Both the position numbers and the translations under genes were made by a program. A stretch of DNA of 64,000 bases, taken from positions 2,848,001 through 2,912,000 of the forward strand of contig CAWIAD010000002.1 of assembly GCA_963833985.1 (NCBI GenBank), read 5' to 3'. Below are positions 1 to 64,000 of the stretch, piece after piece. Under the pieces are notes generated by a model, which was not told the origin of the DNA, ran no database searches, and saw nothing but the letters and a program-made list of their open reading frames with translations. Position 1 is the stretch's first letter. Each line of letters opens with the position of its first letter. Source of the DNA: an uncultured Planctomycetaceae bacterium (GTDB taxonomy: Bacteria > Planctomycetota > Planctomycetia > Isosphaerales > Isosphaeraceae).

Positions 1-1
1 G

Positions 2-268
2 GCGATCCTGTCCTTCTTCGCCGGGGCCTTCTTCGGGCTCGCCCACGCGCTCTGGAAACTTTCCATTTACGTGCGGAAATGGATCCGGGGCCAGCAATTA
101 TCGTCGGCCGATCGCGAACTCCCTCTGGGGCCCTACCTGAGCATGGGAGCCGTCGCCATGCTCCTGTCCTGGCCGTGGACCTGGAACGACTGCTTCCGGA
201 TCCAGTTCGCCACCATCGGCTGGCTCTTCTGGCACATGCTGGGAGTCCGGGTGTCGATACCAGACTGA
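2..268 (+). CDS. Prepilin peptidase (A24 family), C-terminal part; truncated by window edge
   Basis: Frame is open from base 2 (AILSFFAGAFFGLAHALW...), hydrophobic, and contains ELPLGPYLSMGA, resembling the iPFGPyLa motif at the C-terminus of PilD-type peptidases. Confidence 0.7.
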   Translation, partial: AILSFFAGAFFGLAHALWKLSIYVRKWIRGQQLSSADRELPLGPYLSMGAVAMLLSWPWTWNDCFRIQFATIGWLFWHMLGVRVSIPD

Positions 269-304
269 GATGGTGCCATCGCCCATGAGCAGGGAGCGTC
301 ATCC

Positions 305-688
305 ATGGCTTACCAGTACAGGCGGCTGCGGCCGTCCATCATCCGCAACCTCTGGGTGTACCGCAGGCTGGTCGGCTCGGCCATCCTGCTGGGGCTCATG
401 CTCTGGTTCATCTGGGCCAATGACACGCTCGTGACCGTCGCCTTCCCCTTCCGGCTCGGAAACCTGACAAGCAGGCTGGGCATCGTCATCCTGCTCAGCG
501 GCATGGTCGGGGCACTGGCGACGTTCCTGATCATGACCGTGGTGCGCACGGCGCGGCGGATCCGCGGTTCGCATGGCTCCCCGGCGTCCCAGGTCCCCGC
601 CGAGATGCCCGAGGACCGCCCGCCCCCCGACTATGCCGCCAAGACCACCGAGGGATTCTCGGGTGCTCCCTGGTCGCCCCGGAACTGA
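305..688 (+). CDS. LapA-family (DUF1049-like) small membrane protein
   Basis: Two hydrophobic helices separated by FIWANDTLVTVAFPF, similar to the LapA F..qN...V.v.f pattern. Confidence 0.6.
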   Translation: MAYQYRRLRPSIIRNLWVYRRLVGSAILLGLMLWFIWANDTLVTVAFPFRLGNLTSRLGIVILLSGMVGALATFLIMTVVRTARRIRGSHGSPASQVPAEMPEDRPPPDYAAKTTEGFSGAPWSPRN

Positions 689-779
689 GCCGGAATTTCG
701 CAACATCCGCCCCTCGAACGGTCGAAAAGAAGACTGGAACGTCATCACCGCTTCGATGTACTTTTGAACACAGGATGCC

Positions 780-1484
780 GTGGGCTCGCACAGGACCGAT
801 TCTCCATGCCTGGGGCCTTCGCGCTTGCGGCGATTCGCAACCACGCCGTCAGCCAGGCCTTGCGCTGCGCCGAGGCAGTCTGGAGCCGGCCTGGCGCTGC
901 TGGCGCTGGCGCTCTGCGGCACGGCGGGCTGCGCGGACCGCGAGAGCTTCCTGAGGACTGGCCCGTCGACGAGCCAGCTCAAGGTCAGCCTCAGCCATGT
1001 CCAGTTCGAGAACGAGCAGTTGCGGACCGAGGTGGCGCGGCTGAAGGAAGAATCGCGGTCGATGGAGGACCGCCTGGTCCAGGAGCAGATTCATAACGGA
1101 GACCTGGCCGCGCGGCTTGACGACGCGCGCAACGTCCTCAGGGATCGCGGGTTGGATTCGGGGACGCGGCTCGGCGCACGCGCCGGGGGAAAGGCACTCC
1201 CGGATCCTGACGACGCCAGCACGCGGCCGCGTACCTTGCCGGCCGGCCGGACCACGCGCAAGCCGCGCAAACCGCCCGCCGCCAGCATCCCCGGCGAGCT
1301 TGACCTGCCCACGGCCGCGGAGGATACCGAGACGCAGACCGGAACCATCTCGCTGCTCTCGCCCACCCCTCCCTCGCGCCGCGCCGTCTTCCCCGACGAT
1401 TCCTCGGGATTCAGCGCCGATGACGACCTGCGCTGGCAGCCGGTGGCGACCGCCCCGGCCGCGCAGCCGGTACCCAGGCGCTGA
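780..1484 (+). CDS. Hypothetical lipoprotein with coiled coil and Pro/Arg-rich tail
   Basis: Hydrophobic stretch ending in lipobox-like TAGC, then heptad-like LSHVQFENEQLRTEVARLKEESR; start uncertain. Confidence 0.55.
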   Translation: MGSHRTDSPCLGPSRLRRFATTPSARPCAAPRQSGAGLALLALALCGTAGCADRESFLRTGPSTSQLKVSLSHVQFENEQLRTEVARLKEESRSMEDRLVQEQIHNGDLAARLDDARNVLRDRGLDSGTRLGARAGGKALPDPDDASTRPRTLPAGRTTRKPRKPPAASIPGELDLPTAAEDTETQTGTISLLSPTPPSRRAVFPDDSSGFSADDDLRWQPVATAPAAQPVPRR

Positions 1485-1573
1485 GCCACCCGGCTCGAAG
1501 CGTTGCGAGCGCCGCGCCGGCGCTGCTACGATCGCTGCGGTGAATTGCAGGGGCTCTGCCGGGATCCGCTTTC

Positions 1574-2179
1574 ATGATCGCGATCATCGACTATGGGATG
1601 GGCAACCTGAGGAGCGTGCAGAAGGCCGTCGAGGCCGTCGGGCACCAGGCGGTGGTGACTTCCGATCCGGATACCGTGCGCCGGGCCAGTCACGTCATCC
1701 TGCCCGGAGTCGGGGCATTCGCCGACGCCATGGCCGAGCTCGATCGTAGCGGGCTGGGCGCGGCGTTCGTGGAGGCCGTGCGTGCCGGCACGCCATGCCT
1801 GGGGGTCTGCCTCGGGCTCCAGTTGCTCTTTGAGAGCAGCAGCGAGGACGGCGCGCACCAGGGCCTGGGACTTTTGCCCGGGAAGGTCGAGCGGTTCGTC
1901 TCGCGTCCAGGCCTGAAGATCCCGCACATGGGTTGGAACACGCTCGCGGCGCGACGGGACGTTCCCTTGCTGGCGGGGCTGGGTCCCGAGCCGTCGGTCT
2001 ATTTCGTGCATTCGTACCACGCCGTTGCCGGCAACCCCGACGACGTCGCCGCCGTGGCTCTTTATCCCGACCCGTTCGCGGCCATCGTCTGGCGCGAGAA
2101 CCTCATGGCTTGCCAGTTCCACCCCGAGAAGAGCCAGCGCGTGGGCCTGGCGATGTACGCCAACTTCGCGGCACTCTGA
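1574..2179 (+). CDS. hisH: Imidazole glycerol phosphate synthase, glutamine amidotransferase subunit
   Basis: IIDYGMGNLRS, LPGVGAF, GVCLGLQ, PHMGWN, YFVHSY, QFHPEKS. Confidence 0.97.
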   Translation: MIAIIDYGMGNLRSVQKAVEAVGHQAVVTSDPDTVRRASHVILPGVGAFADAMAELDRSGLGAAFVEAVRAGTPCLGVCLGLQLLFESSSEDGAHQGLGLLPGKVERFVSRPGLKIPHMGWNTLAARRDVPLLAGLGPEPSVYFVHSYHAVAGNPDDVAAVALYPDPFAAIVWRENLMACQFHPEKSQRVGLAMYANFAAL

Positions 2180-2261
2180 GGCGGACTCGCAACTTGCGGC
2201 GACCCGCGGTCAGAGATACAGTGTGAGGTTGTTGAAGGACCTCTGTCGTTTTGGTGAACCC

Positions 2262-3020
2262 ATGCAAGTGATCCCGGCGATCGACCTGCGCGGAGGGCTG
2301 TGTGTCCGTCTCCGTCAGGGCGATTACGACCGTGAGACCGTCTTTGGCGACGACCCGGCGGCGATGGCCGCGCGATGGCAGGGCGAAGGGGCGAGCCGGA
2401 TTCACCTGGTCGATCTCGACGGTGCGAAATCGGGCCGGCCGGCGAATGAAGCAGCCGTGCGGAAGATCCTCGAATCGGTGCGGGTGCCCTGCCAGCTTGG
2501 CGGCGGCATCCGCGACGAAGCGATGATCGAGCGCTGGCTTCGCGCCGGGGTCGATCGGGTCATCGTCGGCACCCGTGCCGTGCGCGATCCGGACTGGTTC
2601 CGGTTGATGATCGAGTCCTATCCCGGCCGGTTGCTGCTGGGGCTCGACGCCCGCTCGGGCAAGGTGGCCACCGAGGGCTGGCTGGAGACGTCCTCGGTCG
2701 ACGCCGCGACCCTGGCCGGGGAGTTCAGTGGGCTGCCGCTGGCCGGCATCATCTACACCGACATTGCGCGGGACGGCATGCTCGAGGGCCCGAATCTTGA
2801 AGCCACCCAGGACCTGGCGGTGCGGGTGAAGGCGCCGGTGATCGCTTCCGGCGGCGTGGGCAGCCTCAGCGACATCGGTCGTCTCAGCCAGTTGCCGATC
2901 GCCGGCTGCATTGTCGGTCGGGCTCTCTACGACGGTCGGTTCTCGCTGGCCGAGGCCATCGCACGCGCCTCAAAAACGCCAGAACGAAGAGGTGCTGCCT
3001 CCGTACCGGACGAAGGCTGA
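2262..3020 (+). CDS. hisA: ProFAR isomerase
   Basis: MQVIPAIDLRGG, HLVDLDGA, QLGGGIR, YTDIARDGMLEG, IASGGV; start moved to ATG 2262. Confidence 0.96.
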   Translation: MQVIPAIDLRGGLCVRLRQGDYDRETVFGDDPAAMAARWQGEGASRIHLVDLDGAKSGRPANEAAVRKILESVRVPCQLGGGIRDEAMIERWLRAGVDRVIVGTRAVRDPDWFRLMIESYPGRLLLGLDARSGKVATEGWLETSSVDAATLAGEFSGLPLAGIIYTDIARDGMLEGPNLEATQDLAVRVKAPVIASGGVGSLSDIGRLSQLPIAGCIVGRALYDGRFSLAEAIARASKTPERRGAASVPDEG

Positions 3021-3098
3021 AGCACCGTCTGCGCACGCGACCGTACCGAACCACGTTCCATTCGCCATCAAGGCCGATCCATCGGAGATTCTCGTTCC

Positions 3099-5186
<2,088 letters not shown>

Positions 5187-5303
5187 TATCCAGGTGCCGG
5201 CCGGCCAGACCCAGCATGCGGGCTGTGCGCAGTCCGAAGGCGCACGGCCCCACCAGCGCCTGCTCACTTCAAGTGCAGCGCACGGCACGCGGAACTTCCA
5301 GGC

Positions 5304-5843
5304 TCACCAGAATCCGCCGAAGTTGCCGACGCCGAAGCCCATGCCGTAGACGAACCGCGGCATGGCGTAGTTGTCGATATGCCGCTGGATCGAGTTGTAC
5401 CGCGAGATGCCAATCTGCTGCGCCTGCATCTGCTCGGCGCGGCTGGGATAGCCACCGACCCCGAACTGGGCCACGCGCACCGGGTCGTTCTCAACCTGGA
5501 AGCGGTCGCCGGGCGGATAGTACTCGGCATAGCGTCCCACTCCGCCCGGATTGCGGAATCCGGCCGTCTGATCGCTGTTGTAGTAACCGGGGTAGGGGTA
5601 CGCATAGTGCTGGACGATGCTCCGGCGCCGCTGGGGAGCGTAAGCCTGGGGGTGGATGTGATCCGGCACCGCCGGGCGGCCGGCCTGGGAACGTGCGGCC
5701 GCTGCCGCGTTCGGCGGTGTCGGTGATGCGGCCGGGTTGGCCTGCTGCTGGGCCCTTGCCGCGGGTAGCCCGCACAGCAAGAGAGCACCGGCTCCGAGAA
5801 GCCTGGTTACACTGCCCGCCAGCCGAGTCCGTTGGACACGCAT
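5304..5843 (-). CDS. Hypothetical secreted Tyr/Gly/Pro-rich protein
   Basis: Signal peptide ending AARA-QQQ; GC-rich codon pattern; C-terminus YGMGFGVGNFGGFW. Confidence 0.65.
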   Translation of the reverse strand: MRVQRTRLAGSVTRLLGAGALLLCGLPAARAQQQANPAASPTPPNAAAAARSQAGRPAVPDHIHPQAYAPQRRRSIVQHYAYPYPGYYNSDQTAGFRNPGGVGRYAEYYPPGDRFQVENDPVRVAQFGVGGYPSRAEQMQAQQIGISRYNSIQRHIDNYAMPRFVYGMGFGVGNFGGFW

Positions 5844-5897
5844 GAATGCCAGGTCCTGCAAGAAAGGGGATCTATGTTGCTTCTTTGATGCTATTCG

Positions 5898-5913
5898 TGC
5901 AAACCCTATTCCA
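5898..5913 (-). promoter_or_regulatory. Candidate sigma-54 (-24/-12) promoter
   Basis: Minus strand TGGAAT-AGGGT-TTGCA, exact GG-N10-GC spacing, about 55 bp upstream of the 5843 start. Confidence 0.5.
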
Positions 5914-6332
5914 ACCTACATCACGACGGGCAAGAGCCGCGACGACAATCCTCTCGTTTTTTTCACTTTCCCGGGCCAGCCGCGGAGTTGTGGCGACGCA
6001 CGTCTCAGCCGGTTCATCATGTCCTGCCGAGTCACTTCCCCCCGCGCCCTTCTGCGATCTCGCTTGCTTGGCTCCTCATATCGCGCCGGACGAAGCGCGG
6101 GTCGCTTCCAGGTTCGCAGCATCCATTGGCGTTGACGCCTTACTCTGGAGTGCGTGCTCGGCATGCCATCGCATGACATGCCGTCCTTGTTGAGACCACG
6201 GTGCAAATGCCGTGTACCTGCCAATCTGCCCGCGGTTCGAGCCCTGCGCGAGGACAGGGCCGACGGCCTCGTGCAGCCGCCAGGACAGCGCACGTGGCCT
6301 CATGCGGCAGCACGTGGTCTGGCTCCTGACCT

Positions 6333-7606
6333 TCAATCAAGGCTCAGGAGCGGCTCGACGAGCCCGTCGGTCGTGAACCGGCCAACCAGCCACCGCGCAC
6401 TGGTCTGGTAACCCAGGAACGATCTCGAGGCGGGTGCGCCAGGCTGCGATAGATCACGAGCGTATCTTCACGTCCCCAGCTCACGCGCACCGCAAAGGCG
6501 GTGTCGGGGGCACAGACGCGGGACTGCTGGGCAACGGTGAGCACCCTCCAGTTTGGCGGCCTGCGGCAGCGCCTGGGATCCCAGGTGAGCAGGAGCGGCA
6601 TCCAGAGCTTTCGTCCTTGCGCCATGGCGGCGAGCGACAGGCGAGTCCCGTCATCGGCCGCGCGAAGGTGGCCGCGGTCGGTGTCGTAGGGCGCGGCCGG
6701 CAAGGCGAGCGGGAGCGCCTGGGCTTTCACGCGGCCCCGGGCGGAGCGCAAGAGCATTCCGCGACAGTTTTCAAGGCGCTCGGCCGTGATTCCGGGCGGA
6801 AGACAGAACTCGGTATGGCAGAGGGTTCCGGCGAGCGTTCCGGCCTCGGCCTGGACGGCCAGCAGCGCCGTCTTGCGGCCGCGGAAGAGTACGGCAAGCT
6901 GTCGGAGCCGCAAAGCGCCGGAGCGGTAAGACCATTCCAGGCAATCGGCGGCCGAGCTGGTCACCCACGTTCCCGGCCGCGCTGCTGTGGTGAGTGCGTC
7001 CAGGCCGGGCTGCCGCCATTCCGGGCCGAGCCAGGAACAGCCCGCGCCCACCAGCTCCAGCCGGGTCTGGGCCGTTGTGCCGCGATGATCGACGACCAGC
7101 AGGTCGTCGTCCTTCTTCCAGCCTCCGCGCAGTACCGCCAGCACGCGGCGCTGGCACGACCAGGCCGGCAAGGGAGGTGGAACGACCTTGCGGCTCTGGC
7201 GTCCCAGCCACCAGCCGAGCACGCGCCCTTCGGCGGCCCGAGAATGGCGATCGAAAAGCTCGGCAAAAAGAGCCCGGTGATCCGCATCCCTGGTGCCACC
7301 GTCAAGGTCGGTGGCGATGGAGCCTGCGGGCCTGGAGAAACGCAAGGCAGCGCGCAGCAGGCCGAGCACGCGCTCCTCGACGGGCTGTGGCCAGCCCGGG
7401 CGGCTGCGTGCGGCGCGCATCAAGGCGGCAACACAGTCCCACCATTCAAGGAGGTCCAGGCGGACCGGAACGCCGTCGGCGTCCAGCTCCCGGCCCAACC
7501 ATCGAACCAGCTTCGTCGCGTCGCGCTGGTGAATCCAGTGGTCGACCGCCGCGGCCAGTGCATCGAGCGCCGGTGAAGCGGCGCGAACTGCGGGTTGCGT
7601 CGTCAA
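6333..7606 (-). CDS. Conserved-looking hypothetical protein (possible heparinase II/III-like beta-rich C-terminus); frameshift near 6432
   Basis: Likely TTG start at 7606 after AGGAG; after YRSLA a shifted frame gives SRSFLGYQTSARWLVGRFTTDGLVEPLLSLD-stop, a more protein-like end than the listed ORF. Confidence 0.55.
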
Positions 7607-7971
7607 TCCGGGAAGACTCCTGATCACGGCGCGGACGGAGAGCCGCCTGAAGGAACGGGCGCCCGGGTCCGGAGCACCAGGGGCGTCTCGAGGCCAGTCA
7701 AGAGTAATGGATCCGCGGCCCGATCCCCAGTGGCCAGGCAGGAAGAACGTGGGAGTGCCCAGGTCACCCTCCCTCTGTCTGCTGGATTCTTGGGCGGCCG
7801 TGCACACGAAAGTGACTCGGGTTTTTCGCGGCGTGGAGAGCGCGCGATATTCCGCGAGCCGGGATGCGCTCAGAGCCCTCGACGTAACTCCCGATCGCCT
7901 CTCGCAGTCCGGCAGCGGCACGAGAGCGGGCCGGGGGAGAATCGATTTGTCTCAAGTTCGGAGAAAGTCTC

Positions 7972-7987
7972 TGGCATTGTGTTTGCT
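7972..7987 (+). promoter_or_regulatory. Sigma-54 (-24/-12) promoter
   Basis: TGGCAT-TGTGT-TTGCT versus consensus TGGCAC-N5-TTGCW; GG 7973-74, GC 7985-86; intergenic. Confidence 0.7.
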
Positions 7988-7997
7988 CTATACCCTG

Positions 7998-8306
7998 ACG
8001 TGACCTGGAAGAGAAGAAGAAAACAAAGGCTGCACGAGACATACGCAGCCAGGTAGCTCAGGCAGAGCTTCATCTTACAAGCAGCCACCCCACTGGCGAC
8101 GGTCGTTCTGCTCCGGTAGAACGGCTCCCCCGCCAAAGGGCGAGCGGGACGCCTCGCACGACCCCCCGCTCGCCCTTTCTCGAACAATGGTTGAGCTCGA
8201 AGCAAGGCTTCTGGAGTTCCCATCCCGCTAACCGGCCAGTTGATTTCGTACCGTACGACTAAGGGAGAGGTAGTCGTACGATACGGAGTCTCTGGCCGGT
8301 TTTTTT
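7998..8306 (+). ncRNA. Putative structured small RNA, family not recognised
   Basis: Lies between the sigma-54 site and a U-tract terminator; consecutive hairpins at 8028-8050, 8055-8069, 8102-8125 (cUCCGg loop), 8135-8178 (14-bp stem) and 8230-8301; G-U pairs favour the + strand; no credible ORF with RBS. Confidence 0.55.
8230..8306 (+). terminator. Long hairpin with U7 tract (intrinsic terminator-like)
   Basis: AACCGGCCAG 8230-8239 pairs with CTGGCCGGTT 8292-8301; inner stem CGTACGACTA/TAGTCGTACG; T run 8300-8306. Confidence 0.65.
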
Positions 8307-8333
8307 ATTGCCTGCCAGACGCCAGGCCTGGTC

Positions 8334-9314
8334 TCAGGGCCGCTCGGATTTTGATCCGCTGTCCAGGAAACCTTGACCCTTGAGCCAGGTCGCGCAGAGC
8401 TTCGGCCACTCCCCAAACGCCGCGTTGGGACCGATGCCGAACTGGCGAGCGCCTCGGCCCAGCCCCAGGCCGTGCTGGCCCTTCTCGAAGAGGTGGAACT
8501 CGACGGGCACCTTCGCGGCCCGCAGCGCCATCACGAAAAGCAGGCTGTTCTCCGCGGGTACGCCCGTGTCCTCATTGGTGTGTGCCAGGAAAGTCGGCGG
8601 CGTCGCGGAGGTCACCTGGGTCTCGTTGGACAGCGAATGAACGAGTTCGTCCGGGGCATGGTCGCCCAGCAGGTTTCGTTTGGAACCGGTATGTCCATAC
8701 GGCGTGGCCAGGGCGATCACAGGGTAGAGCAGGATCATCCGGTCTGGCCGCGAGCTGACACGCTCGATGGGGTCCTCGGCATCGGTCTTGCCGGCGTCGA
8801 AATGCGTGCCGGCCGTCGAGGCCAGGTGTCCTCCGGCCGAGAACCCGAGAATGGCGATCCGGCGCGGGTCGATGTTCCATTTCTGGGGACCGGCCGCCCT
8901 GACCGTGCGGATCGCCCGGGCGGCGTCCTGGAGCATGGCCGGGTGGTGATACCGCGGACCGAGCCGGTACTTCAGTACGAACGCCGAGACGCCCAGCGAG
9001 TTGAGCCACTCCGCGACCTGTTTGCCTTCGTGGTCCATCGCCAGCATGCCGTAGCCCCCGCCCGGGCAGATGACCACCGCGGCTCCCGTGGCTTTTTCCG
9101 GCGGCGGCAGCCAGACCGTCAGGGTGGGGACGTCGAGTTGCGGATCGGAACCCTTGGCACTCGGAGTTCCCGCCGGCCAGAGGGCCACGACGGGGTGCTG
9201 GGTGGGCTGGTCCTGCCCGGTGGCCTCCACTGCCCGCCCGCCCACCAGCGCCAGCCCGCAGAGCAGGCTCGCCAGGCCAAGCTTCATCCGCTTCCTTCCA
9301 GCCATTCCGCGCAT
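8334..9314 (-). CDS. Secreted alpha/beta hydrolase (acetyl/carbohydrate esterase-like)
   Basis: GGAGG RBS before ATG 9314, signal peptide, CPGGGY oxyanion motif, GFSAGG nucleophile elbow, D(TGV) and GQHGLG triad residues. Confidence 0.88.
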   Translation of the reverse strand: MRGMAGRKRMKLGLASLLCGLALVGGRAVEATGQDQPTQHPVVALWPAGTPSAKGSDPQLDVPTLTVWLPPPEKATGAAVVICPGGGYGMLAMDHEGKQVAEWLNSLGVSAFVLKYRLGPRYHHPAMLQDAARAIRTVRAAGPQKWNIDPRRIAILGFSAGGHLASTAGTHFDAGKTDAEDPIERVSSRPDRMILLYPVIALATPYGHTGSKRNLLGDHAPDELVHSLSNETQVTSATPPTFLAHTNEDTGVPAENSLLFVMALRAAKVPVEFHLFEKGQHGLGLGRGARQFGIGPNAAFGEWPKLCATWLKGQGFLDSGSKSERP

Positions 9315-9438
9315 CGTTCCGCCTCCGGTTGACCACGCCATCAGGGACCACAACCCGTTCGAGGGTATACCGGCCGCCGGGACGGAGCAATCGGCTGGAC
9401 CGTCGGTGCGGTCGGAGGCGCGGAACCGATCCCTCGTG

Positions 9439-10621
9439 TCAATGTCCGGCCTGCTCGGCGATGAGCGCAGCCACGGCACGATCCAGGTCGTCCCCGCGGA
9501 CGTCCTTGAAGCGGATCACGCCCGCGGGGTCGAGCACGAAGATCGAGGGAAAGGAAAGAACCCCCCAGCGGCTGGTGATCGGCCCGGTCATGCCACCATC
9601 CCACCAGCAGCGCCAGGTGATCTCTTTCTTCGCCACGGCGGCGCGCAGCGTCTGAACATCCGCGTCGGTGTTCACGCTCAGGAGCGCGAAGGGCTTGCCC
9701 GCGTAGCGCGCGACGAGCTCTCGCTCCTGGGGATACATGCCCACGCAGGGTCCGCACCAGTTCCCCGAAAACGTCAGCACGACGACCTTGCCGCGAGACT
9801 CGCTGAGCACGAATTGGCTGCCGTCCTGGTCGTGGCCGGTGATCTCAGGTGCTACCTGGCCGATCGCAAGGTTGCGCCGGGCGAAGAGCTCGCCGGCGGC
9901 GATCACCCCCAATGGCCGCTGATCGTACCAGTCCGGAATCGCGCCGAACTCGGCGACGACCCGCTCCAGCAAGGCCTCGGCTTGCCGCTCCAGTCCAGGA
10001 ACGTCGGCCTGGTCGACGAACCGGGTCGTGGCCGCCTTGTGCCGCTCGTGCACATACTCGTCGATCGCCGGCGGCCGCGCGCGGACCTGCGTGACCATCC
10101 TGGCCTGGTTGAGCAGGTAACTCGCCAGCGCGTGGCAAGCCCGGCCACGGTCGAGGTGGTTCGGGTTCTGCTCGAGCACCGAGCGCATCAGGGCCTCGGC
10201 CTCCGGGGCATGTGCGAAATAAAAGAGCCGTGCGCAGACGCGGCCCATACCCGGGTCGCGGATGTGGTCGCGCCGTGCCAGGCCGATCGCCCGGTACGAC
10301 TGGTCGCCGGGGCCTGCCTTGGCCGAGGCGATCACGAACTCGATAGCCTCGACGTCCGTGGGATCCTCCGGGTTGTCGCGAATCAGGTTCAGGGCCTCTT
10401 CCGTGTTCGCGGCCGTAACGGCGTGGTAACGGTCGACCGCGTCTTTCCGGGCCTCCGTCCCGGTCCCCGCGCAGCTCCTCCCCGAACCGGACCCTGGCCT
10501 TGTCCTGCCGCTCGACAAGCGCGGCGAGCCGGTCCCTGGCGAGCACGCCTGGCGGCCCCGAGCCCGCAAGACCGGGCAGAGACAGCATCAACGCGGCCAC
10601 GCACAGCACTCGCCGTATCAT
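9439..10621 (-). CDS. Secreted TlpA/redoxin-family thiol-disulfide oxidoreductase with helical N-terminal region; frameshift near 10466
   Basis: Signal peptide MIRRVLCVAALML in one frame; removing one G from a G4 run joins it to EARKDAVDRY...GQVAPEITG...GKVVVLTFSGNWCGPC. Confidence 0.82.
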
Positions 10622-10741
10622 GTGGAATGCTCCCGTGCCCTCCCCGGAACCTTTTCTCGGGCACTGGTCTGACAGTAGTAAAACTTTAGAGGCTGTCTGT
10701 CAACAGCCGGCCGGCCACGGAATGACAAAAAGCGGCCGAGG

Positions 10742-10756
10742 CTGCCACATTGGCAG
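10742..10756. promoter_or_regulatory. Palindrome upstream of groEL (candidate regulator or enhancer site)
   Basis: CTGCCA-CAT-TGGCAG, perfect 6-bp inverted repeat about 80 bp upstream of the sigma-54-like site. Confidence 0.45.
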
Positions 10757-10832
10757 AGGGAGGATGGCCGTCCATTCCAGACCACTCGACGAAAACCGTT
10801 TCCGCATCAATGTTTATGCAATTCGGGCGGCG

Positions 10833-10848
10833 TGGTACATGAGTTGCA
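10833..10848 (+). promoter_or_regulatory. Candidate sigma-54 promoter of the chaperone operon
   Basis: TGGTAC-ATGAG-TTGCA, exact GG-N10-GC spacing, about 110 bp upstream of the groEL start. Confidence 0.6.
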
Positions 10849-10959
10849 TTTCGGTGCACCATCTTGCTGTGGAGAAGCTGTCGACAAGACGTGACTCGCA
10901 GAGGGTGCCGGGCAGTCAGTCCTCGGCGCACATGCAGAATACGGCAAAGGAGATCGAAC

Positions 10960-12654
<1,695 letters not shown>

Positions 12655-12734
12655 TCACAGGTTCCCGTCACGCAGCGACGACTATCCGGCAACACTGACT
12701 TTTCAGGCAATTCTTGAATAAGGGTGACAAGGCG

Positions 12735-13034
12735 ATGGCAAAGAACACGATTCGTCCGCTCGAGGACCGGGTGGTGATCCAGCAGATTGAGGCCGAGGAG
12801 AAGACGGCCGGAGGCATCGTGCTCCCCGATACGGCGAAGGAGAAGCCCCAGCGCGGCAAGGTCCTTGCCGTGGGCCCCGGCAAGCTCCTGGATTCCGGCG
12901 AGCGTGCCCCGATCGGCGTGGTCGAGGGTGACGAGGTCCTCTTCGGCAAGTACTCGGGCACGGAGATCAAGGTCGACGGCGAGGAGATCAAGATCCTCCG
13001 CGAGTCCGACATCCTGGCCAAGATCATGAAGTAA
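12735..13034 (+). CDS. groS: Co-chaperonin GroES
   Basis: [41 protein letters not shown]. Confidence 0.98.
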
Positions 13035-13079
13035 CGCGGCATCGCTGCTGGTCTTTCCATCCATCCGTCCGAGGAGCAA

Positions 13080-14711
<1,632 letters not shown>

Positions 14712-14966
14712 TCGATTTGCGGACGGGTGGCTGGGACGCGAGCCGCGGGAGAAGGCTGCTCTCTTCCCGTGCAGCCGCGGCAAATGTACCAGCCGCCCGG
14801 TCGCGATCCTTATAAAACCTGCTCGAGAGGCACGATTCCGTAACTCATCGGGTCATCTGTCACGAACCGGCGTCGTATGATATTCTGGAAATATCAATGG
14901 AGACGGGGAGGGTCGATGGACGGCCCACGCCGATCCGGGAACGTCCATGAGGACTGCTGAGACGCC

Positions 14967-16124
14967 ATGCCGATGGCCACGACCAAGCGCGATTTCTACG
15001 AGGTGCTCGGGGTTGCTCGAGATGCCGAGCTTGATGACGTAAAAAAAGCTTACAGGCAGATGGCGCTCAAGTTCCATCCGGACCGGAACCCGGGTGACCA
15101 GGAGGCCGAGAAGAGGTTCAAGGAGGCCGCCGAGGCGTACGAGGTTCTTTCGGACCCCGAAAAGCGGCAGCGCTACGACCGTTACGGCCACGCGGGGCTG
15201 GAAGGCGCTGCCTTCCACGACTTCCGGTCCACCGACGATATCATGTCGGCGTTCAGCGACATCTTCGGGGGCGGGCTCTTCGGCGATCTCTTCGGTGAGC
15301 GCCGGCGCGGGCCGCGTCCCGGCCCCGACCTGCTCATGAAGGTGGAAATCGAGCTGGTGGAAGCGGCACGCGGCACTTCCCGCACGATCGAAGTGAGCCG
15401 GCAGGATTTTTGCGGTGAATGCCGCGGGTCGGGGGCACGCAGAGGAACGGTGGCCACCACCTGCAATTACTGTGGCGGCCGCGGCCAGATCGTGCAGGCC
15501 CGCGGCTTCTTCCAGGTGGCCACCACCTGCCCGGCTTGCGGAGGCGACGGCGTTCGCATCACCGACCCCTGCCCGACCTGCCGGGGCGCGGGCCGCCTCC
15601 CCGCCGCCGCCAGGCTCCAGGTCGATGTGCCGCCGGGCGTGGAAAGCGGCATGTGGCTGCAGTTACGCGGACAGGGCGAACTGGGAGATCTGGGAGCGCC
15701 GCGTGGAAACCTGCGCATCCAGGTGGTCGTCAAGCGGCACCCGTTCTTCGAGCGGCGTCGCAACGACCTGTTCACCCAGGTTCCCATCAGCTTCGCCCAG
15801 GCCGCCCTGGGCGCGGAGATCCAGGTCCCGACGCTGGACGGACCCGACAAGGTCGCCGTTCCCCGAGGAACCCAGAGCGGGGAAATCATCCGCATCAAGG
15901 GGCGCGGCATGCCGGACGTGAGCGGCCGGGGACGGGGCGACGAGCTTGTCGAGGTGATGGTCGAGACGCCGCGGCACCTCACGGCTCGTCAGGAAGAGTT
16001 GCTCAGAGAATTCGCCGAGATCGAGCACAATCAGGTGAGTCCCCGGCGCAGGAGCTTCTTCGACAAGCTGCGGGATTACTTCACCGAGGAAACCGAGACA
16101 GACGAGCCCGGCGAGGCGACGTGA
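14967..16124 (+). CDS. dnaJ: Chaperone DnaJ
   Basis: J domain with HPD, G/F region, four CxxCxGxG repeats, C-terminal substrate-binding domain. Confidence 0.97.
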
Positions 16125-16188
16125 ACGTGCGCGGGCCGGGCCGCCCCCTGCGATCAGACCGGCCGCGAATTGCCACACGAGGTGAATC

Positions 16189-16767
16189 ATGAACAATCTC
16201 AACCCCGAGTCCGAACGGATGGATGAACCGGCCACCGGCCCGGAGAGTGGTGACGATCCTGCGAACGGTCCGGACGGCGGCTCGGGCCCACGCGGCCGAA
16301 CCGCGCCGGAGCGCGGCGACGAGATCGGCGTGCTGCAAGGGGAGCGGGACGCGCTGAAGGAGCAACTCCTGAGGCTTCAGGCCGACTTCGCCAACTACCA
16401 GAAGCGTGCCAAGCAGCAGGCCGACGAGGTGCGCACCTTCGCCGTGGGCAACCTGGCGCAGGATGTTCTCGGGGGAATCGACAACCTCGAACGCGCCATC
16501 GACGCCCTGCGTTCCTCGGCCAACCAGGGAATCTCCGCGGGACTGGACATGGTCCAGAAACAACTGCTGGGCATCCTGGCCAAGTATGGGGTCGAGCCGA
16601 TTCCGGCCCTCGGCGAGCCCTTCGACCCGCATTACCACGAGGCGCTCCTGCAACAGCCCAGCGACCAGCATCCGGAGGGAACCGTGGTCGCTGAGCTTGG
16701 CAAGGGCTACAAGATTCACGACCGCGTGCTCAGGCCCAGCAAGGTGGCCGTGTCGGTCCGGCCCTGA
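16189..16767 (+). CDS. grpE: Nucleotide exchange factor GrpE
   Basis: RLQADFANYQKR, DNLERA, FDPHYHEA, GYKIHDRVLRPSKVAV. Confidence 0.96.
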   Translation: MNNLNPESERMDEPATGPESGDDPANGPDGGSGPRGRTAPERGDEIGVLQGERDALKEQLLRLQADFANYQKRAKQQADEVRTFAVGNLAQDVLGGIDNLERAIDALRSSANQGISAGLDMVQKQLLGILAKYGVEPIPALGEPFDPHYHEALLQQPSDQHPEGTVVAELGKGYKIHDRVLRPSKVAVSVRP

Positions 16768-16807
16768 TCTGATCGGCCGGCCAGGGAAGTCGAGAGGGAG
16801 TCATCCT

Positions 16808-17144
16808 ATGCCAACATACGACTATATTTGTGATGCTTGCGGGCACGAGTTCGAGGCCTTCGAGTCGATCACATCGCAGCCGCAGACGGATTGCGAGAAG
16901 TGCAAGGCGCCCGAAGCTGCGCCGCAAGATCGGCCCCGGAGCGGCAATCCTCTTCAAAGGGTCCGGCTTCTACCAGACCGACTATCGCAGCGATTCGTAC
17001 AAGAGTGCGGCGAAGGCCGAGAAATCGTCGTCCGACTCCACGAGTGCGTCCAAGTCCGACTCGGGCAAGTCCGACTCCGGCAAGAGCGACTCCAGCAAGT
17101 CGAGCTCGTCATCCTCTTCGGGATCGTCCAGCGGAGCCGCATGA
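16808..17144 (+). CDS. FmdB-family zinc-ribbon protein with Ser-rich tail; frameshift near 16911
   Basis: MPTYDYICDACGHEFE...CEKC; removing one C from a C run continues KLRRKIGPGAAILFKGSGFYQTDY. Confidence 0.85.
17049..17099 (+). repeat. Imperfect 15-bp coding tandem repeat (KSDSG x3)
   Basis: aagtccgactcgggc aagtccgactccggc aagagcgactccagc. Confidence 0.7.
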
Positions 17145-17368
17145 TGATCCGGGGCCGCTGTCCCATCTGCTCCAAGCGATTTGAAGCCGCCCGGCTGGAC
17201 GACGCGCCCTTCTTTCCCTTCTGCTCGGAACGCTGTCGCCTGGTGGACCTGGGCCGGTGGATCGACGGCAACTACACGATTCCCGCCACCTCATCGGCCT
17301 CGGCTGATTCCTCTGAGGACGATCGTGCCCCTGAACGGGTCGACGACAACGAGGCCGAGGATTTCTAA
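17141..17368 (+). CDS. yacG: DNA gyrase inhibitor YacG
   Basis: CPICS...PFCSERCRLVDLGRWIDG with acidic tail; ATGA overlap with the upstream stop. Confidence 0.9.
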   Translation: MMIRGRCPICSKRFEAARLDDAPFFPFCSERCRLVDLGRWIDGNYTIPATSSASADSSEDDRAPERVDDNEAEDF

Positions 17369-17532
17369 ATAGGTCCTCGCCTCTTGGAATGTGGGCCAGC
17401 CGCCCTCGGCTGGCTCAGGACGGCCGAGGGCGGCCGTTCCACACTTTCCCTCTTACGGGGAGCTATTTAGGACCCATTGCCCGCAGCAGCTCAGCAGGCA
17501 CCGCTGGCTGCTGTCCAGGCTGCCGGTGTGCC

Positions 17533-18918
17533 TCAGATATTCACCGATTCGCCCAGACCCTGGCCTGCCGCTTCCATGATCGACTCGGAGAAGGTCGGGT
17601 GCGGGTGCATGATGTGGTGAATCTCGTCCTCGGTCGCCTCGAGCTTCTTGGCCATGACCAGTTCGCTGATCATCTCGGTGGCCATGGCGCCGATGAGGTG
17701 CGCGCCGAGTAGCTCGCCGTACTTCGCGTCGAAGATCAGCTTGACGAAGCCGTCGGTCTCGCCGGCGGCGAGAGCCCGGCCGCTGAACTGGAACGGGAAC
17801 TTGCCGATGCGGATCTCGTGCCCGGCCGCGCGCGCGGCCTTCTCGGTCATTCCCACGCTGGCCACGCCCGGCTCGGTGTAGGTGCAGCCGGGAATGGTCG
17901 AATAGTCGACGGTGCGGTCGGAGACCCCGCAGAGCCTCTCGACACAGCAGATCGCCTCGAAATGCGCCACGTGCGCCAGCCAGGGGGGGCCGATCACGTC
18001 ACCCACGGCGTAGATCCCCGGAACGCTGGTCACATAGCCGTTCCTGGGATCGACCTGGATGTGGTTCTTGACGATCTGGACCTTGACGGAGTCAGCAAAG
18101 AGCCCCTCGACGTTGCCGACCACTCCGATCGCCACCAGCATCACGTCAGCCTCGACCGTGGTCGTGCCCGAGGGCGTCTCGATCTCGGCCTTCACGCCCC
18201 GCGCCGTCTTTTCCACCCTGGTGGTCTTCGAGCTGGTGAGGATGGTCAAGCCCTTGGCACTGAGGCTCTTCTTGAGGGCCGCGGAGATTTCCTCGTCCTC
18301 ACCGGGGACGATGCGGTCCAGCATCTCGACGACCGTCACCTTGGTGCCGATGGCGTTGTAGAAGTAACCGAACTCCATGCCGATCGGCCCCGCGCCGATG
18401 ATCAGCATGGCCTTCGGCTGCTTCGTGAGCGACATTGCTTCCTTGGACGAGATGACGACCTTGCCGTCGAACTCGGCGCCGGGGAGCGGGCGCGGCCGGG
18501 CGCCGGTGGCGATGACAATGGATTCGGCCGTGAGCGTCTCGTCGCCGACCTGCACCTGGTGGGGGCCGGTCACTTTCGCGGTACCGAGTTTGGACGCCAC
18601 CTTGTACTTGCGGAACAGGCCCTCGATTCCCTTGTTGAGCTGGCCGGCCACGTTCCGGCTGCGGCCGATGATCTGGCCAAAATCCCAATCGCCCTGGCCG
18701 TTGTAGCCGAAACGCTTGCCGTGGTGGTTGATCAACTCCACGAGGTGGGCGTTGGACAGCAGCGCCTTGGTCGGGATGCAGCCCCAGTTCAAGCAGATCC
18801 CGCCCAGCTTATCTCGCTCCACGCAGATGACCCGCTTCTTGAGCTGTGCTGCACGAATTGCTCCGGCGTATCCGGCCGGACCGCCGCCGATCACCACGAA
18901 GTCGAAATCGTATGCCAT
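17533..18918 (-). CDS. lpdA: Dihydrolipoyl dehydrogenase (E3)
   Basis: GGGPAGY, GGICLNWGCIPTK redox disulfide, GAGPIG, GDV, HPHPTFSE. Confidence 0.96.
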   Translation of the reverse strand: MAYDFDFVVIGGGPAGYAGAIRAAQLKKRVICVERDKLGGICLNWGCIPTKALLSNAHLVELINHHGKRFGYNGQGDWDFGQIIGRSRNVAGQLNKGIEGLFRKYKVASKLGTAKVTGPHQVQVGDETLTAESIVIATGARPRPLPGAEFDGKVVISSKEAMSLTKQPKAMLIIGAGPIGMEFGYFYNAIGTKVTVVEMLDRIVPGEDEEISAALKKSLSAKGLTILTSSKTTRVEKTARGVKAEIETPSGTTTVEADVMLVAIGVVGNVEGLFADSVKVQIVKNHIQVDPRNGYVTSVPGIYAVGDVIGPPWLAHVAHFEAICCVERLCGVSDRTVDYSTIPGCTYTEPGVASVGMTEKAARAAGHEIRIGKFPFQFSGRALAAGETDGFVKLIFDAKYGELLGAHLIGAMATEMISELVMAKKLEATEDEIHHIMHPHPTFSESIMEAAGQGLGESVNI

Positions 18919-19228
18919 GTTGTCCTTCTCTTGTGCCACCTGTCATCCAGAATCCGTCAGGCGAACTTTCTTGCCACTGTGGAGCCTGATCTGGCTTTGC
19001 GCCTCAGCCGACCGGAGAATGGGCTGTCGCTGTGTCACCGCGGGATGGTGGCATCGTACCAGGATGACGTGCCTGCTGGCAGCCCTTCCGGTCTGAAGAG
19101 GATTGCCGCGGCACCAGCGGCAGGGTCCGCGTGCTCGGTCATTGAGCGGTTTTTCGTCTCCTTCGAGCACGGGCTGCCGGCATGCAACGCGAGATTGCAC
19201 TTCGCCACCATCTTCAGGGAGTGACACC

Positions 19229-22200
19229 ATGGCGTGGTCAGCGGATCGATCCACCCCCTTGCGCCGCCGCAATCGTCCGGTACGCAGGCACAGATTCACT
19301 CCGTCCTCCGGAGGGCTGCTTCTGGAGCCGCGCGTGCTGCTATCGAATGTCGATGTCCTCCAGTATCGTAATGACCCCGGCAATACCGGGCAGAACCTGC
19401 TGGAGACGGCGCTCACGCCCAGTAACGTGAACCCGGCGGACTTCGGCAAGCTCTACCAGTACCCGGTCGATGGTTACATCTACGCCCAGCCCCTGTACGT
19501 GGCGAACCTGGCGGTGCCGGGGCAGGGGACGCACAACGTGGTGTTCGTGGCGACCGAGCACGACAGCGTCTACGCCTTTGATGCCAACGGCAACGTCGGT
19601 GTGAACGGGACCCCGCTCTGGCACGACAGCTTCATCAACCCGGCCGCCGGCATCACCACGCTCAGCCAGGGCGATGTGTTCGGCGTGGGCGACATCGTGC
19701 CGGAGGTCGGTATTACGGCGACTCCGGTGATCAACCCCTCCGCCGGGCCCAACGGGGCGCTCTACGTGGTCACCAAGACCAAGGACATGGAAAACGGCGT
19801 GGAGCACATCGTGCAGCAACTGCACGCGCTGGACGTGGCGACCGGGGCCGAGCTCTTCGGCGGTCCGGTCATGATCGCCGACACGACGGTCAACGCGGAT
19901 GGTAGCTACACCTACAACAGCGGCCCATCGGTTGCCGGCACCGGTGACGGTAGCGTCAACGGCGTGCTCAATTTCAACTCGCTGACGCAGAACGAGCGTG
20001 GGGCACTGGTGCTGAATAACGGCGTCATCTACCTGTCCTACAGCTCGCACGGTGATGTGCCACCCAACCACGGCTGGGTCCTCGGTTACAACGCCACCAC
20101 CTTGCAGCAGTCCGCGGTCCTTTGCACCACGCCCAACGGCACGGACGGCACGATCTGGGGTGGCGGCGAGGCCCTGGCCGTCGATCCCCAGGGAAACATG
20201 TATTTAGTGACGGGCAACGGAACATTTGACACGACGTTGAACTCGAGCGGCTTCCCGAGTAGTGGCGACTACGGCGACTCGGTCGTGAAGATCGCCGTCG
20301 ATCCGAGCAGCAACCCGAAGAATCCGAACATCAATGGCTGGGGCCTGAAGGTCCTCGATTACTTCACTCCCTCGGACCAGCAGAACCTGAACAACAACGA
20401 TACGGATTATGGCTCGGGTGGTCCGCTTTTGCTGCCGGCCACATCCACCGGCCCTCAGGTTCTGGTTACCGCCGGCAAGGAGGGCACAATCTACGTGCTG
20501 AACACCGGCACCGGGAAGATGGGCAAGTTCAATTCCAGTCAGAACTACGTTTACCAGGAAATCCAGGGCCAGATGGGTGGAATCTGGGGAGCGCCCGCGT
20601 ACTGGAACGGCTCGATTTATTATGGACCGGTGGGAGATTATGTGAAGGCCTTCCAGGTGCATGCCAACAACATGCTGAGCACCAGCCCCACGTCCACGTC
20701 GCCGGAAGGCTTTGGATATCCCGGACCGAACCCGGCCGTCTCGGCGAATGGCTCATCCAGTGGCATCGTCTGGGCAATCGACGCGACGGCTTACGGTGGG
20801 CCGGGGCCGGCCGTGCTCCACGCCTACGACGCGACCAATCTGCAAAACGAGCTTTATAGCTCGTCGACCTCCGGCAGTCGCGACCAGGCGGCCGGCGCGG
20901 TGAAGTTCGTCGTCCCCACGATCACGAACGGGCAGGTGTTTGTCGGGGGCGAATATGCGCTGAGCATTTATGGAGAGATCGGCAACGTCGTTCTCCCCGC
21001 GGCGCCATCGCAGCTCGTGGCCACCGCCCTTTCCAGCAGCCAGATCACACTCACCTGGAAGAACCACTCGGCCAACGAGACCGGGTTCACCATCGAGCGC
21101 TCCAGCGACGGCGTGAACTACAGTCCCGTCGCCACCATCAGCGCCTACTTGACGAGTTACACCGACACCGGGCTCTCTCCGTTGACCACCTACCACTACA
21201 AGGTGGTCGCCAGCAATGCCGCGGGCAGTTCTCTGCCCTCGAACGCCGCACAGGCCAGGACCAAGGCGTCGACGCTGCCAGCCGGCTGGACCCAGGCAGA
21301 CATCGGCGGTCCCTCGTATGCGGGCTCGGCCTCATACGCCAGGGGCGTGTATACGGTCACTGCCTCCGGCAACGACATCTGGAACTCCGCCGACCAGTTC
21401 CACTTCACTTACACCACGATGACGGGCGACGGCACGATCGTCGCCGAGATTGCCAGCGAGGGCAACACCGACCCCTGGGCCAAGGCAGGCGTGATGATCC
21501 GCCAGAGCCTCGACGCCGACTCGCCGTTCGTGGACGCCTTCGTCACGCCCGGAAACGGTGTGGACATGCAGTGGCGCCCTGCTCAGGGAGCCGGGGCGAC
21601 CTGGGGCGGTAACATCGGGGTGAACGCCTCGGCGCCCTACTGGGTGAAACTCGTTCGTGCCGGCACCTCGATCACCGGCTACGCCTCGGCGGATGGCCAT
21701 AACTGGACCAATCTCGGCTCGATCGTGGTGCCGATGTCGACCCAGGTCTACGTCGGGCTGTCACTCACGGCCCACAACGATGCGGCGGTCAACACCTCGA
21801 CATTCAGCAATGTCCAGGTCACGACCGCGCGTTCCAGGGGATACGTTGCGATCGAGGCCGGGGGTGGTCCGACGGGAACCTACCAGGCGGACACGAACGT
21901 GAGCGGCGGGTACACGGCTCAGACAGGAGCCTCCATCGACATGAGCAATGTGACAGACCCCGCTCCGATGGCAGTCTATCAAAGCGAGCGTTACGGGACG
22001 TTCACGTACACCATGCCCAACCTCAACCGCGGCCAGCTCTACACGGTCCGGCTCCATTTCTCCGAGAACTTTGACACCTACGCGGGGCAGCGGGTCTTCG
22101 ATGTTTCCATCAATGGCACGCAGGTGCTCTCCAGTTTCGACATCCTGGCCGCCACGGGGGCCATGGACACGGCGATCGTCGAGCAGTTCTCGGCCCAGCC

Positions 22201-22834
22201 GAACGCCAGCGGGCAGATGATCATCGCGTTCAATCCGACTCCGGGCAGTCCGGACCAGAATGCCAAGGTGGACGGCATCGAGCTCGTCCCCGTCCACTTC
22301 AACGGGCAGATCGTCGCGCAGGCGGTGAGCGTCGCACCGGTGCAGGGGCAGGCATTCACCGGCACGGTCGCGACATTTGTCGATAGCGACCCGGGCGGAC
22401 TGGCTGGCGACTACATCGCGACGATCAAGTGGGGCGACGGATCGACCTCCATCGGCACGATCCAGCCCGATCCCAGCGGCACGGGCTTCGACGTGGTGGG
22501 CAGCCATACCTATTCCAGGCACGGCCGTGTCACCCTGAATATCACGATCCAGAGCGCCAACGGCGCCGGGGTGAAGCTTACGAATCCGGTCACGGTCGCG
22601 TTGCCGGCAGCCAGCCCCGTCCCGGCGTCCCTCACGGGTGCCGGGGGAGTCACGCCGCCCGCACCGTTCGCTCTGTCCACGCTCGGCGGCGTGAGCCGCA
22701 AGCAGGCGTCTGTCCCCGGCTCCTCGGTTGCGAGCGCGATGCTCGCCGCGCTGGTGAGGACGCGGCGCCCTGGCCTGGCTTCCTGGTCAACGGCAGTGCG
22801 TTCCGTTTCCATGGTCCGCAAGAACCAGGGTTAA
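19229..22834 (+). CDS. Large extracellular multidomain protein: PQQ-like beta-propeller, FN3, ConA-like beta-sandwich, malectin, PKD/Ig-like
   Basis: Arg-rich leader with LLLEPRVLLS; VDGYIYAQPL, ATEHDSVYAFDA; FN3 LTWKN..NETGFTIERS..YTDTGL; WAKAGVMIR; malectin YTVRLHFSE..RVFDVSING; IKWGDG..GSHTY. Confidence 0.85.
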   Translation: MAWSADRSTPLRRRNRPVRRHRFTPSSGGLLLEPRVLLSNVDVLQYRNDPGNTGQNLLETALTPSNVNPADFGKLYQYPVDGYIYAQPLYVANLAVPGQGTHNVVFVATEHDSVYAFDANGNVGVNGTPLWHDSFINPAAGITTLSQGDVFGVGDIVPEVGITATPVINPSAGPNGALYVVTKTKDMENGVEHIVQQLHALDVATGAELFGGPVMIADTTVNADGSYTYNSGPSVAGTGDGSVNGVLNFNSLTQNERGALVLNNGVIYLSYSSHGDVPPNHGWVLGYNATTLQQSAVLCTTPNGTDGTIWGGGEALAVDPQGNMYLVTGNGTFDTTLNSSGFPSSGDYGDSVVKIAVDPSSNPKNPNINGWGLKVLDYFTPSDQQNLNNNDTDYGSGGPLLLPATSTGPQVLVTAGKEGTIYVLNTGTGKMGKFNSSQNYVYQEIQGQMGGIWGAPAYWNGSIYYGPVGDYVKAFQVHANNMLSTSPTSTSPEGFGYPGPNPAVSANGSSSGIVWAIDATAYGGPGPAVLHAYDATNLQNELYSSSTSGSRDQAAGAVKFVVPTITNGQVFVGGEYALSIYGEIGNVVLPAAPSQLVATALSSSQITLTWKNHSANETGFTIERSSDGVNYSPVATISAYLTSYTDTGLSPLTTYHYKVVASNAAGSSLPSNAAQARTKASTLPAGWTQADIGGPSYAGSASYARGVYTVTASGNDIWNSADQFHFTYTTMTGDGTIVAEIASEGNTDPWAKAGVMIRQSLDADSPFVDAFVTPGNGVDMQWRPAQGAGATWGGNIGVNASAPYWVKLVRAGTSITGYASADGHNWTNLGSIVVPMSTQVYVGLSLTAHNDAAVNTSTFSNVQVTTARSRGYVAIEAGGGPTGTYQADTNVSGGYTAQTGASIDMSNVTDPAPMAVYQSERYGTFTYTMPNLNRGQLYTVRLHFSENFDTYAGQRVFDVSINGTQVLSSFDILAATGAMDTAIVEQFSAQPNASGQMIIAFNPTPGSPDQNAKVDGIELVPVHFNGQIVAQAVSVAPVQGQAFTGTVATFVDSDPGGLAGDYIATIKWGDGSTSIGTIQPDPSGTGFDVVGSHTYSRHGRVTLNITIQSANGAGVKLTNPVTVALPAASPVPASLTGAGGVTPPAPFALSTLGGVSRKQASVPGSSVASAMLAALVRTRRPGLASWSTAVRSVSMVRKNQG

Positions 22835-22878
22835 CTCGGTTTTCTGACGCGTTGCGGGCAGTTACTGAGTTTCGGAGA

Positions 22879-22942
22879 GGGGGGCAGACATTCCTGTCTG
22901 CCAGGACAGGCATACTCCGGCAGGCAGGAATGCCTGCCCCCC
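22879..22942. repeat. REP-like inverted repeat pair
   Basis: GGGGGGCAGACATTCCTGTCTGCC-16 nt-GGCAGGCAGGAATGCCTGCCCCCC; each arm is itself a small hairpin; lies between convergent genes. Confidence 0.7.
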
Positions 22943-23005
22943 GGTCTCAGTCTGCGATCCGAGTGAAAACCGCTCTAAGACACGGAAGTGCGCGACTCGC
23001 GCGGC

Positions 23006-24404
23006 TCAGAGCAGCATCATCGCCGGCTCCTCCAGCAGCCGTTTGACGGTGCGGACGAACTCCGCGGCCATCGCGCCATCGACGGCGCGATGGTCGGCGG
23101 TGAGAGTCACCGTGAGCAGGGTGCCGGGAACCAGCGCATCGCCCTCGACCACGGGACGCCGCTCAGCCGCCGAGACGGCCAGGATGCCCACCTCGGGCAT
23201 GTTCAGGATGGCGTCGAACTGGCGGACGCCGTACATGCCCAGGTTGCTGATCGTGAAGCTACCGCCGGTGAGCTGCTCGGTCGTGAGCTGGCTGGAACGC
23301 GCCGCGGCCGCCAGTGCTGCGCCCTGGCGCCGGATCTCCGCCAGGCCGAGCATGTCGGCGTTCCGCAGCACGGGCACGATCAGGCCCTCCTCGAGTGCGA
23401 CGGCGATGCCGATGTTGATCTCGCCGTGACGGACAATCGCGTCGGGCTCGAAGCTGGCGTTCAGCCCGGGATGCTTGCGCAGGGCCATGGCCACGGCCTT
23501 GGTCACGAAGTCGCCGAGTGAGAGCTTGAGGTTCTCGGTGGCAAGCTGTCGGTTCAGCTCCTCGCGAACGGCCATCAGCTTGTCGACGCGGATCTCCACG
23601 GTGACGTGGATCTCCGGGGCCGTCTGCTTGGCCTGAAGCATGCGCTGAGCGATGGTCTTGCGCATCCGGGTGTGCGGAATCCGCTGATCGGCGGGCGCGG
23701 CCGCGGCGAACGCCGGCTGGCTGCGCGCGGGGGGTACGGCGGCCGCGGGACGCGCGGCCGGAGGCTGCGTGGTCGCGGGCTGGTGCGAGGGCTCGGATCT
23801 GGTCTCGAGGGCGGGGGCCTGCGCGGGCGGCCGGAGCCGTGCCGGCGAGCAACGCCTCGATGTCTCTGCGGATGATCCGGCCGCCTGGTCCGGTCCCCTG
23901 GATACCGGCCAGATCAACCTGGGACGACTCGGCCATCTTCCGCGCCAGCGGGCTGGCCTTGAGCCGGCCGCCGTGGGACACCGGCGAGGACTCGGCCGAT
24001 TCCTGCTGGCCATTCCCGGTTGTCGTGGCCCCGCCGGAGCCCGCGGCCGAGAGGGCCGGCCTGGTCACCGTCTCGGACGGTTTCTGGGCCGGTGCGCTGG
24101 CTGGCGCGGCCGCGGCCTGGGCGCCGCCGAGACCCAGCCCCTGCGCCACCTTGCTGGCATCCTCGCCCTTCTTGGCCAGCACCATCACGCGCTGGCCGAG
24201 TGCGACCTCGTCGCCGGCGGGATGATCGATGTGCACGATCACCCCGTCGTCGTACGACTTCATCTGCATCGTGGCCTTGTCGGTCTCGATGTCGGCCAGG
24301 ATGTCGCCTTCCTTGATGGAGTCGCCCACCTTCACCAGCCACTGCGCGATCACGCCGGATTCCATGGTGGGGCTGAGCTTGGGCATCGTCACTTCAATCG
24401 GCAC
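23006..24404 (-). CDS. pdhC: Pyruvate dehydrogenase E2, dihydrolipoamide acetyltransferase; frameshift near 23825 in the linker
   Basis: Lipoyl domain MPKLSPTM..IETDKAT and E3-binding ASPLARK..GTGPGGRI in one frame; catalytic MRKTIA..FTISNLG..DHRAVDG in the next. Confidence 0.92.
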
Positions 24405-24436
24405 GTTCAGTCTCCAGCGAAAAGCACCAGGCTCGA

Positions 24437-25420
24437 TTACCGGTAGAGCACGTCATGGACCGCGGCGACCACCCGGGGTACCGACGGCAGCATGGACTCT
24501 TCGAGCCCGCGGTTATACGGGACCGGGGCGTCCTTCGACGCCACCCGGCGGATGGGGGCATCCAGCTCGTCGAAGACGCGCTGGGTGATCCGGTCGGCGA
24601 TGCCGGCGCCCAGTCCGCAGTAGGGCCAGTCCTCCTCGACGATCACCGCGCGATGCGTCTTGACGACCGATTGCAGCAGCGTGTCGAGATCGAGAGGGCG
24701 GATCGTCCGCAGGTCGATCACCTCGGCCGAGATGTCTTCCTTCTCGAGCTGGGCCGCGGCCGCGAGGGTGGTCTTGAGCGACCGCGAGTAGCTGATGAGC
24801 GTCACGTCGCTGCCGGCTCGTTTGATATCGGCCTTGCCGATGGGCACGATGTGCTCGCCCTCCGGAACCTCGCCGCGGTCGTGGTAGAGCACCTCGTGCT
24901 CCATGAAGATCACCGGGTCGTCCGAGCGGATCGCGCTTTTCAGCATGCCCTTGGCGTCGGCCGGCGTGGCGGGCATCATCACCGTCAGGCCGGGCACGTG
25001 GGCGTACCAGGCCTCCAGCCGGTGCGAGTGCGTGGCGGCCAGGCAGCCGGCCATGCCGGAGCTGCCCCGGAACACGATCGGCACGGCGAACTGGCCTCCG
25101 CTCATGTACCGCATGTTGGCCGCGTTATTGACGATCTGGTCGATGGCGACGATGCTGAAGCTGAACGTCATGAACTCGATGACCGGCCGCAGCCCCACCA
25201 TCGCCGCGCCGATGCCGATCCCGGCGAAACCCTCCTCGGAGATCGGCGTGTCGATCACCCTGCGGGCTCCGAACCGCTTGAGCATTCCCTGGCTCACCTT
25301 GTAGGCGCCGTCGTACTGCGCCACTTCCTCGCCCATGAGAAAAACGCGATCGTCCCGGTCCATCTCCTCGGTCATCGCCTGGTTCAGGGCTTCCCGGTAA
25401 GAAAGCAGAGCCATCATCAC
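24437..25420 (-). CDS. pdhB: Pyruvate dehydrogenase E1 beta
   Basis: MGEEVAQYDGAYKVS, DTPISE, EFMTFSF, THSH, IDLRTIRPLD. Confidence 0.96.
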   Translation of the reverse strand: MMMALLSYREALNQAMTEEMDRDDRVFLMGEEVAQYDGAYKVSQGMLKRFGARRVIDTPISEEGFAGIGIGAAMVGLRPVIEFMTFSFSIVAIDQIVNNAANMRYMSGGQFAVPIVFRGSSGMAGCLAATHSHRLEAWYAHVPGLTVMMPATPADAKGMLKSAIRSDDPVIFMEHEVLYHDRGEVPEGEHIVPIGKADIKRAGSDVTLISYSRSLKTTLAAAAQLEKEDISAEVIDLRTIRPLDLDTLLQSVVKTHRAVIVEEDWPYCGLGAGIADRITQRVFDELDAPIRRVASKDAPVPYNRGLEESMLPSVPRVVAAVHDVLYR

Positions 25421-26430
25421 TCCTGCGGAAGAAAAGGGGCCACGGTGATATCCTCGTAAAGCTGGTCGAGCGCCGGCGGTTCGCTTTGCTCGGCGAACTC
25501 GATGGCTTCCTCGACCTCGTGCTTGATCTCCTCGCGGAGCTTTTCGAAGGCCGCCTCGTCGATCCAGCCGCGCTCCTTGAGGATGTTCTCGTAAACGACG
25601 ATCGGGTCGTTTTTCATGGCGCTGTCCAGCTCGTCGCGGAGCCGGTACTTGCCCGGATCACTGATGGAGTGTCCCTTGTAGCGGTAGGTGCGGGCCTCGA
25701 TGAACGTGGGCCCCTCGCCGGCACGCGCCCGGTTGGCGGCCTCGCGCGTGGTCTTCGCCATGAGCTCGATGTCGTTGCCGTTGATGGTGATTCCCGGGAT
25801 GCCGTACGCGGTGGCGCCGCGGAGCCGTAAATCGAGCACGGCCGTGGACCGCTCCAGCGAGGTGCCCATCGCGTACAGGTTATTCTCCACGATGTAGATC
25901 ACCGGAAGCTTCCAGAGCGCGGCCATGTTGAAGGCCTCGTGCACCGAGCCCTGGTTGATGGCCCCGTCGCCGAAGTAACAGACGCAGACGCGATCCTCGC
26001 CCCGGTACTGTAGCGCGAAGGCCACGCCGGTGGCCAGCGGGATATGGCTGCCCACGATCGCGTGTCCGCCGAGAAACCCCTTCTCGACGTCGAAGAAGTG
26101 CATCGAACCGCCCTTGCCGCGCGAGCAGCCCGTGGCCTTGCCGAGGAGCTCGGCCATCCCTGACCGCGCGCTCATTCCACGGGCCAGCGCGTGGCCGTGG
26201 TCGCGATAGGCGGTGATCACGTAGTCGTTTTCTCGCAGAACGCCGATCGAGCCCACAGCCACCGGCTCCTGGCCGCTGTACTGGTGGAAGAAGCCGCCAA
26301 TCTTGTTGCCTTTCTGGTAGAGCATCTCGGCCCGTTCCTCGAACCGGCGGATCAGCATCATCTGGCGAAGCCAGACCAGGGCCTGAGTCCGGTTCACGAT
26401 CGGCTTGGCTTCGGTTTGCGTCTGGGCCAT
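25417..26430 (-). CDS. pdhA: Pyruvate dehydrogenase E1 alpha
   Basis: YRDHGH, GKGGSMH, TPP motif FGDGA...ENN, TYRYKGHSISD. Confidence 0.96.
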   Translation of the reverse strand: MAQTQTEAKPIVNRTQALVWLRQMMLIRRFEERAEMLYQKGNKIGGFFHQYSGQEPVAVGSIGVLRENDYVITAYRDHGHALARGMSARSGMAELLGKATGCSRGKGGSMHFFDVEKGFLGGHAIVGSHIPLATGVAFALQYRGEDRVCVCYFGDGAINQGSVHEAFNMAALWKLPVIYIVENNLYAMGTSLERSTAVLDLRLRGATAYGIPGITINGNDIELMAKTTREAANRARAGEGPTFIEARTYRYKGHSISDPGKYRLRDELDSAMKNDPIVVYENILKERGWIDEAAFEKLREEIKHEVEEAIEFAEQSEPPALDQLYEDITVAPFLPQE

Positions 26431-26779
26431 ATCTCCTCAGCTCCTGGGTCCATGCGGGGATCTTGCGGCCGGTGGAGTCGCAGATCCACCTCTTGAAAAA
26501 GTCAATTGCCGGGGGCCGGTCAAGGAAGGACGGGGTCGATACCCGACGCAACAGGCTGGTCATCAAGCAGGGCTGGCTCACAAAGCGGGGCGAGGAGGCA
26601 GGCTGCCGGCGGACCCTTCCGTACCCCGGTACGCGATCGATGATTTCAACTGATACCCCGTTATTTTACACGGGAGGCCAGCCACCTCGCCAGGAAGGTT
26701 TTCCAAGGAATTGGCGGCCGTCAATCCGGCCGGGACCATCCACGATAACCGGTTGCCCCGCGCTGCTCGGCCACCGGAC

Positions 26780-27307
26780 TCAGATCCCCGCAATCCGCCA
26801 GACGAGCCAGGCCATCAAGCCGAAAGCGAGTACGTAAACCCATAGAAGAATCTGGGTTCTGGTGGAAATGCCGGCCGGAGTCGGCGCTCCCCGAAGATAC
26901 CGCTCCTCGACCGCATCGCATGCGTGCGTGTTGGCGTGGACTAGCCAGGCCGATGCCCCGCAGTCACGGCAATAGAACTGGGCGAGCAGGGGCGAGAGCA
27001 GCAGCACGCCGAGCGAAGCGCAGAACAGGAGCACGTTGCGTGTCCGCAACGAGTGCTGGATGAGTGCGACGGCGGAGAGGGCGCAGAGCACGGGCCAGAG
27101 CGGGTTGACCAGCAGCCGCTGGTGTGCGGGCACCTGCTCGGCGGGCAAGCCGACCGGACGCCCGCCGGCGACGCCGGCGGTGGCATCCAGAGACGCGTCG
27201 TAAAGGGATGAGCTGGAATCGTTGTTCACGTCGAGGCACGCTTCGGCGAACTTGCCGGTCCGGGCTCCGCTGCCGCAGGACCAGGCGAGCTGGGCTCCAC
27301 TTTCCAT
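26780..27307 (-). CDS. Hypothetical membrane protein with a Cys/His cluster
   Basis: Three hydrophobic segments; FYCRDCG...HANTHAC between TM2 and TM3; start uncertain. Confidence 0.55.
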   Translation of the reverse strand: MESGAQLAWSCGSGARTGKFAEACLDVNNDSSSSLYDASLDATAGVAGGRPVGLPAEQVPAHQRLLVNPLWPVLCALSAVALIQHSLRTRNVLLFCASLGVLLLSPLLAQFYCRDCGASAWLVHANTHACDAVEERYLRGAPTPAGISTRTQILLWVYVLAFGLMAWLVWRIAGI

Positions 27308-27624
27308 TTTACAGATTGCCGGCCGCCGGCAATGAAGAATCCCGGCGGCGCGGCGGATCGCGCCGGTGACAGCGCCAGCGACCCTTCACCAGTGCTTCAC
27401 TCAAGTCCGGGGGTGCGCGAGCCTCCGGCCTGGAGAGGCCGCGCGCGAGGCCGATCGGGCACTTGAGTGTGGACCTGGCGGAGCGCTTCATGAGAAAGTG
27501 AAACGCTCCGAGAGCGATTGCGAGCCGAACCGTGGCGGGGAGGCCTGGGGTGGGATGGCCCGTGCAGCCGGATCGCCGCTCGCCCGGGCCGACCTGCCCG
27601 AACCGACCGAGGCCGGAGACACGT

Positions 27625-29757
27625 ATGCTTCGCGGCAAGATCGCCCTGCTCGTGTTCCTGACGAGCGCCCTGCTCAGCCATTCGCGTACCACGGCCCACG
27701 AGCCGCAGCCACCCACCCCTCCCCGGGCCGAACGCAAACCGGAACGCCTCGAGAAATTTGGCAAGACCCGGACCGACGACTACTTCTGGCTGCGCAACCG
27801 CCAGGACCCGCGTGTCATCGCCTACCTGGACTCGGAGAACAGCTACACCGACAAGATGACGGCGCATACCCGGGCCCTCCAGCACGCGCTCTTCGAGGAG
27901 ATCGTCGGCCGCATCAAGCAAACCGATCGCTCTGCGCCCATCTTCGATCATGGATATGATTACTATTCGCGACTGGAAGCGGGCCGCGATTATCCGGTGC
28001 TTGCCAGGGCGCGGAGGGTACGGGGAGCCGTGGAGGAGGTGCTGGTCGACGAGAATGCCCTGGCGCGCGGTCTCGGCTACTTCTCGCTGGCGGGCAACCA
28101 CGTCAGTCCCGACAACCGCATACTGGCCTTCGGCATTGACACCGGCGGCCGGCGCTTCCACACGATCCAGTTCAAGGACCTGGAAAGCGGCAAGCTGCTC
28201 GAGGATCGCATCGCCGACACGACGGCGAACATGGCCTGGGCGAACGACAGCAGGACGATCTTTTACACCCGTCAAGACCCGGTCACGCTCCGCGCCTACC
28301 GCATTTACCGGCACCGGCTGGGCACGCGGCCGGCCGACGACCGGCTGGTCTACGAGGAGCCTGATGAAACATTCTCGTGCCATATCTCGCGGACGAAGTC
28401 CGACCGGTTCCTCCTCATCGCATGCACGCAGACGCTGAGCACCGAGTTCCGCTACCTCGATGCGGACCATCCCGAGGGCGAATTCCGGATCGTCCAGGCA
28501 CGCCGGCCGAACCTGGAATACAGGGTCGATCACCTGGGAGATCACTTCTACTTTCGTACGAACCTCGGGGCCCGGAATTTCCGGCTCATGCGTGCGCCGG
28601 TCGCTGCACCGGGGCTGGAACACTGGGAGGAGGTCGTGCCGCAGCGCGCCGGGGTCTTCCTGGAGAGCTTCGAGCTGTTCCGTGACTTTCTGGTGCTCGA
28701 GGAACGGCGTGACGGCCTGATCCGGCTACGTGTCCGCCGCTGGTCCGATGGAGAGGGACACCAGGTCGGGTTCGACGAGCCGGCCTACGACGCGGCCATC
28801 GGCGAGAACCACGAGATGGATACCGACTGCCTGCGCTTCACGTACGCCTCACTGACGACTCCCCGATCGTCGTTCGACTATGACATGAAGCATCGCACGA
28901 AGACGCTTGTCAAGCGCGACGAGGTCCTGGGCGGATTCGACCCCGCCAGCTACGTGACCGAGCGCCTGCACGCGACGGCGGCCGACGGCACCAGGGTGCC
29001 CATCTCGATCGTGATGCGGAAGGGGTTTCGCAAGGACGGCCGCGCACCGCTCTTGCTCTATGGCTACGGCTCTTACGGGGCCAGCAGCGACGCGACGTTT
29101 CAGCCGGAGCGGCTTGCTCTGCTGGACCGCGGGTTCGCCTTCGCGATCGCCCACGTCCGGGGCGGCCAGGAACTGGGCCGGGCGTGGTACGAGGGCGGCA
29201 AGCTGCTCCACAAGAAGAACACCTTCACGGACTTCATCGCCTGCGCCGAGCATTTGATCCGCGAGCAATACACCCGCCCCGACCGCCTCTTCGCTCAGGG
29301 CGCCAGTGCCGGCGGACTGCTCATGGGGGCCGTCATCAATATGCGACCGGACCTGTTCAAGGGGGTCGTCGCCATGGTTCCTTTCGTGGACGTGGTCACG
29401 ACCATGCTCGACGCGTCGATACCGCTGACGACGTCCGAGTACGACGAGTGGGGCAATCCCGCGGACAGGACGTATTTTGACTACATGCTCTCCTATTCGC
29501 CCTATGACAACGTCGTGCCCGGAAACTATCCCAGCCTGCTGGTGACCACGGCGCTTCAGGACTCGCAGGTGCAGTACTGGGAACCCGCCAAGTGGGTTGC
29601 CAGGCTCCGCGCCACCAAGACGGATTCCAATCGACTGCTGCTGCGAACGTACAAGGAGGGGAGCCACGGCGGGGTCTCGGGCCGCTACAAGCGGTACGAG
29701 CAGACGGCGTTCGTGTACGCATTCCTGCTGGATCTTGCCGGGCAGGGCGGGGGTTGA
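27625..29757 (+). CDS. ptrB: Oligopeptidase B (S9A) with N-terminal signal peptide
   Basis: RTDDYFWLR, LYGYGSYG, HVRGG, GASAGG, VPFVDVVTTM, EWGNP, DSQVQYWEPAKW, GSHGG. Confidence 0.93.
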   Translation: MLRGKIALLVFLTSALLSHSRTTAHEPQPPTPPRAERKPERLEKFGKTRTDDYFWLRNRQDPRVIAYLDSENSYTDKMTAHTRALQHALFEEIVGRIKQTDRSAPIFDHGYDYYSRLEAGRDYPVLARARRVRGAVEEVLVDENALARGLGYFSLAGNHVSPDNRILAFGIDTGGRRFHTIQFKDLESGKLLEDRIADTTANMAWANDSRTIFYTRQDPVTLRAYRIYRHRLGTRPADDRLVYEEPDETFSCHISRTKSDRFLLIACTQTLSTEFRYLDADHPEGEFRIVQARRPNLEYRVDHLGDHFYFRTNLGARNFRLMRAPVAAPGLEHWEEVVPQRAGVFLESFELFRDFLVLEERRDGLIRLRVRRWSDGEGHQVGFDEPAYDAAIGENHEMDTDCLRFTYASLTTPRSSFDYDMKHRTKTLVKRDEVLGGFDPASYVTERLHATAADGTRVPISIVMRKGFRKDGRAPLLLYGYGSYGASSDATFQPERLALLDRGFAFAIAHVRGGQELGRAWYEGGKLLHKKNTFTDFIACAEHLIREQYTRPDRLFAQGASAGGLLMGAVINMRPDLFKGVVAMVPFVDVVTTMLDASIPLTTSEYDEWGNPADRTYFDYMLSYSPYDNVVPGNYPSLLVTTALQDSQVQYWEPAKWVARLRATKTDSNRLLLRTYKEGSHGGVSGRYKRYEQTAFVYAFLLDLAGQGGG

Positions 29758-29932
29758 AGGAGAGGGCTGGCGGCGGCTCGGGCGCAGCTCGGGGTGCCGT
29801 GTGAGCGGATCACTCCAGCGCCGGGGCTGGGCGGTCCGTGTATAATGATCCGTAAATGATGCATCAACGAGGGATGGCCGGAGCAACTGAACGTGTGTCT
29901 GCCCAGCCGTCCTCGTGGAACAGGACGTGCCG

Positions 29933-31197
29933 ATGAGCGAGGATCTGTCCAGGATCGACGATGCCATTCAGGCCCTGCGCGAGGGACGCCCGATCATTGT
30001 CGTGGACGATGAAAACCGCGAGAACGAGGGCGATTTCGTGGCGGCCGCGGAGAAAGCGACCCCCGAGCTGATCGCCTTCATGATCACGCATGGACGCGGG
30101 CAGCTCTGCATGCCCATTTTGCCGGAAGTGGCGACCCGGCTGCATCTACCCCCACTGGTGGACCACAACACGGCCCCGCACCAGACGGCGTACACGATAC
30201 CCGTCGATCACATTTCCTGCCGCACGGGCATCAGCGCGTCGGAGCGGCGCGGACCATCCAGGCGATTCTGGACCCGGCGACACGGCCCTCGGACCTGGTT
30301 CGTCCGGGACATCTGCACCCGCTGGTGGCCAAGGAAGGGGGCGTGCTGCGCCGCGCCGGGCACACCGAGGCGGCCGTGGACCTGGCACGGCTGGCGGGGA
30401 TGGCTGCCGCCGGTGTGATCTGCGAGATCACGGACGGCATCCACATGGCGGGCCGGGAGAAGCTCCAGGAAATTGCACGCGAGCACGGCCTGCCCATGGT
30501 CTCCATCGAGGCCCTGATCAAGTTTCGCCGGCTTCGCGAGAAGCTGGTGCACCGCGCCACCGAGGCCGACCTGCCCACGCGCTACGGTCCCGGGCGGATC
30601 ATCGCCTACAAGGTTCAGCACGAGCCGGGTAACGAGCCGATCGCCCTGGTCATGGGGAACTTGAAAGCGGCCGACGCGCCGCTGGTCCGCCTGCACTCCT
30701 CGTGCTTCACCGGCGACCTGCTGGATTCCCTGCGGTGCGACTGCGGCGACCAGCTTCACATGGCCCTTGCCATGATCGGGGCCGAGGGCGTCGGCGCTCT
30801 CATCTATCTTCCCCAGGAAGGCCGCGGGATCGGCCTCATCGAGAAGATTCGGGCCTATAACCTGCAAGACAAGGGAATGGACACCGTCCAGGCGAACATC
30901 GCGCTGGGCTACCAGGCGGACCTCCGCGACTACGGGATCGGATTGCAGATCCTCAAGGATCTCGGGCTCACCAGGGTCCGCCTGCTGACCAACAACCCCA
31001 AGAAGACGGATGCCTTTGTCTACTACGGGTACGATCTGGCGGTGGTCGACCAGGTGCCCATCATTGCCCCGGTCCGAGCCGAACGCCAGCGCTACCTGGA
31101 CGCGAAACGAGACAAGATGGGCCATCTGCTGCCGCCCCGTCCGTGTTGCGGGGGCGTGGGCGAGCCGGCCCCGGCCGGCGCTCCCGGCGAGCCGTAG
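29933..31197 (+). CDS. ribBA: Bifunctional DHBP synthase / GTP cyclohydrolase II; frameshift near 30246
   Basis: [16 protein letters not shown]; adding one G gives [56 protein letters not shown]. Confidence 0.93.
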
Positions 31198-31296
31198 GGA
31201 CGCGTTCCTGCCGCCAGAACCGTGTTTCGGCCGCAGGGATCGAGTCCGCAGTGATCGGGCCGGTAACGGCTGCTGCCGCGAAGAGGAGATCAATTC

Positions 31297-32082
31297 ATGA
31301 GCTCATTTCAAGAGACGCCGATCGTGCTGGTGCATGGCTTCCTCGGGTACGACGAGCTGGATCTCCCCGGGTTGTCGATCTCATATTTCCGGGGAATTCC
31401 CGACGCACTCCGCGGCGCTGGTTACAGCGTCCCCGAACCGCCCAAGCTGAACTCTGGCGGCAGCGTCAAGGAACGCGCCTCTGATCTGCGTGAATACCTG
31501 GAGAGCAACGATGAGGTGGCCGGCCGCAAGGTCCATCTGATCGGCTACAGCATGGGCGGGCTCGATTGCCGTTACCTCGTCTCCTGCATGGGCATGGCGG
31601 AACGCGTGATGAGCTTGACAACGCTGGGGGCACCGCACCGGGGTACCGCGCTGGCGGACGTCGCCGTCGAGGTACTCGGGAGCCTGGTGAAGGCCATCGA
31701 TGCCACACGCCTCCTCGACCTCCGCGGCTCCTTCGACCTCACGGTGCGCAACTGCAAGGAGTTCAACCGCGAGGATGTGCCCGACACGGACCATGTCCGC
31801 TACTATTCCGTGGCGGGCCTCTACCATCCGGAGTCCACCGATGGCCCCGACCTGCTGGGGCTGTCGCACAAGTACCTGATGGAGCGTGAAGGAGACAATG
31901 ACGGCCTGGTCTCGGTGCGGTCGGCCACCTACGGCACGTTCCTCGGCACCTGGCCCGGCAACCATTTCCGCCTTGTCAACTGCCCGACGAACCTCATCGA
32001 GCCGGCCGAGGAGCTTGACGACCCATCGGTCATCCAGCGCTACCTCGATCTTGTAGCACGGCTGGCCCGGGATATGCCTTGA
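31297..32082 (+). CDS. Triacylglycerol lipase / esterase (alpha/beta hydrolase)
   Basis: PIVLVHGFLG, GYSMGGLD, LTTLGAPHRGT, NDGLVS, GNH. Confidence 0.88.
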   Translation: MSSFQETPIVLVHGFLGYDELDLPGLSISYFRGIPDALRGAGYSVPEPPKLNSGGSVKERASDLREYLESNDEVAGRKVHLIGYSMGGLDCRYLVSCMGMAERVMSLTTLGAPHRGTALADVAVEVLGSLVKAIDATRLLDLRGSFDLTVRNCKEFNREDVPDTDHVRYYSVAGLYHPESTDGPDLLGLSHKYLMEREGDNDGLVSVRSATYGTFLGTWPGNHFRLVNCPTNLIEPAEELDDPSVIQRYLDLVARLARDMP

Positions 32083-32255
32083 AGCGTTTTTGTGCCCACG
32101 CATGGTGGCGCGCGATCACACCCGGCTGGCTCCGCATAAATCTCGACGATCAGAGAAGTTGAGATATAGAATCAGGAGATCGAATGCCGTCGGGCGAGCG
32201 GGCGGGCACAAGGCGCGGTCGCGGATCCGGCTTCAACTTCCAGAAGGATTCCGTG

Positions 32256-33706
32256 ATGACAGCCTCGAAGACCTGGGAACGCCTGGGCCGGCCCGCCATC
32301 CGCGCCGGTGTCGTTCTCGTGGCCCTGGGCCCGGTCGTGGCCTGGGGTTTGACCCGCCCGCAGGAGACCCCGGTGCAGCCCAAGGCCAGCGTTGCGGCCG
32401 CCGCCAGGCCTGCCGATCCCAGGGCGCTGGCGCTGCTGGCGGAGGTGGCCAAGGCTTACAAGAATCTCGGTACGTACAGCGATGACGGCCATTTCGTCAT
32501 GGCCATGACGATCGCCGGCAAGCCGCAAAAGCAGACCTTGCCGCTGAAGCTCCGCTTCGCTCGTCCCAACAAGCTTGACCTCGACGCGGGCCCCGTGCGG
32601 CTGGTGAGCGACGGCAAGACCATGATCACCACGGTGCTCCCGCTCAAGCGCTATACCAGCGAGCCCGCCCCCGAGCAGATCGACATCGAGACCTTTCGCC
32701 GCGGCCCCTCGGCGCGATCGTCTTTGGCGGGCCTTCGGGAACCGCGATGTTCATCCTGCTGAACTTGCTCACGGCCCCGGATGCGGCCGCCTCCCTGCAT
32801 GAGCTCGGCGGCTCGCTCCAGCTTGCCGGCGATGCCCAGGGGGCCGGCAGTACGCCCCCTTCGATCCTCATCGACCAGCAGGAAGGGCCAGACATCCGCA
32901 TGGTGGTTGATCCGGCCACCAAGCTGCTCTCCCGCATCGAGTTCCAGATTGATGAACCGACCCTGGCGCAGAGCGCGCCGGCTGGTCAGAAGCTCACCGT
33001 CGAGCAGTTCGGCTGGGCTGCCGGTCCCGTCAGCACTGAGCCCGCGAAAACTGATGCCTTCGCCTACGAGGTCCCCAAGGGGTTCACCAAGGTGGATTCT
33101 CTGCTCGAGCGTCCCGGCGCCGGCGCTGGCGCTGAGCCCAGGTTCGCGGTCAACGAACTGGTCGGCAAACCAGCGCCCGAGTTCACGCTGACCATCCTGG
33201 ATGGTCCCGAAAAGACGCGCACCGTGACCAGGACCGAGCTCGCCGGCAAGGTCGTCCTCATCGATTTCTGGGCCACCTGGTGCGGACCCTGCATGCAGGA
33301 GCTGCCGGAGCTTCAGAAGGTGATCGAGGCACTGGCCAGGGACAAGAAAGAAGTCGTTGTCGTTGCGCTCAGCCAGGACTCGGAGCCGCAAGAACTCTCC
33401 GAGGTTCGCAAGCTCGTCGAGAAGACGCTGGACACCAAGAAGATCCAGCTCACGGCAAGCAAGGTTGGCTGGATCGGTCTGGACCCCAGCCGATCCGTGG
33501 GCAAGGTCTTCGACGTGGAAGGTTTGCCCACGCTGGTGGTGCTCGACGCCAAGGGCGTCGTCCAGGCCGCTCACGTGGGGAACAGCCCGGACATCCGCGA
33601 GCAGCTCACCCGCGAGATCGACACGCTGCTCGCGGGCAAGTCTCTGCTCAAGGAAAAGCCAGTGCCAGCCGTCAACAAGAAGGATGCGAAGACTGACAAG
33701 GAATGA
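32256..33706 (+). CDS. LolA-like/DUF2092-type periplasmic domain fused to a TlpA thioredoxin; frameshift near 32707
   Basis: N-terminal TM or signal, FARPNKLDL..LVSDGKT; adding one C to a C4 run gives RGPLGAIVFGGPSGTAMF, joining to GKPAPEF..GKVVLIDFWATWCGPC. Confidence 0.75.
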
Positions 33707-33752
33707 GCGAAGAGCGCCGGTGCGAACGTGATCACGCGCCGCGACCGCGGGA

Positions 33753-36191
33753 TCACTCGGGTGGGCTGAGCGCGGGCACCTGGAAATCAGACGCGAAGAC
33801 CAGGGTCGTCGCGCCCCCCTTGGCCGGCCTGATGGTCCCCGAGAGCATCCGCATGGCCAGCGGGTCGCCCTGGCGGCTGTTCAGGGTGTAGATCTCGCTG
33901 GCGGACCAGTCGTAATCGATGATCCGGATCGTCACCGGGTCGCCCAGCTTCCAGGTGACGGGCCGGGGGAAGGTGTAGTCCCAGACAGGCCGGTGGCTGT
34001 TCGGGATGACCGACGAGGGGCCGTAGACGGCGCCCGCGACCTCGATCACAACGCCCAGGTCGGGCGCACCGCCGGCGAGGTACTTGCCCACGGTCGGCTC
34101 GACCGTGCCCCGGCGCAGCGTGACGCGATACTCGCCGGGGACCGAGACCTTGTCCCACCATTGCAGGTACCCGCGCGCGTCGCCGGCGAAGCGTCCGTCG
34201 GGGTGATCGCGGAGATAATCGCGGAGCCGGCGGGCCACTTCCGCCACGTCATCGGCGTGGGCCAAACTGTAGTCGTACGCCTCACGGTACGCGTGGCTGT
34301 CCCATTCGCGCAGGATGCGGTCGCGGGCGTCCATCGCCTCCCTGAGGAACCGGCCTCCCGCCTGGTGGGCCTTGAGGTAGTCCTGATAGCGCTCGATGCG
34401 GGCGGCGAAGCTGGTGGGATGGCTCCGCGAGTACTCCCGGGACCGGTCAATGTCGCGCTGGTCGAGCGTGGCCGTGTACTGCTCCAGCCGGGACTCCACC
34501 TCGGAACGGAGCGGGCTATCAGGGTGCTCGTCCAGGAATTGCCTGGCCCGGTCAATCAGGTCGGGCAGGGATGCGTCAGGCAACGCCGCGCTACGAACCA
34601 GATCGTCCAGGATCTTGCGCTCGGCCGCGACCCGGCGCTCCGCCTGCGTGCTCTTGAGCGACCGGGCCAGCGCCGCGACATCCGCGCGGCGCTGGCTGTC
34701 GGGGAACTCGCGCAGAAAGAGGTCGAGCTGGACCAGAGGCGTCTCGGGATCATCCGCCGCCGAGAGCGACAGGGCCAGCGCCCGGACGTCCTTCCAGCGC
34801 TCGTCGTGCCGCGAGCGCTCATGCGCTTCCTCGACGGCCCGGATGGCCGGTGCGAGCTCGGGCGCCTGCTCCTTGATCCCGTCCAGCCGGGCAGCCAGGT
34901 CGGGGGTGGGCAGGCCGCTGGCGATGCGCACGCCCGCGGCCTTCACGGCCCATTCGTTTCGCTTCAACCGCGCTTGCCTGGCCAGCGCGGGCCAGAAGAC
35001 GTCCAGCGAGGGATGGGCGGTGAACAGGCCGGACCAGCGGCGAGCCACCTGCGGTGCGGCGTTCTGATCCTCGCGCTCGAACGCCATTGCCCGCTGGAAG
35101 CCCCAGAAGTCGTATCCGGCCAGCACGGCGGGCAGCACGGCGGCCATGGCCATGATGCCTGCCACACGCCGCCATCGCCGATGCCGGCCCAGGGCCTGGA
35201 GGCGAGAGCGAAACTCGTAAGAGCGGTTCGACCGCGGGTAGCGGCGCTCGTAGGCGTTGACGCACCGCTGGAGCCGGGGCAGGTCCCGCGGGGCGAGCTT
35301 CCAGAGCCATTCCATCTGCAACCGGTCGCGAGACTCTAGCTGAGCGGCCAGCCAGCTCAGGGGCCCTTCCAGTCCCATGGGCTGGAGCTCCGTCGGCGGG
35401 CGATTGCCCGCCGACCCCGGCCCGTACGAGCTCACGCCGAAGATCACGCCGTCGGGGGCATGCTGCCGCAGCGCGTGCCGCGTCATGCCGTACTGCTCGT
35501 CCACCAGGCGCTCGACCAACGTGCCCGACAGGTCGGGCGCGGAGTCAGGGTCAGGCGCGGAGTCAGAATCCTGAGCGGAGTCAGAATCCTGGGCGGCTGG
35601 CGTCAGGGTCTGGCCGGCTTGCGGCTGCCCATCACAGGGCAGCGACCGCGCCAGGACGCGGTCGAACTTCGTCAGGAGCAGGGCGATCGGCCGATCGGTG
35701 CTCAGGTCGTCGGACCGGTCGATGTACCGTTCCAGCAGATTTTCGATTTCCTGCTGGCGTTTCCTCCGCTCGACGGGACTGGCGGAGCCGTCGGGATCGA
35801 GGCAGAGCAGGACTGCATCGCAGCCGGCGAAGAACTGCTGGATGGGCTCCTCGGAGCCGAGCGTGACGTGCTCGCCCTGGTAGTCCATGACAATGAGCTC
35901 CAGCCTGGCTGGTCCGTGGTAGAGCCGCAGCCTGAGCTCGGTCTCCGCCAGCGTTCCCGACATCGGCTGCCCCGACTCGACCTGGGCAATCTTGTCGGCC
36001 AGGTACTGGGCGCTGGTCGCGTCGGCAGCGGCCAGCCGGATTCCAGGGATTGCGCCGCTGGCCGCCTGACGGTAGAGCATCGCCAGCAGCGTGGTCTTGC
36101 CCACGTTGCGATGCCCGAACAGCGCGATCCGCTTCGGCCCGGTGAGACGCCGTTCAAGCGCATCGAGAATGTCGGAACTGCGCGACCGCAT
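33753..36191 (-). CDS. Membrane-anchored TRAFAC-type GTPase with helical repeats and a C-terminal C2-like domain
   Basis: G1 GHRNVGKTT, G2 SGT, G3 DYQGE, G4 TKFD, G5 VSSYG; TM VAGIMAMAAVLPAVLAGY; four (F/Y)LxxHP-type repeats; APDLGVVIEV..SSVIPNSHRPVWD..VTIRIIDYD. Confidence 0.75.
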   Translation of the reverse strand: MRSRSSDILDALERRLTGPKRIALFGHRNVGKTTLLAMLYRQAASGAIPGIRLAAADATSAQYLADKIAQVESGQPMSGTLAETELRLRLYHGPARLELIVMDYQGEHVTLGSEEPIQQFFAGCDAVLLCLDPDGSASPVERRKRQQEIENLLERYIDRSDDLSTDRPIALLLTKFDRVLARSLPCDGQPQAGQTLTPAAQDSDSAQDSDSAPDPDSAPDLSGTLVERLVDEQYGMTRHALRQHAPDGVIFGVSSYGPGSAGNRPPTELQPMGLEGPLSWLAAQLESRDRLQMEWLWKLAPRDLPRLQRCVNAYERRYPRSNRSYEFRSRLQALGRHRRWRRVAGIMAMAAVLPAVLAGYDFWGFQRAMAFEREDQNAAPQVARRWSGLFTAHPSLDVFWPALARQARLKRNEWAVKAAGVRIASGLPTPDLAARLDGIKEQAPELAPAIRAVEEAHERSRHDERWKDVRALALSLSAADDPETPLVQLDLFLREFPDSQRRADVAALARSLKSTQAERRVAAERKILDDLVRSAALPDASLPDLIDRARQFLDEHPDSPLRSEVESRLEQYTATLDQRDIDRSREYSRSHPTSFAARIERYQDYLKAHQAGGRFLREAMDARDRILREWDSHAYREAYDYSLAHADDVAEVARRLRDYLRDHPDGRFAGDARGYLQWWDKVSVPGEYRVTLRRGTVEPTVGKYLAGGAPDLGVVIEVAGAVYGPSSVIPNSHRPVWDYTFPRPVTWKLGDPVTIRIIDYDWSASEIYTLNSRQGDPLAMRMLSGTIRPAKGGATTLVFASDFQVPALSPPE
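35532..35595 (-). repeat. 18-bp coding tandem repeat (DSDSAQ-DSDSAP-DPDSAP) in the GTPase domain
   Basis: + strand gcggagtcagaatcctg twice, plus gcggagtcagggtcag; insertion lies between G4 and G5. Confidence 0.7.
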
Positions 36192-36335
36192 GCTCAAGAT
36201 CCCTCTGGTGGAGAGCCAGAAAACGTCCCCTCGCCAATGACCCAGACCCGGCAAGCCACTCCTTGGTACCTCGCCGTGGTCCTCGATTCCGGGTGCCTTC
36301 CAGGGCAGAACTCGCCCCGCTTACTGCGGCGCTCC

Positions 36336-37364
36336 TCAACGCGGCGAATCAGCGGGCCAGCCGTGGCTCGCGCCCGCTGCCGGCCCCTGCGTTCTTTTTC
36401 GGAGCAGCAGGGCGAACGGCCAGGTGATCGGCCGCAGCAGGAGGCGCACCGGCAGGCCCACGATCACCAGCAATGCTCCGATGGCGACCAGGCTCGCCAG
36501 TGCCATGCCGCAGTAGCGGAACAGCGGCCGGTCCAGGCCGTGCGCGGCGAGAGCCTGGCCGACGGAGGATTCCAGGCCATCCGCGGCACCCTGGCCCACG
36601 GCCGCGGCCAGGGTGATTCCAGCCCTGGCGAACTCCCGCACGGCGTACTGCGTCGCCTGCCCGGCGTAATCGACAAACCGGTCGGGATCGATCAGGAACG
36701 CGGCCAGGACCCCGGCGGCCGCCAGCTTCTTCTTGTGAGGAAGTACCTGATGCACGAAAAACGCCCAGCCGCCCTTGCCCGTCTTGCGCAGCACGTTGAC
36801 GCTTTCGGGACCTTCCTTGACAATTGTCTCGGCCACGTCGTCCCCAAAGGCGCGGACGGCCGAGAGCCCTTCCGGACCAAGCCGGCGCACCATGGTCTCG
36901 GCCTGCTCGGGGTAGCGTTCGGCCAGGCGGCGGGCGGCCTCTCCCATCTCGACCACCAGCCGCTTCTCCGCCGGCTCCAGTGCGCCGAAGGCCCGCAAGG
37001 CCTGGGGATCGTGCTCCAGGAGCCGCGACATCCGGCCCTCGAGCAGAGCCTCGGTGGAATGGTCGATGCGCCGGCCGGCGTGCGCCAGCTCATCAGACCG
37101 CTTGACAAGCTGCTCCAGGCCCTCCTCGGCGTCATGCGAGGCGAACAAGCGCTCCGCCGCGCGCAGTTCGGTACGGCCGCCCTCGCCGCGCCGCAGCAGC
37201 GATCGGCCACCCGCGCGGGCTTCGGCGATCACCTCGCGGACGACGTCATCCAACCACGAGAGCTTTCCCGCCCGCGCCGGTGCGGCTGGCCCGAGCAGGA
37301 CCGTCAACGTGAGCAGCATCCCCACTGTTCCGCGCGTCGCGACATGAGCCGTCATGGGTCTCAT
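36336..37364 (-). CDS. Hypothetical exported/membrane protein with ~11-aa helical repeats
   Basis: Signal peptide (PARA-G), RRLGPEGLSAV-RAFGDDVAETI-VKEGPESVNVL-RKTGKGG repeats, C-terminal hydrophobic helices; ATGA overlap with the upstream gene. Confidence 0.7.
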   Translation of the reverse strand: MRPMTAHVATRGTVGMLLTLTVLLGPAAPARAGKLSWLDDVVREVIAEARAGGRSLLRRGEGGRTELRAAERLFASHDAEEGLEQLVKRSDELAHAGRRIDHSTEALLEGRMSRLLEHDPQALRAFGALEPAEKRLVVEMGEAARRLAERYPEQAETMVRRLGPEGLSAVRAFGDDVAETIVKEGPESVNVLRKTGKGGWAFFVHQVLPHKKKLAAAGVLAAFLIDPDRFVDYAGQATQYAVREFARAGITLAAAVGQGAADGLESSVGQALAAHGLDRPLFRYCGMALASLVAIGALLVIVGLPVRLLLRPITWPFALLLRKRTQGPAAGASHGWPADSPR

Positions 37365-39475
37365 TCCTTCAAGGCGTCTCGCCCGAGCTCGATACTTGCA
37401 GCCTTGCTACGTCTGGTCCCCGCCCATCGTTCATTTCCCGGCCTCGCCGCTGGAGAGATGTGCGGCCGGGGTTCCGTCCCGTCAGGAGCGCTTCGGCCTC
37501 GCGCGGCCAGGTGCTCTTCCATCTTCTGAAAGCCAACGACGCCCACGGACGCTTGCACCAGCTGGGCGGCGACATATTTCAACCCGCGATCGGCAGGAAT
37601 CTGGAACGGGACCGCCATCCCGGCACGCAGGAGCTGGACTGGCCGCCACGAGCTGAGCCGGATGCCGGCCCTGGTGCAAAGCGGCCGGGCCAGCGCGACC
37701 ACCTGGTCAAGGCTCATGCGCGGCAACGCCTCGGGCAGCCGCTCGAACAGGGAAAAGAGGCCGCCGGCCGACCGGACAGCCGACCACCGCGCCTTGCGCT
37801 GGGCAGCCAGGTCCGCCGCGGCGACGGTCCCCGCGCCGGCAACAGCACGGGCGGCCCGGCCGCCTCCGACGTCCTTGCCCAGCGCTTCTCCAGCGGCCCC
37901 GGCCAGCTCGCGGCCGGCCGACCGGGCGCCTGCACGCGCCGCGGCCTTCACCTCGGACCGGACCACCTCGGCCACCGCGGCGCCCTCCGGCTGCACGGCG
38001 GCAAGGCTGAGCACGTCGGCAATCACGAAGCAGCCGTCCACCACGGCCCAGGTCATCTCGCCCGAGGTCGGCGCATGGCCGCGAGTCAGGACCTTGCCCA
38101 GATGCGCCACGTCGTAGAGCGGCAGGAACTGGTAGAAGCGGAGCTCGCTCTGGTTCAGGTCGGCCGCCCGCTCCAGTCCGTCCCGCCGGATGGTCCGGAT
38201 CACGGCCTGTCCGTTCTCGCCGGCAGCCAGCAGCGCCAGCTTGGCCAGCGATTCGCCCACCGACCGCTGGCTCCTGGCCTGGAGCGCGACCAGCGCTTCC
38301 GGGCTGCTGTCGGCCTGGGCGATTGCGGGGATGATGGCGCCGCCGTGCTTTCGCAAGATCTCGCGGAAATCCGCGTCAGCCGCGTACTTGTCCAGGATGT
38401 AGAGTGCCATCGAGCCATGCTCGCCCAGCGCGGCTGCGGCCTGGTGCCGCAGTGTCGGGTCCGCGAAGTCTCCGAAAACCACGTCGGCCGCGTCCGGGCC
38501 GGCCAGGGCCAGGGCGCGTTCGCCCGGCTCCCCGAACTCGATGGCCAGCCTGAGGGCCTGCGAACCGCCGCCCACCGCCTGCACCAGGCCGCGGGAAGCC
38601 AGGTGGGCCAGGTGTCCGGCCAGCGTTTCGGGCTGGTGCGTCTGGAGGTACTCGTCCACGTAGTCGGCATTGACACGCAGCACGATCAGGCATTGATCCA
38701 GCGGCAGGGCAGGGCCGACTGCCTCCAGCACCGGTCCGTACAGGCAGACCAGCGCGAACCCTTCCAGACCCTGCCCGCGGAACGCCTCGAACGCCAGGGC
38801 GCGATGGTTCTCGAACGCCCGCAGCCCGACGCGCAGGTCGGAGGCACCCTTGTCCAGGCTGATCATGCTCAGGATCAAAAGCGCGTCGGCCGTCTCCTTC
38901 GGGTCGTCCTTCAGCCCTTCCAGCAGGCCGGTCACGCCGGAGGGATCCGCCAGCAAGAGCGGCAGGGCGCCGGGATAGCGGGACGCCAGCTTGCGCTGGA
39001 GCGGGCTCAGCCGCGCCAGCTCATCCACCAGGATGTCGCGGTCGGTGTCGTCGCTCCGCTTCAGCCCGAAATACTCGCGCCAGTGCAGCAGCAAGTCCGC
39101 GGCCGCGTCGTCGGAGAGGACCTGCCGCAGGCGATGGAACTGCCTGGGGTACTTCTCGTACATGAAGACGGCTTCCAGATCAAGCTGGTCGAGCAGCTTG
39201 AGGCCGGCGAGGCCGTCGGTCCTGTCGATCGCCACGGCCGTCTGGCGAAAACGCTCGGCCACCCGGGCCACCAGCTCCCGTTCCGGACCGGGACGGTTCG
39301 CGTACCGCTGCTCGAGCTCCCGCCGCAGCTCCGCCGCCGGGACAGCGCCCGGCTCATCGCTCAGCGACGGCCGGCCCGGGGGCGGCTGGGTCCCGGACCC
39401 GTGCGGCTTGAGTGCAAGCTTGCAGAGCACTCCGAGTGCCGCGAGCAGCAGAACGACGGCAAAGGTTCTCTTCAT
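37361..39475 (-). CDS. Hypothetical membrane-anchored all-helical protein (~704 aa)
   Basis: N-terminal TM MKRTFAVVLLLAALGVL; Leu/Ala-rich helices; hydrophobic WAVVDGCFVIADVLSLAA followed by a Gly/Ala-rich segment. Confidence 0.7.
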   Translation of the reverse strand: MKRTFAVVLLLAALGVLCKLALKPHGSGTQPPPGRPSLSDEPGAVPAAELRRELEQRYANRPGPERELVARVAERFRQTAVAIDRTDGLAGLKLLDQLDLEAVFMYEKYPRQFHRLRQVLSDDAAADLLLHWREYFGLKRSDDTDRDILVDELARLSPLQRKLASRYPGALPLLLADPSGVTGLLEGLKDDPKETADALLILSMISLDKGASDLRVGLRAFENHRALAFEAFRGQGLEGFALVCLYGPVLEAVGPALPLDQCLIVLRVNADYVDEYLQTHQPETLAGHLAHLASRGLVQAVGGGSQALRLAIEFGEPGERALALAGPDAADVVFGDFADPTLRHQAAAALGEHGSMALYILDKYAADADFREILRKHGGAIIPAIAQADSSPEALVALQARSQRSVGESLAKLALLAAGENGQAVIRTIRRDGLERAADLNQSELRFYQFLPLYDVAHLGKVLTRGHAPTSGEMTWAVVDGCFVIADVLSLAAVQPEGAAVAEVVRSEVKAAARAGARSAGRELAGAAGEALGKDVGGGRAARAVAGAGTVAAADLAAQRKARWSAVRSAGGLFSLFERLPEALPRMSLDQVVALARPLCTRAGIRLSSWRPVQLLRAGMAVPFQIPADRGLKYVAAQLVQASVGVVGFQKMEEHLAARGRSAPDGTEPRPHISPAARPGNERWAGTRRSKAASIELGRDALKE

Positions 39476-39542
39476 CAGGATCGCACCGCGGGAGACCTGG
39501 GAAACGGCAGAGTGAGCATCGGTTAACGACTTCCCCCGCGGA

Positions 39543-39571
39543 ATTGTCCATGACACTTGCCGGAAGGTCAA
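39543..39571 (-). promoter_or_regulatory. Candidate sigma-70 promoter for the three-gene GTPase operon
   Basis: Minus strand TTGACC-N17-GACAAT, about 70 bp upstream of ATG 39475. Confidence 0.55.
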
Positions 39572-39815
39572 TTCGGACCGGGCACATCCTGCGGAAAAGA
39601 CTCCGGGTGGCGCCTGCCGTCGCGGTTCGGCCCGTCTTCTCGACATCCGTATAAGCCGGTTCGCTGCGACCTTCCGGATATTCCGGATTCCCGGGCCCGC
39701 CCCGGGGCTCCGGCATGGGCTCCGGCTACCCGGCGACCCGCCCGGACGATTAGAATATCGCCGCCCGTGAGGACGGCAGAGCAGGGGGAGCCTGGCGCTG
39801 ACGACAGGAGCTGGA

Positions 39816-41340
39816 ATGGCATCCATGACGAGTTCCAATGTTGAACCGCTCGGCAAGGTCCGCACCAAGATCGTGGCGACGCTGGGGCCGGCGTCGCGCA
39901 CGCCGGAAGTGATCCGCAAGATGGTCGAGGCCGGAGTGGACGTGTTCCGGCTGAATTTTTCGCATGGAACGCACGAGGAGCATTCGGCCACGGTTGCGAC
40001 CATCCGTCAACTCACCCACGAAACCGGGCGCCATCTCTCCATCCTCCAGGACCTCTGCGGTCCCAAGATCCGCCTCGGAGACATCCCCGGGGATGTCGTC
40101 GAGTGCGATTACGGGGCCGAGTTCCGGCTCGTCACCGAACCGAAATCCCATGATGACCCCCACGAGCTGAGTTGCAGCTACAAATCGCTCACCGAGGACC
40201 TCGAGGTCGGCCAGAGCGTGCTCTTCGCCGATGGCACCGTCGCCATGGAAGTGACCGACCGCGGCCCCGGCTGTGCCTGGCTCAAGGTGACTCTGCCGGG
40301 CCGCATCCGCTCGCACCAGGGCATCAACGTGCCGAGTGCGGCCCTGAGCGTCTCTGCCCTCACGGAGAAGGACCTGGAAGATCTGAACTGGACGGCGAAA
40401 CACGCGGTGGCCTACGTCGGGCTCTCGTTCGTCCGCAGGGTCGAGGACGTGATGCGGCTGCGCGAGGAGCTGCGGAAGCGGGGCAGCCGGGCGCGGATCG
40501 TCGCCAAGATCGAGAAGCCGCAGGCCGTGGCCAACCTGGAAAGCATTGTCGCCGAGGCCGACGCCGTCATGGTGGCACGCGGCGACCTGGGGGTGGAGAT
40601 CGACGTCTCCAAGGTTCCCGGCGTCCAGAAGCAGATCATTGCCGTTTGCCACAATGCGCAGGATTCCGGTGATCACGGCCACCCAGATGCTCAATAGCAT
40701 GGAGTCGTCAAGCCGGCCCACCAGGGCGGAAGCCAGCGACGTCTTCAACGCCGTGCTCGACGGCAGCGACGCCGTGATGCTCTCGGGAGAGACGGCCATT
40801 GGCCAGTATCCCATCGAGGCGGTCTCCATGATGAGCGAGATCGCGCTGGCGGCGGAAAACCTCATGTTCTCGGAGTTCCGCCACCACGCTCCCTGGACCT
40901 GGTCGGTCGAGAACTGGCCGGGCGTGAACGGGCACGGAACCCAGCACCCCGCGCCGGTGGCCCGGGCCGGCCAGGTTCTGCCCGTGACCGACGCGATTGT
41001 CGAGGCGGCCAGCGCGGTCTGCCGGCGGCTCAACGCCGCGCTCCTGGTAGTGGCGACGCACTCCGGCCGTACGGCCCTGGCCGCCTCCAAGCAGCGCCAC
41101 GCCACGCCCACCCTGGCATTGACCGACGACGTCGAGATCGCACGAGCCATGGGGCTGTACTGGGGGGTGACCGCCCTGCACATTCCGGAGCTGTTCGAGA
41201 CCGGGCAGGTGCTCTCCTGGGCCGACGAATGGTGCCGGGCCAACGACCTGATCGACTCGGGCGACCGGGTGGTCATCGTGCGCGGCGTCATCCCCAACAA
41301 TCCCAACCACAACGCCCTGCTGGTGCACGAAGTGGAATGA
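39816..41340 (+). CDS. pyk: Pyruvate kinase; frameshift near 40658
   Basis: RTKIVATLGPAS, RLNFSHG, DLCGPKIR, AKIEK, MVARGDLG; shifted frame continues IPVITATQML..PTRAEASDV..MLSGETA. Confidence 0.94.
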
Positions 41341-41371
41341 CAGCCTTCAACCGAGGGAGCGGAAGAATTCG

Positions 41372-43099
41372 GTGAGCCATTGCCCGGATCCCTGCCGAGG
41401 ACTCTTGCCGCTGGCCGCAATCGCCGTTGCCTGGATCGGCACCGGTGCCGTCGCCGCGCCGCTGGGTCCAGGCCCGGTCGAGGCCAACCGCGTTCTCGAG
41501 ATCTCCTTCACGTCCGGGCGCCCGTCCCTGGACCCGGACGCGGCCGATGCGATCGAGCTCGATGTCCGCTTCACGCCGCCCTCCGGCAAGGCGGTCCGGC
41601 TGCCAGCCTTCTGGGCCGGCGGCAAGACCTGGCGCGTCCGCTACGCGTCGCCCGAGCCGGGCGTTCATTCCTACGTGACAAGCTGCTCGAAACACGATGA
41701 GCCCGGCCTCGACGGCGTCCGCGGCAGCGTCGAGGTGGTGCCCTACCGTGGGGAGAACCCGCTCTACCGGCACGGCCCGGTTCGCGTCGCGACGGATAGA
41801 CGCCATTTCGCCCATGCCGACGGCACGCCCTTCTTCTGGCTGGGCGACACCTGGTGGATGGGACTTTGCCAGCGGCTCCAGTGGCCCGACGAGTTCCGCA
41901 CCCTGGCCCGCGACCGGCAGGCCAAGGGGTTCACGGTCATCCAGATCGTCGCCGGGCTCTACCCGGACATGCCGGCCTTCGATCCGCGGGGTCGCAACGA
42001 GGCCGGCTTTCCCTGGACTGTAAATTACGGGCACATTCGCCCCGAGTACTTCGACCAGGCCGACCAGCGGCTCTTCGACCTGGCCGATCGCGGGCTGGTC
42101 CCGTGCATCGTGATGGCCTGGGGATATCACCTTCCCTGGATGGGCGCGGAAAAGGTCAAGAAACATGTGCGGTACGTGCTGGCTCGCTATGGTGCGCTGC
42201 CGGTGGTATGGTGCCTGGCCGGCGAGGTCAACCTGCCGTACTACATGGCGCAGGGCTTCCCACGCGGGGGAGAACCGCAGACCAAGGACTGGGAGGCCGT
42301 ACTGCGCTACGCGCGCGGTGTGAACGGGCTCGATCGGCCCTGGACCGTGCACCCCACCGGCATCGAGCCGCTGAGCGGCCGCCTGCTCTTGCAGGATCCC
42401 GCCCTCCTCGACTTTGACATGCTCCAGACCGGCCACGGCCTGCGCGAGGTTTTGCCGCCCACGATCCGCGCCCTGCACGCCTCTTACGCCGCGAAGCCCA
42501 CCATGCCCGTCGTCAATGCCGAGGTGTGCTACGAGGCGCTCTCGGGCCGGATCCCCGCCGAGATTCCTCGGCTCATGTTCTGGACGTGCATGCTCTCCGG
42601 CGCCGGCGGTCATACCTACGGTGCCAACGGCATCTGGCAGTTGAACCGCCGCGATCAGCCTTATGGCAAGTCGCCCCACGGCGGTACCTACGGACCGATC
42701 CCCTGGGACGACGCCATGCGCCTGCCGGGTTCGCGGCAGCTTGGCCAGGCGAAGGCCCTGCTCGAGCAATATCCCTGGTACCGCCTCGAGCCTCATCCGG
42801 AGTGGGCCGCGTGGACGCTGACGGGGACCCATGACGCCACCGGAACCGGTTTCGAGGTCCCCTACGCCGCCGGCATTCCCGGATCGTTGCGGATCATCTA
42901 CGCCCCGCTTCCCCGCCCTGTGCAGATCAGGCACCTGGAGGCAGGGCGTACTTTTCATGCCTTCTGCCATGATCCGGTGACCGCCCGCCGGACCGACCTG
43001 GGGATGGTTCGTCCCGCGGCGGATGCTTCCTGGACGGCCAGTCCCCCGCAGGGTACGGCCACCGACTGGGTGCTCATTCTGGAGCCAGAGCAGCACTGA
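41372..43099 (+). CDS. DUF5060 + DUF4038 (apiosidase/GH140-like) secreted glycoside hydrolase
   Basis: PAFWAGGKTWRVRY, DGTPFFWLGDTWW, KGFTVIQ, WCLAGE, QTGHG, PVVNAEVCYE, GHTYGANGIW, DWVLIL. Confidence 0.8.
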   Translation: MSHCPDPCRGLLPLAAIAVAWIGTGAVAAPLGPGPVEANRVLEISFTSGRPSLDPDAADAIELDVRFTPPSGKAVRLPAFWAGGKTWRVRYASPEPGVHSYVTSCSKHDEPGLDGVRGSVEVVPYRGENPLYRHGPVRVATDRRHFAHADGTPFFWLGDTWWMGLCQRLQWPDEFRTLARDRQAKGFTVIQIVAGLYPDMPAFDPRGRNEAGFPWTVNYGHIRPEYFDQADQRLFDLADRGLVPCIVMAWGYHLPWMGAEKVKKHVRYVLARYGALPVVWCLAGEVNLPYYMAQGFPRGGEPQTKDWEAVLRYARGVNGLDRPWTVHPTGIEPLSGRLLLQDPALLDFDMLQTGHGLREVLPPTIRALHASYAAKPTMPVVNAEVCYEALSGRIPAEIPRLMFWTCMLSGAGGHTYGANGIWQLNRRDQPYGKSPHGGTYGPIPWDDAMRLPGSRQLGQAKALLEQYPWYRLEPHPEWAAWTLTGTHDATGTGFEVPYAAGIPGSLRIIYAPLPRPVQIRHLEAGRTFHAFCHDPVTARRTDLGMVRPAADASWTASPPQGTATDWVLILEPEQH

Positions 43100-43526
43100 G
43101 AATCGCCCAGGGAAGGTCAAGACCGCCGGCAGTCGCCGGTCCATGGGACCATTCTCAGGAACGCGTGGCCGAGAGCTGGAAAACCGCGAACCGGACACGC
43201 CCCCGCGCAGCCGGCTGACCCCCGCGCAGTCGCCCACCCGAGGCGACACGCCGTGGGCGCTCGGGGGCCAGTTCCGCGCGGGCGGGCCAGTCAGGCATGC
43301 GACGGCATGCCGGGTTCGCCAGGGCGCGCGGGGAATGCGTGTTCTCCGGATCAACGCTACAGTGCACCGCGATCTTTACGGGTCCCGGGATGACGGGGCT
43401 CTTTCTTTCTCATTGCCGTCGCGTTCTATTACAACAAGCATGTTGGGCACGCACGCTGGCTCGGGCTGGATCTTGGCGGGAGAGTCGCGTCTGAGCCGAT
43501 CGGGCGGAGGCTTTGGGGGAGCAGCG

Positions 43527-45931
43527 ATGAGACGGCTTCTGGTGCAGGGCAAGACGCGGGACAGCCGGCTGGGCGTGGCATGGTACGGGCTTCTGGTCGC
43601 TGGGTCTCTGTGGGGTTCCTCATGGGCTGGGGCCGCCGCCCCGGTCGCCGACAAGGTGAGGCCGGTCGTCCCGATCCAGGCGATCCCCTTCAACCTGGAA
43701 GACGTCCGGCTGCTGCCGGGTCCGTTCCGGCATGCCATGGAGCTCGATCAGAAATACATCCTCGCGCTCGACGTCGACCGGCTGCTTCATAGCTTCCGGC
43801 TCAACGCGGGGCTGCCCTCGACCGCGCGGCCGCTGGGCGGGTGGGAAGCGCCCAAGGGCGAACTGCGCGGGCATTTCACTGGGCATTACCTCTCGGCCTG
43901 CGCTCATGTATGCCAGCACCGGGGACGACCGCTTCAAGGCCAGGGGAGACCAGCTTGTCGCCGGACTGGCGGAATGCCAGCGGAAGATCGGCTCGGGATA
44001 CCTGAGTGCTTTTCCCGAGACGTTCATCGATCGTGTCGAGAATCGCAAGCCGGTCTGGGCGCCCTGGTACACCTTGCACAAGATCCTGGCTGGCCTGCTC
44101 GATATGAACGAGCACTGTGGCAACGCCCAGGCGCTGGAGGCGGCCTGCAAGTTCGCCGACTGGGTCAAGGTCCGCACCGACCGGCTCAGTGATGACCGCA
44201 TGCAGGCGATGCTGGGCACCGAGCACGGCGGCATGAACGAGGCCCTGGCGAACCTCTACGCGCGGACCGGCGAGGAGCGGTACCTGAAGCTGGCCGAGCG
44301 CTTCAACCACCTGGCAGTGCTGCGCCCGGCGGCGCAGGGCCGCGACACGCTCACCGGGCTGCACGCCAATACTCAGATCCCCAAGTTCATCGGCACGGCC
44401 CGCGAGTACGAGCTGACGGGCGAGGACTGGCTCAGATCCGCCTCGCGGTTCTTCTGGGACACCGTGGTTCACGAGCGCTCCTACGTGATCGGCGGTCACA
44501 GCGACGGCGAGATGTTCTCGCCCAAGGAGCGGCTCTCCAAGGCGCTCGGCCCGAACACGACGGAGACCTGCAATACCTACAACATGCTCAAGCTGACGCG
44601 GCACCTGTTCACCTGGGACCCGCGCGCCGAGTATGCCGATTACGAGGAACGCGCGCTGGTCAACCACATCCTGGCGTCGCAGAATCCCGAGACCGGCATG
44701 ATGTGCTACTACCTGCCCCTGCGCTCGGGCTCCCGGAAGGTCTTCAACGGCTTCGATGACGCCTTCTGGTGCTGCACCGGGACCGGCGTGGAGAACCACG
44801 GCCGGTATGGGGAAAGCGTCTATTTTCACGACGCCGGCAGGACACTCTATGTGAACCTGTTCCTGGCCTCCGAGGCTCGACTGGAAAGCCCGAGGGGTGA
44901 AGCTCCGCCAGGAGACGCAGTTTCCCCGCGAACAGGCGACGCGGCTGGTCGTCACGTGCCAGCAGCCGACGGAGTTCACGCTCAAGCTGCGCCATCCGGC
45001 GTGGGCCGCGTCGAGGTCCGGCTCGGGCTCGGGGTCCGGCCCGGGGTTCACGATCACACTCAACGGCGAGTCCCTGAGCGAGGAGAGCAAGCCGGGGAGT
45101 TACGCGGAAATCAAGAGGCTCTGGAAGACCGGCGACGTGGTCGAGGTTGCGTTCCCGTTTCGCCTCCACACCGAAGGGTTCCACGACAACCCGAACCGCC
45201 TGGCGTTCCTGCACGGCCCGGTGGTCCTCTGCGGCGCGGTGGATCCGGCTTCGCCCGTGCCGGTCATCGTCGCCGATCCCGGGAAACTGCTCGGGGCGGT
45301 CGAGGCTGTGGCGGGCCAGGACTCCACATTCACCGCGTTGCCCGAGCTCTTCCAGACGCCAGGGACCGCACATGCCAGCCGCGCGGTGACGCTCGAGCCT
45401 CTCTATGCAATGCACGGCCAGCGGCATTACGCGGTCTACTGGGACCTGCTCACGCCGGCGGAGTGGCAAGCCTGGCAGGCCGAGGCGGCCGCCGAGCAGG
45501 CACGCCATGAAGACCTGGTGCGCCAGACTGTCGATTTTGTGGATCCCGCCCAGAGCGAGAGCGAGCGGGACCACCGCCTGGAGTCGGAAAAGTCCGCCCG
45601 CGGGACCTTCAACGACCGGGGCTGGAGGCACGCGGTCGACGGCGGCTGGTTTCGCTATGAGGTGAAGGTATCGCCGGGCCAGAAGGAACTGCTCGTGGTG
45701 ACCTACTGGAGCGGCGAATCCGGCGGGCGCGCCTTCGACGTGGTGGTGGACGGGCGGAAACTGGCCAGCGAAACGTCCGAGAGCAACCGGCCCGGCATGT
45801 TCTACGATCAGTCCTACCCTCTTCCACCGGAGCTCACGAAGGGGAAGAATCATGTGATGGTGACGTTCCAGGCGCGGTTTCGCCGGATGGCTGGCCGCGT
45901 CTTCGGCGTGCGTGTGGTGCGCGTGCCGTGA
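43527..45931 (+). CDS. Beta-L-arabinofuranosidase-like glycoside hydrolase (GH127/GH146 type); frameshifts near 43900 and 44875
   Basis: GGWE..LRGHFTGHYLSA, WAPWYTLHK, EHGGMNE, HANTQIPK, ETCNTYNMLKL, FWCCTGTG; three consecutive frames rejoin as SACALMYAS and LASELDWKARG. Confidence 0.87.
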
Positions 45932-45980
45932 CCGCGGGCGCAGCGGTCCGGATCCGATTCGACCTTGCGAGGACTCATCC

Positions 45981-46841
45981 ATGAACGCCAGGGTGCTCAG
46001 CGGACTCTTGCTCTTGCTTCTGTTCGCCCCCGCGCGGGACGCGCGCTGCGACGAGTGGAAGCTCGTCTGGAGCGACGAGTTCAACGGCTCCGGGTTGCCC
46101 GATGCGACGAAGTGGACTTATGAAACCGGGTTGATCCGGAACCACGAGCGGCAGTACTACACCCGCACCCGCACCGAGAACGCCCGGATCGAGGACGGCA
46201 AGCTTGTGATCGAAGCCCGTCACGAGAAATGGGGCGAGCCCAGCGCCTCGGCCGCGAAGGCCAAGGGTGCCGCGCGCAATCGCCGTGCCGGCGGCTCCGC
46301 GGAATTCACCTCGGCCAGCCTGACGACCCAGGGGAAGGCCTCCTGGACTTACGGCCGCATCGAGGTGCGCGCCCAGGTTCCCTCGGCGCGCGGCACCTGG
46401 CCGGCGATCTGGACCCTGGGCAGCAACATCCACGAGGTCGGCTGGCCCGCCTGCGGCGAGATCGACATCATGGAGTTCGTGGGCTACGAACCGGGCGTCA
46501 TTCATGCCAATGTCCACACGAAGAAATACAACCATGTCGCCCACACCGGCAAGGGCGATCAGCTCTCGGTCCCCGACGCCTCGCGGGCGTTCCACGTTTA
46601 TGCCGTGGAGTGGGATTCCAAGCAGATGGACTTCTTCGTGGATGATCACAAGTACTTCACGTTCCGCAATGAAGGATCAGGCCCGGACGCCTGGCCATAC
46701 GACAAGCCGCAGTACCTGATCCTCAACCTGGCCATCGGCGGCGACTGGGGCGGGCAGAAGGGCGTCGATGAGAGCAGCTTCCCGCAGGAGTTCCTCATCG
46801 ATTACGTGCGCGTGTATCAGAAGCAGGCCGCCACCAGGTAG
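45981..46841 (+). CDS. GH16 beta-glucanase/laminarinase-like enzyme
   Basis: Signal peptide, [22 protein letters not shown], catalytic [22 protein letters not shown]. Confidence 0.92.
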
Positions 46842-46851
46842 GAGCGCGCGC

Positions 46852-48432
46852 ATGCCAGAACGCCTCTCCCGCGCGCGTGGCTTGCGGTGCCTGAGCATTC
46901 CGTGCGCCCTCGCCGTGCTGCTGCTCATCGGGGCCTGCGGCGCGCCGGCCTGCCGGGCCGGGGCACGGGCGGACAAGCGCCCGAACATCGTGCTCATCTT
47001 CTGCGATGACCACGCTTACCAGGCCATCAGCGCCTATGGCGACGCGCGCCGGCTGGTGCGTACCCCGAACATTGACCGGATCGCGCGTGAGGGGATGCGG
47101 TTCGACCGCTGCCTGGTGCCCAACTCGATCTGCGGACCGAGCCGGGCCACCGTGCTCACCGGCAAGTACAGCCACTCCAATGGCTTCTACAACAACACGA
47201 ACAGCCGGTTCGACGGTTCGCAGACGACCTTCCCCAAGCTGCTCCGCGCCGCAGGCTACCAGACCGCCATCTTCGGCAAGTGGCACCTGGTCACGGACCC
47301 CACCGGCTTTGACCGGTGGCAGGTCCTCCCCGGCCAGGGCGTCTATTACAACCCTCCCATGCTCACGCCCGGCGGCCGGGTGCGGCACCAGGGCTACGTG
47401 ACCGATCTCATCACCGACCTGTCGCTCGAGTGGCTCAGGAACCGCGACCCCGCGCGTCCCTTCCTGCTCATGTGCCAGCACAAGGCGCCCCACCGCGAGT
47501 GGCAGCCCGCGCTGCGGCACCTGGACCACGACCACGGCCGGGTCTATCCCGAGCCTGCCACCCTGTTCGACGACTACGCCGGCCGGGGCAAGGCCGAGCA
47601 CGGCCAGGACATGACCATCGCCGCGACGCTCACCGCCAGCGACCTGAAGCTCACCCCACCTGCCGAGCTCACCGCCGACCAGAAGACCATCTGGAGCGCC
47701 TATTACGAGCCGCGCAACCAGGCGTTCCGCAGCGCAAGGCTCACGGGCAAGGACCTGGTGCGCTGGAAGTACAACCGTTACATGCACGACTACCTGGGCT
47801 GCATCCAGGCTGTGGACGAGAGCGTGGGCCGGCTGCTGTCGTTTCTCGACGAGCAGAAGCTGACCGGCGACACGATCGTCGTGTACACCTCGGACCAGGG
47901 TTTTTACCTGGGGGAGCACGGCTGGTTTGACAAGCGCTGGATCTTCGAAGAGTCGCTGCGGACGCCGCTACTCGTCCGCTGGCCGGGCGTGGTCCACGCG
48001 GGCAGCCAGTGCGAACGCCTGGTCTCCAATCTCGACCTCGCCGAGACCTTCCTCGATGCGGCCGGCCTGCCGGTCCCCGGGGAGATGCAGGGGCAGAGCC
48101 TGGTGCCCTTGCTCAAGGGGAGCACCCCGGCGGGCTGGAGAGCCAGCTTCTATTATCATTACTACGAGTTCCCCGGGCCGCACAGTGTGCACCGGCACTA
48201 CGGTGTGGTGACCGATCGCTACAAGCTCGTCCACTTCTATGAGCCGGGAATTGATGAATGGGAGCTCTTCGATCGACAGGCCGACCCGCGTGAACTGCAC
48301 AGCGTTTTCGGTGCCGCCGAATATGCCGCGGCCCAGCGCGCGCTCGCGGAAGAGCTGAAGCGGCTGCGGGGACAACTGGGCGTGCCCGCGCAGGACCCGC
48401 CCGCCTCCCTGATTCCGGCCCCGAGCCGCTGA
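46852..48432 (+). CDS. Formylglycine-dependent sulfatase (S1)
   Basis: [24 protein letters not shown] (CxPxR), [25 protein letters not shown]. Confidence 0.94.
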
Positions 48433-48474
48433 TCCGGCCTGGCCCACTGCGCCCTTCGCATGAGGGATGGTCAA

Positions 48475-50133
48475 ATGAAAATCTTCGGCATTTTTTTGCT
48501 GCTGCTCGCGGGAGCCGTCCAGGTTCGGGCCGATGAGCCCTTCCGCGACCGCTGGGTCTGGGTCTTCGGCTGGAACCTGGAGCGGTCGGGTGACGTGGAT
48601 CAGGTCTCCCGGGTGCTCGCCACGGCCGGTGCTCACGGTCTGAACGGGGCCGTGGTTTCCTTCGGACTGGACACGCTCTGCCAGAAGTCCTCGGAGTTCT
48701 TTGACCGGTTCGAGCAGGTCAGGCAGGCGAGCGAGCGGCACGGACTGGAGCTGATCCCGTCCGTCTTCTCCATCGGTTACGCGGGCGCCGTGCTCGGACA
48801 TGACCGCAACCTGGCCGAAGGCCTGCCCGTCGCGGACGCACCTTTTCTGGTTCGTGGCGGACAAGCCCGGTTCCTTGCGCCCGAGACGCAAGCTCTGGCA
48901 AACGGCGGCTTCGAGGACGTCTCCGGCAACTCTTTTGCTCGCTACGAGTTTCATGACCAGCCGGGGGAGATCAGCTTCGCCGACACCCGTGTGGCCCACG
49001 GCGGCAAGGCGGCGATCCGCATGGAGAACTTCACGGCCAACCGCTACGGCCACGGCCGGGTGATGCAGGTTCTCCGGGTGCAGCCGCACAGGTGCTACCG
49101 GGTGAGCCTCTGGGTGAAGACCGAAGGTCTCGAGCCCGCCGGGTCGTTCCAGGTGATGGTGCGGGCCAGAGACCGCGACATCGCCCCGCGCACGTTTCAT
49201 GTCCCCGCGACCACGGACTGGCGAAAGCTCTCGTTCCTCTTCAACAGCCTGGAAGAAGAACGCGTCCAGATCTACGCCGGCGTCTGGGGAGGCAAGGCGG
49301 GCAAATTCTGGATCGACGACTGGAGCGTACAGCAGGTTGGCCCGCTCAACGTGCTGCACCGCGGGGGCACTCCGGTCACCGTGCGCGATTCCAAGGGCGC
49401 CGTGACGTACGCCCCTGGGAAGGACTACGCACCGCTCGTCGATGCGCATTTCAACGTCGGCCGTGTGGATCGCGAGGCGGCCGCCCTGACGATCACACCT
49501 GGCAGCCGGATCAAGGATGGCGATCGCCTCCTGGTTAGCTGGTATCACGCGATGGTCATCCATGAATGGCAGCAGGCGGCCTGCATGGCCGAGCCGGCCG
49601 TCTATGACATCTTCGACCACGAAGCGAAGCTGCTGGCCGAGCACCTCAAGCCCAGGCGCGTGCTGCTGAACATGGACGAGATCCGCATGGGGGGAACTTG
49701 CGCGGCTTGCCGCGGCCGCAACATGGGAGAGCTGCTTGGCGAATGCATCACGCGCCAGGTGCAGATTCTCCGGAATCACTTACCGGGCGTGGAGGTGCTC
49801 ATCTGGTCGGACATGCTCGACCCCCATCACAACGCCCACGGCAATTACTACCTCGTTTCCGGAGACTTTACGGGCTCGTGGCGGCACGTGCCGAAGGACC
49901 TGATCATGGCCGTCTGGGGAGACAAGCCCCAGGAGAAGAACCTTCGCTTCTTCTCCGAACAGGGGTTCCGCACCCTGGGCGCCTGCTATTACGACGCGGA
50001 TGACCTGAACGATGTGCGCGGCTGGATCGAGCTGGCCCGGAAAACGCGCGGCACGCAAGGGCTCTTGTACACGCCCTGGCAACGAAAGTACGCCCTGCTG
50101 GCCGAGTTCGGCGACCTCCTGCGGCCGCGCTGA
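48475..50133 (+). CDS. Secreted carbohydrate-active protein: TIM-barrel (GH20-like) with inserted CBM4/9-like module
   Basis: Signal peptide; LANGGFE..YRVSLWVKT..FWIDD beta-sandwich; LNMDEIR, IWSDML, GLLYTPW. Confidence 0.6.
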   Translation: MKIFGIFLLLLAGAVQVRADEPFRDRWVWVFGWNLERSGDVDQVSRVLATAGAHGLNGAVVSFGLDTLCQKSSEFFDRFEQVRQASERHGLELIPSVFSIGYAGAVLGHDRNLAEGLPVADAPFLVRGGQARFLAPETQALANGGFEDVSGNSFARYEFHDQPGEISFADTRVAHGGKAAIRMENFTANRYGHGRVMQVLRVQPHRCYRVSLWVKTEGLEPAGSFQVMVRARDRDIAPRTFHVPATTDWRKLSFLFNSLEEERVQIYAGVWGGKAGKFWIDDWSVQQVGPLNVLHRGGTPVTVRDSKGAVTYAPGKDYAPLVDAHFNVGRVDREAAALTITPGSRIKDGDRLLVSWYHAMVIHEWQQAACMAEPAVYDIFDHEAKLLAEHLKPRRVLLNMDEIRMGGTCAACRGRNMGELLGECITRQVQILRNHLPGVEVLIWSDMLDPHHNAHGNYYLVSGDFTGSWRHVPKDLIMAVWGDKPQEKNLRFFSEQGFRTLGACYYDADDLNDVRGWIELARKTRGTQGLLYTPWQRKYALLAEFGDLLRPR

Positions 50134-50175
50134 CCGTGCCGAATGACCGCTCACGCAATGGATCGGCTGCCCCAT

Positions 50176-51327
50176 TCAGTCTGGATCCCAGATGGTGGCG
50201 GCGATGTACCGCTCGGGGCCTGTCCGGCGATCCCAGAAGTAGTAGACAGTCACGACCTTGCCGTCGGGGCGCTGGACGCTGCGCGGGTATCCCAGGTCGC
50301 GTCCTCCGCCGTCGTCGCGGAGGGTGATCTCAGGCTCCCAGGTACGCCCGCCGTCTCGGCTCAATCGGCCGCGGATGGAGAATGGCGCGGCACGATGGCC
50401 GTAGGTCAGGCAGAGCCGGCCATCAGCCAGGCGGATCAAGCTGGCCGGGTTGCCTTCGCCCAGGTCCGCGGCCGGCACCGAATCGAGCGTCCAGGTGCGG
50501 CCATCGTCGCGCGAGCGGTAGGTCTCGATCCAGTGCCTTATCCCTTCGTGGCGTCGAATGGCCGAGAGCAGCTCCGTACCGTTCAGGCGGACGGTCGCGG
50601 GCATGATCGCGAACCCCGCCGGCTCGGGGCTGATCCAGCCGACCGTTCGCCAGGTCTTGCCGCCATCGGTCGTACGCACGCAGAGGGGGCGCCCCTCCTG
50701 GCCGTTCGCCTTCGACGCCGTCAGGAAGAGCATGCAGTCGGAGGGACCGTTGATAATATAGTCCGTGCGGGCGGCAATGCCGGGCTGGCCGAAGAGAGGC
50801 AAGGAGAATGGGCCTTCCCAGTGATGGCCTCGGTCCATCGAATAGGAGAATCGCGACGGTCCGGCAGCGACGTCGGTCATCCGGACCGTGAGCGCAAAGC
50901 CGGGCTGAGTGAAGTTCACGCCGCCCGGACAGGCGCGCCAGGGCTTTTCCGCCAGCCCCGGCGGCGTGACGCCGTGCAGTGCCTTTCCCACGGGAATGAG
51001 GGCACCGGCTGCGCCTGGGTTCTCGATGGTCCAGGATTCCCCGCCGTCGCGGCTCCGCGCCAGCAGGTGCTCCTCCGGCTTGCCGTGATCGATGGCATGC
51101 CGCTCCGGGCCGTGGTCCTGGTAGTACCCCGCGCTGAAGCCGACGAGGATCTCATTCCCCCAGCACCAGATCCCGTGGTTGGCCGGCCAGCCGCCGAACC
51201 GCCCGGGCCGGTGGTAGACCATCACGTGGACCAGGCGCCGGCTGGCGGGCGCGCTCTTGGTGGACGGTGGCTCGGGTGAGCTCCACGGCAGTGAGAGGCT
51301 CATGAGAGCCGCGACCGACATCCACAT
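50176..51327 (-). CDS. Sialidase-family BNR/Asp-box beta-propeller protein
   Basis: Five Asp-boxes: SRDGGESW, SMDRGHHW, TTDGGKTW, SRDDGRTW, SRDGGRTW; DLGYP; signal peptide. Confidence 0.85.
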   Translation of the reverse strand: MWMSVAALMSLSLPWSSPEPPSTKSAPASRRLVHVMVYHRPGRFGGWPANHGIWCWGNEILVGFSAGYYQDHGPERHAIDHGKPEEHLLARSRDGGESWTIENPGAAGALIPVGKALHGVTPPGLAEKPWRACPGGVNFTQPGFALTVRMTDVAAGPSRFSYSMDRGHHWEGPFSLPLFGQPGIAARTDYIINGPSDCMLFLTASKANGQEGRPLCVRTTDGGKTWRTVGWISPEPAGFAIMPATVRLNGTELLSAIRRHEGIRHWIETYRSRDDGRTWTLDSVPAADLGEGNPASLIRLADGRLCLTYGHRAAPFSIRGRLSRDGGRTWEPEITLRDDGGGRDLGYPRSVQRPDGKVVTVYYFWDRRTGPERYIAATIWDPD

Positions 51328-51478
51328 GGTACGCCATTTCCCCAGGCCGTTGATGCGGGCGAGCGAGGTGTGACGCCACGCGCGGATTGATGGACGACGG
51401 CCGATGCGGTTGCCGGGTTCGATCCGCGCCGCGGGCACACGAAAGTGCGTGCGAGCCCGCGACGCCCAGGCAGGATCA

Positions 51479-54400
51479 TTACCTTGTGAACCCGAGCCGG
51501 GACAGCTCGCGATCGATCAGCTCCAGGTTCCAGATCTCGATGATTGGCTCGGTGCCGTCGCACCTGCATGCCAGCCGTCGGCCGGCAGGGTCGAAGGCGA
51601 GGTTCCTCACCACGCCGCGCTGGCCCGGGAGCCGGAGGTCGACGTGCGGGTGGGCCGGATCGACCATCGACCAGAGCAGGACCTGGCCCTGCGGCGAGCC
51701 GACGGCAAGCTGCTTGCCGTCCGGCGAAAAGGCCAGCGTGAAGATGGCGCCCACGGCCTCCTCGCAGGGCGGATCGATGCGTCCCACCACATTCATGCGC
51801 GCCGTGTCCACCAGTGTCACCGTTCCGGTCCGATCACCCACCGCCAGCAGCGTCCCGTCCGGCCGCAACGCCAGGCTGAACAGCCACTCCGGCAAGGGAT
51901 CAACGAGCTCCACCTTGCGCGCCCTGATCCGGCCGCCGCCGGCTTCAGGTTCGAGTGCCCAGGTGACAAGCTTGTTCATCTCGGCAAGCATGTAAAGGCG
52001 GTCGCCACCGGGCGCAAGCTGAACGGCCATCGGGTCGCGCGGCGGGGCCGTGCCGCGGTTCGAGTTCCCCCCACGCTGGCCGCGCGATTCCCGTCTTGTG
52101 CCAGGACCCTGGGGGCCGCCCGTGGTCAATGAGGCCCGGGGCGATGGAGCGGCGTTCGGCGTCCGCTCGTCCTCCTCCGTCCGCGGCGGTGCGATGACAG
52201 GGCGGAGGCGATCCGGGTGGGATGAGTCCCAGATCAGGACGTCGGTGGACCTCACCAGTGCCAGCGTCCGACCGTCCGTCGAACGGGTGAGCAGGTTCTG
52301 GGTCCAGGGCCCAGCCGGCTTCTGGGGGATGCGAAGGAGCGCGGGACTCTGGGAGAGCAGCGAGCCGTCATTCCAGATCCGCAGCCCCTGCGCGTCATGA
52401 GCGATGAGCCGTCCGGCAGCGTCGTAGGCGACATGAGTGCGGCGGTTCCGTTCGGCCTCACGGTCGTGATTGCGCGTCGCGCTGTCGCCCGAGGTGATCG
52501 GGGCGGCGCTCGTGCAGTGGTTACCGCCGTCGCGATAGAACCAGACGTCTCCGTTGTTCAGGCCGATACTCAGGCAGCCTTCGGTGTTGAACGCCATTGA
52601 TGAGGGCCGCGCCTGAGCCTCGAAGCCGCCGAGCTGGACGCGCGCCGCCGAATCAGACACGCGCCAGACCGTGGTCGCCGTGGAGCGGCCTCCACTGCCC
52701 ACGGCGAGCGTGCGGCCGTCCGGTGTGAAGCTCACATCGGTGATCCAGTCCGCGGCTGGTAGCACGGCCAGCAGCTTGTGCGAGACAGTGTCCCAGAGCT
52801 CCGCGTGGTTGCCGATGATCGCGGCCAGGAGGTTTCCCTGAGGGTTGAACCGCATCAGCCGCGGGGTGCCTCGTGAGGAAGAGAGGCTGCTCAGGATCGT
52901 CCCGGCTTCACGGTCCCAGAGCTGGATCGTGTTCCCGGAGGCGGTGGCCATCATGTTGCTTGCGCCCAGGGCCAGCGACGACAGGAACTCAACCTGAGCG
53001 TCGATCTGACCGGTCGGCTGGCCGTCCCAGGCGGAACGGAGCGCGACGGTGACGGTTGTGGGAAGCGCCGTGACCGCACTGCTCCGGTTCATGGCGATGG
53101 CCACCGTCTTGCCGTCGGGGCTGAACGCCGCAATCAAGGCGAACACCCGGCGCAGCGAATCGGGCTTGATCCGGTCCAGAGTCGCGATCGGCTGCTCCAT
53201 CCGGTTCAAATCCCAGAGCAGCACCTCGAGTTCCCCTTCGACCTGGCCGGGGCCCTGGCGTGATCGAAACTCGCCACGTCCCCGTCGCCCGGTCTCAAGG
53301 ATGGTCTCGACGGTTAGCAATCGCTCGCTGGTCGGGTTGGCCATCATGCTCAAAACTCGGCGCCCGGGCGCACCAGTTCGTGCAGGGCGGAGCCCGTGCG
53401 GATGTCGAAAAGCCGCAGCGCCGCGTCGTCCGGGCGGATCACCACCAGGATGTGACCGGCCAGGGCCAGGCGATCTCCCCATGGATTACGGGGTGGTGGC
53501 GGCGGGGTCGTGGTGCCTGTGCTGGAACTGTTTCCGCCCGGGGTCGGTGTCGAGCTGGAGCCCGAGGTCGAGGGCGCGTTCGAGCCCGAGGTCGAAGGCG
53601 GCGAGGGCGAGGTCGAGTTCGAGGCGGCCGCGGCGCGGGGCGAGCCTGCCTGGCTGCGGCTTGCCGGCCTGGCGGCGCCGGCCTCCGCCGCGGAGGCTTC
53701 GCGCCGGGGGACTGAGTGTAGGATGGACCGGAACCGTCATCCAGGGCGATGGTCTCGAACCGCTGTCGCTGCTCCACGTTCCACAGGCTCACTTCCAGCC
53801 CGTCATCGGAAAGCGATGCGAGCACCGTGCCGCCCGGTCCGAACTCGATGCCGCGTGTGGGACCTGTGGGAAATTCCGGGCCCGGACGCACGTCCCGCAG
53901 CACCAGGAATTCGACGGCCCTGTCGCGGAGCTGTTCCGGAGTCAACTGGGCGTTCTGGTCCAGCTCGACGGCTTTCTCCGGGTCCGCGGCCCGCTGAAGC
54001 AGATCCAGGCCCCGGGCGCGGCGGTCGGGCAGGTCCGAGAGCAGCAGGTTGGAGGCACTGGCGAACAGAGCCCGCCGGGCCGCGGCACGGGCCTTGTCGG
54101 CCTCTTGCTCCTTGTCGTGCAGCGCGACGTTTTTCTCGTTGCTGGCCTGGATCGCCAGCTCGCTGGCCAGAATTGCGTCGTTCTTCTCGTGCAGGATCCG
54201 GACGTATGCATACGTCGCGATGCTCAGGACCGCCATGCTGGCAACCGCCGTGACGGCGGAGATGCCCGGATGGCGGCGGGTCACCCGCAGGAAGCGGCCC
54301 ACCGGGCTGATCCGGCGCGCTTTCACCGGCTCGTGGTTCAAGAACCGAGCCAGGTCGTCCGCCAGGGCCGTGGCCGTCGCGTAGCGATCGCCGGGCCGCT

Positions 54401-55952
54401 TGGCGAGGGTCTTGAGCACGATCGTTTCCAGATCGCGGGGAACCCTGCGGTTGAACAGCCGCGGGGCCAGCGGATCCTTGCCGCCAATCTGGTCCAGCAA
54501 CTCCGCGGCGCTGGAGCCGTCAAACGGCGGCCGGAGCGTGAGCAGCTCGTAGAGCGTGGCGCCCAGGCTGTACACGTCCGTGCGGCCGTCAATGGCACCG
54601 GTTCGAGCCTGCTCCGGGCTCATGTAGCGGGGCGTGCCCAGCAGGCTGTCATGATGCGTCAGCCCCGGGTCGGCCAGCCGGCGCGCCAGCCCGAAATCAG
54701 TCATCCAGATAGTTCCCTCTTCATCGATGAGCAGGTTGGATGGCTTGACGTCGCGGTGGATGACTCCATGGTGATGCGCGTGGGCCAGGGCTTCCGCGGA
54801 TTGCAGGCCGACCTCGGCCACCCAGCGGAAGAAGGCAAAGCCGCGCGGGGGCTCGAGCGGCGGTCCGCTCTCATCATCGTCCTGAAATTGCGGCGGTAGA
54901 AAGGCGGGCGACCGCTTGCCGCCGTCAAGGTCGGCGGCCAGCGGCTCGTCCTGCCCCTCCTGCACGGCGCTGCGTTTTCCCATCCATGAGCCGGTCGGGT
55001 CATTCCCGCCGAAGAATCCCGGTCCCAGCGGCGGCGCCGCGGGCGCGGAGACATTCGAGAATTGCGCCAGGCCGCTGACGGCCGGCTCCAGTCCGGCACC
55101 CGCCGGCGTGCAGGCGCTGCCGGTCCACTCCAGGACGTCCACGGCACCGTTGCGCGCCGCAGGCTGGCCCTCATGTGCGCTGTCGTCCTGGAAATGGCGG
55201 GGGCGTTTCCATGGCAAGCTGGACGAAACGCGCTCCCAGAGGCGGCTGAAGTTCGAGCCAAGCTGGGAGGCCGAGCCGGTGTCACGCCCGCTCCCCGGGC
55301 GCGCTCCCCCGCCTCCGCCTCCGGAGCTTGAACCTGACGCTGTGGACCGTGTCTTGCGGAGGTGGCGGATGACCTTGTCCAGTCCGCTCCCGTCGATCTT
55401 CTGCATGGCGTAGTAGCAGAGACCGCCGGCCTGGCCGACATCGAAGACCGGCACGATGTGGGTGTGATGCAGACCGGCGGCGGTCCGCGCCTCGTTCAGG
55501 AACCGTCTCCGCGCCGAGGAATCCGGGGCCGCGTGGACTCCCAGAACCTTCAGCGCCACCGGCCGGTCCAGCCCTACATGGACCGCCTCGTACACGGTCC
55601 CCATACCGCCGCGTCCCAGTTCGCGAACGACCCGGTAACCCGCGATCCGCCGTCCCGACTCGATGCACCGGCCCGGCCCCGCGGCCGCCGACCCGTACCC
55701 TGACCCGTGGCCGGACGCCTGGCCGACCAGCCCGTTCACCAGCTCCAGGCCCTCGAGTGCCGAACGGATGTCTTCACGCAGATCGGGGTAGCCGGCGGCG
55801 AAGTTTTCCGGATCCGGCGCGGTGCCTTGCTCGAGCAAAGCCAGATAGGTCTCGATCGCCTCGCCCAGGCGATCGTCGCTGTCGCCGTCGCCCCCGCCGC
55901 TGTCGGGGCTGGCGGAAAGACCAGTGCTGTCGTCATCACGCCGGTGAGCCAT
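51479..55952 (-). CDS. Ser/Thr protein kinase with TM helix and WD40 repeats; frameshifts near 53707 and 53365
   Basis: LGRGGMGTVY, VALK, HRDVKPSN, DFGLA, GTPRYMSPE, DVYSLG; TM; many FSPDG..LA repeats; a middle frame (EASAAE..GDRLALAGHILVV..LRLFDIRTG) bridges the two listed ORFs. Confidence 0.88.
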
Positions 55953-56607
55953 CTTCGTACCTCAGAGACCCCCCAGGTGGGCCCTCGAGCGATCGTCTCA
56001 GTCGTTTCAGACCCCGCGCCCAGATCCCCCGGACCGACTTTCGGCTCAGCGCCATTCGCTCGCCGATCGCCTCGAAGGACAGGTTCTCGGCATGGTAAAG
56101 CCAGAGCACATCGGCTTCGGGCTCGGGCAGCACGTCCAGAGCGTCGGCCAGCAGGACGATGAGCTCACGCCGGCTGACCACCTCGCTGGGACTGGTCTGG
56201 CTCAGGGCCAGCATGTCCAGGAGCCGCCCGCCTCCCTCGCTGGCCCGGACCGAGCCCCCCGGCTCGTAGGGCGCGTCCAGCGGCAGGATGCTGCCGGCGC
56301 CGGTGCGCTTGGACCGGCTGTGATAGCGCCCCAGGTCCGCCAGCTTCTGTCCGACCAGCCGCCTCAGCCATCCCACCAGGGCGGCCTCATTCTGGCCGGT
56401 GAACTGGGGAAACTGCCGGACGACCTCGACGAGGGCCTCCTGAACCACGTCGGAGAGCTCCAGCCGCTCGCGCAGCCGGGGACCCAGACCGGTCCGTACG
56501 ATCATCCTCAGGTAATTGCGATAGAGGGCGCAGAGTTCGCCCAGCGCTTCGGTTTCACCCGCGCGTGCCCGGGTCAGCAGTTCGATCGGACCATCGGCCA
56601 TCTGCAT
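55936..56607 (-). CDS. ECF sigma factor, planctomycete kinase-associated type
   Basis: ARAGETEALGEL..YRNYLR..LSDVVQE..WLRR; TSPSE; region 4 LSFEAIGERM..VRGIWARGL; overlaps the kinase start. Confidence 0.9.
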   Translation of the reverse strand: MQMADGPIELLTRARAGETEALGELCALYRNYLRMIVRTGLGPRLRERLELSDVVQEALVEVVRQFPQFTGQNEAALVGWLRRLVGQKLADLGRYHSRSKRTGAGSILPLDAPYEPGGSVRASEGGGRLLDMLALSQTSPSEVVSRRELIVLLADALDVLPEPEADVLWLYHAENLSFEAIGERMALSRKSVRGIWARGLKRLRRSLEGPPGGSLRYEDGSPA

Positions 56608-57021
56608 CGGCTCTATTGCTGGAATACCGCATGACCGGAGCCTGTGGGATGGAGCAGGTCTGAACGCGAACCCTCGTGGTCCGGCGGGATTGAGCCGGAA
56701 GGTCGGCCGCGACTTGCCCGCTCGCGGGGCCCTCCCGAACCAGCCGACGGCTGAACGATTCTCTACTCACTTAGGCGTCAGCCTGCCATCCTCTGGACCC
56801 GGTTCCCCGAAAATCGGCTCTCCTGGCTGCGGTCTGCGTACCACCATCTCCACTCTCTTCATGATCGAGAGAATCCGCGCCCGCGGCAAGCCAAATACCG
56901 GGTCCGGCCAGCCGGCGAACCCGGGTGCGCGGAGGCCCTGGCGGTTCCGCGCGCTGCGGGCTTCCGCGCCCACCGGGTTTTGGGGGTCGCCGCGCGTGGC
57001 TGCCAGCGATCAGTCCCGCGC

Positions 57022-57061
57022 AAGAAAAGGGCCCGGCGACGCATGACTGCATCGCCGGGCC
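57022..57061 (-). terminator. Intrinsic terminator of the PEP-CTERM gene
   Basis: GGCCCGGCGA...TCGCCGGGCC stem followed on the minus strand by CTTTTCTT. Confidence 0.75.
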
Positions 57062-57117
57062 TGGTATCTGTCCAGTAGTTGCCTGGGCTCCGGACCCGCG
57101 GTTCGGAAGGAGACTGC

Positions 57118-57780
57118 TCAGGCCGTGGCCTTGCGGCGCCGAAACTGAACGTAGCGCCTCAGGCCGAGTCCGCCCACGGTGGTCAGGAAGAGGGCGATGG
57201 TGCTCGGTTCGGGAACCGGAGATTCCACCAGCGTGACCAGCCCCTGCGCGGAGGTGGTGCCATTGTTCGAGGTCGAGGGCGAAAGCAGCAGCGAGGTGGT
57301 GGGCAGGCTGAATTCCGCCGTGCCATTGCCGCCCAGGCTGATCAGCCCGTTGGGGACCGGGTTGAAGGTGGCCGTCACCGTTGAACTCGAGGGCCCGCTA
57401 TTCGCACCATTGAGCACGCCGCTCAGCACCACGGGAGAGTCCGTGGAAATGGTCGCGTTCGAGCCGTAGGCCGCGGGCAGCAGGCTGATCTGGAAGGGCG
57501 TGTTCTTGTAGGTCGTCGTGACTCCGGCCGCCAGCGGCGAGATCACGAAATTTCCCAGGCTCAGGTTGGTCTGGCCGGTGCTCAGGTCGACATTGTTGCC
57601 GGTATTGAGCGGGACGAAGCTGATGACGTTCGTGCCGGTGACTCCCGTCTTGGTGTCGACCTGGCCGGACGTGGTGTAGGAAAGGGGAGCGGCCGTGGCA
57701 CCAGTCGCAGTCCAGGCGACGAGTCCCAGGGCGATGACCGTGGCCCGCAGCCCAGTCCACCCTTGAATCTTGACCATCAT
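57118..57780 (-). CDS. PEP-CTERM sorting-domain surface protein
   Basis: AGGAGG RBS, signal peptide, Ser/Thr/Gly/Asn-rich body, VPEPSTIALFLTTVGGLGL-RRYVQFRRRK. Confidence 0.92.
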   Translation of the reverse strand: MMVKIQGWTGLRATVIALGLVAWTATGATAAPLSYTTSGQVDTKTGVTGTNVISFVPLNTGNNVDLSTGQTNLSLGNFVISPLAAGVTTTYKNTPFQISLLPAAYGSNATISTDSPVVLSGVLNGANSGPSSSTVTATFNPVPNGLISLGGNGTAEFSLPTTSLLLSPSTSNNGTTSAQGLVTLVESPVPEPSTIALFLTTVGGLGLRRYVQFRRRKATA

Positions 57781-57798
57781 TTCCTCCTGAAAAGGATG

Positions 57799-57818
57799 GG
57801 ATTGTGACGTCACAATCC
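57799..57818. promoter_or_regulatory. Perfect 20-bp palindrome (candidate operator)
   Basis: GGATTGTGACGTCACAATCC is its own reverse complement; 18 bp upstream of the PEP-CTERM start. Confidence 0.6.
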
Positions 57819-58216
57819 ATTCGCTTGGCAATGTCTTCGTCTGGACTCGAGCTGTGGCGTCCTCACCTGGACTGACACGCCCCGGGCCAACGCACGGCAC
57901 GGGCCAGGCCTGGTCGCAAGGTGGACGAACGACACCAGATCAAAGCATCACATCCCCGACCGGATCCCTTCACCGGTCTGCACAGCGGACTCGCTGCCGT
58001 AGCGTTGCACGACCTGGAACGAGAGGAGGCAAAGAATTGAAGTCATCGAGCATCCCTGCCAGCCTCGAAACCCGACCATGAGTTCCGTCGTCGCGAGCCA
58101 AGGGTGTGAAAGAACGGCGGAACGATAACCCGGGACGCACGGGCTGTAAACGCGACTTTGCGGTTTCTTGAGTTTTTTTTCCCTTTTGTCGATCGTCCCA
58201 CGATCCCCGGCATTCA

Positions 58217-60620
58217 TCACAACATGCTGATCGGGTCGACATCCACGGCCAGCTCGATACCCTGCGGAGGAGGGAAACGCCCGGGCAGGTCGCGCACCAG
58301 CGCTTGCAGCGGGCGGGCGCTGGCGCACCGCGCCTGGAGATGAAAGCGGTACAGGTTGCGAATCTTCAGGATGGGCGCGGGGGCTGGCCCGAGCATCCGC
58401 ACTGACGCGGGCGCGGCCTGGCGCAGCGTGTCGGCCAGGCGGCAGAGGTACGCGTCCACGTCGGCCTCTTTCGTTCCGCGTGCGATGATGCGCACCAGCC
58501 TGCCGAATGGCGGCGCGCCGAACCGCTCGCGTTCCGGCAGCTCGCTCTGGACGAACCCTTCGTAGTCGTGCCCGGCGGCATGGCGGATCGCCGGATGATC
58601 GGGAGAGTAGGTCTGCACCAGCACGCGCCCCGGCCGGTCGCCGCGGCCGGTGCGGCCGGCCACCTGGGCCACGAGCTGGAAGGTGCGCTCCGCGGCACGA
58701 AAGTCGGGCAGGTGCAGTGCCGTATCGGCGCTCACCACGCCCACCAGCGTCACGTTGGGAAAGTCCAGCCCCTTGGCGATCATCTGCGTTCCCAGCAGGA
58801 TGTGCACCTTGCCGGCCTTGAAATCCGCGAGCACTTCCTCGTGGCTGCCTGGCCGGCGCATCGAATCGGAATCCATGCGCCGCACGACGCGCTCGGGGAA
58901 CGTCTCCCTGACCTCGCGCTCCAGCCGCTCGGTGCCGATTCCCCCGTAATGCAGTGCGGGTGCCGCACACGCCGGGCAGGCGGGCGGGCAGGGCCGTTCG
59001 GCATCGCACGTATGGCAAATGAGCAGGTGCCTGCCGCGATGGTACGTCACCGAGACATCGCAGGCATGGCACTTCACCACGTACCCGCACCTGGGACAGA
59101 CGACGAACGTGTGATATCCCCGGCGGTTCAGCAGCAGAATGACCTGTCCGCCTTCGTCCAGGGCCCGCATCATGGCCTGCCGCAGGGTCTCGCTGAGCCC
59201 GCCGGCGAGGTGTTTCTCGTGCCGCAGGTCAATGAGATCCACGGCCGGCATCGGCCGGCCCTCCACCCGGCTGGGCAGCACCAGCCGTGTGTACCGCTGG
59301 CGCTCGGCGTTGTGCCAGCTTTCCAGCGACGGCGTCGCCGAGCCCAGCAGCACGGGCACCTGCTCGAGCTGGGCACGCTTCACGGCCACGTCGCGGGCAT
59401 GATAGCGCGGCGCCGTCTCTTGCTTGAACGTGCCTTCGTGCTCCTCATCAATGACGATCAGCCCCAGCCTTCGCGCCGGTGCGAAGATCGCCGAGCGCAC
59501 GCCAACGACCACCTCCACGTCGCCCGCGGCGATGCTCTGCCAGTGGCGGTGCCGCTCGGCATCGCTCAGGTGGCTGTGCAGCACCGCGACCCGCGCAAAG
59601 CGCCGGCGGAAGCGCCTTATGGTCTGCGGCGTGAGGCTGATCTCGGGCACCAGCACGATGGCCTCGCGGCCACGCGCCACCACCTGCTCGATCGCCGTCA
59701 GGTAGATCTCGGTCTTGCCGCTGCCGGTCACTCCGTGGATCAGCACCGGAGTGAACCCGCCCTCCTGCAAGGCCGGCCGCAGCGCGGTCATCGCGGCGTC
59801 CTGCTCCGCGGTCAGCACCAGGCGGGGCCGCGCAGCCGGGGCGTCACGGGCGCCATCGTCCGAGAGTCCGGCACCCGAACCCTCTGCGGACTTCTCCGCG
59901 GGCGCGAGCGTCACCATCGACCCGGGCTTGACGGCGGCCGGCTCTGATCGGGAAGCGAGCCGGCGACGGACCGAATGCACCAATCCCCGGCGCCGCAGGG
60001 CCAGCACCGGGCCGGTGGCGCAGCGCCAGGCGGCACACGTCGGCCAGCGAGAGCGGCTCCTCCGCGCGACAGAGGACCTCCAGCGCGGCCGCCTGCTTGG
60101 GGGAAAGCCGCGGCCGTGCAGCCTCGTCCAGAAGCGACTGGCGAACGTCCTCGGGAACCAGCAGGAACGTGCCGACCCGGGTTCCCGCCTGGTTGCGCAC
60201 CCCCGCAGGTACGGCGGCGTCGAGCGCCTGGCCCCACGAGCAGACGTAGTACTCGGCAATCCACCGCGTCAGCTCGAGCATCCGGGCATCGATCAGCGGT
60301 ACGGCGTCGAGGATCTCCGCCACGTCCTTGAGCTTGACCGGGCCGAGGTCCGGCGGCGGCGACTCGTCCACGCGCACGCAATAGCCCGTCGCCATCCGGT
60401 CGCCGCGTCCCAGGGGCACCCGGACGCGCTGGCCGGGAAGGATGGCCCCGGCAAGCCGCTCGGGGACCCGGTAAGTCAGGACCTGCTCGATCGGCCGGTT
60501 CACAACCACTCCCACGAACGGCCCGCGGGGTGGCGGAGGTACCTCGTTCCGCAGCACGAACCCGGAGTCCTCCCGACCATCGGGACCGGCGTTTTCGCGC
60601 TGGGAGTCCGCGTCCATCAT
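58217..60620 (-). CDS. priA: Primosomal protein N'; frameshift near 60022
   Basis: LTYRVP..GQRVRVPLG N-domain; GVTGSGKTE, LVPEISLT, DEEH, GSATPS, LNRRGY, Cys-rich zinc region, GTQMIAKGLDF, QVAGRTGR. Confidence 0.94.
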
Positions 60621-60837
60621 GATTGACAAGGCTCTGCTCTCGGGCCTATCGTCGAGGGTCGACGCCGGGTGGATGAAGTTCGCACAGCCATGCCTCGCGG
60701 AGCGTCGCCCTCTTGCCAGTTCACTCGATTTCTGCACGTCTGTCCACAAGAAAGTGGGGCAAGACCAGGCAGGACAAGGCCAGGCCGGGCGGGGCGGATG
60801 GTTTCAGGCCGGAGAGGACTGGGAGATTCTCGAAGCC

Positions 60838-61437
60838 ATGCGACTGGGCCTTTACGGGGGGACCTTCGATCCCATCCACCTCGGGCACCTGATTCTGGCG
60901 GAGCAGTGCCGTGAAGCCTGCCGCCTGGACCGTGTCTGGTTCGTGGTCGCCGGCGCACCCCCGCACAAGCCGGGCGACCGCACTCCGGTTGCGCACCGCC
61001 TGGAGATGGCCAGCATTGCCATTGCCGGCCATCCCGCCTTCGAGGTCTCCGACATCGAGGCCAGACGTCCCGGCCCGCACTACAGCGTCGAGACGCTCCA
61101 GGCCGTCCATGCCCAGCGGTCGGCGGACGACCTCTTTTTCCTGATCGGCGGCGACAGCCTGATCGATCTGCCCACCTGGCGTGAGCCGGCGGCCATCGCC
61201 CGGCTGGCGACGATCGTCGTGGCCAACCGCCCTGGCATCCAGGAAGTGGACGCGGCCTCGCTGCCGGGGTTCGGCCCCGGCACGAAGCCCCTCCAGCTCG
61301 TCACCATTCCGCCCATCGGCATCGCCTCGCACGAGCTCCGCCGGCGGCTCGCTGAACGCCGCTCCGTCCGCTATCTGGTACCCCGCGGAGTCGAGGCCTA
61401 CATTGAAGCCCATGGACTGTACCGCGAGGCCTGCTGA
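60838..61437 (+). CDS. nadD: Nicotinate-nucleotide adenylyltransferase
   Basis: GLYGGTFDPIHLGH, PPHK, FLIGGDS, W, IASHELR. Confidence 0.95.
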   Translation: MRLGLYGGTFDPIHLGHLILAEQCREACRLDRVWFVVAGAPPHKPGDRTPVAHRLEMASIAIAGHPAFEVSDIEARRPGPHYSVETLQAVHAQRSADDLFFLIGGDSLIDLPTWREPAAIARLATIVVANRPGIQEVDAASLPGFGPGTKPLQLVTIPPIGIASHELRRRLAERRSVRYLVPRGVEAYIEAHGLYREAC

Positions 61438-61603
61438 TCGCTGCACGCCGGTCGATCGGTCCAGTGCATCGCGCCCTACTTAAAAAGCGAAAAAAACGCC
61501 GAACAGTCACCCGGACTTCGTCCAGACCGGTCGCGGCGGCGTCTTGGCTTGAGGACGCGGTGAGAAAAGGACGATTCGATGCCGTCCTGGCCCGGGTCCT
61601 TGC

Positions 61604-62245
61604 GTGATGCCGCTTCCTGGCGCGGGAGGGTTCGTCGACCCGCGACGGATTTCGTTGTTGGCACCTGATACCGACTTGCTCGAAAGCGATGCCCGGTTGG
61701 TCACGCGGTTCCAGGCCGGGGATCAGGAAGCTTTCACGATCCTGGTCCGGCGATGGGAAGGTCCGCTCCTGCGAGTGGCCTACCGCATCACGGGGCGAAT
61801 GGCCGAGGCGGAGGATGTACGCCAGCGCGTACTTCTGAAGCTTCTCGAAAACCCAGGTGCGGTGCGCCGGCCCGAGCTTTTCGCCTCCTGGATGCACCGT
61901 ACCGCCGTGAACGACGCACTCAGCGCCCTTCGTCAGAAGAAGCGGCGTGAGCGGCGGATCGAACGGCTGGCGCGGCGTGTTGTGCCGTCCAACGTATCGT
62001 CCCCCGGCGATTCCCTGATCGCCGAGGAACAGGCGCACCGCCTCAACGATGCGCTGAGCCGGCTGGAACCGCAGATACGGGCGATGCTCTCGCTGCGGTT
62101 CGATGAAAACCTGACCTTCGCGGAGATCGCCGCCGTGCTTGGCCGTCCGGCAAGCACGATCAAGTCGCGGTTTGGCCGGGCGGTTGACCGGCTTCGCGAG
62201 TTGATGACCATCACGACGCATGAGCAAGACGAGGCGTCTCCATGA
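61604..62245 (+). CDS. ECF sigma-70 factor
   Basis: GDQEAFTILVRRW..AEAEDVRQ..FASWMHRTAVN; region 4 LTFAEIAAVLGRPASTIKSR; start uncertain. Confidence 0.9.
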   Translation: MMPLPGAGGFVDPRRISLLAPDTDLLESDARLVTRFQAGDQEAFTILVRRWEGPLLRVAYRITGRMAEAEDVRQRVLLKLLENPGAVRRPELFASWMHRTAVNDALSALRQKKRRERRIERLARRVVPSNVSSPGDSLIAEEQAHRLNDALSRLEPQIRAMLSLRFDENLTFAEIAAVLGRPASTIKSRFGRAVDRLRELMTITTHEQDEASP

Positions 62246-63570
62246 CCGAGGACCAGCAGCCTGACCGTCCTCCGGATCAACCCGACGGCGAGGACTCACG
62301 CGTGCTCGGGACTGGCTCGAGCCCGATCAGCGCCGGCGATCGCGGAGACGATGACGACCTGCGAGAGCTGTTTCGCGTCTCGGCTCCGCCGGCCAGCCCC
62401 GTCGACATCGACCGGCTCTGGCTCGCGGCACGGGCAGGCCGTTCTTCCCGTGCCCGGCTTGCCTGGCCGCACGGGATGCACCGATCGGGCAGCGTTCCCG
62501 ACCGCGCCGCCACCGTGTTCTTACCCACGAGGAGAATCATGATCACGACGCTGAAAATCGCGACCGCGACTCTGATGGCCGTATGTGGCTGGATTTACTT
62601 CGCGGTTTTTCCACCGGCGGAAGCCTCGGCCTTCGCCGAGATGGCGCAGAAGCTGCGCAACGCTCACACGCTCTCTTACAGAACCAGCACGGAGATCCCC
62701 ACTCTCAAGGCCCCGATGAGTATGAAGTTTTTCTTCAAGGAGCCGAACCTGATGCGTTTGGAGGGATCCGGAGGAGTGGTCACCGTGGTCGATGGCGTTC
62801 AAGGGAAGCAGCTCGTCCTCGACCCGACGTCCAGGACCGCAATGCTCCTGGAGGGCAAGGGCAGCGAACCGCCTCGTGGCGCCGGGGGATTGCTGGAACG
62901 ACTGCGCCAGCTCACGCAGGGCGATGCGAAGGCCGTGGGCGAGAAGGTCATAGGCGGGGTCCGGGCTCTCGGCTATCTGGTCAAGAAACACGGAAGCGAG
63001 ATGACGATCTGGGTCGATCCCGCCACGCGGCTCCCCGTGCAGATGGATGTTTCTGATCGCTTCATGGGCCAGCAAGTCCGGTCCACCGCGTCCGACTTCC
63101 AGATCGACCCCGAGCTGGATGACGCGCTCTTTCGTCTCGATCCGCCCGCGGGCTACACGGTGCGCAAGTCGGCATCTGACATCCTGGGGATGGACGAGAA
63201 GACGTTCCTCGATCCGGAGAAGGCGACAGCGGACTACCTTCGCAATTTCGCGGAGAAGACCGGCGGACGATTCCCGAAGCGGCTCGACGTTCTCTCCGAA
63301 TTCGACCAGGTGTTTCCGAAGAAGCAGGTCGGCTCACTGCTGGACGGCGAAACGCTGCGCGTCGTTCAGTCGCTCACTCGCTTCATGATGGCGACGCGCC
63401 CGCTCAACGGGAAGTTCGGCTACCGCTCCGAGGGGGTGAAGCTCGGTGATGCGGACAAGATCATCTTCTGGTATCGCCCCGAAGGTGCCACCACGTACCG
63501 AGCGCTGTACGGCGACCTGCATGCGGCGGATGTTCCAGAAGACAAACTGCCCGTGGCACCGAAGCCCTGA
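62242..63570 (+). CDS. Putative anti-sigma factor: single TM plus LolA-like periplasmic domain
   Basis: ATGA overlap with the sigma gene; short N-terminal cytoplasmic part, TM, AFAEMAQKL, FKEPNLMRLE, IWVDPATRLPV, DPELDDALFRLDPPAGY. Confidence 0.65.
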   Translation: MTEDQQPDRPPDQPDGEDSRVLGTGSSPISAGDRGDDDDLRELFRVSAPPASPVDIDRLWLAARAGRSSRARLAWPHGMHRSGSVPDRAATVFLPTRRIMITTLKIATATLMAVCGWIYFAVFPPAEASAFAEMAQKLRNAHTLSYRTSTEIPTLKAPMSMKFFFKEPNLMRLEGSGGVVTVVDGVQGKQLVLDPTSRTAMLLEGKGSEPPRGAGGLLERLRQLTQGDAKAVGEKVIGGVRALGYLVKKHGSEMTIWVDPATRLPVQMDVSDRFMGQQVRSTASDFQIDPELDDALFRLDPPAGYTVRKSASDILGMDEKTFLDPEKATADYLRNFAEKTGGRFPKRLDVLSEFDQVFPKKQVGSLLDGETLRVVQSLTRFMMATRPLNGKFGYRSEGVKLGDADKIIFWYRPEGATTYRALYGDLHAADVPEDKLPVAPKP

Positions 63571-64000
63571 GCGGGCCTGGAACACCTTACTGCACCAGAA
63601 GATAACGCGCAGCGAGGCCGCTTCCCGGAGGCCCTGTCACCAGGCCGGGAAGCGGTCTGGCTCTTATTCATTTCGGATATAGCCTCGCTTCGAGATCTCT
63701 AACGAATTAAGAGTATCGAGTCATCAGAAAATACGGAACATGGCGTTTTTTTCCTTGACTGTGGCCCCGCAATTTTCGATAAAGTTTTGATCCTTGTGAA
63801 GCCTGTCGTTCAGCGTTTCAGTCGCGCCGCTTTGGTCGTCAGTGTCCTCGCTGCCTGGGGAATCGTGCGCCTGTCCATTTGACCGTTCCGATCTGACCGC
63901 ACACTGGAATGGGTCATCACGAAGTGCTGCCTTGGGGGCGTCTGAATTCCCGGTGCGCGCCGGGGATTCCGGCGTCCAGGTAAGGTTGTCTCCGCGAACA

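Follow-up and report, generated by a model that had tools for sequence, protein, structure and literature searches.

Two genes on the minus strand enclose a gap that seems to contain a transcription unit of its own on the plus strand. The gap lies in a 64,000-nt stretch of DNA (the window) from an uncultured Planctomycetaceae bacterium of the Isosphaeraceae. What would such a unit encode, under which control would it stand, and on what would its product act? The original prediction had proposed a sigma-54-driven, highly structured RNA of about 310 nt that was undescribed and possibly a protein sponge.

Architecture, strand and identity of the element

The unit was complete as described, with a sigma-54 box, a chain of hairpins and a closing U7 between minus-strand ORFs on either side. 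The downstream ORF encodes a BD-FAE esterase; the upstream ORF (6344-7806, minus strand) is without Pfam match and adjoins the RNA in 6/29 other loci. The -24/-12 promoter was located at 7972..7987 (+), with a predicted +1 near 7998. From there to the end of the U-tract (8300..8306, +), which is the predicted 3' end, the element would measure ~309 nt. An RNA contig of a relative stops 8 letters beyond 8306.

The first part of the predicted transcript (7998..8084, +), which includes a purine-rich tract, is conserved neither in length nor in sequence. The Isosphaeraceae core as defined from alignments includes CCACCCC (8085..8091, +), a conserved single-stranded C-rich motif. Hairpin P1 (8094..8135, +) has a near-invariant base of 4-5 bp and an inner hairpin of free sequence, in which 7 of the 8 pairs show compensatory change. 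In this genome the inner part is an 11-bp hairpin with a C-UCCG-G loop (8101-8126), enclosed by TGGCG/CGCCA (8094-8135). P2 (8135..8178, +), a perfect 14-bp stem here, is family-specific and near-invariant: 9/12 pairs are without any variation among the aligned homologues, and the 11-nt loop (8151-8161) is invariant. A spacer hairpin of free sequence, P3 (8187..8223, +), follows and is usually repeated together with the rod in multi-rod arrays. The rod itself, P4 (8230..8301, +), has 29 bp, is conserved as a module beyond the family and covaries in 8/8 upper pairs; the stem of the terminator is at the same time its base. The hairpin chain had thus been drawn correctly for the 14-bp stem and the rod of about 30 bp, and for the UCCG hairpin except for its length, which had been given as 10 bp.

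Folding energy alone gave no strand, because the z values were similar for the plus (-5.5) and the minus strand (-5.8). The plus strand was assigned from the excess of G-U over A-C in aligned pairs (125 versus 20 cells, plus strand), a bias already seen in the original prediction, and the orientation of promoter and U-tract agrees with it. Among 29 aligned homologues, compensatory changes were found in 26/46 pairs, and 0/500 shuffles matched the observed values. A small ORF within the element was rejected on account of 1-nt indels within the core.

Searches with the Rfam 15 covariance models at gathering threshold gave no match to the element, nor to 14 diverse loci. That it is none of tmRNA, RNase P or SRP RNA had been claimed before and agrees with the finding of all three elsewhere in this genome, where a 6S-like RNA was also detected, only below its cut-off. 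With one copy in the genome the element is not a dispersed repeat. It is a conserved RNA gene without an Rfam family or a description in the literature searched, and its promoter and covarying homologues bear out the earlier view of an undescribed planctomycete sigma-54-driven RNA.

A small share of the stretch was contained in 23 RNA-labelled sequencing runs. Contigs of relatives covered the conserved part in 4/4 such runs examined, and 11/12 records lay inside 8085-8306; as these contigs give no strand, ends or level and a DNA control was lacking, the metatranscriptomes provide a weak hint.

Distribution, predicted sigma-54 promoter and NtrC-type enhancer

BLAST detected homologues in 34/36 Isosphaeraceae genomes, and the pattern matches included Paludisphaera soli and Tundrisphaera lichenicola of the same family. 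Model R1, which describes the P1/P2 core, matched 21/24 Isosphaeraceae genomes and 0/76 other genomes of the class; the P2 pattern was absent from 400 other genomes of the phylum that were searched and had 0 matches in phage sequences. By these matches the P1/P2 core is an addition peculiar to the Isosphaeraceae. Model R3 reached further, with matches in families f1 (24/24), f5 (18/22), f7 (1/2), f9 (1/1) and f114 (1/1), and in none of f3 (0/14) and f4 (0/23). The class search was filtered and missed at least three true f5 copies; therefore the 0/37 in f3 and f4 means 'not found'. After inspection plus a laxer search, copies with a sigma-54 site were recorded in 19/22 f5 genomes.

Several groups of matches were discarded on inspection. 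Among the non-seed R3 matches 5/18 were due to chance, including the sole one in f113; 4/20 of the weak R2 matches inspected were plain terminators, and rod-pattern matches in phage were chance in 4/4 cases. Of the GTDB pattern loci, 24/80 lacked a strong R1 match and were mostly non-planctomycete. A metagenome scan gave mostly chance matches, with promoter plus hairpin in 5/120.

In the other Planctomycetia families it is a stand-alone sigma-54 gene, reduced to promoter and U-tract with a short leader and one or two hairpins between them. Genome G464 contains a tandem array of four of these genes, every one preceded by a promoter. Eleven short-form f5 genes (L185-L187, L191, L227-L229, L238, L242, L547, L548) have the conserved 5' leader word GGCGAGAG in common, located where transcription is predicted to begin. 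Neighbouring genes vary among the loci; in a scan of 72 neighbour ORFs, amtB adjoined the RNA in 3 cases and a nitrite/sulfite reductase gene in 1.

A sigma-54 site was found upstream of 93/94 distinct core-bearing loci, at variable distance, and upstream of 13/18 non-seed hairpin matches, compared with a background of 2% per 200 nt. When palindromes were counted upstream of the short-form loci, TGC-N11-GCA emerged in 13/17. In the window the corresponding predicted enhancer, a TGC-N11-GCR palindrome at 7780..7796, lies 192 nt upstream of the -24 box, with NtrC-type spacing; it shares nucleotides with the start of the minus-strand ORF on that side (6344-7806). Enhancer matrix scores exceeded 9 in 74/84 loci and 1-4 in shuffles, an in-sample comparison as the matrix was trained on the same regions. 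The sites cluster 115-205 nt upstream of the -24 box, often in pairs, a spacing that we take to be that of NtrC. Between enhancer and promoter there is a further conserved word (7881..7889, +), ~90 nt upstream of the -24 box; about a dozen of the 67 long-form loci have it at the same place (-89 to -94), and it may be part of a site for a DNA-bending protein. The predicted promoter, the enhancer motif, the structure and the loop are conserved.

In this genome the enhancer motif, together with a sigma-54-like box, was also found upstream of amtB (divergent from a P-II gene) and of nifA, and in other families upstream of amtB or glnA type III (glnA III). Since the RNA shares its palindromic site with the amtB and nifA upstream regions, control is likely to be of NtrC type, with a probable induction under nitrogen shortage and a putative activator. 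The best candidate for this NtrC (G000:C2:2605071-2606534) had ntrC as its top model, with a score of 434.6 against a cut-off of 558.6, and the genome contains 17 matches to sigma-54 activators, i.e. 16 besides this one. Chaperone promoters gave weak scores for the enhancer motif. The motif would outline an NtrC-type regulon for the class.

Further sites of this kind were seen outside the window. In the nif cluster (G000:C1 ~3116000-3136400), which has the enhancer upstream of nifA, nifD and nifA exceeded their NCBIfam cut-offs and the other genes were recognized by eye. A small unannotated gene for a 120-aa protein and the ORF following it (L258, G000:C1:849852-850214, minus) stand behind an enhancer and a sigma-54-like site. 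A degenerate tandem repeat at G000:C2 ~2520900-2521170 contains several sigma-54-like matches.

The rod loop and its predicted target

The loop of the rod, N-GGGAGAG-G (8262..8270, +), is the predicted pairing seed. It was invariant in 32/32 aligned rods, which had been chosen by this loop, and likewise in 29/29 rods found through the P2 core. Across 32 diverse rods 16/18 pairs covaried while the loop remained unchanged; the seed itself never covaries. The original prediction had singled out AGGGA in this last loop. The choice of loop was right. Its A is replaceable (U, A, G or C, with U commonest) and GGGAGAGG is not, a pattern more in keeping with a pairing seed than with a site for CsrA. 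The protein sponge that had been envisaged from the A-rich tract was not borne out and is less likely, because neither the tract nor the UCCG loop is conserved: a tract with 19 of 20 purines is unique among 30 sequences (13-17 in the others), and the UCCG loop occurred in 1/29 homologues. Moreover, Hfq gave no match in this genome (G000, 96% complete).

The number of rods per RNA ranges from 1 to 7. A single rod was present in 78/94 loci, and rods were missing from a few paralogues. In multi-rod arrays the copies are usually accompanied by a spacer hairpin, and of the U-tracts the longest stands behind the final rod. The rodless paralogues (L019/L043, L046, L077, L082, L107) consist of promoter and P1/P2 core only and are second copies in some genomes; several are located directly upstream of a gene on the same strand, in L019 one for a CitMHS transporter. 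Another variant, L184 (G454:C1:3822382-3822815), has two tandem P1/P2 cores followed by one rod, with P2 stems altered on both sides and the loop kept.

Complements of the rod loop occur at -150 to +30 in about 1% of the genes of this genome (76 sites, 7735 rough gene calls), including amtB and nifD, whose leader contains two of them. A further complement is located at about -170 of glnA III. The gene at G000:C1:1247905-1248997 (minus) matched glutamine synthetase in two pieces in different frames, reflecting a frameshift or an assembly error.

A test of glnA III leaders, fixed beforehand from the leaders of this genome, was applied to positions -330 to -25 and covered 60 of 73 genomes in which glnA III was matched; G000, G453, G491, G507, G048, G054, G510, G489, G505, G483, G459, G495 and G493 were left out. 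CCTCTCC or CTCTCCC was present in the leaders of 24/34 RNA-bearing genomes (f1 11/18, f5 13/16) and of 0/25 genomes in which the RNA was not found, a contrast for which Fisher p values overstate the significance, because essentially two families are compared with several and the f5 sites probably go back to one inherited event. For equal lengths the background was 2.5-5%; permutations of the words were found in 2/34 and 6/25 leaders, respectively. Among all 7-mers, the two words separated RNA-bearing from RNA-negative leaders best. The one leader left over, that of G050, contained a CU site although the genome had no R3 match; as this site predicted, a laxer search then revealed an RNA gene with promoter and enhancer.

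The reverse distribution was seen for sigma-54 sites at glnA III itself (score >8), which were detected in 17/25 RNA-negative but only 2/34 RNA-positive genomes. Both exceptions belong to genus g16 and are without CU site. In the leaders tested, the CU site is confined to RNA-bearing lineages and alternates near-exclusively with a predicted direct sigma-54 promoter.

The position of the site differed between the two main families. In 11/17 f5 leaders its start follows a TATAA box at a distance of exactly 9 nt, at the predicted 5' end; in 14/17 it precedes the start codon by 90-127 nt, off the ribosome site. Duplexes of f5 rods with their own leaders were calculated at -30.8 versus -29.2 kcal/mol for mismatched combinations (permutation p 0.016, n=12, with kin that are not independent). 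In f1 the position varies, and matched pairs were no better than mismatched ones (p 0.83). RNAcofold leaves the rod closed, kissing interactions being outside its model. When 9 leaders were folded, the f5 CU site did not consistently pair with the ribosome site of glnA III.

Leaders of amtB had the site in 7/20 versus 2/20 cases (40 hand-picked of 150 listed). No glnA III match was obtained in three RNA-bearing f1 genomes or in the f7, f9 and f114 carriers, so that other targets must exist. Genome-wide duplex scans of start regions with the loops of rod and P2 and with a second small RNA (see below) revealed nothing clear on the rough gene calls, and a partner of the P2 loop was not found.

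Taken together, the element is a gene for a ~309-nt small RNA that is probably activated by sigma-54 and an NtrC-type protein under nitrogen shortage, its rod loop being predicted to pair with the glnA III leader and likely raising expression. Under nitrogen limitation the NtrC-type protein would become active and allow sigma-54 transcription of the RNA. The exposed 7-nt rod loop would then pair with CU-rich leader sites independently of Hfq, and this pairing would raise glnA III, perhaps also nifD or amtB. Such loop-initiated pairing without Hfq, and its positive sign, are what we infer. The sign is suggested by the lineages without a detected RNA, which place sigma-54 directly at glnA III, and by the f5 site at the predicted +1, away from the ribosome site. 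Shielding of the mRNA 5' end from decay appears to be the likeliest route, and a refolding that opens the leader the second likeliest; against the former, RNase J was not found in this genome. Extra rods may add pairing sites or may be cut into separate units.

More tentatively, and with somewhat less confidence than an even chance would imply, several families could have replaced direct activation of glnA III by sigma-54 and NtrC with an RNA relay. An Hfq-free RNA made under NtrC would clamp the first nucleotides of a sigma-70 transcript with its Shine-Dalgarno-like loop, between 1 and 7 rods or 1 and 4 genes setting the dose; a co-induced target-mimic small RNA would provide the balance in Isosphaeraceae.

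The candidate RNA thus comes with promoter, activator site, seed and target, all of them predicted. If the reading is true, the RNA would activate without Hfq and be conserved in several families, and in bacteria that abound in soil and peat, transcriptional and post-transcriptional control of the central nitrogen-assimilation enzyme would clearly have been swapped in the course of evolution.

Known systems and alternative readings

No planctomycete small regulatory RNA or nitrogen-control circuit was found described in the literature searched, which comprised few subscription papers and no supplements. Planctomycete sigma-54 regulons are treated in PMC12316311, the accessible part of which does not mention small RNAs.

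Judged from sequence features, the best reading is an RNA that resembles NrsZ and activates glutamine synthetase by pairing, without Hfq. According to the accessible part of PMC4253122, NrsZ of Pseudomonas depends on NtrB/C and RpoN, and the present RNA has an RpoN-type promoter and predicted NtrC-type control. NrsZ is described there as stem-loops repeated with spacer hairpins between them, in 1-6 copies depending on the species, compared with 1-7 rods here, and the proposed activation of an mRNA through loop-initiated leader pairing is the same as proposed here. The RNA is not a member of that family, as far as this source defines it, since the NrsZ loop motif ACAGGCAG is replaced by GGGAGAGG. 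The short NrsZ modules further contrast with rods of 20-30 bp, and the NrsZ target rhlA with the predicted glnA III; the present RNA belongs to another phylum, in a genome in which no Hfq was found, has the additional P1/P2 core and showed no sequence likeness to NrsZ as given there. A functional parallel is provided by sRNA154 of Methanosarcina mazei, which, in the available portion of PMC9170634, is nitrogen-linked and acts on the stability of glnA and nif mRNAs. That RNA is archaeal and not sigma-54-driven, activates glnA1 and inhibits glnA2, and homology to the present RNA is not shown by what is accessible of this source.

Other known RNAs share single features. Qrr, CrcZ and GlmY are small RNAs transcribed by sigma-54, sometimes from several paralogous copies, and depend on or sequester Hfq or RapZ. 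The present RNA is unlike them in that no Hfq was found in its genome and the A-rich tract is not conserved, and the hallmarks of a CrcZ-type Hfq sponge were not seen. Alphaproteobacterial RNAs of the Cuckoo/NfeR1 type have tandem hairpins with one invariant loop, in repeated modules or tandem genes, and their loops expose C-rich, repressing anti-Shine-Dalgarno motifs, of which the G-rich loop studied here is the mirror image.

A comparison with CsrB/RsmZ leads to the strongest competing explanation, namely that the rods titrate one or more CsrA paralogues, so that nitrogen limitation would relieve CsrA repression. As in CsrB/RsmZ (PMC4005645, accessible part), GGA is located in hairpin loops, modules are multiplied (here up to 7 rods) and CsrA is abundant in the host. 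CsrA matches were found in 101/101 genomes of the class, 2-17 in each, and the 10 paralogues in this genome, one of them adjoining fliW, keep this explanation among the rivals. At ribosome sites of this genome GGGAGA is frequent (176 genes versus 51 in coding sequence), and the accessible text of PMC12316311 reports an enrichment of sigma-54 promoters at Planctomycetia csrA genes. Two of the csrA matches in this genome have sigma-54-like sites upstream. However, the A of the CsrA motif A(N)GGAX, as defined in the part of PMC4005645 at hand, varies, whereas positions that CsrA leaves unconstrained are invariant; most of the RNAs offer one site (one rod in 78/94 loci), the RNA of the window has only 5 GGA, the rods are long and covarying, and no Rfam match was obtained. 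In addition, f3 and f4 are rich in CsrA copies yet without RNA match, and a CsrA sponge would not account for the complement of the loop in leaders of glnA III. We therefore regard titration of CsrA as unlikely, though deserving a place beside the pairing activator.

The pairing could also occur as proposed and repress or destabilise glnA III and other mRNAs, or the inducer could be a signal other than nitrogen. The sign of regulation is not readable from the sequence, and the 17 sigma-54 activator matches and the weak enhancer scores at chaperone promoters would leave room for another signal. Against repression stand the f5 site, far away from the ribosome site, and the sigma-54 and enhancer sites at glnA III of RNA-negative lineages, which imply induction in the same condition. 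We give this variant a small chance.

An improbable alternative is that the rods mainly pair with, and act as a sponge of, another small RNA under shared control, in which a UUCUCCCU seed is invariant. Such an RNA (L257) was noticed outside the window, at G000:C2 ~525480-525617 (minus, ~137 nt); it is itself undescribed and has a sigma-54 promoter and the same enhancer. It is among only 3/168 promoters sharing this enhancer, its ~65-nt core is 87-100% identical in 31/45 Isosphaeraceae genomes, with an invariant UUCUCCCUGG seed before the terminator, 20/20 loci have a sigma-54 site, and 7-8 nt are complementary to the rod loop. In rod-rich f5, on the other hand, it was not above control (2/41; 6/61 versus 6 in the control, with narrow patterns), and pairing beyond the seed was no better than in a flipped-stem control (-17.8 versus -18.7). 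The second RNA may instead be a decoy of the rods or a repressor of ribosome sites on its own. Rfam gave nothing at threshold for it; likeness to SorX, suhB and Pxr was sub-threshold.

Finally, a cis-acting leader, terminator or DNA element in place of a free RNA is very improbable: in L156 and L253 the element does immediately precede an amtB gene of the same strand, and the P2 stem is nearly invariant, as expected of a DNA site, but the next gene in the window is on the opposite strand, neighbours vary, with the upstream gene common to only 6/29 loci, the compensatory changes and the G-U bias indicate RNA, and the four tandem genes of G464 have a promoter each.
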